Assembly (NCBI GenBank): GCA_020725385.1
Contig: DYFC01000062.1
Span: 1 to 58,394 of the forward strand
Source of the DNA: Nitrospira japonica
GTDB lineage: Bacteria; Nitrospirota; Thermodesulfovibrionia; Thermodesulfovibrionales; SM23-35
Reading direction: 5' to 3'
DNA: 58,394 nucleotides
Shown in pieces: positions 1-58,394 of the stretch. Position 1 is the first letter of the stretch; every line of letters starts with the position of its first letter. The notes beneath the pieces are model-generated. The model was given only the letters and a program-made list of their open reading frames with translations. It made no database searches and was not told where the DNA came from. The translations under genes were made by a program, and so were the position numbers.

Positions 1-230
1 AAATCATCTTTAAACGTACACTAAGGTATCGAAAAATAAATTTTTTCGCAACATCTGCATTACTTCAAATGCATTTTTCGGGTTAAATAAATGCTGAAAC
101 AGGAGAGACAAAATCGCCTTTTACATTAATAAAAATTTAGAAAAGGAAAAGATAAATTCACCGTGATTGACTTTATCAATCACCACAGAATGGAATCTGC
201 CTTGAGGCAATAAACCCAATGCTTTATTCA

Positions 231-314
231 CTAATTTATCATAAGTTCTCCAGCATACTCAGCGCCTCTCAAGAAGTCAATTGCAATGTCTGTATCAACG
301 AGAACGGTTTGCAT
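231..314 (-). pseudogene. vapC: Truncated VapC/PIN toxin remnant (MQTVLVDTDIAIDFLRGAEYAGELMIN*)
   Basis: Translated by hand. ATG at 314 overlaps the end of the antitoxin ORF. It has a PIN N-terminal motif (VDTD..IDFLRG) but stops at TAG after 27 codons, and I saw no PIN-like continuation in other frames. Confidence 0.65.
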
Positions 315-531
315 AACTTCTGCTTTCCTCTTTTCTCATATCATTTACAATTTTAGTGCTTTTTTTGTCTCTTTTACCCCATTTGGCGAAACTTGCAGCA
401 GCCTTCTCAACCTTCTTTTTCCTTATGTACTCCTTTAATGCATCGGCAACAACAGAGCTAAAGTTTTCGGACAGCTTTTTCGCCTCATCAAAAATACCAT
501 CAGGTATATTTATAGAAGTCTTTACGGACAT
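295..531 (-). CDS. Type II TA antitoxin (VapB/CcdA-like ribbon-helix-helix)
   Basis: 78 aa with a KTSINIPD...S.VVADAL.EYI RHH-like pattern, directly upstream of the PIN remnant. Confidence 0.7.
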   Translation of the reverse strand: MSVKTSINIPDGIFDEAKKLSENFSSVVADALKEYIRKKKVEKAAASFAKWGKRDKKSTKIVNDMRKEESRSYANRSR

Positions 532-642
532 CTTACCTTCCTACTTTATTAATAATTATATAAATATTATTTTATAGTATACAAAAAGGTACGCACCTCA
601 TCAGATTGCTTCATCAGAAAGACAGATTCAAGATTATCAGAC

Positions 643-1233
643 TTATTCACCTACCTTACTCGATAGTGCTTCTTTCTTTTTTATTTCGCGCCACTGTTCG
701 AACATAATTGAATCAAGCTCTCCTCCCATAGCTGCATATGACGATTTTCTCCAGTAGTGGAACGAAATAATGATCCAGAAAATGCAGCATATAATTGGGA
801 GAGCTACCACATGATAGAGATTTTTTACCGAAAGGATAAATGATATAGCAATACACAGAAAGCCTTCTAATAGAAGAGTTCCTATAATGCCTTCGCTGTA
901 ATTAGGCCAACTTATCTTGTTCTTTTTCTGAAGTTCTTTGCGGAATGAATAAAGCCTGTTCTCATATTGAAAACCGGTATCTGCAAAAGCCCTCAGGTAA
1001 GCTGCGATACGTGCAATATTAAATCTACGATTCAAGATTACAGTCATCACTGGCAGTAAAAGGATTAAGGGGAGCACTGTAATTATAACCCCTGCATTCC
1101 CACCTATAGTAACACCAAGTGCTATGAGACCTGCCGGTGCCGTTACAGCAAACTTCATCAAACCGTCGATCTGCTTCACATGCTCTACAATCTCGGAACG
1201 CAGGCACGAATATTCATCAGGGCTAATTGACAT
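643..1233 (-). CDS. Hypothetical membrane protein (about 4 TM segments)
   Basis: ORF track 643..1248. ATG at 1233 follows a GGGGGAG RBS. Two pairs of hydrophobic helices. Confidence 0.6.
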   Translation of the reverse strand: MSISPDEYSCLRSEIVEHVKQIDGLMKFAVTAPAGLIALGVTIGGNAGVIITVLPLILLLPVMTVILNRRFNIARIAAYLRAFADTGFQYENRLYSFRKELQKKNKISWPNYSEGIIGTLLLEGFLCIAISFILSVKNLYHVVALPIICCIFWIIISFHYWRKSSYAAMGGELDSIMFEQWREIKKKEALSSKVGE

Positions 1234-1261
1234 AAACCGCTCCCCCACCGTCTTTCATTGT

Positions 1262-2323
1262 TTAGGCTTTAATTATATCCATTATTTTATCTTTCTGTTC
1301 TCTCATTAGAAATGTACCATTATCGAGTACTGAATATTTATGATAAATAATATTTTTGTGTTTATATTCGAGAAGTTGATCGTAGTCCTGGGATTCTAAA
1401 AGCCTGATGAGGTTTTTGTCCATCCCGAAAATCAACATTGAATTGTCTTCCAGGGTTGCCTTTAATCCATTCTGAAGATCTGGCGCAAAAAAGGACTGAA
1501 AGGAAAGATTATCAACCGTAATTTGAAGAGTTTTACCTATTTTAAAGATATTTTTATACTCAAGCGATTTCCCCTTGAATCGATCAGTGTCGTTTTCAAC
1601 TAAGCCTATCGCATATAACCTATCATTAAGTTTTTCAGACAATCTATAAAAGCCTGCTAAGCGAGCCCCTTTTGAATAATGGTTTAGTAAAGAAATTATC
1701 ATATAGTGCTTGTCTATTTTGCTTGGTTCTTCTTCGGGATCAATTACGAATAATTGAGAAGGCGTATTGTCTCTTGGAATATGGCTGATGATGCCATATT
1801 TCACACAATGAGTGTAATTACTTTTCTGAGATAAGATTTCCTTTTTTGCCCCTTCTATGTCATATTTTCTTCCTTTGGATTCAAAAATGATTCTCGAATT
1901 GTTTTTAAGTATTTCATAGTCACACCTCTTCATCGAACCAGCTTCAGGGAGTTTATTAATCGCATTTAATTTGACATCAAGCAACCTATGCATTAAGCCT
2001 ACAGAAAATCCGACACCTATTACCTCAGAAGTGATTCTCTGCAATTCAGACTCTTCAGTTCCTGAAAAAATAAAGCTGTCTGATGAGCCATGTATTATCG
2101 CAGGCTCAATTGTATCCAATGTATATTTAAACCTACGAGATAAGGAATTATGGAATTTACTCTGATAGTGAATTGAGGCGTAATGAATAAGACTTATTTC
2201 ATTTAGAAAAAAACCTTGGGTCCGAACCTGATTATATGCATTTTGATTGAAGTGCGAGATGTCAACGTCATGGCCAAAATTAACTTTGATCCTTTTTAGT
2301 TGCCCACTTAAGTTATAGACCAC
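1262..2323 (-). CDS. Hypothetical protein, possible PD-(D/E)XK nuclease fold
   Basis: 353 aa ORF abutting livF, containing E..G...RCDYEI...IIFESKG (D-x(n)-E-x-K pattern). Confidence 0.5.
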   Translation of the reverse strand: MVYNLSGQLKRIKVNFGHDVDISHFNQNAYNQVRTQGFFLNEISLIHYASIHYQSKFHNSLSRRFKYTLDTIEPAIIHGSSDSFIFSGTEESELQRITSEVIGVGFSVGLMHRLLDVKLNAINKLPEAGSMKRCDYEILKNNSRIIFESKGRKYDIEGAKKEILSQKSNYTHCVKYGIISHIPRDNTPSQLFVIDPEEEPSKIDKHYMIISLLNHYSKGARLAGFYRLSEKLNDRLYAIGLVENDTDRFKGKSLEYKNIFKIGKTLQITVDNLSFQSFFAPDLQNGLKATLEDNSMLIFGMDKNLIRLLESQDYDQLLEYKHKNIIYHKYSVLDNGTFLMREQKDKIMDIIKA

Positions 2324-2324
2324 A

Positions 2325-3026
2325 TCAGCCTCCCAGAAATGCCCTTTTCACCTCTTCACTCTTCAGAAGGTTTTCTCCTGTGTCTTCCATAAATATGCTA
2401 CCTATCTTGAAAACATAGCCCCTGTGGGCAATCTCAAGGGCCATTCGAGCATTCTGCTCGACGAGGAGTACGCTTGTACCAGATTTATTAATCTCTATCA
2501 GCTTGTCAAAGATTATGTCGACATATGATGGAGAAAGGCCCAATGAAGGCTCATCGGCAAGAATAAGTTTTGGTTTCTGCATTAAAGCCCTTCCTAAGGC
2601 AACTAACTGCTGCTCGCCCGTCGAAAGCGATCCAGCCTTATGATTTTTTTTGTCCTTCAACAAAGGGAATAGATTAAGGACTTTCTCCATTTCTTCCTTA
2701 GCCGAACTATTCTTTTGTTGAAAAGCTCCTATCTCAAGGTTCTCGATAACCGTCATGGATGGGAAAAGGTGCCTGCCTTCAGGAACAAGCGAAATCCCTT
2801 CACTGACATGTTCGTCAGGTCTTAAGGACTTAATACTTTTATTATTGAAAAGCATGTCACCGGATCTAATATCCACCATTCCAAATACTGCCTTTAGCGC
2901 AGTAGATTTGCCTGCACCATTCGGCCCAATCATAGCCACAATCTCACCGGCATTGACTGAGAATGATACATCTTCGATGGCCTTCACAGACCCGTAATAG
3001 ACACTTATGCTCTTTGCCTCAAGCAA
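2325..3026 (-). CDS. livF: Branched-chain amino acid-type ABC transporter ATPase
   Basis: GPNGAGKS Walker A, VPEGR.LF, LSTGEQQ, DEPSLGL, VEQNA. TTG start at 3026 follows AAGGAG and overlaps the livG stop. Confidence 0.9.
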
Positions 3027-3789
3027 TCTTTCTCCTTTTTCCCATATACGCATCAAGCACAGCCTCATTATTTTGTATCTCTGCGGGTGTGCCTTCAGCT
3101 ATCTTCTTACCATGGTTCAAAACGATGATACTGTCCGAGATATCCATTACAATTTTCATGTTATGTTCTATGAATAGGATAGTCTTACCTTTGTTCTTGA
3201 GCCCTTTAATGATTTCAAGTAGTTTCGGGACTGTGTTAGGAAATACCCCTGCTGTTGGTTCATCAAAGAGGTAGAATTCTGAATCTGTTCCGAGTGTTCT
3301 TGCAAATTCGAGCAGCCTTCTCTGGCCATGTGAAAGACTTTCAGCAAGTTCATCTCTCTTGCCCTCCAGGCCAACTATTTTAAGTAGTTCCATTGCCTTT
3401 TCAGTGTATTCCTTCTCAGCTTCCTGCATAGCTCTGGTTCTGAAGAGAGCATCCCAAAGAGTTTCCCCTCTTTCATATTTAATTCCGAGGAGAATATTTT
3501 CAAGAACAGTCATCTGCGGGAATAACCTGATATTCTGAAATGTTCTACCGATTCCAAGGTAAAAGATTTGATGTGGTGAAAGGCGGGTAATATCTTTGCC
3601 GTTGAAAATGATTTTTCCTGTGTTGAGCCTGTAGAAACCTGTAATAAGATTGAACGTGACAGTTTTCCCGGAACCATTCGGACCTATAAGCGCTGTTACT
3701 GTTCCTTTTTTTACAGCAAATGAAAGATCATCAACGGCTTTCACACCATCAAAGCTCTTTGATATATTTTGTACTTGAAGTATTTCCAT
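3019..3789 (-). CDS. livG: Branched-chain amino acid-type ABC transporter ATPase
   Basis: [36 protein letters not shown]. Confidence 0.9.
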
Positions 3790-4659
3790 CTACTTAAACC
3801 TATATTCTCCAATGATCCCTTGCGGTCTCTTAAGCATTAATACAATCAGTAGAAGACCATATATCATCTGCCTGAGAGGTGCTGCAATAGAGCTCGGCAT
3901 ACCGAGAAAGCGCAACATTTCCGGGAAGATAACAAGAACCAGTGCACCGATAAAAGAACCCTTGATGCTACCCATACCGCCGAAAACGACCATGAGAAGG
4001 ACTGCTATCGATTCCATAACTGTAAAGCTGGAAGGATCAATAAATGTTATATAATGCGCATATAGGCTTCCTGCAATGCCGGCAAAGAAGGCGCCAATCA
4101 CAAAGACAACAAGCTTATATTTATTGACGTTTGTTCCGATGGAAAGACTTGCAATCTCATCATCCCGGATACTCCTGAGAATCCTTCCAAAAGGAGAATG
4201 CGCAATACGATTGATAGCAACTCCTGTCAAACCAACAAAAAATATTACAAGGATGAGATATGCCCAGACTGGTTGAAGCTCGAAACCGAGAAAACTAAAT
4301 TTAGGGATGCCGGGTAACCCCATCGGCCCTCTTGTGAGATCAACCCAGTTCTTTGATACCGAATAGACAATGACACCGAAACCAAAAGTAGCGAGAGCCA
4401 GATAATCCCCTTTGAGTCTGATTGAAGGGAACCCAACAACAACGCCAAGCAAAGAGGCAAAACAGGCGCCGATTACAAGACCTATCCAGGGTGATATTCC
4501 ATAATTAAGAGCAAGAAGGCTTGAGGTATATGCACCAACACATGCAAAAGCGATATGCCCAAGAGCAGGAATACCCGTGTACCCGAGGATAAGATTAAGG
4601 CTAAGTGTCAAAATGATATATATGCCCGAAATAATCAATATGTGTAAGAGATATTCCAT
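3790..4659 (-). CDS. livM: Branched-chain amino acid-type ABC permease
   Basis: LNLILGYTG..LGH.AF, RLKGDYLALATFGF, LTRGPMG, FGGMGS motifs. Confidence 0.9.
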   Translation of the reverse strand: MEYLLHILIISGIYIILTLSLNLILGYTGIPALGHIAFACVGAYTSSLLALNYGISPWIGLVIGACFASLLGVVVGFPSIRLKGDYLALATFGFGVIVYSVSKNWVDLTRGPMGLPGIPKFSFLGFELQPVWAYLILVIFFVGLTGVAINRIAHSPFGRILRSIRDDEIASLSIGTNVNKYKLVVFVIGAFFAGIAGSLYAHYITFIDPSSFTVMESIAVLLMVVFGGMGSIKGSFIGALVLVIFPEMLRFLGMPSSIAAPLRQMIYGLLLIVLMLKRPQGIIGEYRFK

Positions 4660-5536
4660 TACAGTTTTTCCCTATCTTCTCTCTTGCCTAATATTCCTTG
4701 TGGTCTTATCAAAAGAAATACAATAAGAACAGCGAAGGCTATTGTGTCTTTCCATCCGGCTTGAATCTTCCATATTCCAATATTTTCTACAAGGCCAAGA
4801 AAAAGCCCTCCTAATACTGCTCCAGGAATGCTTCCGGCACCTCCAATAATTGAGGCAATAATACCTTTGAGTATTGCATTCATGCCCATTGTTGGCTCTA
4901 TGTTCGTTTCAAGAGAAATTAGAACGCCTGCCATTCCTGCAAGGGCAGAGCCGATACCGAAGGCATAAAGGATGACCTTTTCGGAATAGATACCTGACAC
5001 ACCCGCCCCTATAGGGTCATCTGCTACCGCCCTTATCGCCTTTCCAATCTTCGTCTTATCTACAATAAGCCAGAGTACTGCGAAAAGAATTATTGAAACA
5101 GAAAGAATAAGTATTTGTATCGGTGTAATCACTGCTGAAAATATCTGATAACCTTCCACCACTGGGCCGGTTCTTAGAGATAATATCTGTGCACCATAGA
5201 GAAGTTGGAGGAGGTTTTGAATGAAAATAAACACCCCGAAAGAAGCAATCAGGAAGACAAGATTAGGAGACTTTTGTTTTCTCAGGGGCAAGTATACGAT
5301 TCTATCGATGGTTATGCCGAGGAAAGCTGAAAGGATCGAGGCAAAAAAAAAGAGAGGACAGCATTTAGGCCTAATGATATAGAGAGACTATAGGCAAAAT
5401 AAGCCCCTGCTGTATAGACAACGCCGTGAGCGAAATGAAAAAAGCGGACTGTCTTATAAATTATTGAAAAACCAAGAGCAAGCAAGGCGTAAATGCTGCC
5501 TGAAATAATACCGTTTACAAGAAGTTGTTCAGACAT
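4659..5536 (-). pseudogene. livH: LivH-type ABC permease split by a frameshift at a T9 tract (5343-5351)
   Basis: The N-part (NGIISGSIYALLALGFSIIY...HFAHG) and C-part (GKAIRAVADD, GGAGSIPGA) are in different frames. One extra T gives a continuous ...LSFFFASILSAFLGITIDRIVYLPLRK. Confidence 0.8.
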
Positions 5537-6158
5537 CTATTTCCCCTTCTATCCGTTTATGTATTCCTACTTTACCGATACGTTTTCCTATAGACCAATA
5601 TTCGTTTCCACAAAGGGTTAAAGGGTTCACTTTATTAACACAGATTTGCTTACCGTTTTTAACCTTACCATTAACATGGCTCGCTAATACTTTACCAATT
5701 ATAAAATCATGACTTCCAGCTTCAATTATCAAGGTTACTTTGCACTCGTAATTAACAGGACAGTTTTTAATTAAAGGAGCTTTTACATACTTGCCTCTTT
5801 TCACCGTCAACTTGCAGTCTTTAAACTTATTTCTTTTTTCCCCCGAAATGAGTCCACAGTAGTCAACAATGTGAATCATTTCTTTGGTCGGTATATTGAT
5901 AACAAACTCGCCACTTTTGGAGATCATTTGATGGCTTAGGCGAGTCTTCCTAAGACCGATACCAATTTGATAGGGTTTAGAAGAAACAACGCCGATCCAA
6001 GAGACAGTGCAGACATTAACATGATTCTCCTTGTCTGATGAGGATATCATCACTACAGGCAAAGGGAAAAGGCAAGTAGATGGAATTGACAACGCTCCGT
6101 TTTGCACAACAATCCTGTTTTTTCTTAATCCTTCTTTATTAGGTTCAATTCTTCTCAT
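5529..6158 (-). CDS. Flavin reductase family protein (DIM6/NTAB-like)
   Basis: P.PVVMISS, GEFVINIP, APLIKNCPVNYECKV, GSHDFIIGKV. Confidence 0.85.
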   Translation of the reverse strand: MRRIEPNKEGLRKNRIVVQNGALSIPSTCLFPLPVVMISSSDKENHVNVCTVSWIGVVSSKPYQIGIGLRKTRLSHQMISKSGEFVINIPTKEMIHIVDYCGLISGEKRNKFKDCKLTVKRGKYVKAPLIKNCPVNYECKVTLIIEAGSHDFIIGKVLASHVNGKVKNGKQICVNKVNPLTLCGNEYWSIGKRIGKVGIHKRIEGEIDV

Positions 6159-7954
6159 CTCCCCAGAAATAAATTCAAATTCTTTTCATTTAACAATTCA
6201 TGGCACTTAAACATTAAAGGTATATCTTTATCATTCACTTTATGTTTCTCATTAGTCAGACCCCAAAGCGTTTTTAAACATTCATTTATAAAGTTAATAC
6301 CTCTTTCTTCTCTTGTAACATAGGCTTTTACAATTTTGTTATCTGGGTTTTCTGTGAAATAAAATGCGATAGCATTGGAAAATTTATTTTCCCGATAAAA
6401 AAGAGCTATATTCCCTAACATTATATTATTTTCAAGGTCCTTTGAGTTACTTTCTCGTCCTACTAATTGTGCGGACATTGCTTTAAAATATATGTCATTA
6501 ATCCATTTCTGATAAGTAATATATATAGGGAATTGGAATTTTATCATTTCGGATAGAAATTCTTTAAACTCTTCTTGACATACTTTATATTTTTGGAGTT
6601 TTTTATACTCCTTATCAGTCAATATAATAACTCTCTCAACACATCCTTTCTTACACTGATGTTTTTCCATATGTGCGTTGAGTATCTGTTTGCAAGAAGA
6701 ATCCTGTGTCCATACCATATAGTTCCCATGATGAACCGCTTTGAACATGTCTGAATCAGGTTTAAATATTTTAAAAATGCTATCATAAAAGAAGGAAAAC
6801 ATGTGATCTGGCATAATACTTGTCTTTTTCTTGTCAGCTATTAAATCTTTTGTTGATTGATAAACTAGGTCTAACGCATTAATTCTATATCTGAAAAGCA
6901 TGTTTTTCACCAAAATATTATCACACGAAAGTCTACTTTGGGGGAGTTCAAAAACATGAATCGTCCCTTTAGAGTCTTTTATATTCCCGCATATAGGTAA
7001 ATAAAATACATAGCAACTTTCAGTCATGGGCAAAATATGATCCTCAGCAGTGATCTCAAATGTAATTATCTCGACCTCTGAACAATTATCTGCATCATCT
7101 GAAATGGAAATATTTATAAGATGAAATCGAGGTGTTCCATCCCCATCTGCGGATATCCGCCCAGCACCTACAGTATAAAGAGGCCAATCATCAGATTTTA
7201 ACGTCCTTGCTACAGCAATATGTTGTGTCTCATGTCCATCCCCATGAAGTATCATGCCAACGCCGGCTGCAGATAAGCAATCAAACAAATCATCAGAGTT
7301 TTTAATAACCTTGGCCTTATTAGACTTTGCTGTAGCAGGACGGACGTTAAGAGGGGGATTATGTGTTAATGCGATGTTTAGGCTTAGACGTTTTCTTAAA
7401 TCCGTGCTCATATTCTTAATTCTTTCAATTACCTTCTTATCTACAGAAATGAGTTTTTGCTTTTTACGGAAATATCTGACAGAATTTAAAAGAAATAAAC
7501 TAATTGAAACATTATCCTTTATTAATTCATAAACACCGTCAGTTTTAATGTCGTCTGTTGAGTCAACAAAGCTTTTGAAGTTTTCATTATTCCAATCTAA
7601 TTTATTACTTATTGGACTATTTTTTCTGAATTTATTTACAAAAGAGAAAAAGGCTTTAAATCTCTCTTGAATATGTTCTTTGTCCCACTTAACATCATGA
7701 TTCCCTGGGACAAATAAAAAATTTATTGAGTTCAATTCTAAGGTGTTTGCAAACTTTACCAAAGGCTTTTTCAATTGGTTTATATTTACGGAGTTGCCAG
7801 CTTTAATCAAGTCACCTGTAATAAGAACAATGTCTGGGTTCATTGTAAAACTTTTTAAGGCTAATGCAATGTTTTGAAGTCTTTTATTAATACGTGAGTT
7901 TATATCCTTGAAATGGAGATCTGATAGATGGAGCAGACTTAATTTACTTTTCAT
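6155..7954 (-). CDS. Calcineurin-like metallophosphoesterase fused to an unknown C-terminal domain
   Basis: LHLSDLH, LITGDL, VPGNHD, LTHNP and LHGDGH motifs in the first ~300 aa. I do not recognise the C-terminal ~280 aa. Confidence 0.8.
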   Translation of the reverse strand: MKSKLSLLHLSDLHFKDINSRINKRLQNIALALKSFTMNPDIVLITGDLIKAGNSVNINQLKKPLVKFANTLELNSINFLFVPGNHDVKWDKEHIQERFKAFFSFVNKFRKNSPISNKLDWNNENFKSFVDSTDDIKTDGVYELIKDNVSISLFLLNSVRYFRKKQKLISVDKKVIERIKNMSTDLRKRLSLNIALTHNPPLNVRPATAKSNKAKVIKNSDDLFDCLSAAGVGMILHGDGHETQHIAVARTLKSDDWPLYTVGAGRISADGDGTPRFHLINISISDDADNCSEVEIITFEITAEDHILPMTESCYVFYLPICGNIKDSKGTIHVFELPQSRLSCDNILVKNMLFRYRINALDLVYQSTKDLIADKKKTSIMPDHMFSFFYDSIFKIFKPDSDMFKAVHHGNYMVWTQDSSCKQILNAHMEKHQCKKGCVERVIILTDKEYKKLQKYKVCQEEFKEFLSEMIKFQFPIYITYQKWINDIYFKAMSAQLVGRESNSKDLENNIMLGNIALFYRENKFSNAIAFYFTENPDNKIVKAYVTREERGINFINECLKTLWGLTNEKHKVNDKDIPLMFKCHELLNEKNLNLFLGR

Positions 7955-7967
7955 TTCTCATGACCCA

Positions 7968-9446
7968 TCAAAACATATTTTCAATAGTTTCCAAATCAAC
8001 CCCTATGTCAATCTCGTCCCCATTATTAAAATCTTCTAATAATTGTGCTGATAATTCTAAACCTTTTTGCAAAGTGTCGTGTAAGTTTAATGGGGAGAGT
8101 TCATTTGTACGCACGACTGGCTTCAAAGCATAGTGATACAAGCTATAATCATGATGCAAAATTTCGATCCCAAATTGTTGCGGATTATCATAAATGATAG
8201 TTCCTGGATATGGTATATATTGTTTATATTCCCACGTATCAACTAACCCCTTCTCAGCCCAATCAAGCATTGTTCTTTGAGTTGATTCTGAGGTTTCTCT
8301 GGTCTCTCCAGGTAACCCCAACATCCAATAGGCATGAGTATATAATCCAAGAGCTTTAGCAATTTTAAAGCAGTTTTTTGCACTCTCAATAGTAATGTTT
8401 TTGTTAACCCGATCAAGTATTGATTGCACAGCGGATTCAACGCCAAACTCTATTCCTATACAACCATTCTTAATAATAATTTCAAGAAGGCTATTTTTAA
8501 TCTGTGGTTTAGCACGACATTGTGCAGTCCATAAAATATCTGGATGAGTACTATGAATTATCTGAGCAATTTCTATAGCACGGTTTTCATTACAGAGAAA
8601 GTCTTCACATCCAAGATAAAGATATCGAGTTCCGTACTTAGAGTAAAGGATATCAACCTCTTCTGCAATTCTATCTAAAGTCACATATGAAATAACTTTT
8701 TTCCAAGGATCAGCACAAAAATAGCAACTATTTGGGCAGCCTCTGTTAGGAAATATTCTTGCAGCGGGTAAATGTTTAATTCTTGCAATATCATAAGATG
8801 GGATGGGAAAATCCACTGTCGTTGTCCTTTTTCTTTCATTCCCATGAATAAATTTCCCATTTAATCTAGCAGCTATACCTTGGATATTATCGATAGGTTT
8901 TTTCTTATCTAGAAATTGAGCAATTTCAAGAACAGTTTTCTCACCTTCACCTACTCCAATAAAATCAAAAGGCTTAAAATGATCAGTAAATGAGAAATTA
9001 TTACAGCTATAACTTTTTAAATATCCATTTGCATGGGGTCCGCCCAATCCAATAATGAGTTCTGGCTTTTTCTGTTTAAGTTCAGTAGCAATAAATTTCG
9101 CAATGTGATAATTACAAGTAATGGAATACATACAAACCATGTCTATTTTATGGAGATCAGAGCTTATCTTATTTAAAATTGTAGAAACACTATCCGAAAC
9201 TGGTTGGTAAGGGTTATTTCCAAAGGCATAATATGAGACTTCAAATCCATGCATTCTCAAATAACTTGCAATATAAAGGAGTCCCTGGTTAATCTTTTCT
9301 ATTTCCCAAAAATGTTTAAAATCTTCGGTTGTAAGGTGTTGGAAATAAGTTCGGGCACATCTTTGAAAAAATGCATTTGAATATCGTCTTTCGGCATCGG
9401 ATAGAGGAAACTTTGGAACTGGAACATATACGAGTGCTATTTTCAT
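7968..9446 (-). CDS. B12-binding radical SAM protein (class B methyltransferase-like)
   Basis: GLLYIASYL, GGPHA and GEGE in the cobalamin domain; RGCPNSCYFC (CxxxCxxC); GVESA, GLPGET, PYPGT. Confidence 0.9.
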   Translation of the reverse strand: MKIALVYVPVPKFPLSDAERRYSNAFFQRCARTYFQHLTTEDFKHFWEIEKINQGLLYIASYLRMHGFEVSYYAFGNNPYQPVSDSVSTILNKISSDLHKIDMVCMYSITCNYHIAKFIATELKQKKPELIIGLGGPHANGYLKSYSCNNFSFTDHFKPFDFIGVGEGEKTVLEIAQFLDKKKPIDNIQGIAARLNGKFIHGNERKRTTTVDFPIPSYDIARIKHLPAARIFPNRGCPNSCYFCADPWKKVISYVTLDRIAEEVDILYSKYGTRYLYLGCEDFLCNENRAIEIAQIIHSTHPDILWTAQCRAKPQIKNSLLEIIIKNGCIGIEFGVESAVQSILDRVNKNITIESAKNCFKIAKALGLYTHAYWMLGLPGETRETSESTQRTMLDWAEKGLVDTWEYKQYIPYPGTIIYDNPQQFGIEILHHDYSLYHYALKPVVRTNELSPLNLHDTLQKGLELSAQLLEDFNNGDEIDIGVDLETIENMF

Positions 9447-9456
9447 ATCAGTTTTT

Positions 9457-10647
9457 TTAAAAATCGGTAAATTTATTATTCTTTACAGTCATAATCCTCA
9501 TAGGTTTAATTACATCCCCACCCTTTACAAAGGTGATGTTGCCAGTAACTCCAGGAAAATCCTTCACATTATTTAAGGTATTTTTGATACTGTTAATCTC
9601 AGTGCCACCTTTATTCATAGCAGTTATTAAAACATTGGTGGCATCATATGCATGAGCTGCATAAATTCCTGCTTCACTGCCAAATCTATTTTCATAGGTT
9701 TTAACAAACTTTTGTATCTTTGGATCTGTGCTATTTCTATCAAAATACGGCTGCACAAAGACTACTCCCTCTGCTGCTTTTCCTGCAATTTGTAAAATCT
9801 CAGGTTCATGGAAAGTACCACAACTTATAAACTGAGATTTGATATTTAGCTCTTTTGCTTGAACTAAAATTTTAGAAAATTCTTTAGCATATCCTGATAA
9901 ATAAATGCCATCAGGAGATTGTTTTTTTATTTTAGTTAGCTGAGACCTGAAATCTGAATCTCCTTCATTGTAAGTTTCTATAATTACGATTTCTCCACCA
10001 AGCTTTTTTATAGAATCTACAAAGACATCCTTTAAACCAATTGCATATTCATTATTGCCATATAAAACAGCAAGTTTTTTCAATTTTAATCTTTGAATCG
10101 CTACTTCAGCTGCAACGTCTCCTTCAGCAACATCAGAAGGCCATACACGGAAAAAATATTCACTAGAATTTGAAAGTTTAGGACTTGAAGCAGTAGGCGA
10201 CATAAGGATAACTTTATTTTTATCAATAATTGGAACCATTGCTAATGTTGGTGAACTAAAAGCATCTCCAATTACTATCTGAACTTTATCTTGTGTTATT
10301 AATTTTTGCAAAGCTGAAACTGCTGTAGCAGGTTCTCCTTTAGAATCTTCAAAAATCACTTTAAACTGTTTGCTTTTTACCCCACCTGAATCATTATTTT
10401 CTGCAACTGCCAACTCAATGCCTTCTTTTTCTTTGACTCCATATAATGCCCCATCTCCTGTCAAAGGTAATATTGCTCCTATCTTAATCTCTTTTTCCTC
10501 TTTCTTCACACATCCAAAAGGAAAAACCATCAATGAAGCCAAAAGGATTGAAATTATTGTGAAGGCTAAGGAACTTGATTTCGCATCAAGTGCGGAATGA
10601 CATTTTTTATCGCTGGATTTTGGTCTATACATGACCCTTTCCTCCAT
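9457..10647 (-). CDS. LivK/LivJ-type ABC substrate-binding lipoprotein
   Basis: Lipobox-like FPFGC, IKIGAILPLTG, YFFRVWPSD, AYDA, FPGVTGNITF. Exact start uncertain. Confidence 0.85.
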   Translation of the reverse strand: MEERVMYRPKSSDKKCHSALDAKSSSLAFTIISILLASLMVFPFGCVKKEEKEIKIGAILPLTGDGALYGVKEKEGIELAVAENNDSGGVKSKQFKVIFEDSKGEPATAVSALQKLITQDKVQIVIGDAFSSPTLAMVPIIDKNKVILMSPTASSPKLSNSSEYFFRVWPSDVAEGDVAAEVAIQRLKLKKLAVLYGNNEYAIGLKDVFVDSIKKLGGEIVIIETYNEGDSDFRSQLTKIKKQSPDGIYLSGYAKEFSKILVQAKELNIKSQFISCGTFHEPEILQIAGKAAEGVVFVQPYFDRNSTDPKIQKFVKTYENRFGSEAGIYAAHAYDATNVLITAMNKGGTEINSIKNTLNNVKDFPGVTGNITFVKGGDVIKPMRIMTVKNNKFTDF

Positions 10648-10689
10648 TTATGAGTTCATTGTTAATGAGTTTTGAGTTGAGCAGTAATC

Positions 10690-10899
10690 CTATCTGATCC
10701 CATAATAATATTCTTCTTCAGCATAATAATATGGTTCTCTCTGTTCTTTTATACGGGAATAAGCAAGGTGTCTTTCATCAATTCTTGCATATTTCCCGTC
10801 CTTTGTTCTCTTAAGAAAAGTGATTAACGCTCTTTCTTCTTTCTCTCTCTTTTTAAACTTATTTGAAATCATAGAGTCCTTTAAACAATAATTTCGCAT
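10690..10899 (-). CDS. Small hypothetical protein or gene fragment
   Basis: 69 aa ORF only, no recognised motif. Confidence 0.3.
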   Translation of the reverse strand: MRNYCLKDSMISNKFKKREKEERALITFLKRTKDGKYARIDERHLAYSRIKEQREPYYYAEEEYYYGIR

Positions 10900-11159
10900 T
10901 CAGATACTAACTTAAGTAATTCATCTTCAAGATCTTTTCCACTCAGTCTTTTTTTAATATATTCGTTTAATAAACTCATAGAGAATTTTTTATTTTATAA
11001 AATTGCAAAAATTATATATATTTTCAATTAGTTTTGCAAGTAGAAAATCAAATACGGGCATTTGTGAAGTTAATTTTAGAGAATTTGTCTTAAATCTTAA
11101 CCCTGGCATTTTAAAGACCCGAACCTATGGAATTTATCTTAGACTTTGAGGAGGCATCG

Positions 11160-11471
11160 TTATGCCCGCTTTCTCGTTTTCTGATTCTGTGTGATATCCA
11201 GTATAGCTTCAGGATGTACGGCGGCAATCCTCAATAAAATGCGAGCCGGTCCTTGAGGTTTGCGCCGTCCCTGTTCCCAGTTGCGGAGAGTAGCAACACT
11301 TATTCCAATAAGAGAGGCAAATTTATCCTGTGAAAGACCATACTGTTTTCGTATTTTCTGTACTTCAGATTCTGGAAACTCAACTCTGCGCAAAGGTTTC
11401 ATTTTGCCCTTCATTATGGCCGCACCCTGCTTAATGCTTTCAAGTAACTCTTCAAACAGTTCCTTTTTCAT
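11160..11471 (-). CDS. higA: HigA-type HTH (XRE) antitoxin
   Basis: LSQDKFASLIGISVATLRNWEQGRRKP HTH, downstream of the toxin with a 4-bp overlap. Confidence 0.85.
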   Translation of the reverse strand: MKKELFEELLESIKQGAAIMKGKMKPLRRVEFPESEVQKIRKQYGLSQDKFASLIGISVATLRNWEQGRRKPQGPARILLRIAAVHPEAILDITQNQKTRKRA

Positions 11472-11785
11472 TTATACTCCTTTTCAATAATCTTTTTTAG
11501 TTGTCTTAGTTGGTCTGTTGTCAAATCATCCCGCGCACTCTTTGGATAGGCATAGAGGAGAAGAATAATTTCAAGAGACACAAACCAGTAATAAATAACT
11601 CTGATGCCACCTTTTTTTCCGTGCCCACCAGCAGACCACCGGAGCTTTCTTAGCCCGCCGCTACCGGCTATTATTTTACCGACATCCGGTCTATTGACCA
11701 AATGGGTCTGCAAAAGCCGATATTCATCATCGGTTATTAATTCCTGGATTCGTTTTGTGAATATCGGGGTCTCGATAATAACCAT
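11468..11785 (-). CDS. higB: RelE/HigB-family toxin
   Basis: IETPIF, GSGGLRKLRW, GKKGGIRVIYY, YPKS..DDL; toxin-first gene order. Confidence 0.85.
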   Translation of the reverse strand: MVIIETPIFTKRIQELITDDEYRLLQTHLVNRPDVGKIIAGSGGLRKLRWSAGGHGKKGGIRVIYYWFVSLEIILLLYAYPKSARDDLTTDQLRQLKKIIEKEYK

Positions 11786-11907
11786 AATTGATTATACGTC
11801 AATGGCGTAGATTTAAGCAAGTTGATTATTATTTAAGAATTATTCGGTTTATCGTTATGTAGAATATATGATAGAATATTAATTCCAGTTTATTTAATTT
11901 CAAATCT

Positions 11908-13695
11908 ATGACAAAAAATATACGTAATTTCTCTATTATTGCGCATATAGATCACGGGAAGTCCACACTTGCAGATAGACTTCTTGAATATACAGGTGCG
12001 CTCAGCGAAAGAGAAATGATGGAGCAGGTACTTGACTCTATGGATCTGGAAAGAGAAAGGGGAATTACAATCAAAGCCCATGCTGTGAGGCTTGAATATA
12101 AAGCAAAAGATGGAAATATTTATATTCTAAATTTAATAGATACGCCCGGACATGTTGATTTTTCTTATGAAGTTTCAAGAAGTCTTGCTTCTTGCGAAGG
12201 AGCTTTGCTCGTTGTTGATGCTTCTCAGGGAGTTGAAGCGCAAACACTTGCAAATGCATATCTTGCAGTTGAACATAATCTTGAAATTATTCCTGTTATA
12301 AATAAGATTGATCTTCCTTCTGCAGACCCTAACGGTACTATAAAGGAAATTGAAGAAGCAATAGGAATAGATTGCTCGGAAGCAATCCTTGCAAGCGCTA
12401 AAGAGGGAATCGGGACAGAAGAAATTCTTGAAGCTATTGTAAAGAAAATTAAACCACCTGCCGGTGATGATAACAATCCTCTTAAGGCTCTTATTTTTGA
12501 TTCATGGTTTGATAATTATCTCGGAGTCATAGTACTTGTAAGAATTTTTGAAGGCAGAGTAAGACCGGGAATGCGTATAAAAATGATGGCTGAGGGAGGT
12601 ATTTTTGAAGTTTCACGCGTGGGCATTTTCTCGCCAAAGATGAAGGATGTTCATGAGCTTTTCTCAGGTGAAGTTGGTTATATCATTGCCGGGATAAAAC
12701 GAGTTACTGACACTAAAATTGGCGATACAATAACAGATGCAGATAATCCTGCTTTAGAACCATGTCCGGGATATAAAGACATTAAGCCAATGGTATTTTG
12801 TGGTTTTTATCCTACTCAAACACACCAATATGAAAATTTAAGGGATGCTTTGAATAAATTAAGACTGAATGATTCTTCTTTTGTTTATGAACCTGAGACT
12901 TCTCTTGCATTGGGATTTGGATTCAGATGCGGTTTTCTCGGTCTTTTACATATGGAAATAATAAAAGAACGTCTTGAACGTGAATTCGATCTCGCATTAT
13001 TAAGCACCGCTCCAACAGTTGTGTATAGAGTTACAAAAACCGATGGAGAAATTATACATGTTGAAAATCCTTCTTTGTTACCCGAGAATTATCTAAAAAT
13101 AGAAGAACCATATGTTCTTGCAACTATTTTTGTGCCATCAGAATTTATAGGTCCTGTACTTGATTTGTGTCAGGAAAAAAGAGGCACTCAGAAAAATTTC
13201 GCATATATAGGCAAAGACCGTATAAAGGTTGATTATGAACTGCCCCTGAATGAAATTCTATGGGATTTCTATGATAGATTGAAATCTATATCAAAAGGTT
13301 ATGCTTCGATGGATTATGAATTCATTGGTTATAGGGAATCAGATCTTGTAAGATTGAACATCCTTCTTAATGGTGAAATAGTAGATGCTCTATCGTTGAT
13401 TGTTCATAAAGACAAAGCCTACTATAAAGGAAGAGAACTTACAGAAAAACTTAGAGGAATTATTCCGAGACAGATGTATGAGGTTGCAATACAGGCTGCG
13501 ATCGGCAATAAGATAATCGCAAGGGAAAATGTCAAAGCATTGAGAAAAGATGTTCTTGCAAAATGCTATGGAGGCGATATTACACGCAAGAGGAAACTCC
13601 TTGAAAAGCAAAAAGAAGGCAAGAAAAGGATGAAAAAATTCGGGAAGCTCGAACTTCCACAGGAAGCTTTTCTTGCGGTCCTTAAAGTTAAATAA
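11908..13695 (+). CDS. lepA: Elongation factor 4
   Basis: [54 protein letters not shown]. Confidence 0.99.
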
Positions 13696-13703
13696 AAATA
13701 ACC

Positions 13704-14846
13704 TTGTGTAATTTTCTTTATATACATATACCTTTTTGCATAAGTAAATGTATTTACTGCGACTTTTTCTCAGTTCCTTTTGATAAAACTCTGTCCGAAG
13801 AATATGTCAATGCATTATGCAAAGAATTAATTCTTAAAAAACAAAACATAAAATTTTTAAAAACTATATACATAGGCGGAGGCACACCAACTGTTTTGTC
13901 TGAAAAGAGCCTCTCTCAATTATTTAAATGTTTAAATGACAATTTCAATTTTTCTTCAGATATTGAAATAACTGTCGAGATGAATCCCGGCACTCTTGAT
14001 GAATTAAAAATACATACTCTAATTGATTCAGGAGTTAACAGATTCAGTGTCGGTGTTCAATCTTTTAATGATAATGAGCTAAGATTTCTTGGAAGAATAC
14101 ATAATGGTGAAAATGCTCATAACACATTTAAATTACTAAAAAAATATAATTTAGAAAATTTTTCACTTGACCTTATATACGGGATACCAGGACAGACAAT
14201 GGAATCATGGAAATTCTCATTAGAAAATGCTGTTAATTTATCTCCTTCTCACATCTCAACGTATGAACTTACACTCGAAAAAAATACAACTCTTTATAAA
14301 TTAATCAAAGATTCACCTAACCATTTTACTATGCTCGATGAAGACCTTATTATAGAAATGTATAACTTCGCAATAGATTATCTTTCAAAAAATGGTTTTG
14401 AACATTACGAAATATCAAATTTTGCTAAACCTGCTTTCAAATGTATCCATAATCTTAATTACTGGGATAGAGGCGAATATATTGGTATTGGAGCAGGATC
14501 TCATTCCTTTTTTAACAATGTCAGGACATCAAATATTATGGATATAAATGAATATATGAATAGCATCAATTCGAACGTTCTACCAATAAAAGAATCAATT
14601 GTAATTACGCCCCGGGAGGAATTAAAAGAATTTATCTTTCTCGGGCTCAGGAAAAAAGAAGGGATAAACATAAAAAAGCTTATCTCTTCACACTTAGTTA
14701 ATGAAAAATTACTAAATGCTTTGATAAAAGATTTTATTGATACAGGATTTCTTGAGTTAAAAGAAGATTATCTAAGACTCACACAAAAAGGCATCTTGAT
14801 TTCTAATACAATAATAGTAAAGTTATTTGAGAAACTGGAAATTTAA
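13704..14846 (+). CDS. hemW: Radical SAM heme chaperone HemW (HemN-like)
   Basis: YIHIPFCISKCIYCDF, GGGTP, HYEISNF, HNLNYW; typical position after lepA. Confidence 0.9.
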   Translation: MCNFLYIHIPFCISKCIYCDFFSVPFDKTLSEEYVNALCKELILKKQNIKFLKTIYIGGGTPTVLSEKSLSQLFKCLNDNFNFSSDIEITVEMNPGTLDELKIHTLIDSGVNRFSVGVQSFNDNELRFLGRIHNGENAHNTFKLLKKYNLENFSLDLIYGIPGQTMESWKFSLENAVNLSPSHISTYELTLEKNTTLYKLIKDSPNHFTMLDEDLIIEMYNFAIDYLSKNGFEHYEISNFAKPAFKCIHNLNYWDRGEYIGIGAGSHSFFNNVRTSNIMDINEYMNSINSNVLPIKESIVITPREELKEFIFLGLRKKEGINIKKLISSHLVNEKLLNALIKDFIDTGFLELKEDYLRLTQKGILISNTIIVKLFEKLEI

Positions 14847-14926
14847 TCGTAACGATGCGCTATAACCGGAAAACCGGGAATTAGTTTTTATTTTGAATAT
14901 ATATAATTTATGTTAGTATAAATATC

Positions 14927-15703
14927 ATGAAATTAAGAATGAAATATTTAGTTTTAATATTTGTTTTCTTCCTGTATTCTTTAGAGCCTGTTTTAGGTTT
15001 TCAATTTAAAAACCAACCCTGTTTAAAATGTCACACTCTTAATAAGGAAGAGGCTCTTCTTTTGCTTAAAAATTTTAATCAAAATGTTAATGTAATCAAC
15101 ATAAAAAAAGGACCTGTAAGTTATTTATGGGAGATAGAGACCGAATTAAACGGTAAAAAAGGAATTATTTATATGGATCTATCAAAAAAACATATTTTTG
15201 ATGGTTCATTAATAACAATTCAGGGGAAGAAAAATATAACACAGGAAAGTTTATCTTACATCAACAAAGTCGATGTCTCAAAAATTCCTTTAGATGATGT
15301 TCTGATACTTGGTTCAAAAAATGCCGGAAAGAAAATCATCGTGTTCGATGACCCTGACTGACCATTCTGTGCTAAACTTCATCAGGAGATGAAGAAAGTA
15401 GTGAAAGAAAGAAAAGATATTGTTTTTTACATTAAGCTTGTTCCACTTGTAAAAATTCATCCACAGGCATATGAAAAGGCAAAAGCCATAGTATGCGAAA
15501 ATTCTATGAAACTTCTTGAAGATGCTTACGAAAAAAGGCCGCTACCTGCTGCAAAATGTTCCGGTTCTTCAGTAGATAAAAATCTTGAACTTGTTAAAAA
15601 GCTTGGAATTAATAGTCTCCCTACGATGGTTTTGCCTGATGGAAAGATAATAAAAGGCTTCAGGGATTCATTAACAATAATCAGATTGATAGATAATAAA
15701 TAA
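14927..15703 (+). CDS. DsbC/DsbG-like thiol-disulfide isomerase, probable selenoprotein (UGA at 15359-15361, DPD-U-PFC)
   Basis: The two track ORFs are in the same frame, separated only by TGA at the position of the first Cys of CxxC. Signal peptide, CLKCH motif, GINSLPT cis-Pro loop. Confidence 0.85.
15377..15394 (+). promoter_or_regulatory. Bacterial SECIS-like hairpin
   Basis: Perfect 7-bp stem CTTCATC-[AGGA]-GATGAAG with a G-containing loop starting 23 nt after the UGA. Confidence 0.75.
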
Positions 15704-15722
15704 TTTTTAAGATGGAGATTAT

Positions 15723-15860
15723 ATGACCTGGGATACAGTATTATGGATTGTAGCACTTATAATATGGTTGATTATTGTTCTTTTCATTCTGCCTAAAACA
15801 AGCTTTTATAGATGAAAGCCAAATCGTAAAGGGTCGTGTACCCCGAAAAAGAAAAATTAA
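15723..15860 (+). CDS. Unannotated small membrane protein, possible UGA read-through (MTWDTVLWIVALIIWLIIVLFILPKTSFYR-U-KPNRKGSCTPKKKN)
   Basis: GGAG RBS at 15714 and one clear TM helix. TGA at 15813-15815 is followed by 14 open codons including a Cys and a small hairpin. Confidence 0.55.
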
Positions 15861-15869
15861 AACATTTCT

Positions 15870-16865
15870 ATGTCACATTCCGAAAGCAACATTGCAATAA
15901 AAGTTAAGAATCTTGTTAAACGCTATAATCATATTCTGGCTGTTAATGATATATCATTTGAAGTTGAAGAGGGCACCATTTTTGGTTTTTTAGGTCCAAA
16001 TGGTGCAGGCAAAACCACCACTATAAGCATTCTCTGCACATTGCTTTCTGCAACATCAGGAAATGCCTACATTGCAGGATATGATTGTACGAAATACCCT
16101 TCTGAAGTCAGAAAATCAATAGGTATAGTATTCCAGGATTCTACACTTGATAAAGACTTAACAGCATATGAAAATCTTGTATTTCATGCTTATTTATATA
16201 ATGTTCCAAAATCAGAGATAAAAAATAGGGTTGAATCTGTATTACATTTTGTTAATCTTTATGAAAGAAAAGACGAACTCGTAAAAAAATACTCGGGTGG
16301 TATGAAAAGAAAACTCGAAGTTGCAAGGGGTTTAATACATAAGCCACAAGTACTTTTTCTCGATGAGCCGACTCTTGGACTTGACCCTCAAAGCAGGGCT
16401 AATCTCTGGGATTTTATTACAAAACTGCCTAAAGAACACAATGTTACAATTTTTATGACAACTCACTACATGGATGAGGCAGAAGTTTGCGATAAAATTG
16501 CAATAATTGACAACGGGAAAATAATTGCCTCTGGTTCTCCGGAAGAACTCAAAAAAATAGTGGGCGGAGATGTGGTTTCTATAACTACAAAAGATAATCT
16601 TTATGCGAGAAAGCATATAGAAAATTTACTCAAACTTGAGGTACTCGAAAAAAACAACGAACTTTATATGACCTGCAATCAGGGAGAAACATGCATTCCT
16701 GATTTAATCAGATCTCTTGGGGATAAAGTTCTCTCGGTAAAAATACAAAGACCGACTCTTAATGATGTTTTTCTTAAACTTACAGGTAAAACAATTAGAG
16801 AAGATTATGCTCCCGAGAGCAATTCAACAAAGGAATCAATCAGAGCATATAGAAGGAAACATTAA
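15870..16865 (+). CDS. ABC-2 exporter ATPase (DrrA-like)
   Basis: GPNGAGKTT, YSGGMKRKLE, DEPTLGLDPQ, TTHYMDEA. Confidence 0.9.
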   Translation: MSHSESNIAIKVKNLVKRYNHILAVNDISFEVEEGTIFGFLGPNGAGKTTTISILCTLLSATSGNAYIAGYDCTKYPSEVRKSIGIVFQDSTLDKDLTAYENLVFHAYLYNVPKSEIKNRVESVLHFVNLYERKDELVKKYSGGMKRKLEVARGLIHKPQVLFLDEPTLGLDPQSRANLWDFITKLPKEHNVTIFMTTHYMDEAEVCDKIAIIDNGKIIASGSPEELKKIVGGDVVSITTKDNLYARKHIENLLKLEVLEKNNELYMTCNQGETCIPDLIRSLGDKVLSVKIQRPTLNDVFLKLTGKTIREDYAPESNSTKESIRAYRRKH

Positions 16866-16889
16866 ATGTGCATGGTATGAGGAGGAATT

Positions 16890-17654
16890 TTGGAATTAAA
16901 TGCTGTTTATGTAATAGTAGCACGTGAATTTAAGAAATTTGTAAGAGAAAAAAGCAGGCTTTTCTCTGCATTAGCACGTCCTTTGTTGTGGCTTTTTATT
17001 GTGGGAGCAGGAATATCAAGGCTCGTTCCTGTGGAATCAGGAGTTCCTTATACTCAATTTATTTTCCCGGGCATATTAGGCATGACTATTCTCTTTAGTT
17101 CAATATTTTCATCTATTTCAATAATCTGGGATAAAGAATTCGGTTTCATGAAAGAAATATTAGTTGCTCCTGTTTCAAGATTCTCTATCGTAGTAGGGAA
17201 AGCTCTAAGTGGAACTATAGTTTCAACAATCCAGGCAGTTATTATTCTGGCTCTCTTTCCTTTTCTGGGGTTAAAATTAAATGTTATACAAATAAGCGAA
17301 GCTATTATTATTTGTATTGCACTCTCATTTTGCATTTCAGCGCTGGGCATAGTTATAGCAACTTTTTATGAAAGTTATGAAAGCTTCAGTGTTATAATGA
17401 ACTTTATCATTATGCCAATGTTCTTTCTTTCCGGAGCAATGTATCCTGTTAGAATGCTCCCCCCGGTTCTTCAATTTGTCTCAAAGCTCAACCCGCTTAC
17501 CTATGGAATTGATGCAATCAAACATGTTATTTTACCGTCAATCGGAGGAAGAATGTCTTATGATTTTTCATTTCATACAAGCCTTATAGTCATTATTACT
17601 ACGTCAGTGATTTTCGTGTTCTTTGGAGCAAAAGCATTTGAACGTAAGGATTAA
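16890..17654 (+). CDS. ABC-2 exporter permease (DrrB-like)
   Basis: Six TM segments; WDKEFGFMKEILVAP, FLSGAMYP, NPLTYGID. Confidence 0.9.
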   Translation: MELNAVYVIVAREFKKFVREKSRLFSALARPLLWLFIVGAGISRLVPVESGVPYTQFIFPGILGMTILFSSIFSSISIIWDKEFGFMKEILVAPVSRFSIVVGKALSGTIVSTIQAVIILALFPFLGLKLNVIQISEAIIICIALSFCISALGIVIATFYESYESFSVIMNFIIMPMFFLSGAMYPVRMLPPVLQFVSKLNPLTYGIDAIKHVILPSIGGRMSYDFSFHTSLIVIITTSVIFVFFGAKAFERKD

Positions 17655-17673
17655 AATACATAAGGAGAGAAAT

Positions 17674-18384
17674 ATGCAGCCATTTTGTCTTAATGCAAAA
17701 ACAATTTCAGATGCATGGTTTCAGCTTATTTATAACTTATTCGACAGAGCTTATTCACAAAACATACAGAGAGGTTCATTCGAAAATGAACAGTATAGGC
17801 TACAATATCCCGGAATAGCAGTTTTTATTGAGCATCCCTATTATGATATGATTCCTGTAATCCCTCCTGGAATCGGAATTCCAGCACCTACAACAATGGA
17901 ATATATCGAAGATTATTTTGCAAATTACCTGATGAATCCCGAACTCGCAGAAAATGAAACATATACTTATGCAAGCAGAATTCAACACAAAATGCCAAAA
18001 GGCGGAACACAGCTTGAACGGGTCATCGATATGCTCAAGGAAACTCCCCTGACAAATCAAGCTGCCATAGAAATCGGGACTCCGGAAGACCTTGATATAT
18101 GCTATGGTAAAGACGGTAAAATTGATCCGCCATGCCTGAGACTTCTTGATTTTAAAGTCCTCCCTTTTGACAATGATTTAATTCTTACTGTGACCGCATA
18201 TTTTAGATCATGGGATATTTGGGCAGGATTTCCGACAAATCTTGGCGGGATTGAATTATTGAAACAATATGTAGCAGGTGAGGCAAATCTTAAAAATGGC
18301 CCTTTATATGCTTATAGCGCCGGTGCACATATTTATGGCTACCAGGAAGAGATAGCCCGTCTAAGGACCTTAAAAAATAGGTAA
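17674..18384 (+). CDS. thyA: Thymidylate synthase, short archaeal-like type
   Basis: YTYASR, catalytic PPCLR, YFRSWD...GFPTN, AHIY. ATG at 17674 follows AAGGAG. Confidence 0.75.
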   Translation: MQPFCLNAKTISDAWFQLIYNLFDRAYSQNIQRGSFENEQYRLQYPGIAVFIEHPYYDMIPVIPPGIGIPAPTTMEYIEDYFANYLMNPELAENETYTYASRIQHKMPKGGTQLERVIDMLKETPLTNQAAIEIGTPEDLDICYGKDGKIDPPCLRLLDFKVLPFDNDLILTVTAYFRSWDIWAGFPTNLGGIELLKQYVAGEANLKNGPLYAYSAGAHIYGYQEEIARLRTLKNR

Positions 18385-18386
18385 TC

Positions 18387-19448
18387 CTACTTCAAAGGGA
18401 AGCTGATTGTAAATGTTGTGCCATGCTCGGGTTCGCTTTCAACATGAATTGAACCTTGATGGTCCTGAATTATTTTCATCGCAAAAGTTAACCCCAATCC
18501 AGGGCCATAGACTTTCGAGGTAACCAATGGATCGAAAATATTCTTTATTTTTTCCTTTTCTATTCCTTTTCCTGTATCTGTAATTTCCACTTTCAATATA
18601 TTATTTTCTGTTTTTGTAACAACTTTTAATGTACGTGGTTCCTGTTCCATAGCCTCAACAGCATTTTTTATTATATTGCAAAAAGCTCTTTTAAGAAGTT
18701 TTTTGTCAGCTATAATTGCCGGCGGGTTATCCATCAATGAAAGATTTAAATGAACACCCTTATTGATAAAGTCCTGCTCAAATACGCTCAGTGATTCTTT
18801 AACAATTTCGTTTATATCCGAAGGTTCTTTATTGGAAATAGATAGGCTTTTAAGCTCTATAAGTTGTTTTATCATACTTTCAAGGACTGCAACATCTTCA
18901 ATTATATACTGGAGATATTTTCTGTTAGGGTCGTCTTCAGACAGCTTGCTGAATACCTTTCTTGCAAAACCTCCAATTGATGTAAGAGGGTTTCTGATTT
19001 CATGGGCCACCTGATCCATCATTTGTTCAAGAGCACTCGATTTGACCTCTACAACCTTTTTTTCATGAGCTGTTTTAAGGGATAATAGAGAACGAATACG
19101 AGCTGAAAGTTCTTTATAGTCAAAGGGTTTTGACATATAATCATCGGCACCAATATCAAGACCCTTAACCTTGTGTTCAACCTCACCCTTGGCTGTAAGC
19201 ATGAGCACAGGAATATACCGGGTTTTTTCATCGGATTTGAGTCTTTGACAGACTTCATATCCGTCAATTTTTGGCATCATGACATCAAGGACAATAAGAT
19301 CAGGGTTGTATTCACTTACTTTCTGGAGTGCTTCTTCACCATTATAGGCTTCATCTGTATCATATCCTTCGGCTCTGAATCGTTTTCTAAGAAGTTCTAC
19401 TGTATCAACTGCATCATCAACAATTAAAATCTTATTCTTGTTCGCCAC
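18387..19448 (-). CDS. Hybrid receiver-histidine kinase
   Basis: N-terminal REC (ILIVDD, LDVMMP, KPF), AHEIRNPL H-box, HATPase. Confidence 0.9.
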   Translation of the reverse strand: MANKNKILIVDDAVDTVELLRKRFRAEGYDTDEAYNGEEALQKVSEYNPDLIVLDVMMPKIDGYEVCQRLKSDEKTRYIPVLMLTAKGEVEHKVKGLDIGADDYMSKPFDYKELSARIRSLLSLKTAHEKKVVEVKSSALEQMMDQVAHEIRNPLTSIGGFARKVFSKLSEDDPNRKYLQYIIEDVAVLESMIKQLIELKSLSISNKEPSDINEIVKESLSVFEQDFINKGVHLNLSLMDNPPAIIADKKLLKRAFCNIIKNAVEAMEQEPRTLKVVTKTENNILKVEITDTGKGIEKEKIKNIFDPLVTSKVYGPGLGLTFAMKIIQDHQGSIHVESEPEHGTTFTISFPLK

Positions 19449-19854
19449 CCAATACGCTCTCCCATTTTCCTCTTAAATATGCTTTAATTTGATTCGGAAG
19501 TTCTCTTACATTTATTGGTTTTGATATATATCCTTCAAAACCGGCAATTAAAACTTTCTCTCTGTCGCCTTTCATAGCGTGAGCAGTAAAAGCAATAATT
19601 GGAACATCCTTGAAAGCATCCATTTCCTTTAACCTTTTGGCTACTTCATAACCGCTTAGTTTTGGCAGAGATATATCAAGCAGTATAAGATTAGGAATTT
19701 CTGCTATAGCCTTTTCAATCGCCTGTTCGCCATCTTCGGCTTCAATCATCTGATAGCCTTTGTTCCTTAGAACTTTAACCACTAACTCCCGGCTATCCTG
19801 ATTGTCTTCAACAACAAGAATTTTTCTTGAAGGTAATTTTTTCTCTTCTTCCAT
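19432..19854 (-). CDS. Single-domain response regulator (DivK-like)
   Basis: ILVVEDN, LLDISLP, TAHAMKGD, ISKPI. Confidence 0.9.
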   Translation of the reverse strand: MEEEKKLPSRKILVVEDNQDSRELVVKVLRNKGYQMIEAEDGEQAIEKAIAEIPNLILLDISLPKLSGYEVAKRLKEMDAFKDVPIIAFTAHAMKGDREKVLIAGFEGYISKPINVRELPNQIKAYLRGKWESVLGGEQE

Positions 19855-19900
19855 TAACTTATCCCACTTTTTTAACTATTATAATATAACGCATAACAAT

Positions 19901-21520
19901 CTATTTTAGTAATTCTTTTTTTAAAGGCAAAGCAAAGCAAAATCTACTGCCTTGACCATATTTGCTTGATACCCAGATCATTCCTTTATGAAGTTTAATA
20001 AATCCTTTTGCAACACTCAATCCAACACCCGAGCCTTCATACTCACGGATTAATGAGAAATCAACCTGAACAAATTTATCGAATATTTTCCCGAGATCTT
20101 CTTCTTTTATCCCTATTCCTGTATCTTCAATGCATACTTCAAGATATTGAGGTTCTTTCCTTTCTGAAACTTTCCAATCAGAGAAACGTGAAGAAACTGT
20201 AATTCCACCTTTATGGGTAAATTTCACAGCATTTGAAAGAAGATTTAATATAACATGCCTGATTTTTTCTTCATCACAATAAAAACTGGGAAGTGTCCTG
20301 TCAAGATTTAAAGTCAGGGATAAACTCTTTTTTTCAATAAGAGATTTAACATCTTTAAGAACATCCTCAATAATAAAATTTATATCGCTTTCCTTGATAT
20401 TTAATTCTATCATTGCAGATTCAAGCCTTGAAATGCTTATTAGATCATCAATAAGTTGAAGTAATCTTTTAGAATTTTCTTTTATTTTGATAAGGCTATT
20501 TTCTTGTTCATTAGTCAAAGAACCATCAATCTTATCGAGTAAAACATCTGTATAACCGATTATTATATTCATCGGTGTTCTGAGTTCATGAGACATATTT
20601 GCCAAAAAAGCGCTCTTTAGCTTATCAAGTTTTTGTAATTCAATTTTGTCTTTTTCAAGTTGCTCGACAAATATTGTGCGCTCTTCTACAAGATGCTGTA
20701 ATTTCCTCCTATCCTCATTTATATATGAATATGATTTGTAAATACTAAGGAAGAAGATACTAACAGAACCAATAAAAAAAATAGCAAGACTATTTAAACT
20801 GCCGCTGTAAGGTTCAATTAACGTCCAGATCTCTTTATTTCCGGTGGGAATTAAAATATGTCTCATGATATGACCAAAAGCTCTCGATAAAGAAAAGATC
20901 AACCATGAAGATGAAAGCCAGATAAAATAATTCCGGAGTATATTTTCTTTATCACTTCTGTATAGCTCAATACTTTTATAAAAACACACAAAAGCAAGTA
21001 TTATAAAAACAATATTTCCCAATAAATCATTAAGTAGAATTGGTAAAAGTGGAAGAATTATAACAGGCGAATAAGAAAAGCTTTCCACGCTCTTTGAATA
21101 TTCCCTAAGCCCGAGATAAAAAGAAAACATCGCAATATTCAGAAGAACAAAGTCAAGTCTGCCTATATAGTAGAGAACCTCAAATTTTCTGATGATTATA
21201 CTTCTTTTAAAGTAATCTATGCCTGATTCGGCACCGACAGTTTCGGGCATAGCCATAACTTCTGCAATTCTGCTGATGAATACAGTTATATCCCAGATAG
21301 CAAAACAGATAACAGCGAGAAATATAAATCTCCACCCTTTATAAGCCTGTAAGTGATTTTTCAGGATAGCCCATGCAACTACCAGCAGAGAGATAAAAAG
21401 AAAAAGACGGGCAATCTGGTGAGGATATATAGCAGAATACTCATGTGGCACATAAGCAAAAGTTTTTACCGGGAGAGATATGAATAACATAGAAAGGAAG
21501 AATATTTTTTTAAAAGACAT
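19901..21520 (-). CDS. Multi-TM sensor histidine kinase
   Basis: About 7-8 TM N-terminus, FLANMSHELRTPM, NAVKFT, DTGIG. Confidence 0.9.
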   Translation of the reverse strand: MSFKKIFFLSMLFISLPVKTFAYVPHEYSAIYPHQIARLFLFISLLVVAWAILKNHLQAYKGWRFIFLAVICFAIWDITVFISRIAEVMAMPETVGAESGIDYFKRSIIIRKFEVLYYIGRLDFVLLNIAMFSFYLGLREYSKSVESFSYSPVIILPLLPILLNDLLGNIVFIILAFVCFYKSIELYRSDKENILRNYFIWLSSSWLIFSLSRAFGHIMRHILIPTGNKEIWTLIEPYSGSLNSLAIFFIGSVSIFFLSIYKSYSYINEDRRKLQHLVEERTIFVEQLEKDKIELQKLDKLKSAFLANMSHELRTPMNIIIGYTDVLLDKIDGSLTNEQENSLIKIKENSKRLLQLIDDLISISRLESAMIELNIKESDINFIIEDVLKDVKSLIEKKSLSLTLNLDRTLPSFYCDEEKIRHVILNLLSNAVKFTHKGGITVSSRFSDWKVSERKEPQYLEVCIEDTGIGIKEEDLGKIFDKFVQVDFSLIREYEGSGVGLSVAKGFIKLHKGMIWVSSKYGQGSRFCFALPLKKELLK

Positions 21521-21554
21521 GTTACAATCCTGAAATAATTATTTTTAATTTTTA

Positions 21555-24248
21555 TCAAGTACTGCCTGTCATCCCTATTACTTTCTTTAGCTCGCCGATA
21601 AGATCTTCTTTTTCCATAACAACCTTGTTCAAAATACCCTGTATTCTTCCATTAAGCTCTTCAATTTCTTTCTCTGAAAGGTCTTTTTGAGTTAGTACGA
21701 TTATCGGGATATTCTTTGCGTCTTTATCGGTCTTTATATATTCAATAACATCAAATCCTGTAACAGGCATCGTGAGATTAAGCACAATTAGATCGGGTTT
21801 GTAACTTTTGATAGATGATATTGCATCTTCACTATTATAAGCAGTCTTAATCTGATATGATTCTTCTTCAAGCATATTTCCAATTGATTTAACAGTTTCA
21901 ATATCATTGTCAACTATCAGTACTCTTTTAATTTTAGATGTCTTATCGAATGCTTTAAGTTTTTTGAGCAATACATTTTTATCCACAGGTTTCAGAAGAT
22001 ATTCTGCTGCTCCAAGACTAAACCCGAGTCTTTGGTCATCAACAATTGACAGCACTATTACCGGTATATCCTGTGTCTGTGCATCTCTCTTAAGTTCCCT
22101 TAAAACCTGCCAGCCATCTTTTCGTGGCATCATAATATCAAGAGTTATTGCCATTGGTTTGATTTCTTTAGCCTTTTCAACCGCATTCTCACCGCTTAAA
22201 AGTCCAATAACCCTATAATCTTCTCCAAGATACTTTTTAATAATATCAATCGCATCAGGGTTATCATCGATAGCCAGGATAGTTTTCTTTTCAGATTCAG
22301 ATTTCATTAAATTATCAAACACAATAGCGCCTGAAGTTTCACTTACAATGTTCTTAATCAACTCACAACCTTTACAAAAATCCACTTTTTCAGGATATGC
22401 AGCTAATTTCATGCCGGAACAGTGTGTGCCCATTATTAACCAGCAACGGCTTTCAGAACTACCATACGCAGGACATGTTGGCTGTCCACATCTTATAAAC
22501 TCCCAGCAATGTATCGGCTTACCGGCAAATTCCGGTTCTTTAAGAAATTCTTCTGCTGGCTTCTCAAAATAATCTGCAAGAGCTTCTGCAACTCTTGTTT
22601 CAACAACCGGTACGGGTTTCTCAAGTATCTCTCTTTTCAAGGGTAGAGTGAAACAGAATTTACTGCCCTCACCATACTTGCTTTCCACCCATATTACGCC
22701 TTTGTGTAGAGCAACAAGACCCCTTGCTATACTTAATCCAAGACCGGTTCCTTCATATTGACGAACCGTAGTAAGATCAACCTGAACAAATTTATCGAAT
22801 ATTTTTCCGAGATCTTCTTCTTTTATGCCGATACCTGTATCTGCAACACAAATCTCCATAAAAATAGGCTCTTCCCCTGGTTTTATTCCCCGTTCGGATA
22901 TTTTTGCATAAATAGTTATGCCTCCTTCATGCGTAAATTTGATTGCATTTGCAATGAGGTTAATTAAAATTTCTTTAACCCTATCTTCATCACCATATAC
23001 AAGTGGAAGGTTATCGGGAATTTCTACACTAAGACTCAATCCTTTAATCTTGAGTTGCGGTTCAAAAGTGTGAATTATATTTTCAACAAGCCATTTAATA
23101 TCTATTTCTTTAATATTAAGTTTCATCTTGCCAGCTTCAATTTTTGAAATGTCAAGCACATCATTTATAAGCTGCAAAAGATGTCTCGCATTAGCTGCTA
23201 CTTTTTTAAGGCTTTTCTCCTGATCTTCATTAATCGGGCCATCTACTCCGTCAAGGAGTAAATCTGTATAGCCGATTATTGCGTTCATTGGGGTTCTCAA
23301 TTCATGGGACATATTTGCAAGAAAAGTAGATTTCAGCTTGTCGAGTTCTCTTAAGTCCTTATTGGCACGTTCAAGCAATGTTAGAAGCCTGGTTCTTTCA
23401 TTTAAGAGAGCTGTTTTTCTTTTTACTTCTTCCTCAAGTTTTTTACTGAAAGAAGAAACACTATCCACCATATAATTGAAAGTTTTGCCCAATATTCCTA
23501 TCTCATCTTCTGTTTTAACATCAACAGAAACTGACATATCTCCTTCGGCAAACTTTTTTGCTTTTTCTGCAAGAGATTCAACAGGCTTCCTGACAAGTTT
23601 ATTTACCATTAAATATATAAGAGCGATCGATATAGGAATAAGTATTGCAACTATAGTAATTGTTCGGTTTCTCTGGGCAACTACCTGAGCATATGTCTTT
23701 TCTGCATCAAGCCTTACAACTATACCGCCGAGTATTTTTCTTGAAGAACCGTGGCAGTGATAACAATCTTTTTCATTTAAAATAGGCCGCATTACAACAA
23801 GATGCCTTTTTCCATTTATAACATCCTCATATGGATTTCTTGGATCAAAAACAGGTTCTACACCTGTTTGCAGGGTTTGAGTCAAAGTCTTTGATATAGC
23901 TGTATTTTTGAAGGTATCTGATAGGTTTGTATTTATTTTATCGAGATTTGTAGAATATACAACTTCCTGATCAAAGTCACATATAAAAACTTCTACGTCT
24001 TTCATTTTTTCGCTAATGTCAACAAGCTCCCTCTTAATAGCTTCACTGTCCCCGAGTTCCATTGGATACTTAATGCCAGCATAAATTGCATCGGCTAATT
24101 CACGACTTATTGAAGCTGCGATTTCAAGTCTGTCTTTTGTTCCAAAATATATTCTCATATAAATTTCGGAAAGAAGCACCATGAGAATAATAACCAGCAT
24201 AGCGGTCATTATTTTATATCCAAGATGTTTTTTAATAAAATCAAACAT
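21555..24248 (-). CDS. Hybrid histidine kinase with periplasmic heme-c sensor, HAMP, Cys/Trp-rich insert and two receivers
   Basis: CYHCH between the TM segments, HAMP, SHELRTP, HATPase, CWEFIRC...CPAY...CW...C...CKGC, two REC domains. Confidence 0.9.
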   Translation of the reverse strand: MFDFIKKHLGYKIMTAMLVIILMVLLSEIYMRIYFGTKDRLEIAASISRELADAIYAGIKYPMELGDSEAIKRELVDISEKMKDVEVFICDFDQEVVYSTNLDKINTNLSDTFKNTAISKTLTQTLQTGVEPVFDPRNPYEDVINGKRHLVVMRPILNEKDCYHCHGSSRKILGGIVVRLDAEKTYAQVVAQRNRTITIVAILIPISIALIYLMVNKLVRKPVESLAEKAKKFAEGDMSVSVDVKTEDEIGILGKTFNYMVDSVSSFSKKLEEEVKRKTALLNERTRLLTLLERANKDLRELDKLKSTFLANMSHELRTPMNAIIGYTDLLLDGVDGPINEDQEKSLKKVAANARHLLQLINDVLDISKIEAGKMKLNIKEIDIKWLVENIIHTFEPQLKIKGLSLSVEIPDNLPLVYGDEDRVKEILINLIANAIKFTHEGGITIYAKISERGIKPGEEPIFMEICVADTGIGIKEEDLGKIFDKFVQVDLTTVRQYEGTGLGLSIARGLVALHKGVIWVESKYGEGSKFCFTLPLKREILEKPVPVVETRVAEALADYFEKPAEEFLKEPEFAGKPIHCWEFIRCGQPTCPAYGSSESRCWLIMGTHCSGMKLAAYPEKVDFCKGCELIKNIVSETSGAIVFDNLMKSESEKKTILAIDDNPDAIDIIKKYLGEDYRVIGLLSGENAVEKAKEIKPMAITLDIMMPRKDGWQVLRELKRDAQTQDIPVIVLSIVDDQRLGFSLGAAEYLLKPVDKNVLLKKLKAFDKTSKIKRVLIVDNDIETVKSIGNMLEEESYQIKTAYNSEDAISSIKSYKPDLIVLNLTMPVTGFDVIEYIKTDKDAKNIPIIVLTQKDLSEKEIEELNGRIQGILNKVVMEKEDLIGELKKVIGMTGST

Positions 24249-24277
24249 TTTATATTACCTTTACTTCAATTTTTTCA

Positions 24278-24333
24278 GAATTTTGAGTTTTGAATTTTGA
24301 ATTCTTGAATATCGAATTTTGAGTTTTGAATTT
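24278..24333. repeat. Degenerate 7-mer tandem repeat (TTTTGAA/TTTTGAG)
   Basis: gaattttgagttttgaattttgaattcttgaatatcgaattttgagttttgaattt, about 8 units. Confidence 0.75.
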
Positions 24334-24818
24334 CAATGTGCTCCTCCGTGAATTAATGGCTTATATCTAAAAGCCCTAACCCTTTCGGATATATGACATT
24401 CTTCACAATCTTTCATTGTCATCTTTCTTTTTATATATTTTGGGTTCATGGTCCTGACATGGACACTTCCCGGACCATGACAGACTTCACAACCTGCGTT
24501 CTTAAGATGCGGCGTTTTTTCAACACTTACAAATCCTCCGGGTTTTCCATGACCTGTCGTGTGACATGCGTAGCATCCTTTAATTTCCTCTTCAGTAAGC
24601 CCTTTTCTAAGTCTTTCTATGCTCTCGAAAGACCTGCTTTTTTTAGCATATTTTGTAAAGCTTTCGTACTCCTTTTCATGGCATTTCTTACATGTATCGC
24701 TGCCAACATATAGTGCTTTTTGATCACCATTCCGGGCTATCGCATAATGCGCAAATAAAAAATTTAAAATCAAGAGAAAGGCAAAAAAATAGGCAATTAT
24801 TTTATTTTTAAATTTCAT
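24333..24818 (-). CDS. Periplasmic tetraheme cytochrome c (c554-like)
   Basis: Signal peptide; CKKCH, CYACH, CEVCH, CEECH; YVGS and HGPGS motifs. Confidence 0.9.
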   Translation of the reverse strand: MKFKNKIIAYFFAFLLILNFLFAHYAIARNGDQKALYVGSDTCKKCHEKEYESFTKYAKKSRSFESIERLRKGLTEEEIKGCYACHTTGHGKPGGFVSVEKTPHLKNAGCEVCHGPGSVHVRTMNPKYIKRKMTMKDCEECHISERVRAFRYKPLIHGGAH

Positions 24819-24868
24819 AATATTTATTTTCCTTGATTATTCAAAAAATTGCAATCGCAGTACATTTT

Positions 24869-26122
24869 TTAACTGACTTTGATTTTCTCAATATTTAAAA
24901 TACTAAATCTTAATCTGAGTAGAAGCAATAGTCCGGGTATAGAGAAAAGGAATGTGATAAAGAAAAACCCGGGCCAGCCTACTGACTCTACAAGAAAACC
25001 GGATGATGGTGCTATAAATATTCTTCCGAGTGCTGCAAGTGATGACAATAATGCATACTGGGTTGCTGTAAAACGATGATTACACATTCCCATAATTAGA
25101 GATACAAAAGCTGCTGTCCCCATTCCTCCACTAAAGTTTTCAAAAGCTATTGTAAAAATAAGCATGCTATAACTTTTTCCGAGCCATGCAAGAAGCATAA
25201 AAGACAGATTTGAGACAGCCTGTAAGATTCCGAAAAAAAGAAGTGCTCTGTACAAACCAAGATTAATCATCAATGTACCGCCAATAGTAGCTCCAATTAT
25301 TAAAGATAGGAAACCAAGACCTTTGTTAATAGTGCCTACTTCAGCGGGAGTAAAACCAAGACCCCTTATAAGAAACGGTGTAGTAAGTGTACCTGCAAAA
25401 GCATCTCCTAATTTATATAGAATAATTAAAAGAAGTAAAGCAATCGCTGATTCTCTTGTAAAATAATCTTTAAGTGGCCCCCAAACAGCTTCTTTAATAC
25501 TGGATGGAGGTAATACTTTCCCATCAGGTTCTTTTGCGAATAATGTTGTTAATACTCCTGCAAACATTATTACAGCCATAAAAAGATAAGTATTTCTCCA
25601 TCCTATGCTATCTGACATTATCAGAGCCAGTGCTCCGGATACAAGTGTTGCAATTCTATATCCCGTCACAAAAACCGCTGCACCTACTCCTCTTTCTTTT
25701 TCATGCAACACATCAGTACGATATGCATCTATAACTATATCCTGTGATGCTGAAGTAAATGCTATAAATATTGCAAGAAAGCCAACAGTCATAATAGCAT
25801 CTGAAGGTGAAGTAAAAGAAAGCAGAGTAATGCCAAGAATAAGAAGCATTTGTGTTATTAGTATCCAGCCCCTTCTTCTTCCAAAAAATGGGGGAACAAA
25901 TCTGTCCAGAAAAGGAGACCACAAAAACTTTAATGTATATGGCAGGCCTACAAGAGCAAATATACCGATTGTTTTTAAATCTATTCCTTCAACAGTCATC
26001 CAAGCCTGCAAGGTTCCGCCGCTTAATGCAAGTGGAAGACCTGACGCAAAACCCATCAGTGAAACAATCGCAATTCTTCTGCTTTTGAATACCTGAAGAT
26101 AAGGTTCAAAATATTTTTTCAT
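24869..26122 (-). CDS. ampG: AmpG muropeptide MFS permease
   Basis: GFASGLPLAL, LKFLWSP.LDR, GRRRGW, SASQDIVIDAYR, TATQYALLSS. Confidence 0.92.
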   Translation of the reverse strand: MKKYFEPYLQVFKSRRIAIVSLMGFASGLPLALSGGTLQAWMTVEGIDLKTIGIFALVGLPYTLKFLWSPFLDRFVPPFFGRRRGWILITQMLLILGITLLSFTSPSDAIMTVGFLAIFIAFTSASQDIVIDAYRTDVLHEKERGVGAAVFVTGYRIATLVSGALALIMSDSIGWRNTYLFMAVIMFAGVLTTLFAKEPDGKVLPPSSIKEAVWGPLKDYFTRESAIALLLLIILYKLGDAFAGTLTTPFLIRGLGFTPAEVGTINKGLGFLSLIIGATIGGTLMINLGLYRALLFFGILQAVSNLSFMLLAWLGKSYSMLIFTIAFENFSGGMGTAAFVSLIMGMCNHRFTATQYALLSSLAALGRIFIAPSSGFLVESVGWPGFFFITFLFSIPGLLLLLRLRFSILNIEKIKVS

Positions 26123-26150
26123 AATAATAGCAACTTAAATCCTCTGTTTT

Positions 26151-26326
26151 TGTCATTGGCCCTACGGTTCCACCAAACAAATGGCGGACAAGCAAGCCAG
26201 AGGATAAACTTGACCAGATAATCCAATTATGTCATACCACGATTTATTCGTGGTATCTAAGGAAAATTATTTCCGGATTCCCCGATTCCACATCGAAAAC
26301 AGATAGCAGGCAAGTCGGGAAATGAT
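26151..26326. repeat. Composite palindromic REP/MITE-like element(s) with TGTCAT ends
   Basis: TGTCATTGG..., TGTCATACCACGA-TTTAT-TCGTGGTAT hairpin, TTCCCCGAT...GTCGGGAAATGA. Motifs are shared with 52217-52362. Confidence 0.6.
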
Positions 26327-26518
26327 AAACACAAGTATAACAAATACTTTATTTATTACTTGAAATTCAGTAAAAATAATTTGTAATTTACTATAATATT
26401 TACAATTGAATAAAAACATATTATCTTTTACTATAAAATAATGTGTAAACTTTTAAAATATTTTTAGCGGCAAACTTTTAATTGTTTAATTTAATCAAGC
26501 CAAGAAGGAGGGATTGTT

Positions 26519-27367
26519 ATGTTAAGGAAAAGTTTTATTAATCTACTGGCAGTATCATTTTTATCAACTTTGCTTTTATTTGCAACATCAGAAGCAAAAG
26601 ATATTAAAGGTGCTAAAGCAATTTTTGACTCCGGTGAAGGACCTTCTGTTGGAATGTCAGTAGGACATGCAAAAACAAAGACTTCCACAACTGCAACCGA
26701 ATCAAAGGAAAAATATACTGGTATTTCGTATCAGCTTCTTCTCCTTTCCGATGATGGCCAATTTAAAGTAGTTCCAAAAACAAGAGCTTTTAAATCCGGT
26801 GAAAGAATGAAAATGCTTATAAGAACCAATAGATCAGGGTATATGACAATATATAACATTGGTTCATCTGGCAAAACCAATCTTTTATTCAATGATTATG
26901 TCGAAGCATTTACATTGCATGAAATACCCAAGAACACAAATTTTGTATTCACAGGAGCACCTGGTACAGAAACAATTCTTGTGATGCTTTCTGATCAACG
27001 ATATCCAGCAGGAAATCAAACAATAACTGCTTCACCTCCTCCTTCATACAATCCTCCTTCTTATACACCTCCTTCATCAACATCAACAGCAAGCAACACC
27101 GAGCTTCCCCCGCCACCTTCTATTGTTGCTTCTCTGGATGGTGCAAAAAGTTTGAAAAATAAAGGAGCGAAAGATATAGTAGTTGAAGATTCAATGCAAA
27201 ATACTTATGCTGTTATTTCTCCAAAAAATGGTTGGAAACCGGTACCGGGAGGAACAAAAGATATAGTGCTTGAGTCTTCAGCAGGTTCAAATTATGGAGT
27301 GATACCTGCCTCAACTATAGCTGATGGAGGAATTCTCACACTACAAATAAAGTTAAAACATAATTAG
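26519..27367 (+). CDS. Exported DUF4384-like protein with Pro/Ser linker
   Basis: Signal peptide and GGAGGG RBS; FKSGE.....RTNRSGY.TIYNIGSSG...LLF...F.FTGAPGTE pattern. Confidence 0.7.
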   Translation: MLRKSFINLLAVSFLSTLLLFATSEAKDIKGAKAIFDSGEGPSVGMSVGHAKTKTSTTATESKEKYTGISYQLLLLSDDGQFKVVPKTRAFKSGERMKMLIRTNRSGYMTIYNIGSSGKTNLLFNDYVEAFTLHEIPKNTNFVFTGAPGTETILVMLSDQRYPAGNQTITASPPPSYNPPSYTPPSSTSTASNTELPPPPSIVASLDGAKSLKNKGAKDIVVEDSMQNTYAVISPKNGWKPVPGGTKDIVLESSAGSNYGVIPASTIADGGILTLQIKLKHN

Positions 27368-27380
27368 AAAGGAAAAGCAC

Positions 27381-28118
27381 ATGAAAAATAAATTTTTCAA
27401 ACATACAATTATTTTTCTTATAACTGTTTTTCTTTTTACTTCATGTGCTCCACTTCCTCCTGCCGGTACAGCTCTTACACCAGAAGAACGTGAATCAGCA
27501 AAGAAGACCTGTATTGCAAGATATACTGCTGCCGGAGCTGTAGGCGGAGCAATACTCGGAAGTCTTCTTGGTGGTAAAGGCGCTAAATGGGAAACAGCAG
27601 CTATCGGCGCTGCTGCAGGCGGTGCTCTTGCATTTGCTATTGCATGGGGTCATTGTCTTTCTGTATATTCTGACCTTAATAGTTATCCTGTTGCCGGAGC
27701 AAGAGAAACAGCACAAAAAATAGGTTATAACTCTTCACAGGGAAATATTACAAAAATAGATAAATTTTATCTTAATCCTGATGCAGTCGCTCCGGGTGGC
27801 AGGGTTCAGATGAATGGTTCATATTTTATAATGGCACCCGAAGGAACACAGGAAGTAAAAGTAACAGAAACAAGAATTCTTCATTACTATAATCCGTCTG
27901 AAAATGAATGGAAAGAACTCGGTTCTGTTGATAATGTAATTACATCTTCGCTGGGAACAAGAAAAGCAGAAGGTAATTTTGATATACCATCTGATGTTCC
28001 TGAAGGAAAATATCGCATAACTCTTAAAATTGCTGCGCAGGGTAAAGAAGATCAGGTCTCAAAAGAGCTTACTGTTAAAAAAGGATTAGCCATGCTTAAA
28101 TACATGTGGGCAAGTTAG
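27381..28118 (+). CDS. Glycine-zipper lipoprotein with C-terminal Ig-like domain
   Basis: Lipobox FTSC; GAVGGAILGSLLGG...GAAAGGALA; PSDVPEGKYRITL. Confidence 0.7.
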   Translation: MKNKFFKHTIIFLITVFLFTSCAPLPPAGTALTPEERESAKKTCIARYTAAGAVGGAILGSLLGGKGAKWETAAIGAAAGGALAFAIAWGHCLSVYSDLNSYPVAGARETAQKIGYNSSQGNITKIDKFYLNPDAVAPGGRVQMNGSYFIMAPEGTQEVKVTETRILHYYNPSENEWKELGSVDNVITSSLGTRKAEGNFDIPSDVPEGKYRITLKIAAQGKEDQVSKELTVKKGLAMLKYMWAS

Positions 28119-28138
28119 ATATAATCTTGGAGCGGAAT

Positions 28139-29398
28139 ATGATTAAACTTAAATTTATTTTATTTCTATTAATAATCGCTTTCTCGATTTTCCCTCTTGC
28201 ACAAGTTTATCCACAACAATCTCCTGTTACGAATCAACATATTGAACAGATAAATAATCTGTTTCAGAAAAACAATGTTTTTCGTGGTTATGCTGTATTG
28301 GACAGGTTTGGAAGAATAGAACTCAAAGGCGAGTATGAAGACGAAGATGAAGTTGACAGAGCTTTTTCAATAGCACAGACAGTTGTTGGAATTAAATGGG
28401 TATCTCCTGTAACACCCGAAAATATTAAAGTTAAAACATGGGAAAAAAGATTTGGAGACTTATTTTCACGTGCAAAAGTCCTAAAACCAGAAATAAAAGG
28501 TTCTGGTATTCCCGGACCAATTAAAAACAGATATGCTCTGGTTGTAGGTATCGGAGAATTCAAAGCAGAATCTCAGGGTATACCCCGCTTGAATTTTGCA
28601 GTTCATGATGCGAGGAGTTTTTACAATTTTCTTATTGACCCGAAACGCGGGGGATTTCTAAAACAAAACGTAACCTTTCTTACCAACAGGGATGCTACAA
28701 GAGATAATATTGCCAATGCTCTAAATAGAATCAGAGATATAGCAGAGCAGGATGACCTTGTTACTATTTATATGAGCAGTCATGGAACACCACCTGACAA
28801 GTTCGGGGGTGTTTTCATAGTTACTTATGATACCGAGGTTAAACCACGTGAAAAAGTCTGGAAAACAGCTATCTCAGAAAATATGTTGAGGGATTTTATA
28901 GAAAACTTAAGAGCTAAAAGATTGGTAATGATTCTTGATGCATGTTACAGTAATGGCGCTTACAGGAAAGTACCCGGGTTTTTACCGCCTGGCGGAAAAT
29001 CTCTTGGTGCAAGTGATAATGAAGGCTATGGAATTTCCAAGGAATATGCAAAAAGGCTGCTCGGATCTAAAGATATTGTCTTTGAAGATGAACCGCATCA
29101 GAAATCATCAGCCAAATCTTCTTTTGATTCAGATGACGGCTGGGGTAATGTATTAATAGGTGCAAGCGGGCCCGGTGAACAATCATGGGAATCTGATCAA
29201 CTTAATAACAGTATTTTTACATACTATTTTCTTGATGGTTTAAACCGTTATAATGGCTCGGTACAAAAAGCCTTTTATCACGCAAAGCCATTAGTTCCAA
29301 AAAGAGTTAAACAAGAAAAGGGCGAAGATATTGATCAGAATCCACAGGTTATTGCAACCTCTCCCAACTGGGATATGAAATTAGCAAAGAAAAAATAA
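28139..29398 (+). CDS. Exported caspase-family (C14) protease with N-terminal BON-like domain
   Basis: Signal peptide; RYALVVGI, SSHG (His), LDACYS (Cys), SWES...NSIFTYYFLDGL, QNP. ATG at 28139 follows GGAG. Confidence 0.85.
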   Translation: MIKLKFILFLLIIAFSIFPLAQVYPQQSPVTNQHIEQINNLFQKNNVFRGYAVLDRFGRIELKGEYEDEDEVDRAFSIAQTVVGIKWVSPVTPENIKVKTWEKRFGDLFSRAKVLKPEIKGSGIPGPIKNRYALVVGIGEFKAESQGIPRLNFAVHDARSFYNFLIDPKRGGFLKQNVTFLTNRDATRDNIANALNRIRDIAEQDDLVTIYMSSHGTPPDKFGGVFIVTYDTEVKPREKVWKTAISENMLRDFIENLRAKRLVMILDACYSNGAYRKVPGFLPPGGKSLGASDNEGYGISKEYAKRLLGSKDIVFEDEPHQKSSAKSSFDSDDGWGNVLIGASGPGEQSWESDQLNNSIFTYYFLDGLNRYNGSVQKAFYHAKPLVPKRVKQEKGEDIDQNPQVIATSPNWDMKLAKKK

Positions 29399-29421
29399 TA
29401 TTTTTAAAGGAGGATTTTGAG

Positions 29422-30060
29422 ATGCTCGGAAAAAGTAATTTTGTTTTAGTACTAATCTCTGTATTATTTATTGGATTAATAATTGCAGGTTGTCAGCAGC
29501 AAAAACAGGCAGAAGCTCCAAAACCAGCAGAACCTGTTGCAGCACCTCAAACGCAAACTGTAACAGAACCAGCACCACAGGCAACAACCCAGCCACCAGC
29601 GCAAATTGGCAAAGGAAGCACAGATCCAACTTCACAGGCAGCAGTGCCTACAGAAGCAAAACTTAGTCTTCAACAGGGGATGAATTATTTAAGGTCTCAT
29701 GATTACGATAATGCTATTAAAGAATTTACAGTCGCCATCCAGAAATATCCAAGTTACGATGTAGCATATTCTAACAGAGCGGTTGCTTATATGCAGCAGA
29801 ATAAATTTAATAAAGCTCTTGATGATTTGAAAAAAGCTGAAGAGATTAATCCAAATAATCCAACAGTACATTATAATTTTGTTGCACTTTATTCATTACA
29901 AAAACAGCTTGATAGAGCACTTGATTCACTCGACAGGGCTCTTGAACTCGGGTTTAATAACTATGATGCTCTTAGAACTGATACAGATCTGAATAATGTC
30001 CGTAAACATCCTGAATTCAAAAAAATACTCGAAAAACACAAGGTATTCATTATGAAATAG
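29422..30060 (+). CDS. TPR-repeat lipoprotein
   Basis: Lipobox IAGC, Pro/Gln/Thr linker, 3-4 TPRs, C-terminal RTDTDLNNVR cap. Confidence 0.85.
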   Translation: MLGKSNFVLVLISVLFIGLIIAGCQQQKQAEAPKPAEPVAAPQTQTVTEPAPQATTQPPAQIGKGSTDPTSQAAVPTEAKLSLQQGMNYLRSHDYDNAIKEFTVAIQKYPSYDVAYSNRAVAYMQQNKFNKALDDLKKAEEINPNNPTVHYNFVALYSLQKQLDRALDSLDRALELGFNNYDALRTDTDLNNVRKHPEFKKILEKHKVFIMK

Positions 30061-30119
30061 ACTTTAACAAAATACGTTAGAAGCAAGATGCAAGGGACTG
30101 AATTCGGAGGGCCAAGACA

Positions 30120-30734
30120 ATGAAGGTCTTAATACTATTTTATTCAATGTATGGTCACATTTATAAAATGGCTGAAGCTGTTGCAAAAGGTGTTGAAGAA
30201 GTAACAAACACTGAAGCTATTTTAAGAAGAGTTCCGGAAACATTGAATGAAGAAATATTAAACAAAATGAAAGCTTCTGAAGCACAGAAAGCATTTTCGC
30301 ATATCCCGGTTTGTACACTTGATGAACTTGCCTCTGCTGATGCTGTAATATTCGGAACTCCTACAAGATTTGGGAATATGTGCGGACAGATGAGACAATT
30401 TCTTGATTCAACAGGTCAACTCTGGGCACAGGGTGCTCTTGTTGGAAAAGTTGGAAGTGTTTTTACGAGTTCAAACACACAACACGGAGGTCAGGAATCA
30501 ACTATATTAAGTTTCTTTAACACATTATTACATCACGGGATGATTATAGTAGGATTACCTTATACTTTTCTGGGGCAGATGAGGATTGATGAAATTACAG
30601 GTTGTTCTCCTTATGGAGCTTCAACTATCGCAGGGCCAAAGGGTGAAAGAATGCCAAGTGAAAATGAACTTGAAGCAGCACGTTTTCAGGGCAGGCATGT
30701 TGCCAAAATAGCTTCAAAGTTGGCTGGTACTTAA
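30120..30734 (+). CDS. wrbA: NAD(P)H:quinone oxidoreductase WrbA
   Basis: [30 protein letters not shown]. Confidence 0.95.
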
Positions 30735-30837
30735 AAACTGATATTTAAAACAGGTTATTTGACACTTGATAGTTTAAAAAACGATAACTTTAAACTGATA
30801 TTACAAAATCAGGCATTGCGAGCAAGTTCATTTTCTA

Positions 30838-31992
30838 TCACAATCCTTTAAAAATATTCTTTGGCATTAGATGATTAATCAGGTAATAAATTATATCTTT
30901 ATGCCAGTCAAAACCTGCATTTTTAATAATTGGCATAATACCATCTCTTTTTGCGAGATCAAGAAGTTTATCAATTTGTTTATCCGAAAATTTTGAAAAA
31001 ATGTTCCTGAGTACAAGCCCGGCTTTTAACTCTGTTGATAAGATTTCTTTCCATTTGTGTTCATAAATTTTCAGATACTCTTCAGTGAAATTGTTATTTT
31101 TGAAAGAATTAATAACAGTCTGTGCGGCAATTTCTGCACATAAAAGACCAAAATATATTCCTCCGCCTGTTGTTGCTTTTACCTGGCCTGCTGCTTCACC
31201 AACAATCAGTGTTCTTTCATAATAAGTCTTTTGAATAGGCTTTATTGGAACCGGACTGCATTTCATTACACCATCCCATGATTTAACTCTCTTTGAAATT
31301 AAATCCGAATTCATAAAATTTTTTAAACAATCTACAGGTTTACTTTTTACAAGCATTCCTATTTTCGCATAACCTTTAACCGAAGGTATTACCCACGAAA
31401 ATGAACCGGGAGCTATATTTTTGCCAAAAAAAACTTCTACATTATCGCTCTCTTCAAAATCAGCTTCTGTCTGGACTCCAAAAAGAAAATCTACAATTTT
31501 TTTTGAGTTATGAAAAAGGTTATTAAATTCAAATCCAGTCGCGATTATTCCTGCTTTAGCTTTGAATTCTTCTTCATGATTTTTTGATACGATTTTTATC
31601 CTGAAAGAATTCCGGGTGTTCTCAATATATTTGACTTTACAGCCTAAATATGCAATAACCCCTGAATTAAGAGCTTTTTTATTAATTTCTTTATCAAAAT
31701 ACGTACGGTCAACAATATATGCAAGAGGATATTCAGAGTTATACTGAATATAATTTCCCGAAGGCGAATATGCTTTGATTTTATTGATAGGTCTTATAAT
31801 AGATTTTTCGGGAAGATTAAACCTGTCATAACATTCCTTACTTATTATTCCACTACAATTTACGTTTTCTCCTATTGTATCATTCTTTTCAAATAAACCT
31901 ACATTAATACCTTTTCTTGCCAGCAAAAATGCAGTATAACTACCAACAGGACCGGCACCTATGACTATAACATCATGTTTGTAATGCTCCAA
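30838..31992 (-). CDS. Geranylgeranyl reductase-family FAD oxidoreductase
   Basis: VIGAGPVG, CSGIIS, FSWVIP, VGEAAGQVKATTGGGI. Confidence 0.85.
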   Translation of the reverse strand: MEHYKHDVIVIGAGPVGSYTAFLLARKGINVGLFEKNDTIGENVNCSGIISKECYDRFNLPEKSIIRPINKIKAYSPSGNYIQYNSEYPLAYIVDRTYFDKEINKKALNSGVIAYLGCKVKYIENTRNSFRIKIVSKNHEEEFKAKAGIIATGFEFNNLFHNSKKIVDFLFGVQTEADFEESDNVEVFFGKNIAPGSFSWVIPSVKGYAKIGMLVKSKPVDCLKNFMNSDLISKRVKSWDGVMKCSPVPIKPIQKTYYERTLIVGEAAGQVKATTGGGIYFGLLCAEIAAQTVINSFKNNNFTEEYLKIYEHKWKEILSTELKAGLVLRNIFSKFSDKQIDKLLDLAKRDGIMPIIKNAGFDWHKDIIYYLINHLMPKNIFKGL

Positions 31993-32076
31993 AAACTACC
32001 CCCGTAGATTCAAACTTTTGATTAATTTTTGCAGATTTACCAAATTTTTTCAAGGATTTTCAATGTAAATTTTGAA

Positions 32077-32616
32077 TTAATATTTTTTCAACTCATTTTC
32101 AAAACATCTTGCTGTTTGTTCATCAAATAAACAAAACTCTATTATTTCAAGACTTGTATCAGGACTATTCCTTAAAAATTCGACAGCCTGATTCACAAGA
32201 ATAATGGCACAACGATCTTTTGGAAAGCCAAATATACCGGAACTTATTGCTGGTATCGAAATACTTTTTAGGGCTTTTCCGGAAGCCAGTTTCAGGCTAT
32301 TCCATACAGCGTTTTTTAATTTATTATCTTCATCACCTTCACCCATTCTTGGTCCAACAGCATGAATAACAAATTTTGCAAGAAGTTTTCCTGCTGAAGT
32401 AATAGCAGCTCTACCAACCGAAACAAACCCTATCCTGTTACTCTCTTCCTGTATCACCTGTCCGCCTTTTCTTACTATAGCACCGGCGACTCCGCCACCA
32501 TGTTGCAGATGAGAATTTGCTGCATTAACAATTGCATCAACTTTACTTTCTGTTATATCACCCTGAACAATGCGTATAGTCTTGCCATTGATTACTTTCT
32601 CTAAAATTGTTCTCAT
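32077..32616 (-). CDS. Macro domain protein (YmdB/MacroD-like)
   Basis: GDIT..DAIVNAAN..L.HGGGVAGAI, VIHAVGP, PAISSGIFGFP. Confidence 0.92.
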   Translation of the reverse strand: MRTILEKVINGKTIRIVQGDITESKVDAIVNAANSHLQHGGGVAGAIVRKGGQVIQEESNRIGFVSVGRAAITSAGKLLAKFVIHAVGPRMGEGDEDNKLKNAVWNSLKLASGKALKSISIPAISSGIFGFPKDRCAIILVNQAVEFLRNSPDTSLEIIEFCLFDEQTARCFENELKKY

Positions 32617-32889
32617 TCCTCCTCCTTTGTATACATATAGAGTTATGGTAAGATTTTAACATAGCCTAAAATGTTTGAATACAAATTTCAAAAGATTCAA
32701 GGCAAAATCTGGCATAAATATTGATTAACATCATTATATATTCAAAACTATATCAATATGGAAAAATAACTTATTTGCAGTTTTTACATTCCTTTTTTAT
32801 TACATTTTTGCTATATTATTTGACAGCTAATTTTATTTTGAATAAAGGGTAATTCTAATAATAACCATTTTTTAAAAAAGGAGAACTCT

Positions 32890-33540
32890 ATGAGAAAAAA
32901 TTTACTTACTGTTAGGAGTGTTTTTAATGTATTCGTGATTTTTGGAACCATTATATCATTAACTTTTCTATACAGTTGTAAAACTGTTACTCCTGAGATA
33001 AAAGAGCCTGCCAAAGCACAGGAAAGAGAATCTGTTAAACCTGCTAAAGCCCGGATAGAGGCTAAAACACCTGCTGTTACTGTTCAAAAAGAAATTCCGG
33101 GGTTTAGTTTGAAAGATCTTGAAGAAGCTGAATATAATTACCTTTCAGCATATAAAGGTTCCGTAAAACTTACACGCGGGTTATTCAGGAAAAAGAATGA
33201 ACCTAAATCTACAACCGAAACTATGGTTGCATTAACAAATCATTTTGCGTTCGGAAAAGTATCGGGAAAAGAAGGAGCTGCCGCTATACTTGTTACAACA
33301 ACGGGAACCGCAAGTTTTTATTATGATCTTGCTTTTGTTGTTAAAGAAAAAGGTAAAACAAAAAATATCTCAACAGTTCCTTTAGGAGACAGGGTTAAAA
33401 TTAAATCTCTTTCAATAAAAGATAACATTATTAATATTGATATGATACGTCATAAAAAGAAAGACCCTGCATGTTGTCCGACCGAGGATGCTACTTTAAA
33501 ATTTGCATTACAAAATAATAAATTAGTTGCAGTTAAATAA
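32890..33540 (+). CDS. Hypothetical lipoprotein
   Basis: Lipobox LYSC; C-terminal LGDRV...DPACCPT. Confidence 0.7.
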   Translation: MRKNLLTVRSVFNVFVIFGTIISLTFLYSCKTVTPEIKEPAKAQERESVKPAKARIEAKTPAVTVQKEIPGFSLKDLEEAEYNYLSAYKGSVKLTRGLFRKKNEPKSTTETMVALTNHFAFGKVSGKEGAAAILVTTTGTASFYYDLAFVVKEKGKTKNISTVPLGDRVKIKSLSIKDNIINIDMIRHKKKDPACCPTEDATLKFALQNNKLVAVK

Positions 33541-33613
33541 TCTAATAAAGCAGGTAAAATTAAAACAGACTTAATGTTTTGAGCATAATATTAATCTGAA
33601 TGAAGGGATTAAA

Positions 33614-34306
33614 ATGAAATATAAGATACTCAAAAAACTTTGTTTAGCATCTTTAATTTTTTCTTTTGTTTTTATAATCGGGTGCGCAGGATATGTTTAT
33701 TCTCCTCAAAAAGGAGTTGGCTATCATCCTGTTGAACTTATTAATGCCGATAAATCCATCGCTGACGCACAAAAAGCTGGCAGAGACAAACAATGTCCAA
33801 AAGAATTTGCTGAAGCAAAAGGCTTAAGAGACAAAGCATGGGAAGTTTACTGGTCATGCAGAACAAAGGATTCCATTGCAATTGCAAAGGATGCGGTAAT
33901 TAAGACAGGTGCTTTATGCCCGCCGCCTCCTCCGCCTCCACCCGCTCCTGCACCAAAGATAATTGATAAAATGACCCTCTTACTCCATTTTGATTTTGAT
34001 AAGGCTATTATTAAAGAGACTGATATCCCCCTGTTAAAGAAAGCTATCGATTTTATTAAGAAATATCCTCAATCAAAAGTCAGCCTCGAAGGTCATACAG
34101 ACAGTATAGGAACCGAGCTATATAATCAGAAACTTTCTGAAAAAAGAGCAGATGCTGTTCGAAAATATCTTCTGAAAGAAGGGGCATGCACTGAATCAAA
34201 AATAAGTTCAACCGGATATGGCGAACTTAAACCCGTAGATACTAATAAAACTAAAGAAGGAAGGGCAAAAAATAGAAGAGTTGAAGTCCTGATATTATCT
34301 GAATAA
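33614..34306 (+). CDS. OmpA/Pal-family peptidoglycan-binding lipoprotein
   Basis: Lipobox IIGC, poly-Pro linker, FDFDK, EGHTD, YNQKLS.KRA, NRRVE. Confidence 0.9.
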   Translation: MKYKILKKLCLASLIFSFVFIIGCAGYVYSPQKGVGYHPVELINADKSIADAQKAGRDKQCPKEFAEAKGLRDKAWEVYWSCRTKDSIAIAKDAVIKTGALCPPPPPPPPAPAPKIIDKMTLLLHFDFDKAIIKETDIPLLKKAIDFIKKYPQSKVSLEGHTDSIGTELYNQKLSEKRADAVRKYLLKEGACTESKISSTGYGELKPVDTNKTKEGRAKNRRVEVLILSE

Positions 34307-34496
34307 ATTATTTAACAGTTAGTCATTTTGTTATTTTCTGGCCCTCTGTTAAAGCCAGAAAGTTGAAATATTAGATTCCCCGGGCAAGAGGAGATAGAGT
34401 GGATACTCAAATTAAGCTTGCCTTCTTGTTCGTTCGGCGGGCTGGTGAATAACAACCTCCCTAACTCCTTTGACAAAGGAGGAATTTGTGATAGTT

Positions 34497-34537
34497 AACC
34501 CCTTGTTTCCCCCTTAGACAGGGGGAAACAAGGGGTT
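34497..34537. repeat. Perfect 18-bp inverted repeat (REP-like hairpin)
   Basis: AACCCCTTGTTTCCCCCT-TAGAC-AGGGGGAAACAAGGGGTT. Confidence 0.8.
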
Positions 34538-34647
34538 GTAGAAACGAAAAATAAACTTTCTCGCGATACCTGTATTATTCAATATACTACCCTATATTCT
34601 TTAAACAGACAGTATAATATAATATTGCATGACAGGTTATATTAAAC

Positions 34648-37600
34648 ATGGATTCTAAAATACAGTTTCCGCACTTTGTAATTTTAAAGGCTTCTGCAGG
34701 TTCTGGCAAAACTTATAATCTTACGAAAAGATTTGTTCAATTCATATTATCGGACAACATACCGAATAACAATTTAAAAAACATTCTTGCCATAACTTTT
34801 TCGAACAATGCTGCAAAAGAAATGAAAGAACGTATCACAGTATGGCTTAAAGAATTATATTTCCAAAAACCAGATGCTATCAATCAATTTAACCAGGTTA
34901 TATCTATTGAAAAAAATAAATTAAGCCAAAAAGCCGGCCATATGTTAGAAACAATTCTTGGTAACTACTCCGATTTTCAGGTTAAGACTATAGATAGTTT
35001 TATGACTACTATCTTTAAGGCATCAGCAATTGATTTTGGTTATAATCCTGAATTTGATATCCTTATAGACATAAAAAAAAGCATTAAATATTCATTTAAC
35101 AGATTCCTAAGAAATGTCAAGAAGGACACACCTGAAACAAAACTTTTTTTAGATACAATCAATATTATTCTTGACCAAAAAACTGAAGAATCTGCTTATC
35201 CATGGGATCCAACAGTTCCATTGCTTGATATGACAATTAAGCTTTATAGAAAGCTCTCCTCATTAGGTAAAGAACTTATCATAGATGATTTTTCAGAACA
35301 TCTTAATTCTACTAAAAAAAATTTATTGTCATGTGTAAATAGTATTGAAAATCTTCTGAAAAACTCCAGGCTTGAAACTAACAGCAACTCTGTTTTCCCG
35401 GAACTTCTTAATATTTTAAAAGATAACCGTCTTCAGAATATAATCGGTAAAGGTATTAAATATCCACCTGTTAAGAAACCTGGCGGAAAAGCCGATCTAC
35501 TTAAAGAATATAACGAAATATATAACATCTGGTCTGAAGTAATAAAATATATTAAACAATACATTACGTTATATGTTTATTCTTATTATTTCCCTTTTCT
35601 GGCAATTTATAAAGAATTTCTTAAAACTCTTGAAATAATTAAAAAACAGCAAGGAATACTATTCATCGATGATATTAATAAATATCTTGCTGAATACTTA
35701 AATCAGGATATAATTCCTGATGTATATTTCAGGCTTGGTGATACTATTTTCCATTATCTCATAGATGAGTTTCAGGATACATCACCAATTCAATGGAATA
35801 ATTTAAGACCCTTACTTGAAAATTCCCTATCCCAGAACGGTAGCCTTTTTATCGTTGGAGACACAAAACAGGCTATCTATGGCTTCCGTAATGCAGACTA
35901 TAGAATTATGAAGGAAGCTGAAAATAAAAATCCTTTTCCTTCAGCAGAACACTATGTGATAGAACTTGATACAAATTTTCGGAGTTTAAAAAGAATTCTT
36001 GAATTTAACGAGGAAGTATTTAAAAATATCCTTCCCGGTTCAGAGGATTACAGAATAGCAGGACAGAAAAGCGGTCTTGTTGATTATATTCAGAAACCTG
36101 ATAAAAATAGGAAATCAGAAGGATATGTTGAAGTTATCCTTTTTGAAAAAAACGAAGAAAATCCACCGGAAAAATTCAAAATTCAAGATTTAATAGAAGA
36201 TATAACTAAAAGGGAATTTAGATATAAAGACATAGCCATACTCACAATGAGAAACGAGGATGCTATTAGAATTACATCATGGTTAAATGAGAAAAATATC
36301 CCTTTCATTTCCCATAGCAGTCTTGATATTAGAAGAAGAAAAGTTACCGGAGAGATAATCTCTCTTCTCAATTTTCTTGATTCTCCTACAGATAATTTAT
36401 CTTTTTCATCATTTTTGCTCGGAGATATTTTTAACGCCATTCTTCAAAAGGACTCTTATAATATATCAAAAAAAGATTTAATCTCATTTATTTTCAATAA
36501 TTCAGAAAATTCTGTTCTTTATAAAGCTTTTCAGAAAAAGTATGAAGAACTCTGGAAAAATTATTTTATGGAACTTTTTAAATATACCGGCTACCTCCCT
36601 CTTTATGACCTTGTTTCAGAGATTTTCGGCAGATTCAGGGTCTTTGAAATAATGGAAAATGAAGAAGCTACATTCATCAAGATACTTGAAACCATAAGGG
36701 ATATGGAAAGCGAAGGTCAGAATAGTATTAAAGATTTCTTTGAATTTGCGAGTGATACAGAAGATGCTGAATCAAAATGGGATATGAATATTCCGGTTGA
36801 TATAGATGCTGTTAATGTTATGACCATACATAAATCTAAAGGTCTGGGCTTTCCGGTTTCTATTGTGCTTTTATATGAAATTAGAAACAGAGGTTTTGAA
36901 TTTATTACGGTTGAAGATGAAAAAAACATCAGACTTATCAAACTGAATAAAAATATTCTAAAAACCGATCCAGACTTCCAGAACCTATATGAAAATGAAT
37001 CTATTAATGAATTAGTTAATAAGCTGAATAGTCTCTATGTAGGTTTTACAAGGGCAAAGGAAGAGCTTTATGTAATAGGGGTCTATCAAAATTCAAAAAA
37101 CAAGTTTCCAATAAACTTATTGCCTGTTGAAAAATATAAAAGTATGGAAAAACCTGCGAGAGATATAGTAAAAGACTCGACCTATCATAGATTGGTTGAT
37201 ATTCAACATTACTACAATCCATATTTTTACCAAACACGTTTTGATGACCTGATGAATATGGCTGAAAAAAGAAGGGGTGATTTTATTCATAAAGTTTTTT
37301 CCCGTATTGAATATATATGTGATGGATTCGATGATGAAATAGATAAGATAATAGAAATTGTTATTAAAGAAACAGGGGATAATGTCCGGCAGGGGCAAAT
37401 CAAGAAAGTTATCCTGAATTTTCTTAGAAGTAATAACATAATCGATTTCTTTAAACATAAAAATAAAAGAATCATATTGAGAGAGCAAGAATTTTCTGAT
37501 AATGAAGGCAGACTTTTCAGAATGGATAGAGTGGTTATTGATAGTGACAAAATAACTGTAATCGATTTCAAAACAGGAAACGACAAAGAAGTAGAAAAAT

Positions 37601-37725
37601 ATTCACTACAGTTAAGAAACTACATGAGAATTTTGAAAGAAATATATCCTGATAAAAAAATACAAGGAATTATTGGATATGTTGATTTAAGGGAGATAGT
37701 TGCTTTTGAATACAATAATAATTAA
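34648..37725 (+). CDS. addA: UvrD-type helicase/nuclease (AddA/RecB-like)
   Basis: ASAGSGKT, DEFQDTS, VGDTKQAIYGFR, TIHKSKGL, YVGFTRA, C-terminal RMDR...IDFKTG. Confidence 0.8.
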   Translation: MDSKIQFPHFVILKASAGSGKTYNLTKRFVQFILSDNIPNNNLKNILAITFSNNAAKEMKERITVWLKELYFQKPDAINQFNQVISIEKNKLSQKAGHMLETILGNYSDFQVKTIDSFMTTIFKASAIDFGYNPEFDILIDIKKSIKYSFNRFLRNVKKDTPETKLFLDTINIILDQKTEESAYPWDPTVPLLDMTIKLYRKLSSLGKELIIDDFSEHLNSTKKNLLSCVNSIENLLKNSRLETNSNSVFPELLNILKDNRLQNIIGKGIKYPPVKKPGGKADLLKEYNEIYNIWSEVIKYIKQYITLYVYSYYFPFLAIYKEFLKTLEIIKKQQGILFIDDINKYLAEYLNQDIIPDVYFRLGDTIFHYLIDEFQDTSPIQWNNLRPLLENSLSQNGSLFIVGDTKQAIYGFRNADYRIMKEAENKNPFPSAEHYVIELDTNFRSLKRILEFNEEVFKNILPGSEDYRIAGQKSGLVDYIQKPDKNRKSEGYVEVILFEKNEENPPEKFKIQDLIEDITKREFRYKDIAILTMRNEDAIRITSWLNEKNIPFISHSSLDIRRRKVTGEIISLLNFLDSPTDNLSFSSFLLGDIFNAILQKDSYNISKKDLISFIFNNSENSVLYKAFQKKYEELWKNYFMELFKYTGYLPLYDLVSEIFGRFRVFEIMENEEATFIKILETIRDMESEGQNSIKDFFEFASDTEDAESKWDMNIPVDIDAVNVMTIHKSKGLGFPVSIVLLYEIRNRGFEFITVEDEKNIRLIKLNKNILKTDPDFQNLYENESINELVNKLNSLYVGFTRAKEELYVIGVYQNSKNKFPINLLPVEKYKSMEKPARDIVKDSTYHRLVDIQHYYNPYFYQTRFDDLMNMAEKRRGDFIHKVFSRIEYICDGFDDEIDKIIEIVIKETGDNVRQGQIKKVILNFLRSNNIIDFFKHKNKRIILREQEFSDNEGRLFRMDRVVIDSDKITVIDFKTGNDKEVEKYSLQLRNYMRILKEIYPDKKIQGIIGYVDLREIVAFEYNNN

Positions 37726-40537
37726 CTCACAGAAAAATTTAATTAATGAGATTTTTCTTCTTCTTAAAAATGAGGGGATGGATTATTCCCGCAATTTGCT
37801 GGTATTCCCCGGAAAGAGACCTTCCCACTTCCTTCTTAAGTCAATTGCTGATAATGTTAAATGCAGTTTTATTCCTCCTAAGATTTTCTCTATGGATGAA
37901 TTCATTGACTATCTATACCAGAAAATAAGAATAGACACTAAAATAACAACTATTGATGCTGTTGCCATACTCTATGATATTCATAAAAAAACTCCAAATC
38001 CTATGGGTGGTCATCATTTTCAGAGTCCAGACAGCTTTTTCCCCCTGGGGCTTAAATTATATAGAGATTTAGAAGAATTGTATATTGAGAATATAAAAAC
38101 ATCAAATATTAAATTGATTGATTTAACAGAAAGTTTTACAATTCCTGAAAAGACTCTTGAAAGAATGCAGTCATTGTCTTTTTTCTATGATAATTTTTAT
38201 AAATCAATTTTTGAGCAGAATCTTTCCACAAGGTCTTCCAGATATAGGGAAGTTTCCGAAAATACAGATAATATTGATTTAAGCGAATACAATAGAATTA
38301 TTTTTTCAGGCTTCTTTGCTCTAACCAATTCTGAAAAAAATCTTTTTAAAAATATTTCCAAAAATGAAAAAACTGTTTTCGTTTTTCAGGAAGGTACAGG
38401 GCTAAAAGAAAAACTCCTTGAGTTAGGAATTAAAATAGATAATATGAATTACAGGCATTACGATATAAACTTTAATCTTTACAGCAGCCCTGACTCTCAT
38501 GGTCAGGTTTACTGTCTTGGAAAAATAATAAAGGAAAGTTTTAATAATAATTCCATTGAAAATTCACCTATTGCGATTGTTCTTCCTTCTTCAGAGATTT
38601 TGTTTCCTTTGATAAGGCAGGGATTATCCTTTCTAAATGAAGAAAATTACAACATTTCATTGGGCTACCCGTTGGAAAGAACTCCTATTTTTGGTTTTCT
38701 GAATAATCTTATGGAATTAATAAATTCAATGGATGAAAACCGTGTTTATGTGCCTGATTATCTCAAATTTATTCTACATCCTTATACAAAAAATATTTAT
38801 TTTAATGGAAGCCCTGAAATTACAAGAATTATATTCCACACAATTGAGGAAAGCCTCCTCGAAGAAAGCAATATTAGTTTTATTGAATTAAGAGAACTTG
38901 AAGAAAACAATAATCTTTTGGAAGAGATTTATAAAAGGATACCTTATGATGCGGATAACATTACAATTGAACACATAAAAGAACATTTAAAAAATATTCA
39001 CCAGAATACCATAAATAATTTTATTTCATTCAAGAATATAAATGATTTTGCAAAAAAATGTTCTGATATTTTAATTTACATTTTCAATAAAAGTACCGCA
39101 AAAATGCATCCACTTTTTTATCCTTTTTCAGAATCCTTTTTGAGAGAACTTGATATAATAGGAAAATCAAGGCTCGGTGATTTCAGCTTCAATGAAACTT
39201 CAAGCTATTTTATTTTTTTCAAGAAATACATAATGACTGCTTACAATCCCTTCGAAGGCACACCATTAAAAGATATACAGATTCTTGGATTTCTTGAAAC
39301 AAGAAATATAAAATTTAAAAAAGTATATATACTCGATGCAAATGAAGAGATAATCCCTGACACAAGGAAAGATGATACTCTTATTCCTTTTAAGACCAGA
39401 CGCTTACTCGGGTTACCAACATATCTTGATAGAGATAAACTCACAGAATATTATTTTGATGTTTTAATTAAGAGCTCGGATGAAGTTCATATCTTCTTTG
39501 TCGAAAATGATAAAAAAGAAAGATCGAGATTTATTGAGAAATTGATTTGGGAAAAGCAGAAACAGGATAAAAATGTTGAAACCAGGGATTACATCCAAAA
39601 AGTTCAATATAGGGTAAATCTTGATAATCCTCTTCCAGAAAAAATAGATAAAACATCCGGTATTATATCATTCCTAAAAAACATGCATTTTCATGCAACT
39701 GCTCTTGATACTTATCTAAAATGTCAGCTCAAGTTTTATTATTCATATGTTTTAAGGCTTAAAAGGAAAGAAGAAATCTCCGGAGATATTGAAAGCACTG
39801 ACATTGGCCAATTTGTCCATTCTATTCTTAGAGAATACTTCAGCAGGAAAAAAAGAAAAATTCTAAAACCGAAAGACCTAAGGGAAAACGAGATAATTCA
39901 AATTACCGATAAATTTTTTGAAGAAAAATTTGGTGCAAACCAGAAGGGTTCTTTATATCTCATTAAATACCAGATAAAAAATCATCTAAAAGACTTAATA
40001 AATAATTACTATAAGTATTTGGTTTCTGAAGAGGAATTAATAATTCTTGATACAGAGAAAGACTTAATTATTTCCGAAGGTTCATTTATTTTAAGAGGCA
40101 GGATAGACAGTATAGAAAAAAGAGGAGCTAAGGTTTATATAATTGATTACAAAACCGGAGCATCATCAAATTATCTGAAAATAAATTTTAAAAAACTTAA
40201 TCCTGAAGATAGAAACACATGGGATAAAGCAATTGGAAGCATCCAACTTCCTTTTTATATTCTTCTATATTCAAAACATGAAAAATTAAATCCCCTTGAC
40301 ATAAACGCTATGTTTTTACTTCTTGGAAAATCCTGGATTAATAAAAATATCGAGGATCCACTTTTTCAAGATTCTACGGAAAATGACTGGTACAATATAC
40401 TTGAAGATATTATTTTAAAACTGCTTAATGAAATAATAGACCCCTCTATCCCTTTTAATTCTGCCTCGGATAAAAAATCAGCCTGCCCTGAATGTGATTT
40501 CAAATATATCTGTGGAACCCAATGGATAGTAAGATAA
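37700..40537 (+). CDS. addB: AddB-like PD-(D/E)XK nuclease with Fe-S cysteines
   Basis: GFLETR, YLKC, GRIDSIE...IIDYKTG, terminal CPECDFKYIC; paired with addA. Confidence 0.75.
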   Translation: MLLNTIIINSQKNLINEIFLLLKNEGMDYSRNLLVFPGKRPSHFLLKSIADNVKCSFIPPKIFSMDEFIDYLYQKIRIDTKITTIDAVAILYDIHKKTPNPMGGHHFQSPDSFFPLGLKLYRDLEELYIENIKTSNIKLIDLTESFTIPEKTLERMQSLSFFYDNFYKSIFEQNLSTRSSRYREVSENTDNIDLSEYNRIIFSGFFALTNSEKNLFKNISKNEKTVFVFQEGTGLKEKLLELGIKIDNMNYRHYDINFNLYSSPDSHGQVYCLGKIIKESFNNNSIENSPIAIVLPSSEILFPLIRQGLSFLNEENYNISLGYPLERTPIFGFLNNLMELINSMDENRVYVPDYLKFILHPYTKNIYFNGSPEITRIIFHTIEESLLEESNISFIELRELEENNNLLEEIYKRIPYDADNITIEHIKEHLKNIHQNTINNFISFKNINDFAKKCSDILIYIFNKSTAKMHPLFYPFSESFLRELDIIGKSRLGDFSFNETSSYFIFFKKYIMTAYNPFEGTPLKDIQILGFLETRNIKFKKVYILDANEEIIPDTRKDDTLIPFKTRRLLGLPTYLDRDKLTEYYFDVLIKSSDEVHIFFVENDKKERSRFIEKLIWEKQKQDKNVETRDYIQKVQYRVNLDNPLPEKIDKTSGIISFLKNMHFHATALDTYLKCQLKFYYSYVLRLKRKEEISGDIESTDIGQFVHSILREYFSRKKRKILKPKDLRENEIIQITDKFFEEKFGANQKGSLYLIKYQIKNHLKDLINNYYKYLVSEEELIILDTEKDLIISEGSFILRGRIDSIEKRGAKVYIIDYKTGASSNYLKINFKKLNPEDRNTWDKAIGSIQLPFYILLYSKHEKLNPLDINAMFLLLGKSWINKNIEDPLFQDSTENDWYNILEDIILKLLNEIIDPSIPFNSASDKKSACPECDFKYICGTQWIVR

Positions 40538-40593
40538 TGTTCCTCAATAATATCTAACCTTATTTTCAAAAGACAAAAATTACCCTGCAAATA

Positions 40594-41472
40594 TTAACAC
40601 TTTTTTTGCCACCACCGGTAATACCATTCACCAACAATTAGTGTTATCAAGAAAAGAATCACTCCTGCTATTACATCAACAACATAGTGATACCTGCAAT
40701 ATACTGTTGCGAAAATAAGAGCTGAAACAACTGGCAAGGCAATCCAGAAGAAAACACGGCTGTATTTCCATGAAAGATATAGAACCAATATAGTTATTCC
40801 TGTATGTCCGCTCGGGAAAGCATCTCTTTTTATTCCTTCGAGCCTGTTAAGCAAATCTATCAATGGTTCTGCAATTACGTATCCCTGCAACTCAATTGTT
40901 TGCAACTCTTTTAAATAGAATCTTGGACCAAGAGCTGGGAAAAGAATATATCCTAAATAAGAAAGATAAAAACATAGGAGTATTAAAAAAAGGGCTTTAT
41001 CGAATTCTTTATATTGCTTTTTATATAAAAGTATTAGACCAAAACTTATCGGGATAAAATAGTATGTTGAATAAGCAAATTGAAGTATATCTGTGAGAAT
41101 CGGATTCATTATTTTCTCAAGCATTATTGTAGGATGATTTCTGAATATAAGATAATCCAATTTTATTAAGACAGGGTCAATATCTTTCGGATTTACATAA
41201 TGAACTATCCATTCAAGGCTATCAAAAATAAGTAAGATACAAATTGTAGGAAATCCGAGGTCATAAACAAACTTTAATATTCTTCCTTTATTTTTGATTT
41301 TTATCAAAACACATTGAGAAATAAGTAACATGACATAAAGAAAAATCAAATATCTTGGTTTAGGGAGTATGTTGTAAGAAAATAATGTTAATTTTAAAAG
41401 AAAAATTATAAAAAGAATTGTTGCTGTATCTGCAGGTCTAATGCTTCTTAAAATATCCGAAATTCGTTTCAT
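40594..41472 (-). CDS. PAP2/Aur1-like membrane phosphatase
   Basis: PALGPR, AFPSGH, RYHYVVDVIAG. Confidence 0.85.
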   Translation of the reverse strand: MKRISDILRSIRPADTATILFIIFLLKLTLFSYNILPKPRYLIFLYVMLLISQCVLIKIKNKGRILKFVYDLGFPTICILLIFDSLEWIVHYVNPKDIDPVLIKLDYLIFRNHPTIMLEKIMNPILTDILQFAYSTYYFIPISFGLILLYKKQYKEFDKALFLILLCFYLSYLGYILFPALGPRFYLKELQTIELQGYVIAEPLIDLLNRLEGIKRDAFPSGHTGITILVLYLSWKYSRVFFWIALPVVSALIFATVYCRYHYVVDVIAGVILFLITLIVGEWYYRWWQKKC

Positions 41473-41969
41473 TAAAGCTTTCTAAGAGCCCTCCTTATTG
41501 CTTTTTCTTTTTTTGAAAGTTGCCTCGGGTTTCCTTTTCTGTTTACATTATGGTACCCGTAATTTTCATTCTCTTCATCGTAATCTTCTTCATTATTATA
41601 TAAAGCCTGATAAAAATCATCCGAGGATACAGGAATTGAACCACTATGCCACGCAAAATCTGCAATAGCCCTGTCAGATGTAACCACAATCCATTCTTTT
41701 TTTTCTTTTGTTATAATTCGTTTGATAACAGTATCCGCTGTATCTCCAATTCTTGAATAAATAATCTTAATTCCACCGTTAATTATATGACTTTCCTGTC
41801 CGGAACCGGACATCCAACCGTCAAAGACAAGTGTTATATCATGGCCTTTTTTCTTTTTATATTCAATAAGAGAATCGATAAGCTTATCCCTTTGCTTTTT
41901 TAAATCGCTATGAGCAGTTCCGATTAGATTATATCCATCAATAATTAAGTAAGAAATTTTATCCTCCAA
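41472..41969 (-). CDS. YacP-like NYN domain ribonuclease
   Basis: IIDGYNL, LVFDG, TADTVI, VVTSDR. Confidence 0.85.
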   Translation of the reverse strand: MEDKISYLIIDGYNLIGTAHSDLKKQRDKLIDSLIEYKKKKGHDITLVFDGWMSGSGQESHIINGGIKIIYSRIGDTADTVIKRIITKEKKEWIVVTSDRAIADFAWHSGSIPVSSDDFYQALYNNEEDYDEENENYGYHNVNRKGNPRQLSKKEKAIRRALRKL

Positions 41970-41978
41970 TTCATTAAA

Positions 41979-42866
41979 TTACATTTGTTCTACCACATAT
42001 CCTCTGTTTTTAAAAAGTTCTATAATTCCATTTTTACCTACAAGATGTCCTGCTCCTACTATAATAAAGTGAGTTTCACTGGATTCGAGGTATTTTTCGA
42101 TTCTTAAAGCCATTTTTTCATTTCTTTCATCAATAAGTTTTTTATAAACAGAGGTCATTCCATCGTAATTCTTAAAAGAACCGACTATTATTGACTCAAG
42201 CCCGGAAACATTTCCTTCATTCCATGCTTTTATAATATCATCAGTTTCTTTTGAAAGATTTTCCGCATTTTTTATTGAATAAATTAGAAAAGCTTCCTGT
42301 TCCCTATCAGAAAACTCGGATAACAGGTTTATTTGATAATCAATATTCTCAAGTTCTTTTATCTTTTTATTATTAGCCTTTGAGAGAAAATACATATCCA
42401 ATCCATATTGCGGGTCATAGCCATTTTTCATTAATTCAAGGGAAACAAGGGTTAATGCTAAAAACCATGGTTTTTGTTTATTAATTATCCATAAAGGAAA
42501 TCCGTAACCTTCAAATTTTGTTTTTAATAATCTAAAAGTACTTTCTGAGACATGTTTCTCCAAAGAATCATTGCCAGCATAAAAAGCAGTATTTAGCACC
42601 TTCTGTATATCAATCTTACTAATATCATTAACATTGGCTTCAACAGCAAGAACTTCGGATTTATCAAAAGCTTCTTCTATTTTTTTATTTAAAGGATAAT
42701 GCTCTTTTTTCATAAAATGTATTGAACCAAGAATATAGACCGTAGTTTTTTGTGATTTTACTTTCCAGAGAAATGTTTTCTGCCCGGCAGAAACATTATT
42801 TGTAAAAATATGAACCAAAAAATAAGACAAAATAAAAATAAATAATAAAATTCTTTTTCTAAACAT
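41979..42866 (-). CDS. TraB/GumN family protein
   Basis: LWKV...YILGSIH, ELE..DYQ, RNEKM, VGAGHLVG. Confidence 0.88.
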   Translation of the reverse strand: MFRKRILLFIFILSYFLVHIFTNNVSAGQKTFLWKVKSQKTTVYILGSIHFMKKEHYPLNKKIEEAFDKSEVLAVEANVNDISKIDIQKVLNTAFYAGNDSLEKHVSESTFRLLKTKFEGYGFPLWIINKQKPWFLALTLVSLELMKNGYDPQYGLDMYFLSKANNKKIKELENIDYQINLLSEFSDREQEAFLIYSIKNAENLSKETDDIIKAWNEGNVSGLESIIVGSFKNYDGMTSVYKKLIDERNEKMALRIEKYLESSETHFIIVGAGHLVGKNGIIELFKNRGYVVEQM

Positions 42867-43042
42867 ATATCACACGATAATAGTAAAATAATATTGAAAT
42901 TTACTATATAAATACAGCAATTACGGCAAATAGCATATATATCTATAGAATAGTCAAAATTGTATGTTTTTTTTGTTGAAATATATATATTATATTAATA
43001 TATATTAAAATATTACATTAAATCTGTTTGAAGGGGGACAAA

Positions 43043-46000
43043 ATGTTTTTACAGAAAAAGCATATAAAATCGGGAGCAATTCATTTTTCTTATTTATTTA
43101 TTCTTTTATCATTGCTGTTTCTTTCACCTTCCTTTTCAATCGCTGGTTCAATACCAACCAATCAATTACATATGCCTATGGGTGCATCTTCACCTACCGC
43201 AAATGGAGATTATGTTAGCGCTTCTTCCGGCGGACTTAATACATATTATTCATATTTTATCGAAGTGCCTCCCGGAATACCCCGTCTTGTTATAGATATT
43301 TTTGATGCTGATATTGGCGGTGCAGGTGAAGGTACAACAGGTCCGCGTGATAGACTAAGAGGTTCCTCATGGGATACATCAGCAACCTATACTTTGATTG
43401 ACCCATCAGGAAATCAAAGGCGAACACGCTTTGACATTGGAGATTCAACAAATCCCGCGGGTGCCAACAATGCATGGCTTAATTTTTATAATGGTACAGG
43501 TAATAATGTCCGTGATAATTTCGATACAATTTCATATAGTAACAACGACGGAAACCATAACTGGTCAGGTTCGTGGATTGAGAATGACCCCGGAGGATCA
43601 GGTCCTTCCTCAGGGAATATTCAAATAACTGGAGGAGAACTCCGTATTACAGGCAATACACAAAATAGAATTGAAAGAGAGGTTAATCTTTCAGCAACCG
43701 GTCTTAATCTTTCTTCAGCTTATCTGACTTTTTCCTACCGTTCATCTGCTGGTCTTAATAGCAATGATTGTGTGAATGTCTATGCTTCAGGGAACGGAGG
43801 AACTACATATACATCAATCGGTCAATTCTGCGGCGCTATTAGTTCAACAACTACATTTTTTTACGATATCTCTCCATATATCTCATCAAATACAAGAATA
43901 CGTTTTGCGGTATCAAACACTCTCGAAAGAAATGAGTATTATTATTTTGATAATGTTGAGATCCACGATGGAGGCCCGTTAACTCCGGGGCACTGGGAGT
44001 TAAGAGTTGATATGGGAACAAATGATGATATAAATGGTTTTGCAATTAGAGCACACGATGGAGATCCATCCTCATCAGGAACAGAATTAAATATCTATGC
44101 GCATTCATTTTTAGAAATAGGAGTTCATTCAGACACTGCAAACAAAATATATAATTTATATCCTTTTATAACAAGTGGATGCATAGCTGATTCAAATGAC
44201 TTTGATGCTGATAGTTCGGGTTCTTTTACTTTTACCAGCAGGACAGGATCATTTACTACGTCATCTTCGAGTATCTCCGGAAATAACGTCTGGCTGAATA
44301 CACCTTTTTCAGGTTGGACAAATGACACATGGTCTGCGGATTATGGAATCTGGAGTTTAAATTTCAATGTAATAAGATACGATCCAAGCTCGGGGAACTA
44401 TGTAACATTTTATGCAGGGAATTTTAGTGCAGCAAATCCTCCGCCAACTTCTCAACCTGAATCTAATACTTTCAGAATATATATGCCTACAGATGCGGGA
44501 ACCGCGCCTGTAAAACCAATACTTACTCAAACTCTCAGTCATGTTTCCGGTCCCAATCCTCCTTCTGTAGGAAGCACTTCAAGATTAAAAGTTCAGATTA
44601 CTTTCTTTAATCCAACACCTTTTCCGGTTTCTTTCTCTGGAGCCGGTAATATGGTAAGAGCTAATGTGCCAGGCACAGGTGTTGTTTATGCAGGAAATGC
44701 TGTAGCAAGCCAGGGGACAATCACCTCGCAACCTTCAATTGGTGGAACTGGCAACATTGTCTGGAATCCAGGCACTATATCTGCAGGTTCATTTGCTGAT
44801 TTAATATATGAAATTAATGTTACTCCGACATTATCCGGGCAGCGTATTCCGGTAACAGGTACCCCTTCGTTAAATGGAACAATAGCAGTTTATATTGATG
44901 AGACAGGGAACACAACGCAGGCCAGAGCAACCTATACTTTTGGGCCTTTATGTGAACTTGCAGTTACCGAAGGTGCTTCTTCTCTTCCAACACTTGCTTC
45001 TATATCTTCCTTTAATGCTTTTATAAAAGATAACAGAGTCTTACTTAAATGGGATACTGTATCAGAAATCGGGACAGCAGGTTTTAATATTTATAGAAAG
45101 GATAATGAATCCAATACTTATCTCAGAATAAATGAAAGATTACTCCCGGGTCTGATTTCATCACCTCAAGGAGGAACATATACTTATATTGATTTATCCG
45201 CTTTACCGGGAAACTCTTATACATATCTTATTGAAGAAATTGAACAAAGAGGCAATAAAAGAATTAATGGTCCATTTACAGTTACAGCCGAACATAATTA
45301 TTATGAGAAGATTTCCGGTTCATATAACAAGACTCCTCATAAACTGAGCGATATTAAGAAAACACGACTTGAAACCATCGAAAAGGAAAAAGCAAAGATT
45401 GAGTCTATAGCAGGACAGACTTCCTTAAATACAAAAATAAAAATTTCAATAAATGAAACAGGATTGTTTTACATCCCCAATTCCAAAATAGCCGAATTGC
45501 TCGGAACTACACCCCAAAAAATATCCACATTCATAAAGAAAAAAATGTTGAAGTTGACTAATAATGGAATAGAGGTTGCTTTTACTCCTTCTCCGAAAAA
45601 TTCGGGTATATATTTCTTTGGTGAAGCCAATTCGGGTATTTATTCAAATGAAAATATCTATTGGCTCGAATATAATTCAGGAAAGCAAATGGAAATTGTC
45701 AAAGGCAAGAAGCTTAAGCAGGCAACCGGAATTCAGACTTTTACAGAAATTTACACTGCTGAAGAAAACAAAATTCCTGCCGAGGCATTATTTACAAATC
45801 CTGATTCAGATTTTTGGTTCTGGGACTTCTTAGTTGCAGACGATGCTCAAGATGGTATTAAAATAATGAATTTTAATCTTGATTTTCCCGCAAATTCCGG
45901 AACCGTAAATTTCACAGCAAATATGTTTGGTGGAACCAATACATCACATCATGCAATTATAAGTGTAAATGGTGTAGAAATCGGTGAAGCAAAATGGGAT

Positions 46001-47473
46001 GGACTAAAACCACATCAAATTAAAGTTGACTTCAATTCGTCCATTCTTCATGATGGTGAAAATATAGTCGAAGTCAAAGGGATACTGGATAATGCTGTAC
46101 CGTATAGTATTTTCTATGTCGATTCATTCCACATTATATATCAGAGTTATTATAAAGCCCGCAACAACCAGAGAATTGTAAGAGGCAACAACAACCCTGT
46201 TGTTACCATAGAAGGGTTCGAAAAGAATGACATAAAGGTTTTTGATATTACCGACCGTCTTAATCCAAAAATTATTAACAATTTCACCATATTTAAAAAT
46301 GGAGCCAATTACAGTGTAAGTTTTGCTGGTGGTCCGGGAGAAAATACTTATCTTGCTTTAACAACGTCTGCACTTAAAAGCCCTTCATCGGTCTTTTCCG
46401 ACAGTCCATCAAATTTGAAAAATACATCTAATTCCGCTGACTATCTCATTATTACAGTTCAACAGTTACTAAATGAAACATCCCAGCTTTCTTCCTACAG
46501 ACAGGGGAAAGGCCTACAGACCATGATTGTCTTGCAGGATGACATTATGGATGAATTTAATTATGGTAATTACTCTCCTAAAGCTATCAGGGAATTTCTA
46601 AAATATGCTTATAACAATTGGGCAAAATATCCTAAATTCGTCGTAATTTCCGGTGAAGGAAATGATGATTACAAGAATTATCAAAGTCTTGGAGGAAATC
46701 TGATTCCTCCTATAATGATAGGAAGTCCTGACGGTCTATTCCCATCAGATAATTATTTTGCAGATATAAATGATGATCATATTCCCGAGATGGCAGTTGG
46801 TAGACTTCCTGCCGGGACATCTGGAGAATTGCAGGCACTAATAACAAAAATAATAGCTTACGAAAACTCTTCCGGAAACGTCTGGAAAAATAATATTATA
46901 CTTTTTGCAGATAACCCAGATAAAGGTGGTGATTTTACAGCAGATAGTAATTCACTTGCTGCTGTTATTCCTTCTGAATATTCTGTACAAAAGATTTATT
47001 TATCAGAACACTCTGTTGAAGATACAAGACAAATGCTTCTTTCGGATATAAATAATGGCGCGGTTCTTCTTAATTATCTCGGGCATGCCTCAATGGATCG
47101 TCTTACTCAAGAAGGAATTTTAACTTTAGATGATGTTGTCTCATTAAACAATAATGAAAAACTTCCTGTAATTACTGCTATGACTTGTGTCATGGGCAAT
47201 TATTCTATTGCTGGTTTTGACTCTCTTGGAGTTAGAATGCTTCTCAGACAAAATGGCGGGGTTTCTGCTGTATTCTCACCAACAGGCATGTCAATTAATT
47301 CACATGCTCTTGCTTTGGGTAAATCTTTTTATCAGTCTTATTTCGAAAAACATGGACAAACTCTTGGAGAAATAGTTTTACAGGCACTGAACAAAAGCAA
47401 AGAACAGGGAGTATCAGGATACATGCTTGATATTTACAATATATTGGGTGACCCTGCTTTACAGATAAAATAA
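43043..47473 (+). CDS. Large secreted protein with C-terminal gingipain-type C25 cysteine peptidase
   Basis: Signal peptide (ATG at 43043), Ser/Thr/Gly-rich beta domains, then ADYLII, SDNYFAD...PEMAVGRLP, YLGHA (His), MTC (Cys), YNILGDP. Confidence 0.85.
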   Translation: MFLQKKHIKSGAIHFSYLFILLSLLFLSPSFSIAGSIPTNQLHMPMGASSPTANGDYVSASSGGLNTYYSYFIEVPPGIPRLVIDIFDADIGGAGEGTTGPRDRLRGSSWDTSATYTLIDPSGNQRRTRFDIGDSTNPAGANNAWLNFYNGTGNNVRDNFDTISYSNNDGNHNWSGSWIENDPGGSGPSSGNIQITGGELRITGNTQNRIEREVNLSATGLNLSSAYLTFSYRSSAGLNSNDCVNVYASGNGGTTYTSIGQFCGAISSTTTFFYDISPYISSNTRIRFAVSNTLERNEYYYFDNVEIHDGGPLTPGHWELRVDMGTNDDINGFAIRAHDGDPSSSGTELNIYAHSFLEIGVHSDTANKIYNLYPFITSGCIADSNDFDADSSGSFTFTSRTGSFTTSSSSISGNNVWLNTPFSGWTNDTWSADYGIWSLNFNVIRYDPSSGNYVTFYAGNFSAANPPPTSQPESNTFRIYMPTDAGTAPVKPILTQTLSHVSGPNPPSVGSTSRLKVQITFFNPTPFPVSFSGAGNMVRANVPGTGVVYAGNAVASQGTITSQPSIGGTGNIVWNPGTISAGSFADLIYEINVTPTLSGQRIPVTGTPSLNGTIAVYIDETGNTTQARATYTFGPLCELAVTEGASSLPTLASISSFNAFIKDNRVLLKWDTVSEIGTAGFNIYRKDNESNTYLRINERLLPGLISSPQGGTYTYIDLSALPGNSYTYLIEEIEQRGNKRINGPFTVTAEHNYYEKISGSYNKTPHKLSDIKKTRLETIEKEKAKIESIAGQTSLNTKIKISINETGLFYIPNSKIAELLGTTPQKISTFIKKKMLKLTNNGIEVAFTPSPKNSGIYFFGEANSGIYSNENIYWLEYNSGKQMEIVKGKKLKQATGIQTFTEIYTAEENKIPAEALFTNPDSDFWFWDFLVADDAQDGIKIMNFNLDFPANSGTVNFTANMFGGTNTSHHAIISVNGVEIGEAKWDGLKPHQIKVDFNSSILHDGENIVEVKGILDNAVPYSIFYVDSFHIIYQSYYKARNNQRIVRGNNNPVVTIEGFEKNDIKVFDITDRLNPKIINNFTIFKNGANYSVSFAGGPGENTYLALTTSALKSPSSVFSDSPSNLKNTSNSADYLIITVQQLLNETSQLSSYRQGKGLQTMIVLQDDIMDEFNYGNYSPKAIREFLKYAYNNWAKYPKFVVISGEGNDDYKNYQSLGGNLIPPIMIGSPDGLFPSDNYFADINDDHIPEMAVGRLPAGTSGELQALITKIIAYENSSGNVWKNNIILFADNPDKGGDFTADSNSLAAVIPSEYSVQKIYLSEHSVEDTRQMLLSDINNGAVLLNYLGHASMDRLTQEGILTLDDVVSLNNNEKLPVITAMTCVMGNYSIAGFDSLGVRMLLRQNGGVSAVFSPTGMSINSHALALGKSFYQSYFEKHGQTLGEIVLQALNKSKEQGVSGYMLDIYNILGDPALQIK

Positions 47474-47475
47474 AT

Positions 47476-47763
47476 ATGTGGAATAAAAAATATAAAAAAG
47501 CTGATTCTGTGGTTTCACGGTCAATTGCGGGAGAGACCATTCTCGTTCCAATACGAGGAAAACTCGCTGATATGCAGAAGATTTTTGCTCTAAATAATGT
47601 TGCGAATTTTATCTGGCAGAGACTTGATGGAGAAAAAAATCTTTCCGATATATTGAATGATGTCTTGAATTATTTTGATGTTGAACAAAATCAGGCTGAA
47701 ACAGATATTCAGGATTTAATTTCAGATTTACTTAAAGAGGATCTTATTACGATACAAACCTAA
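47476..47763 (+). CDS. PqqD-family peptide chaperone / RiPP recognition element
   Basis: R.IAGETILVP...IFALNNVANFIWQRLDG...FDVE...ETD...L; 95 aa. Confidence 0.88.
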   Translation: MWNKKYKKADSVVSRSIAGETILVPIRGKLADMQKIFALNNVANFIWQRLDGEKNLSDILNDVLNYFDVEQNQAETDIQDLISDLLKEDLITIQT

Positions 47764-47764
47764 A

Positions 47765-48883
47765 ATGAAATGTCAGGAAACATCATATTTAAGTAATGTT
47801 GATTACCTGTTGAACTTCAGCAATAGAGCATATCAGGAAAGAATTCCTTTATCTGGCAGTATTGATATTACATCAAGATGCAATTTCAAATGCATACATT
47901 GTTACTATGGTTCATATAATGAGGATGAAAGAAAAGAATTAAGTACAGACAGATGGCTTTCAATAATTGATGAAATAACAGAAGCAGGATGTCTTTTTTT
48001 ACTTATTAGCGGAGGAGAACCTATATTAAGAAAAGATTTTAGCGTCATATACAGACATGCAAAAATGAATGGTATTCTTCCGACAGTATTTTCTAATGGA
48101 ACTTTAATCACCGAAGAAATTGCAACACTTTTTTCAGAATTCCCCCCTCAAGTTGTTGAAATAACAATATATGGTGCAACATCTGAAACATCTGATAGAA
48201 TTACAAAGATTAAAGGTTCACTTGAAAAATGTCTTAAAGGCATTGAGACCCTGTTACTCTACAATGTGAATGTTAAACTAAAGACAATTTTAATGACAGA
48301 AAATGCCCGTGAATTTAATGCTATTGAAAATATTGCACGAGACTTTGGTGTTCCTTTTAGATTTGATGCTGCTATCTTTCCAAGATTCAATGGTGACCGT
48401 AGCCCTTTAAAACTCAGGGTCCAACCAGAATTTGCTGTTAGTAAAGAGTTTTCAGACCCTTTAATGCTTAAAAAATATAGAGAATATTTTGAGCAGACAA
48501 AAGATTTTCCCGTTGTTGATACACTTTATATTTGTAGCGCAGGATATACTAACTTTCATATAGACCCTCATGGAAACCTAAAACCATGCTTGATGACAAA
48601 CAATTTTAGTTATAATATAGAAAAGGATACTTTTATGAATGGTTGGATTAATACCATATCAGATATAATTAGAACAAAAGCGCCTGAAGGATATAAATGT
48701 AATAAATGTGAAAAAAGAACATTATGCGGTTTTTGCCCTGCTTTTTTCCTTCTTGAAAATGGTAACGAACAATCCCGTTCAGAATATTTATGTAAAATGG
48801 GAGAAGAAAGGTATAGATTTATTATAAATAACAACGGAGGTTATAATGAAATCCCAAGACAAACAACAAAAGCAACATTATGA
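47765..48883 (+). CDS. Radical SAM/SPASM peptide maturase
   Basis: CNFKCIHC, SGGEP; SPASM cysteines CSAG...GNLKPC...CNKC....LCGFCPA...YLC. Confidence 0.9.
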   Translation: MKCQETSYLSNVDYLLNFSNRAYQERIPLSGSIDITSRCNFKCIHCYYGSYNEDERKELSTDRWLSIIDEITEAGCLFLLISGGEPILRKDFSVIYRHAKMNGILPTVFSNGTLITEEIATLFSEFPPQVVEITIYGATSETSDRITKIKGSLEKCLKGIETLLLYNVNVKLKTILMTENAREFNAIENIARDFGVPFRFDAAIFPRFNGDRSPLKLRVQPEFAVSKEFSDPLMLKKYREYFEQTKDFPVVDTLYICSAGYTNFHIDPHGNLKPCLMTNNFSYNIEKDTFMNGWINTISDIIRTKAPEGYKCNKCEKRTLCGFCPAFFLLENGNEQSRSEYLCKMGEERYRFIINNNGGYNEIPRQTTKATL

Positions 48884-49022
48884 AAAACCTGTTTTAAGGC
48901 CGATAGAGCTTATTGCAGAAGAGGTACTTGCTGTTGGGTGTAAATCAGTTAGTACCGGGACTGCACCGAGATCAGCTACACCTCCATGTATGATCAGGAA
49001 TTGTTCCGGTAAAGGTTCATAA
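48846..49022 (+). CDS. Putative RiPP precursor, 58 aa (MKSQDKQQKQHYEKPVLRPIELIAEEVLAVGCKSVSTGTAPRSATPPCMIRNCSGKGS)
   Basis: Translated by hand; it is below the track's size cutoff. GGAGG RBS at 48836-48840, YxxPxL leader motif, three Cys in the C-terminal half, and it fills the gap between rSAM and kinase genes. Confidence 0.85.
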   Translation: MKSQDKQQKQHYEKPVLRPIELIAEEVLAVGCKSVSTGTAPRSATPPCMIRNCSGKGS

Positions 49023-49036
49023 TGATTTAAAAACTA

Positions 49037-49942
49037 ATGCTAAATTTCTTCTGCCTCAATATAGCAGGCTTTAACATTGGCATAGAATCTAATGGTAGTT
49101 TACCAATAACTTTACAATCAGATCCTGCTTATAAAAATTTCATTTTTTTTAACAGAAAACCTTCTTACGATATTTTTATAAAATTAACAGATGATCTTCT
49201 TCCTGATATTTCTAACTTAAAAATACTTTTTGATAACAATGAATCATGGTCTTTATTAACTGATGGAAATTTTTATTATATAAAGTTCCAGCCTCCAGTA
49301 TTTGATAAGCCATATCTTACAGCAAAAATAAACAAAGATTTTACGGATATTTTAATATTCTGTAGCGATTTCTTAATAGAGAATCAAAATGGAATTAAAT
49401 CAATATTTAATCCGGTACATTACCCGATTGACCAGATAATACTCATGCATTACCTTGCCCTAAGAAAAGGAGTTATTTTTCATGCAGCAGGCGGCATCAT
49501 AAACAAAAAATGTTTCCTATTTATGGGACGCTCTGGTGCTGGTAAAAGCACAATTTCAAGACTTTGTTTAAAAGATAAAAGATTCTCTTTTTTAAGCGAT
49601 GATCGAATTATCGTAGGAAAAGTATTAGAGAAAATACAGGCATCAGGCACACCATGGCCCGGGGACGAAGGAATTGCCATTAACGAACACTATCCTCTCT
49701 CTGGAATTTTTTTTATTTATCATGCAACCGAAAATAGAGTTGATAAAATCTCCCCACTGAAAGCCTTCGAAAAACTACTTCCTGTTACTTCAATCCCCTG
49801 GTATGAAGAAGAGTCTATTTCAAAAATATTTTCTTTCTGCGAGGAATTAACTTCAACAATACCTGCTTATGACCTATTTTTTAAGGCAGATGAAAATATA
49901 GCTGATTTTCTTTATAATTTTATTTCCGGGATAACACAATGA
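49037..49942 (+). CDS. HPr kinase-related P-loop protein
   Basis: FHAAG, GRSGAGKST, LSDDR, GTPW. Confidence 0.8.
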   Translation: MLNFFCLNIAGFNIGIESNGSLPITLQSDPAYKNFIFFNRKPSYDIFIKLTDDLLPDISNLKILFDNNESWSLLTDGNFYYIKFQPPVFDKPYLTAKINKDFTDILIFCSDFLIENQNGIKSIFNPVHYPIDQIILMHYLALRKGVIFHAAGGIINKKCFLFMGRSGAGKSTISRLCLKDKRFSFLSDDRIIVGKVLEKIQASGTPWPGDEGIAINEHYPLSGIFFIYHATENRVDKISPLKAFEKLLPVTSIPWYEEESISKIFSFCEELTSTIPAYDLFFKADENIADFLYNFISGITQ

Positions 49943-50409
49943 ACTTCGGGAATATTCAGAATATAGAGTATGCATCATTATTTCAGGAGTTGTTGAATAA
50001 AGACATTGCTATCCGTGTCAAAGTCACCGGAAAAAGCATGAAACCATTTATAGAGGATGGTAACATAGTAATTATTAAAAAAGTGTATTTAAAAGAAATT
50101 AATATCGGTGATTTAATACTTTTTAAAGATAATTATGGACTTCCTGTTCTTCATCGTGTAATCTCAAAAAAGAAAAATCATAATGGTGAAATTATGTTTA
50201 TTACAAAAGGTGATCGTCTTGTTTCATCAGATGATCCGGTAATAAAAGATAAAGTGCTTGGAAAAGTTGTAAGAATAGATAAATATTTTAATGATAAAGT
50301 CATAAAATCAATAAATCTTGAATCTTCGATATGGAAAACACTAAATTGTTTAATCGCCATTTTTAGCTTATTGAAGACAAAATTTCTAACACCCGTAAAA
50401 TGCAGATGA
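49939..50409 (+). CDS. S24/S26 signal peptidase-like protein
   Basis: VTGKSMKP (Ser), GDLILF, LHRV (His), TKGD; no N-terminal TM anchor. Confidence 0.8.
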   Translation: MNFGNIQNIEYASLFQELLNKDIAIRVKVTGKSMKPFIEDGNIVIIKKVYLKEINIGDLILFKDNYGLPVLHRVISKKKNHNGEIMFITKGDRLVSSDDPVIKDKVLGKVVRIDKYFNDKVIKSINLESSIWKTLNCLIAIFSLLKTKFLTPVKCR

Positions 50410-50514
50410 AATAATGTAGATGTTACGAAAAAATTTATTTTTTGATACAATAACACTTTTCCTCACCTTTTATAAGGGCAACACTAAATATTAACTCCTG
50501 CAAATTCCCCCTTA

Positions 50515-52167
50515 TTATTTTCTATCAAGTACCTCTCTTATTTTATTCAATAGCTCCAAAGGCTTAATTGGTTTGATGATAAAAGCAAGTCCTTCTTTAA
50601 TATAACCCTTTGAATGAATCAGTTCTTCAGCATATCCTGACGTGAAAATTACTTTTGCTTCAGGAGAAATTTCTCTGATCTTTTCATAAACTTCCCATCC
50701 ATTCATTTTCGGCATTATCATATCAAGTATTACAAGGTCAATTTCACTTTTATGCAATTCATATTTTGATAAAGTATCATCCCCATCCTTTGCTTCAAAA
50801 ACTCTATAACCAAAATCCAATAAGATTGTTTTTGTACTTGCCCTAACTTCAGGATTATCTTCGGCAATGAGTAAAGTTTCATTACCGCCTATTGGTTCCT
50901 GAATTAATCTTTCCTCGGTTTCTGAAGCAGCGGGTTTAGCCAATGGAAAATATATCTTAAATGTTGTGCCTTTACCCGGCTCACTATATACATCAATATA
51001 ACCATTATGTTGTTTTACAATTCCATAAACCATTGCAAGTCCAAGACCTGTTCCTTTACCGATCTCTTTTGTTGTAAAAAATGGCTCGAAAATTTTGGCT
51101 TTTATCTTCTCATCCATTCCCTTCCCTGTATCTGTAACTGTAATAAGTGCGAAATCTCCTTCTTTCTCAAAGTCAAATCCAAATGTCTTTCTGTCAATAT
51201 GTACAAAACCCGTTCCAATGGATAAAAGACCGCCAGAGGGCATGGCATCTCTTGCATTTGTTGCAAGATTTATCAGGACTTGCTCTATCTGGACATGGTC
51301 AGCCATAATTATTAAGTCTTGATCATGTAATTTAGTTTTCAATTCAATGTCTTCTCCAATTATCCTGAAGAGGAATTTTTCAACATTTTTAACAATCTCA
51401 TTTAAATTTACCGGCAACGGATTAAGTATCTGTTTTCTACTAAAAGCAAGTAAACTTTGAGTAAGACTTGCAGCTTTTTCTGAAAGCGAAATTATATAGT
51501 CGGCGTAACTCATTAAATGTTTATCTTCATATATCTTCATTTTTATAGAATGTCCATAAGTAATTATTGCTGTCAGAATATTGTTGAAATCATGTGCAAT
51601 ACCTCCTGCAAGCTGTCCGATTGCTTCCATTTTCTGTGCCTGAAGAAGCTGTTTTTCAAGCTTTTTTCGCTCTTCGATTTCCTTTTCGAGTTCTCTTATC
51701 TTTTCTTCAAGCTTTGTAGCAACAATGTGGCTATATTTACTGAGAAATTCTTCTTCTTCTTTAATAACTTCTGCTTTAAGAACATTTTCTTTCTTGTTTC
51801 TTATTTCTTCAATTACATTACTGATTTCGTCCCATAATTCTTTAGGTTCTTTTGGCTTTATTATGAATGCATTTGCTCCGATCGAAATAGCAAGTTCCGC
51901 TTCTTTGTAACCTGTATAAACCGCAGAATAAAATATAAATGGAATTGACCTTAGACCATCATCTTTTTTTAAGGCTCTTAAGAACTGGAAGCCATCCATT
52001 TTTGGCATTAAAGCATCTGAAATTATTAAATCAGGTTTTTGAGCTTCTGCAATCATCATTCCCTCTTCACCATCTTGAGCTTCAAGAACTTCACAGCCAT
52101 GTTCCTGAAAATTATATTTTAGAATTAGTCTGTCATCAGAATTATCATCTACTATTAAAACCTTCAT
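50515..52167 (-). CDS. REC-HisKA-HATPase-REC hybrid kinase (CckA-like)
   Basis: [36 protein letters not shown], two receivers. Confidence 0.92.
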
Positions 52168-52216
52168 ATAGCCTCCCTAAACTTTTCATCGTATTGTCAA
52201 AACATATTCACTCTTC

Positions 52217-52362
52217 TGTCATTCCCCGATTTACTTGCCACCGTTTTTGTGGTGGGATCAGGAGAGTCCAGAATTCAAAGGCTTATCACTGGATACCGTC
52301 CTCTGACTTTTTAAAGTTTCAAGCATGCCCTCTGGCTTGACCAGAGGGGTCGTGGTATGACA
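52217..52362. repeat. Palindromic REP/MITE-like element bounded by TGTCAT...ATGACA
   Basis: Starts TGTCATTCCCCGAT and ends CGTGGTATGACA; internal hairpin CCCTCTGG-CTTGA-CCAGAGGG. Confidence 0.65.
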
Positions 52363-52436
52363 AGTAAAGAACATCGTCTATCTGTTATCTGTTCTCTATT
52401 TTCCGGATTGTCTTCCATAACAAGCACTTTTTTCAT
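52311..52436 (-). pseudogene. Truncated response regulator (MKKVLVMEDNPENRE...)
   Basis: ATGA overlap with the upstream kinase stop. Receiver similarity is lost after about 15 codons, where repeat sequence begins. Confidence 0.6.
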
Positions 52437-54418
52437 AATTTTATCGGCACCACTATTGTAAATTTGCTTCCCTTTCCATATTCACTTTCAACTATTATCT
52501 CACCTTTTAACACTTCTGTTAAGAGTTTTTTTGTAAGATATAGCCCAAGTCCGGTTCCTGGCACAATTGCCTTCATAGGAGATTCAAGACGAACAAATGC
52601 TTTAAAAAGTTTAGGTATATCCTCTTCTTTAATTCCGAGCCCTGTGTCATGAACAGAGATTTCGATCATATTTAAATCAAATTCGGATTTATCAGTTGAA
52701 AGTTCTGAGACTTCTTTTTGACTCCAGACTCCCAACTCCGAACTTTTAACTTGTCGCGCAGCGACGCACAGTGAGCCTCCGTTTGCTGTAAACTTTACAG
52801 CATTACTTAAAAGATTTAGTACACATTGAAGTAGCCTTCTCCTGTCTGTATGCATTTTTTGATGGATTGATTGCACATGTAGTTCAAGTCCTCTATCTTT
52901 TAGTTCTTTTGATATTGAATCTACTGCTTCATTAATTAGATCATGCAAATCAAAATCTTCAATATAAACATCAATCATTCCTGCCTCTATTTTTGATACA
53001 TCTATAACATCATTAACAAGATTAAGAAGATGCTTTCCTGCTTTTAATATTATTGATGCAAATTCTTTCTGCTCTTCATTCAAAGGACCTTTCCATTGAT
53101 TAATAAGAATGCTTGAAAATCCAATAACTGAATTAAGTGGAGTTCTAAGTTCATGGCTCATACTTGCAATAAATTTGGATTTCAAACGGTCAATCTCTTT
53201 AAGTTTGACATTTGCTTGTTCAAGTTCAATGGTTTTCCGGTTTAAATCATCAACAAGATTCATCAGTTTACTTTTGCTATCACGAAGTTCATCGTTTTTC
53301 TTATTTAATTCATCCGTACGCTCTTTTACTAATTCTTCAAGATGCTCACGGTATTTTTTTAACTCTTCTTCTGTTTTTTTAAGAATTTCTATATTCTTTA
53401 ATTCTAAATTATATTGTCTTGCATAAAATAAAGACTGTTGATGCCGCCAGAGTAAAATAATAACAGTACCTGAAAATAAAATCATTATTAGAATTATTAT
53501 GCCTATAAGTCTGAAACTTATGTAATAAGGTCTGAAAACTTCATCCATATCTATTTTAGTCACCATAAACCAAGGAGTTTGAGGTATTTGTTTTATAGCA
53601 GCGAGAACAGGAATTCCGCGATAATCCTTTCCTTCTACAACTCCTGATTTACCTATTACAGCCATTACAGCAGGAATTTCAGTCCTTGACAAAGGAAAAT
53701 AAAGATTAAATGCGGTATTTTTTTGATGTCTTAACTCATTAAGATACATAACTTCATTGCCATGTTTCCGAACGATCAGATTTTCTCCTGATGTGCTTGG
53801 AATCGGAAAGGATTGTATCAAAGGATAAAGATACTGATATGGATCAATACGTAGAAAAACAAATCCTTCCAAAGACTTATTACTATTTAATGATCGGAAA
53901 ATTGGTATTACTATATCAATAAATATATTGCCTTTATTATTTCTATATAAATCAGAAAAGAAAATACCTTTGATTTTTAGAGCTTCATTTAGATAATTTG
54001 ATATTTCAGACAGTTCTATACGGGTATTTTCAGGTAAAGAAGCAAAAACACGGCCTTTTTTATCGATAATACTCATAATTTTATATTGTTGATTTTTGTA
54101 CATTGAGTCCATCCATGCAGGTATTTCTTTTTTAAAAAGAACTTTATTGTTATATTCTGAAAGTCTTTTTATTTGCGGAGCTATCTCAGGGTTTCTAAAA
54201 ATAAAACTCGCATCCCTGAACCTTTCTTCACGCCATATTTTAATTTGTTCAACTTTTAAATCAGATATCGCATTTAATTCTTTATGCTTTTCCTTTTTTA
54301 CATAATTTTTTAGATTTTGGTAGTAAAAATACCCAGCAATAATAATTAAGATTGAAAGCATAATAAAGATAAAAAACAGATTATAGGGTACTTTTTTCTG
54401 AATATTCTGTATGTCCAT
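52433..54418 (-). CDS. Cache-domain membrane sensor histidine kinase
   Basis: Two TM segments flanking a periplasmic domain (DYRGIPVLAA), coiled coil, SMSHELRTPL, HATPase. Confidence 0.9.
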   Translation of the reverse strand: MDIQNIQKKVPYNLFFIFIMLSILIIIAGYFYYQNLKNYVKKEKHKELNAISDLKVEQIKIWREERFRDASFIFRNPEIAPQIKRLSEYNNKVLFKKEIPAWMDSMYKNQQYKIMSIIDKKGRVFASLPENTRIELSEISNYLNEALKIKGIFFSDLYRNNKGNIFIDIVIPIFRSLNSNKSLEGFVFLRIDPYQYLYPLIQSFPIPSTSGENLIVRKHGNEVMYLNELRHQKNTAFNLYFPLSRTEIPAVMAVIGKSGVVEGKDYRGIPVLAAIKQIPQTPWFMVTKIDMDEVFRPYYISFRLIGIIILIMILFSGTVIILLWRHQQSLFYARQYNLELKNIEILKKTEEELKKYREHLEELVKERTDELNKKNDELRDSKSKLMNLVDDLNRKTIELEQANVKLKEIDRLKSKFIASMSHELRTPLNSVIGFSSILINQWKGPLNEEQKEFASIILKAGKHLLNLVNDVIDVSKIEAGMIDVYIEDFDLHDLINEAVDSISKELKDRGLELHVQSIHQKMHTDRRRLLQCVLNLLSNAVKFTANGGSLCVAARQVKSSELGVWSQKEVSELSTDKSEFDLNMIEISVHDTGLGIKEEDIPKLFKAFVRLESPMKAIVPGTGLGLYLTKKLLTEVLKGEIIVESEYGKGSKFTIVVPIKL

Positions 54419-54556
54419 TTTGTTTTTTAATATATTTAAGAATATTTATTAACCTTATATCAAATTTTGCTTCGTTTGTCTAACAATATTGCATCTTTAA
54501 AAGAAATTTTTTATGAAATATTTTGGGTTAGAATAATTGCAGGATTGAATAGGTCT

Positions 54557-55801
54557 CTACCGGTATTCATGAATTTTCTCGATTCTATCAATAACAGGAG
54601 GATGGCTGTAGTAGAATAATACATATAATGGGTGGGGAAAAAGATTTGAAAGGTTATCTTTAGAGAGTTTGACGAGTGTACTTATCATTGCTTCTTTATT
54701 ATTACATAGTTTCAATGCAAATTTATCAGCCTGACTTTCGAATCTTCTTGAGATGTAATTTGCAAGCGGTGTAAAAGGAAAAGATATTATTCCGCCAACA
54801 AACCCCAGGAGAATAATTTTAGCAAAGAAAGTATTTTGTTGAATCATAAATATTTGTGTGAGTATATCTGTTTGCAGTATTCTGAATGAAATGTAAAGTC
54901 CTATAAAAGAGAGAACCTCCGCAGCAACAATCATTTTAAATATATGCTTTTTTTTCCAATGCCCGGCTTCGTGAGACAGAACTGCGAGTATTTCATCATC
55001 AGACATACTTTCAAGCAAGGTATCATATAAAATAATTCTTTTAACTTTCCCGATACCCGAGAAATATGCATTGGTATGTTTACTCCTCTTTGAAGCATCC
55101 ATCTTGAAAACCCTGCTTATTTTTATCTTTACTTTTCCCATTATCTCTTTAATTCTGCTTTCAAGTTCTGCATTCTCGATTGGAGTAAATTTATTGAATA
55201 AAGGCTCTATTAAGAACGGTGCAACATACATCAAGAATATGCTGAAAACAAGGAAGAAAAACCAGAGATAGAGCCACCAATATTCAGGGCTATTTTGAAT
55301 TATCCATAGAGCAACAATAATAACTATTACATTTAAAATTGTTGAAAGTAAAATGGATTTTATAAAATCCTGAATCCATAATTTTAATGTCATCGTATTA
55401 AATCCATATTTATTTTCAATCTTAAAAGTACTATAAAGACTGAAGGGAATCGAAATTATTGTACTGGCATAGCTTAAAAGCAAAAAGAAAATAAGCCCTG
55501 AAAGTATAAAGGATAAATTTAGAGAAATAATCCAGTTATTATAAAAATCTAAAAATCCAAAGAAAATAAAAATAATTGTAACAAAGTTTCCAACAAGTGA
55601 TGATATTATATCAATCTGCGTTTTTTCTCTTTCATAATCCTGAACTTTCTTAAGAAAGTCTTTGTTAATATACCCTTCAAATTCAGGAGGAACAGTATTT
55701 CCATATTTTTTCATGTGTCGAAGATTAAGATATATCAACAGATACTCAAAACCCTCTTTTAAAATGTAAAGGAAAAAAATAATAACTAAATAAAACTTCA
55801 G
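54557..55801 (-). CDS. M48 (Ste24-like) zinc metalloprotease, probable CTG start
   Basis: NAYFSG, HEAGH, SRRFESQAD, SHPP. The frame is open upstream of the track start to CTG 55801, 7 nt after AGGAG. Confidence 0.88.
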   Translation of the reverse strand: MKFYLVIIFFLYILKEGFEYLLIYLNLRHMKKYGNTVPPEFEGYINKDFLKKVQDYEREKTQIDIISSLVGNFVTIIFIFFGFLDFYNNWIISLNLSFILSGLIFFLLLSYASTIISIPFSLYSTFKIENKYGFNTMTLKLWIQDFIKSILLSTILNVIVIIVALWIIQNSPEYWWLYLWFFFLVFSIFLMYVAPFLIEPLFNKFTPIENAELESRIKEIMGKVKIKISRVFKMDASKRSKHTNAYFSGIGKVKRIILYDTLLESMSDDEILAVLSHEAGHWKKKHIFKMIVAAEVLSFIGLYISFRILQTDILTQIFMIQQNTFFAKIILLGFVGGIISFPFTPLANYISRRFESQADKFALKLCNNKEAMISTLVKLSKDNLSNLFPHPLYVLFYYSHPPVIDRIEKIHEYR

Positions 55802-55903
55802 CTTAATTCTCCTTTAATAATTCTAAATTTTTTAATTTGCATTTATTCTCTTCATTTCCGTAAAATAAGTAAATAACTCAATCCAATTTAGGAGGTGATT
55901 TAC

Positions 55904-55948
55904 ATGTGCAAAAAATGCAATTGTGGAAAAGGCAGCAAAAAAAAATAA
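55904..55948 (+). CDS. Putative 14-aa Cys/Lys micropeptide MCKKCNCGKGSKKK
   Basis: AGGAGGTG SD at 55890-55897 with normal spacing, followed by a terminator-like hairpin. Confidence 0.45.
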   Translation: MCKKCNCGKGSKKK

Positions 55949-55960
55949 AAATTAAAAATT

Positions 55961-56000
55961 AAAGGGTGTACGAAAAATATATAAATTAGTGCGCCCTTTT
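55961..56000. terminator. Probable bidirectional intrinsic terminator
   Basis: AAAGGGTGTAC...GTGCGCCCTTTT stem between convergent ORFs. Confidence 0.55.
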
Positions 56001-56003
56001 GTT

Positions 56004-56819
56004 TTACCAATCAAAGGCTATCTGTGGCACATTCTCTCTTTCTACCAATCTTATTGCTTTATTATTGCACACATTTCTGCATATTCCACATCCATAACAT
56101 TTTTTCAAATTTATTAGACATTTCTCATTTTTCATATCATATTTAATAGCTCCAAAATAACACATTTTCATGCATTCTTTACAACCGTTGCAGAGTGACA
56201 TATCCATCTCTGCTACATACTCGGCTTTCCACATAATTTTCCCTATTTCCATTTTCATCTGAAATCTATATGCCATACAATCTCTGTCACAATTACATAA
56301 TGCTGCAATAAAAGGCGTGTTGAATGTCCACAGGCTATGAGTATTTCCTTCTTCATCAAGCTGCTTTAAATACATCTTTGCTTCTTGAATTGTCATTCTG
56401 TCAAAATCACTAAAATCCGGCACATCTTCAAAAATATCCGTAAGGTCCAGTCCGATCCCGAAACAAAACCTTTTATTCTCACCAATTGTAACTTTTCTAC
56501 ATATACATGGTAGCCTGACAATAGACGAAAAATTATTAAGTATATTTTCAATATCTTCAATAGGAACTATCTGACCGAAATGAGTTTTTTTCATATGTCT
56601 TGTAACTAACGGAAAAACAATTAAATTATAGATAAATGGAATTCTTCGTTTCCATTTGTATGCTAAAGGAATATCATGGGTCATGCCATGATAGAAATTT
56701 GAAAGATATTTTTTGAAATGTTCTTTTGAATTTACCTGATTAAATACTTCTTCAGAATAATTTACAATATTTTCATACCATTTTTTGCCTTCACCATGTT
56801 TTGTACAGAACTCGCACAT
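56004..56819 (-). CDS. 4Fe-4S dicluster (ferredoxin-domain) protein
   Basis: CNGCKECMKMC and CYGCGICRNVC, plus extra Cys motifs MCEFC, CICR, CNCDRDC. Confidence 0.85.
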   Translation of the reverse strand: MCEFCTKHGEGKKWYENIVNYSEEVFNQVNSKEHFKKYLSNFYHGMTHDIPLAYKWKRRIPFIYNLIVFPLVTRHMKKTHFGQIVPIEDIENILNNFSSIVRLPCICRKVTIGENKRFCFGIGLDLTDIFEDVPDFSDFDRMTIQEAKMYLKQLDEEGNTHSLWTFNTPFIAALCNCDRDCMAYRFQMKMEIGKIMWKAEYVAEMDMSLCNGCKECMKMCYFGAIKYDMKNEKCLINLKKCYGCGICRNVCNNKAIRLVERENVPQIAFDW

Positions 56820-57896
56820 TTATTTTGTTGCTTCGTCATATTCTTGCTTTATCTTATCTATGAGTTCCTTTACAGAAATTATTTTTTCCGCTCTATATGC
56901 ATTTGCACCTGCAAAAGCAAAACCATTTTGAAGATTCCCGCGTTGTGCGTTGATAAGCGCAAGAGAAATACAATAAGGGCTATTTTTGAAATCACATGTT
57001 TTCAGGCAATGATACGGACACTTAAAAGGTTTCCTCATACCTTGACTTACCTGTTCTATAAACTCATTTCTAATCGCTCTGCCCGGAAGTCCAACAGGAC
57101 TGTTAATTATAACCATATCTCTTTCAGAAGCATTTATATAAGCTTTTTTAAATTCTTCAGATGCATCACATTCAAAAGTTGTAACAAAACGTGTTGCCAT
57201 CTGAACACCTGCAGCACCCATTTTTAAAAATTTATCAATGTCCTCTCCTGTATAAATTCCACCTGCTGCGATAACAGGGATTTCTTTTTTATATTTCTCT
57301 TCAAAAGGCTTTAAAGCATTTATAACCTCAGGCACTATTTTCTCAAGAGAATGTTCAGGATCATTTATTTCACTAATTTTAAATCCAAGATGTCCACCTG
57401 CTTTTGGACCTTCAACAACAACCGCGTCAGGAACTCTATTAAATTTATCGCTCCATTTCTTTGCAATTATCGCTGCTGCTCTTGCTGATGAAACTATAGG
57501 AGCAAGTTTTGTCTTTACTTTTTCATTTAAATATTCAGGAAGATTAAGTGGCAAACCTGCTCCTGAAAAAATAATATCAATACCTTCTTCAATTGCTGTT
57601 TTAACCATATCGCCAAAATTGGTAAGTGCAACCATTATGTTGACACCAATTATCCCTTTGGTTAATTCTCTTGCTTTTCTTATTTCTCTCTTTAATGCTC
57701 TTATATTTGCTTCTAAATAATTTCTTGCAAAATCAGGTTCATTCATGCCTATAACTGCAGTAGCAATTACTCCTATCCCACCTTCATTAGCAACAGCTGA
57801 GGCCAATCCTGATAATGATATTCCTATTCCCATGCCACCCTGAATAATCGGTATCTTAGCGGTTAAATCTCCAATCTTTAAATCTTTTAAACCCAT
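56820..57896 (-). CDS. Nitronate monooxygenase / FabK-like flavoprotein
   Basis: PIIQGGMG, EGPKAGGHLG, IAAGGI, GVQMATRF, SPVGLPGRA; C-terminal Cys cluster. Confidence 0.88.
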   Translation of the reverse strand: MGLKDLKIGDLTAKIPIIQGGMGIGISLSGLASAVANEGGIGVIATAVIGMNEPDFARNYLEANIRALKREIRKARELTKGIIGVNIMVALTNFGDMVKTAIEEGIDIIFSGAGLPLNLPEYLNEKVKTKLAPIVSSARAAAIIAKKWSDKFNRVPDAVVVEGPKAGGHLGFKISEINDPEHSLEKIVPEVINALKPFEEKYKKEIPVIAAGGIYTGEDIDKFLKMGAAGVQMATRFVTTFECDASEEFKKAYINASERDMVIINSPVGLPGRAIRNEFIEQVSQGMRKPFKCPYHCLKTCDFKNSPYCISLALINAQRGNLQNGFAFAGANAYRAEKIISVKELIDKIKQEYDEATK

Positions 57897-58044
57897 AAAT
57901 TCTCCTTTTAAAATTGCATGGAAATACTTTTATTTATACAAGTACTTTTTTAGTACACTTTTATTAAAGGTATTCCTCTTGCAGAGTATTATATTTACTT
58001 TACAACATTATTGAATATTTTGTGAACTAAATACAAATAAAATC

Positions 58045-58075
58045 AAAAAAAAAGCCCGGTTTATACCGAGCTTTT
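58045..58075 (-). terminator. Intrinsic terminator of the rRNA operon
   Basis: Minus strand reads AAAAGCUCGGU-AUAA-ACCGGGC-U9, just after 5S. Confidence 0.8.
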
Positions 58076-58084
58076 ATATCTTAA

Positions 58085-58201
<117 letters not shown>

Positions 58202-58281
58202 AAATCTTTTTCTTAAAAATTTTACTATAAAAGAACCTTTTTTTTCAACTGTTTTTGACAACAGGAGGGAAATAAAATAAG

Positions 58282-58394
58282 GGTCAAGTCACACGGTCTA
58301 TTAGTACTGGTCAGCTGAATACATTACTGTACTTACACCTCCAGCCTATCAACGTGGTAGTCTACCACAGACCTTCAGAGGGATTGCTCCCTGG
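58282..58394 (-). rRNA. rrl: 23S rRNA, 3' end (partial)
   Basis: GGTCAAG..ACGG..ATTAGTACTGG..AGCT...TTACAC..CCAGCCTATCAAC matches the reverse complement of the conserved 23S terminus. Confidence 0.95.

What the first reader, a model, noticed from the sequence alone, without database searches (positions are those of the whole stretch)
26519..30060. Exported caspase operon with a shared, repeated putative cleavage motif G-x-K-D-I-V
Seen: all four genes encode signal peptides or lipoboxes. The DUF4384-like protein has EAKDIKGAKAIF (26591), GAKSL (27140), GAKDIVVED (27164) and GTKDIVLES (27251). The caspase has GGKSL (28991) and GSKDIVFED (29063), both just after the catalytic DAC, in the p20-p10 linker. 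Established: bacterial ortho/metacaspases cut after basic residues and self-process in this linker. Inference: a Lys-specific envelope protease cascade in which the caspase activates itself and clips the neighbouring protein into defined peptides, with the TPR and Gly-zipper lipoproteins as scaffold or membrane effector.
Basis: partly seen in the sequence, partly recalled or inferred. Interest (0 to 1): 0.75.

Follow-up and report, generated by a model that had tools for sequence, protein, structure and literature searches.

The report
Exported caspase operon sharing partner motif
A four-gene operon for a cell-envelope caspase-like protease is conserved across several bacterial phyla, and the protease's own linker and the neighbouring DUF4384 protein carry the same short lysine motif, so the pair looks like a dedicated protease and its substrate or regulator that can be tested directly.

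Summary
All motifs lie at the stated coordinates. G.KDI[VIL] has 10 hits in the genome's six-frame ORFs, 3 of them here.

In the query plus 120 homologues of each protein, the Lys is kept in 121 of 121 sequences at three sites of the DUF4384 protein and two sites of the caspase linker. Gene order A-B-C-D is kept in 57 of 62 loci with enough flank, in at least three named phyla.

The residue two places after the Lys (I or L) switches together in enzyme and partner: phi 0.96-1.0, against 0.42 or less for 18 control column pairs. A distant cassette type has Arg at every partner site, beside a different caspase with Arg in the aligned loop and a changed pocket.

The caspase has the His/Cys dyad and two of the p20 pocket residues of Arg/Lys-specific metacaspases.

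Best reading: the motifs address the caspase active site, in cis (linker) and in trans (partner). Cleavage itself, a "cascade" and the lipoprotein roles are untested.

This scan noted the same module earlier in other genomes. My literature searches found no description. It is a new variant of a known kind.

The parts
26519..27367 (+). Gene A: secreted DUF4384 protein (282 aa). It has a signal peptide, a beta-sandwich, a Pro-rich disordered linker and a C-terminal module of about 80 aa that carries the motifs.
   Evidence: PF14326, 42.4 bits, residues 91-160. (model pLDDT 72; residues 30-61 and 168-194 disordered). (the C-terminal module was found in only 53 representatives of 1.84 billion proteins).
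26609..26626 (+). Motif GAKAIF (type 1) near the mature N-terminus of A. G31, A32 and K33 are invariant.
   Evidence: G31 121/121, A32 120/121, K33 121/121. The 10-residue block that holds it has mean pLDDT 46. By eye, A-K-A before I also fits the signal peptidase I A-x-A rule.
26789..26998 (+). DUF4384 domain of A.
   Evidence: 2.3e-11, 45.1 bits.
27140..27154 (+). Motif GAKSL (optional internal type 1 copy in A).
   Evidence: Lys present in 80 of 121, the column gapped in 41 of 121.
27164..27190 (+). Motif GAKDIVVED (type 2, first copy in A).
   Evidence: G216, K218, D219 and D224 in 121/121.
27251..27277 (+). Motif GTKDIVLES (type 2, second copy in A).
   Evidence: G245, K247 and D248 in 121/121.
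27381..28118 (+). Gene B: lipoprotein (lipobox LFTSC) with a glycine-zipper segment and a C-terminal Ig-like domain. Present in the Lys-type cassette only.
   Evidence: PF05433, 24.5 bits against 24.2, residues 48-85; weak Ig-like hits. (found in 70 of 77 loci). (no match in the 10 Arg-type loci).
28139..29398 (+). Gene C: secreted caspase-fold protease (419 aa from the ATG; a GTG at 28106 would add 11 aa). It has a signal peptide, a small N-terminal alpha/beta domain, a p20-like part, a linker of about 65 aa and a p10-like part.
   Evidence: PF00656, 63.4 bits. (closest homologue is 419 aa). (pLDDT 84, pTM 0.81). (MALT1 and metacaspase folds, E about 1e-10). (GGAG lies 8 nt before the ATG; the only Cys is the catalytic one).
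28775..28789 (+). SSHGT: catalytic His215 and pocket Ser213 (419-aa numbering).
   Evidence: S213 and H215 invariant. (aligned to SGHGT of metacaspase-4).
28937..28951 (+). DACYS: pocket Asp267 and catalytic Cys269.
   Evidence: D267 and C269 invariant. (aligned to DSCHS of metacaspase-4).
28991..29008 (+). Motif GGKSLG (type 1) in the linker, 18 residues after the catalytic Cys.
   Evidence: G, G, K and S in 121/121. (this Lys aligns with the Arg of SGR[ANS]I in the Arg-type caspases).
29063..29089 (+). Motif GSKDIVFED (type 2) in the linker.
   Evidence: G320, K322 and D323 in 121/121, 430-aa numbering. (hhalign: A 206-228 aligns with C 301-321, E 1e-4).
29090..29134 (+). Variable, low-complexity and poorly modelled end of the linker, before the p10-like strand.
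   Evidence: variable columns 329-343. (pLDDT below 50 at residues 319-330).
29422..30060 (+). Gene D: TPR lipoprotein (lipobox IIAGC). Conserved in both the Lys-type and the Arg-type cassettes.
   Evidence: TPR_2, 57.9 bits. (TPR_END_plus, 82.3 bits against 32). (69 of 77 loci). (38% identical to the Arg-type D').

Best explanation
This is a self-contained, horizontally mobile envelope cassette. Its core is an exported metacaspase-like cysteine protease (C), a secreted DUF4384 protein (A) and an outer-membrane TPR lipoprotein (D). A glycine-zipper lipoprotein (B) is added in this subtype.

The short motifs G-x-K-[SA]-[IL] and G-x-K-D-[IL]-V-x-[ED] are recognition elements for the caspase's own active site, with the Lys as the residue that enters the acidic S1 pocket.

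In cis, they sit in the p20/p10 linker. There they most likely keep the enzyme latent and are cut on activation, as Lys225 does in the linker of plant metacaspase-4.

In trans, the same elements flank the C-terminal strands and the mature N-terminus of A. This makes A the enzyme's dedicated substrate or a competing pseudosubstrate. Cutting after K218 and K247 would detach conserved C-terminal segments of 29 and 35 residues from the DUF4384 beta-sandwich.

Shown here: conservation, synteny, export signals (by eye), the catalytic and p20 pocket residues, and co-variation of the motif between enzyme and partner.

Inferred: binding in the active site, cleavage, latency, outer-membrane anchoring through B and D, and the trigger.
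For: 1. The motif is private to the locus: 3 of 10 genome-wide hits, or 3 of 5 for the extended pattern.

2. The Lys is present in 121 of 121 sequences at A33, A218, A247, C298 and C322, in alignments of the query plus the 120 best homologues. The motifs persist in operons where A is only about 30% identical.

3. The motifs lie in the less confidently modelled, flexible parts. Block-mean pLDDT is 46-65 at the A sites and 60-80 at the C sites, and the second C motif is followed by a stretch below 50.

4. Co-variation at the second residue after the Lys. A220 and A249 against C313 give phi 0.96 and 1.0 (18 and 17 L/L, 45 and 41 I/I, 1 and 0 discordant). The 18 other I/L column pairs between A and C give 0.42 or less. 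The I/L state changes about 5 times on the caspase tree.

5. Basic-residue exchange:
- Single Lys-to-Arg changes occur inside the Lys-type family (L063, P0258, P0266).
- A distant subfamily has Arg at all sites (R221 and R250 invariant in 11 of 11, R28 in at least 90%). All 10 metagenome loci have Arg at every site present.
- In the 4 of those 10 loci where a caspase gene is adjacent, it is a different, compact caspase. Its post-Cys loop SGR[ANS]IGG(T)RGL aligns its first Arg with the Lys of GGKSLG.
- Its pocket positions are A/D/A/D, against S/D/S/E in the Lys type.

6. The dyad (SSHGT, DACYS) and pocket residues Ser213 and Asp267 align with Ser84 and Asp137 of AtMC4. In AtMC4 these residues hold linker Lys225 (passages of PMC7206013).

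7. Precedents: MaOC1 self-processes after Arg219 (passages of PMC7475262) and cleaves a neighbour-encoded protein (abstract of PMC7935541). Some Csx30 substrates of the caspase-like Csx29 have a DUF4384 C-terminal domain (passage of 10.1101/2022.08.17.504292).

8. D is 38% identical between the two cassette types, while the caspases are barely alignable. The motif therefore changes with the protease and not with the TPR protein.
Against: - No cleavage data of any kind exist.
- The co-variation rests on few independent events. The tree gives 3 independent pairs on well-supported branches, all in the same direction, with a sign test of p = 0.25, which cannot reach significance. The Lys-type versus Arg-type split is a single contrast.
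- One mixed case was found. In genome G353 the A-like protein has Lys motifs (GAKALF, AGKDLVFEE), but the nearby, divergently oriented compact caspase has SSRSI in its loop.
- The p10 pocket positions were aligned only among these bacterial caspases, not to a solved metacaspase (one search found nothing).
- The N-terminal motif A-[KR]-[AS] before [IL]F also fits a signal peptidase I site (by eye), and it lies only 3-7 residues from the likely mature N-terminus.
- Residues next to the motifs (IVxE, YxVI) are conserved far more than a bare cleavage site needs.
- I could not inspect model coordinates, so I do not know whether a linker Lys sits in the pocket in the model.
Confidence: 0.6

Rival explanations
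1. The motifs are docking strands, not protease sites. The K-D-[IL]-V-x-E segment adds as a beta-strand to a non-catalytic reader: the Ig-like domain of B, the TPR groove of D, or the small N-terminal domain of C. A and C are thereby both tethered to the outer-membrane lipoproteins through the same handle.
For: - The IVLES part of the second A motif is modelled as a strand, and IV of the C motif as a short bridge.
- Flanking residues are conserved beyond what a cleavage site needs.
- After the motif columns themselves, the columns that best track the I/L state lie in B residues 196-207. P207 becomes A, Q or D in 3 of 5 L-state lineages.
- The C-terminus of A (L-x-H-x) is invariant in both cassette types. 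TPR domains often bind C-terminal tails (recalled).
Against: - B is absent from the 10 Arg-type loci, which still carry the motifs.
- D stays 38% identical while the motif changes Lys to Arg, Asp to Ser and loses the Gly. The change follows the caspase type.
- The position in the p20/p10 linker and the strictly basic residue are what a metacaspase-type site looks like.
- The B association is not corrected for phylogeny and fails in 2 of 5 lineages.
Confidence: 0.2
2. The caspase acts as a transpeptidase, as some clan CD enzymes do (legumain-type ligases, the GPI transamidase and PorU; all recalled). After attack at the Lys-Asp bond it joins the A fragments to another envelope component, or the Lys side chain is itself a cross-link acceptor.
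For: - There is a weak secondary Pfam hit to Peptidase_C13 (E 0.003, below its cut-off).
- All parts sit in the envelope, next to lipoproteins.
- Conservation on the side after the Lys (D-I-V-x-E) is unusually strong.
Against: - Lys is replaced by Arg in a whole subfamily and sporadically within the Lys type. This argues against chemistry that needs the Lys amine.
- Nothing in the cassette resembles an acceptor-handling enzyme.
- There is no direct evidence.
Confidence: 0.05
3. There is no common reader. The similarity is a structural or compositional coincidence preserved separately in each protein, and the N-terminal copy in A is simply its signal peptidase site.
For: - The N-terminal motif fits A-x-A (by eye).
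- The hhalign match between the A and C profiles is short (21 columns, probability 56%, E 1e-4).
Against: - The motif is enriched in the locus.
- The Lys is invariant at five sites.
- I/L switches are coordinated across three sites in two proteins, against control columns.
- The Lys-to-Arg switch is coordinated at all sites of A', together with a different caspase.
Confidence: 0.05

Closest known systems
Type II metacaspase AtMC4 of Arabidopsis (PDB 6W8S/6W8R) with its self-inhibitory linker and its substrate PROPEP1
   Same: - It is the best sequence match among solved structures (E 1e-8).
- It has the same dyad and the same p20 pocket Ser and Asp.
- It has a linker between p20 and p10 with several basic self-cleavage sites, one of which (Lys225) sits in the S1 pocket (passages of PMC7206013).
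- It releases a C-terminal peptide from a dedicated substrate.
   Different: - Only about 15-17% identical in fold alignments.
- The linker here is about 65 residues, not about 150.
- This protein is exported with a signal peptide and has a small N-terminal domain.
- The loop that AtMC4 uses for Ca2+-dependent activation has no obvious counterpart in the alignment; this was not examined further.
- The partner repeats the enzyme's own motif, which I did not see reported for PROPEP1 in the passages read.
Orthocaspase MaOC1 of Microcystis aeruginosa
   Same: - A bacterial C14 protease specific for basic residues.
- It self-processes after Arg219 (passages of PMC7475262).
- It cleaves the product of a neighbouring gene (abstract of PMC7935541).
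   Different: - MaOC1 is cytoplasmic, and its substrate is an antitoxin.
- No shared motif between enzyme and substrate is reported in the abstract.
- The protease here has a p10-like part and acts in the envelope.
- No sequence comparison with MaOC1 was made here.
Craspase: TPR-CHAT protease Csx29 and its substrate Csx30 (type III-E CRISPR)
   Same: - A caspase-fold protease combined with TPR repeats and a dedicated, neighbour-encoded substrate.
[quoted passage not shown]
   Different: - No CHAT family appears among the Pfam hits listed for C.
- Here the TPR is a separate lipoprotein, and everything is exported.
- I did not search the window for cas genes.
- The supplementary figures that list the Csx30 groups could not be seen.
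Bacterial caspase-family proteins of the compact 'DACRDNPF ... RGL' kind (the Arg-type cassette found here; GSU0716, PDB 3BIJ, is a solved bacterial relative by fold)
   Same: - The same fold (3BIJ at E 1e-10).
- A basic residue in the loop after the catalytic Cys aligns with the Lys of GGKSLG.
- The same partners, A' and D'.
   Different: - Barely alignable in sequence (BLASTP E 0.015-0.06).
- No long linker and no type 2 motif.
- A different N-terminal region with a coiled coil.
- Pocket A/D/A/D rather than S/D/S/E.
- That 'RGL' is typical of many bacterial caspases is recalled, not tested.

Membership tests
Peptidase family C14 (caspase fold, clan CD) | Match to the family profile above its curated threshold | tested here: met
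   PF00656: 63.4 bits against a cut-off of 21.4, residues 142-417 of the 430-aa reading.
Peptidase family C14 (caspase fold, clan CD) | Catalytic His and Cys at the ends of the two central strands | tested here: met
   H215 and C269 are invariant in 68 sequences. They align to H86 and C139 of AtMC4.
Peptidase family C14 (caspase fold, clan CD) | Caspase/hemoglobinase fold | tested here: met
   Model pLDDT 84. Foldseek finds MALT1, metacaspases 4 and 9, Yca1 and GSU0716 at E 6e-11 to 1e-9.
Metacaspase/orthocaspase group (specific for Arg/Lys at P1) | Acidic S1 pocket, p20 part: Asp two residues before the catalytic Cys, Ser two before the catalytic His, Asp on helix 1 | tested here: met
   D267, S213 and D157 are invariant. 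They align to D137, S84 and the Asp of GCVND in AtMC4. The residue roles come from passages of PMC7206013 and PMC4357240.
Metacaspase/orthocaspase group (specific for Arg/Lys at P1) | Acidic S1 pocket, p10 part (S350 and D352 in AtMC4) | tested here: inconclusive
   An invariant S349-W-E351 fits the S-x-acid pattern. It was aligned only to other bacterial caspases. A PDB sequence search with the p10 part found no metacaspase.
Metacaspase/orthocaspase group (specific for Arg/Lys at P1) | Hydrolysis after Lys or Arg, and self-processing | not testable with these tools
   Needs an enzyme assay or N-terminal mapping.
Type II metacaspases | Long linker between p20 and p10, and no N-terminal prodomain | tested here: not met
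   The linker is about 65 residues (C269 to about G336). An N-terminal signal peptide and an extra domain of about 75 residues are present. It works like this family but is not a member.
DUF4384 (PF14326) | Match above the curated threshold | tested here: met
   A: 42.4 bits against 27; 45.1 bits in the genome search. Arg-type A': 28.4 bits against 27.
Glycine zipper 2TM (PF05433) | Match above the curated threshold | tested here: met
   B: 24.5 bits against 24.2, only just above.
BON domain (PF04972), for the N-terminal domain of C | Match above the curated threshold | tested here: not met
   It is the only hit, but at E 0.18 and 12.6 bits against 27. BON-like at most.
Known anti-phage defence systems (PADLOC) | Match of the four proteins to the models of a named system | tested here: inconclusive
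   Only generic 'caspase' (E 6e-13) and TPR models matched. A and B matched nothing.

The most novel reading that the evidence does not exclude
The cassette is a periplasmic counterpart of the plant metacaspase/PROPEP system or of the bacterial caspase/gasdermin systems. A latent, outer-membrane-docked caspase is switched on by envelope damage or another envelope cue. It cuts its own linker and then releases the two strictly conserved C-terminal segments (29 and 35 residues) of the DUF4384 protein. Those segments, or the opened beta-sandwich, then act as a signal or a membrane effector. The specificity of each enzyme (Lys or Arg) has co-evolved with its private substrate. DUF4384 proteins in general would then be protease-gated modules.
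Probability: 0.25. Interest if true: 0.8.

Novelty: new variant of a known kind. Interest (0 to 1): 0.66.

Why it matters
Substrates of bacterial caspase homologues are almost unknown. In what I read, the known examples were one antitoxin for MaOC1 and Csx30 for Csx29; gasdermins I only recall.

Here the sequence alone nominates an enzyme, its exact self-processing sites, a dedicated partner and the exact partner sites. A natural Lys-type and Arg-type pair is also available for swap experiments.

The cassette occurs in cultured strains. The record titles name Syntrophus buswellii DM-2 (L075); the Thermodesulfovibrio yellowstonii record (L010) is a metagenome-assembled genome.

A positive result would give the first envelope-located caspase pathway in bacteria and a function for DUF4384, a domain that recurs beside several kinds of protease.

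Tried and rejected
- Complex prediction of mature C with mature A gave no verdict (score 0.00). It counts neither for nor against binding.
- RNA evidence for co-transcription: no RNA holder was listed.
- Rfam and the promoter/terminator scan (16 promoter-like sites against 13.9 expected, 5 terminator-like against 3.4) gave nothing useful.
- The genome search with PF00656 on the own genome found no match, although the window encodes a caspase. I took that as a miss of the tool's first look and used tblastn instead. tblastn found one copy each of A, B and C, and only generic TPR matches for D.
- Flanking genes are not part of the cassette. Six window neighbours were found in 1-2 of 77 loci. No further gene family recurs beyond the four. 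I judged the next clusters, present in 33, 26 and 22 loci, to be opposite-strand ORFs inside the cassette from the coordinates of the one example printed for each.
- Fused forms: the C-terminal module of A was found in no protein longer than 407 aa.
- Other substrates in this genome: none were evident. The two extra type 2 hits and the one extra type 1 hit lie in a membrane sensor-like protein and in two proteins without a signal peptide (by eye).
- Fold of A: only generic Ig-like or macroglobulin-type sandwiches (Foldseek best E 7e-3; VIA best Z 7.7, rmsd 2.9, 101 aligned). No function can be drawn from this.
- PDB search with the p10 part alone: nothing relevant.
- A sample of 401 Pseudomonadota genomes gave 2 matches to the Arg-type A profile: the already known G001, and G353, which is a mixed case. 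Taxon names for the Arg-type proteins could not be obtained.
- Literature: searches for 'DUF4384' with 'caspase' (4 papers) and for 'orthocaspase', 'signal peptide', 'periplasm' found no description of this cassette or motif.

Full report
**What is there**

Window 26519-30060 holds four closely spaced genes on the + strand, with gaps of 13, 20 and 23 nt. GGAG-type ribosome-binding sites precede A, C (at the ATG at 28139) and D.

Pfam and NCBIfam give the following:
- A: DUF4384 (42.4 bits against a cut-off of 27, residues 91-160).
- B: glycine zipper 2TM (24.5 against 24.2) plus weak Ig-like hits at its C-terminus.
- C: Peptidase_C14 (63.4 against 21.4).
- D: TPR repeats and the 'TPR end-of-group' domain (82.3 against 32).

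C most likely starts at the ATG at 28139 (419 aa). Its closest homologue is 419 aa long, and homologues cover about 97% of the longer reading from the GTG.

By eye, A and C have ordinary signal peptides, while B (LFTSC) and D (IIAGC) have lipoboxes. I had no predictor for these. The only Cys of C is the catalytic one, A has none, and D has only the lipobox Cys. That pattern suits proteins living in the periplasm (inference).

The genome has 71 contigs and 2.46 Mb and is 96.6% complete. Its closest relatives by record title are Nitrospirota/Thermodesulfovibrionales bins. It holds one copy of the cassette.

**The motifs are real and not chance**

- G.KDI[VIL] occurs 10 times in 1,047,098 residues of six-frame ORFs of 80 aa or more, and 3 of these are here.
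- The longer pattern G.[KR]D[IL][VIL].[ED] has 5 hits, 3 of them here.
- The type 1 pattern G[AGS]K[SA][IL][FG] has 3 hits, 2 of them here.

The database search found 338 relatives of A and 559 of C at E of 0.001 or better, and listed the best 120 of each. I aligned the query with those 120.
- In A, G31-A-K33-A-[IL]-F-D-S-G-E-G is essentially invariant. G216, K218, D219 and D224, and also G245, K247 and D248, are present in 121 of 121.
- In C (430-aa numbering), G296-G-K298-S and G320, K322 and D323 are present in 121 of 121.
- The internal GAKS[IL] of A is optional: the Lys is in 80 of 121 and the column is gapped in 41.

A profile comparison of the two families finds one short local match. 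A 206-228 aligns with C 301-321 in 419-aa numbering (21 columns, E 1e-4, probability 56%). The motifs fall in the less confident parts of both models: block means are 46-65 in A and 60-80 in C, and the second C motif is followed by a stretch below 50.

**The cassette**

A scan of one genome per species gave 82 relatives of C in 77 distinct loci.
- Of the 62 loci with enough flank, 57 keep A-B-C-D adjacent and colinear.
- By the phylum named in the record titles these are 19 Thermodesulfobacteriota, 16 Pseudomonadota, 13 Nitrospirota, 1 Myxococcota and 8 without a phylum.
- The five exceptions are L053, L060, L061, L063 and L066.
- Methylomirabilota and Rokubacteria records also carry it.

Clustering all ORFs of the loci finds only these four families widely, in 76, 71, 70 and 69 of 77 loci. 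The window's own neighbours recur in 1-2 loci. On the caspase tree the phyla are intermixed (11 label changes where 5 is the minimum), which fits horizontal spread of a self-contained unit.

The C-terminal module of A (80 profile positions) was found in only 53 of 1.84 billion representative proteins. All are 407 aa or shorter, and in nearly all full-length hits the module lies at the C-terminus. The module therefore belongs to this family alone, and no fused forms were found.

**The enzyme**

The model of C (pLDDT 84, pTM 0.81) matches MALT1, metacaspases 4 and 9, Yca1 and the Geobacter protein GSU0716 (E 6e-11 to 1e-9). The best sequence match among solved structures is metacaspase-4 (E 1e-8).

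In that alignment:
- SSHGT pairs with SGHGT.
- D[TA]CYS pairs with DSCHS.
- The Asp of A-V-R-D-A pairs with the Asp of G-C-V-N-D.

According to passages I read, Ser84, Asp137, Ser350 and Asp352 of AtMC4 hold the linker's Lys225 in the S1 pocket, and the linker is cut at several basic residues on activation (PMC7206013). In TbMCA2 the pocket is Cys92, Asp95, Ser156 and Asp211 (PMC4357240). S213, D267 and D157 are invariant here. The p10-side pattern S349-W-E351 is invariant too, but I could align it only to other bacterial caspases, not to a solved metacaspase.

**Co-variation**

I extracted paired A and C proteins from the loci (64 pairs plus the window).
- The residue two places after the Lys is I or L, and it is the same in all three type 2 motifs. 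For A220 against C313 the counts are 18 L/L, 45 I/I and 1 discordant (phi 0.96). For A249 against C313 they are 17 L/L, 41 I/I and 0 discordant (phi 1.0).
- The other 18 I/L column pairs between the two proteins reach at most 0.42. General I/L drift or base composition therefore does not explain the link.
- On a tree built without the motif columns, the state changes about 5 times. The test for independent pairs finds 3 on well-supported branches, all in the same direction, but three pairs cannot reach significance (p = 0.25).
- L065, one of the rows, lies in a genome flagged as unpublished. The result does not depend on it.

**Lys against Arg**

Within the Lys-type family, single sites are occasionally Arg (L063/P0258 GSRDIVVE, P0266 GVRDIIVE).

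Among the distant hits is a subfamily in which every site is Arg. The N-terminal site reads Q-x-A-R-[AS]-L-F, and the C-terminal sites read T-R-S-L-V-V-D-D and T-R-S-L-V-V-E-V.
- I picked these 11 representatives by eye from the 53 hits.
- In their alignment R221 and R250 are invariant and R28 is at least 90% conserved.
- A metagenome scan gave 10 loci of this type, and all have Arg at every site present.
- The TPR lipoprotein follows A' in 7 of the 10 loci. B was not found in any.
- In the 4 loci where a caspase gene is adjacent (L078, L080, L082, L087) it is a different, compact Peptidase_C14 protein (Pfam E about 1e-30 for the two I scanned, L078 and L080), read through an N-terminal region with a coiled coil in L080, L082 and L087.
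- Its loop after the catalytic Cys reads SGR[ANS]IGG(T)RGL. In a MAFFT alignment the first Arg falls on the Lys of GGKSLG.
- The four AtMC4-defined pocket positions read A/D/A/D, against S/D/S/E in the Lys type.
- D is 38% identical between the two cassette types and A is 25% identical. The caspases are barely alignable.

The motif thus changes with the protease, not with the TPR protein. This is still one evolutionary contrast.

There is also a mixed case. In genome G353, an A-like protein with Lys motifs lies 1.1 kb from a divergently oriented compact caspase with SSRSI in the loop and pocket A/D/T/D.

**Reading**

The simplest account of all this is that the motifs are addressed to the caspase active site.
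- In the enzyme's own linker they act as latch and self-processing sites.
- In A they mark it as a dedicated substrate, or as a pseudosubstrate.

Cutting after K218 and K247 would free conserved segments of 29 and 35 residues. In the model these segments supply strands that seem to belong to the DUF4384 sandwich, since fold alignments span residues 66-282 (a range shows only the first and last aligned residue).

Known precedents fit this reading:
- MaOC1 self-processes after Arg219 and cleaves a neighbour-encoded antitoxin (PMC7475262 passages, PMC7935541 abstract).
- Some Csx30 substrates of the TPR-CHAT protease Csx29 end in a DUF4384 domain (10.1101/2022.08.17.504292, passage).
- DUF4384 is a recurrent accessory domain of orthocaspases (PMC6426788 and PMC7475262, passages).

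**Open points**
- The motifs may instead be docking strands. A cluster of B columns (196-207) tracks the I/L state in 3 of 5 lineages, although B is absent from the Arg-type cassette.
- The N-terminal motif may double as the signal peptidase site.
- The trigger and the physiological role are unknown.
- The complex prediction gave no verdict, and no RNA run was listed.

**Earlier notes of this scan**

After reaching this reading I found that follow-up notes on other genomes describe the same four-gene module and the same shared motif (e1-2404327, e1-4150844). Related notes describe DUF4384/caspase pairings (e1-2205501, e1-4351197). They agree with this report but are not independent evidence.

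My literature searches found no published description.

Noticed in passing
window 27966-28001 (B residues 196-207, AEGNFDIPSDVP): Apart from the motif columns themselves, the columns of A-D that best track the I/L state of the motif cluster in this loop of B's Ig-like domain. P207 becomes A, Q or D in 3 of 5 L-state lineages. The association is not corrected for phylogeny.
   Followed up: partly
P0270 residues 213 and 242 (alignment A4); loci L078-L087: Arg-type A' proteins have a Cys eight residues before each C-terminal Arg motif. The second (C242) is invariant and the first (C213) is at least 90% conserved. The Lys-type A has no Cys at all. A disulfide enclosing the first motif is possible.
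   Followed up: no
L080 5135-5680, L081 1803-2327, L084 1466-2002: In three Arg-type loci a small protein of about 160 aa with a signal peptide follows the TPR lipoprotein gene. It may be a further member of that cassette type. It was not scanned against any library.
   Followed up: no
L091 (G353:C1:3964000-3980000), 3945-11784: A variant neighbourhood in a Pseudomonadota genome. It holds a D-like TPR protein, a 1050-aa protein, an A-like protein with Lys motifs, an OmpA-C-like protein (named by eye), and a divergently oriented 666-aa compact caspase with Arg in its loop.
   Followed up: partly
window 27350-27364; alignments A2 and A4: The extreme C-terminus of A (L-x-H-x, then the end) is invariant in both the Lys-type and the Arg-type families (L279 and H281; L282 at least 90% and H284 invariant in A4). 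TPR domains often bind C-terminal tails (recalled), so this could be the handle for D. Not tested.
   Followed up: no
window 28214-28504 (C residues 26-122): The small N-terminal domain of the caspase (helix, two strands, helix in the model) has BON as its only Pfam hit, far below threshold (E 0.18, 12.6 bits against 27).
   Followed up: partly
whole genome G000: the genome search with PF00656 reported no match in the own genome, although the window encodes a protein that scores 63 bits against that family. Negative results of that tool's first look should be read with care.
   Followed up: yes
window 24869-26122 (- strand): The divergently transcribed upstream gene encodes a 417-aa multi-pass membrane protein that looks to me like an AmpG-type permease (by eye, not scanned). 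It recurs in only 2 of 77 loci, so it is not part of the cassette.
   Followed up: partly
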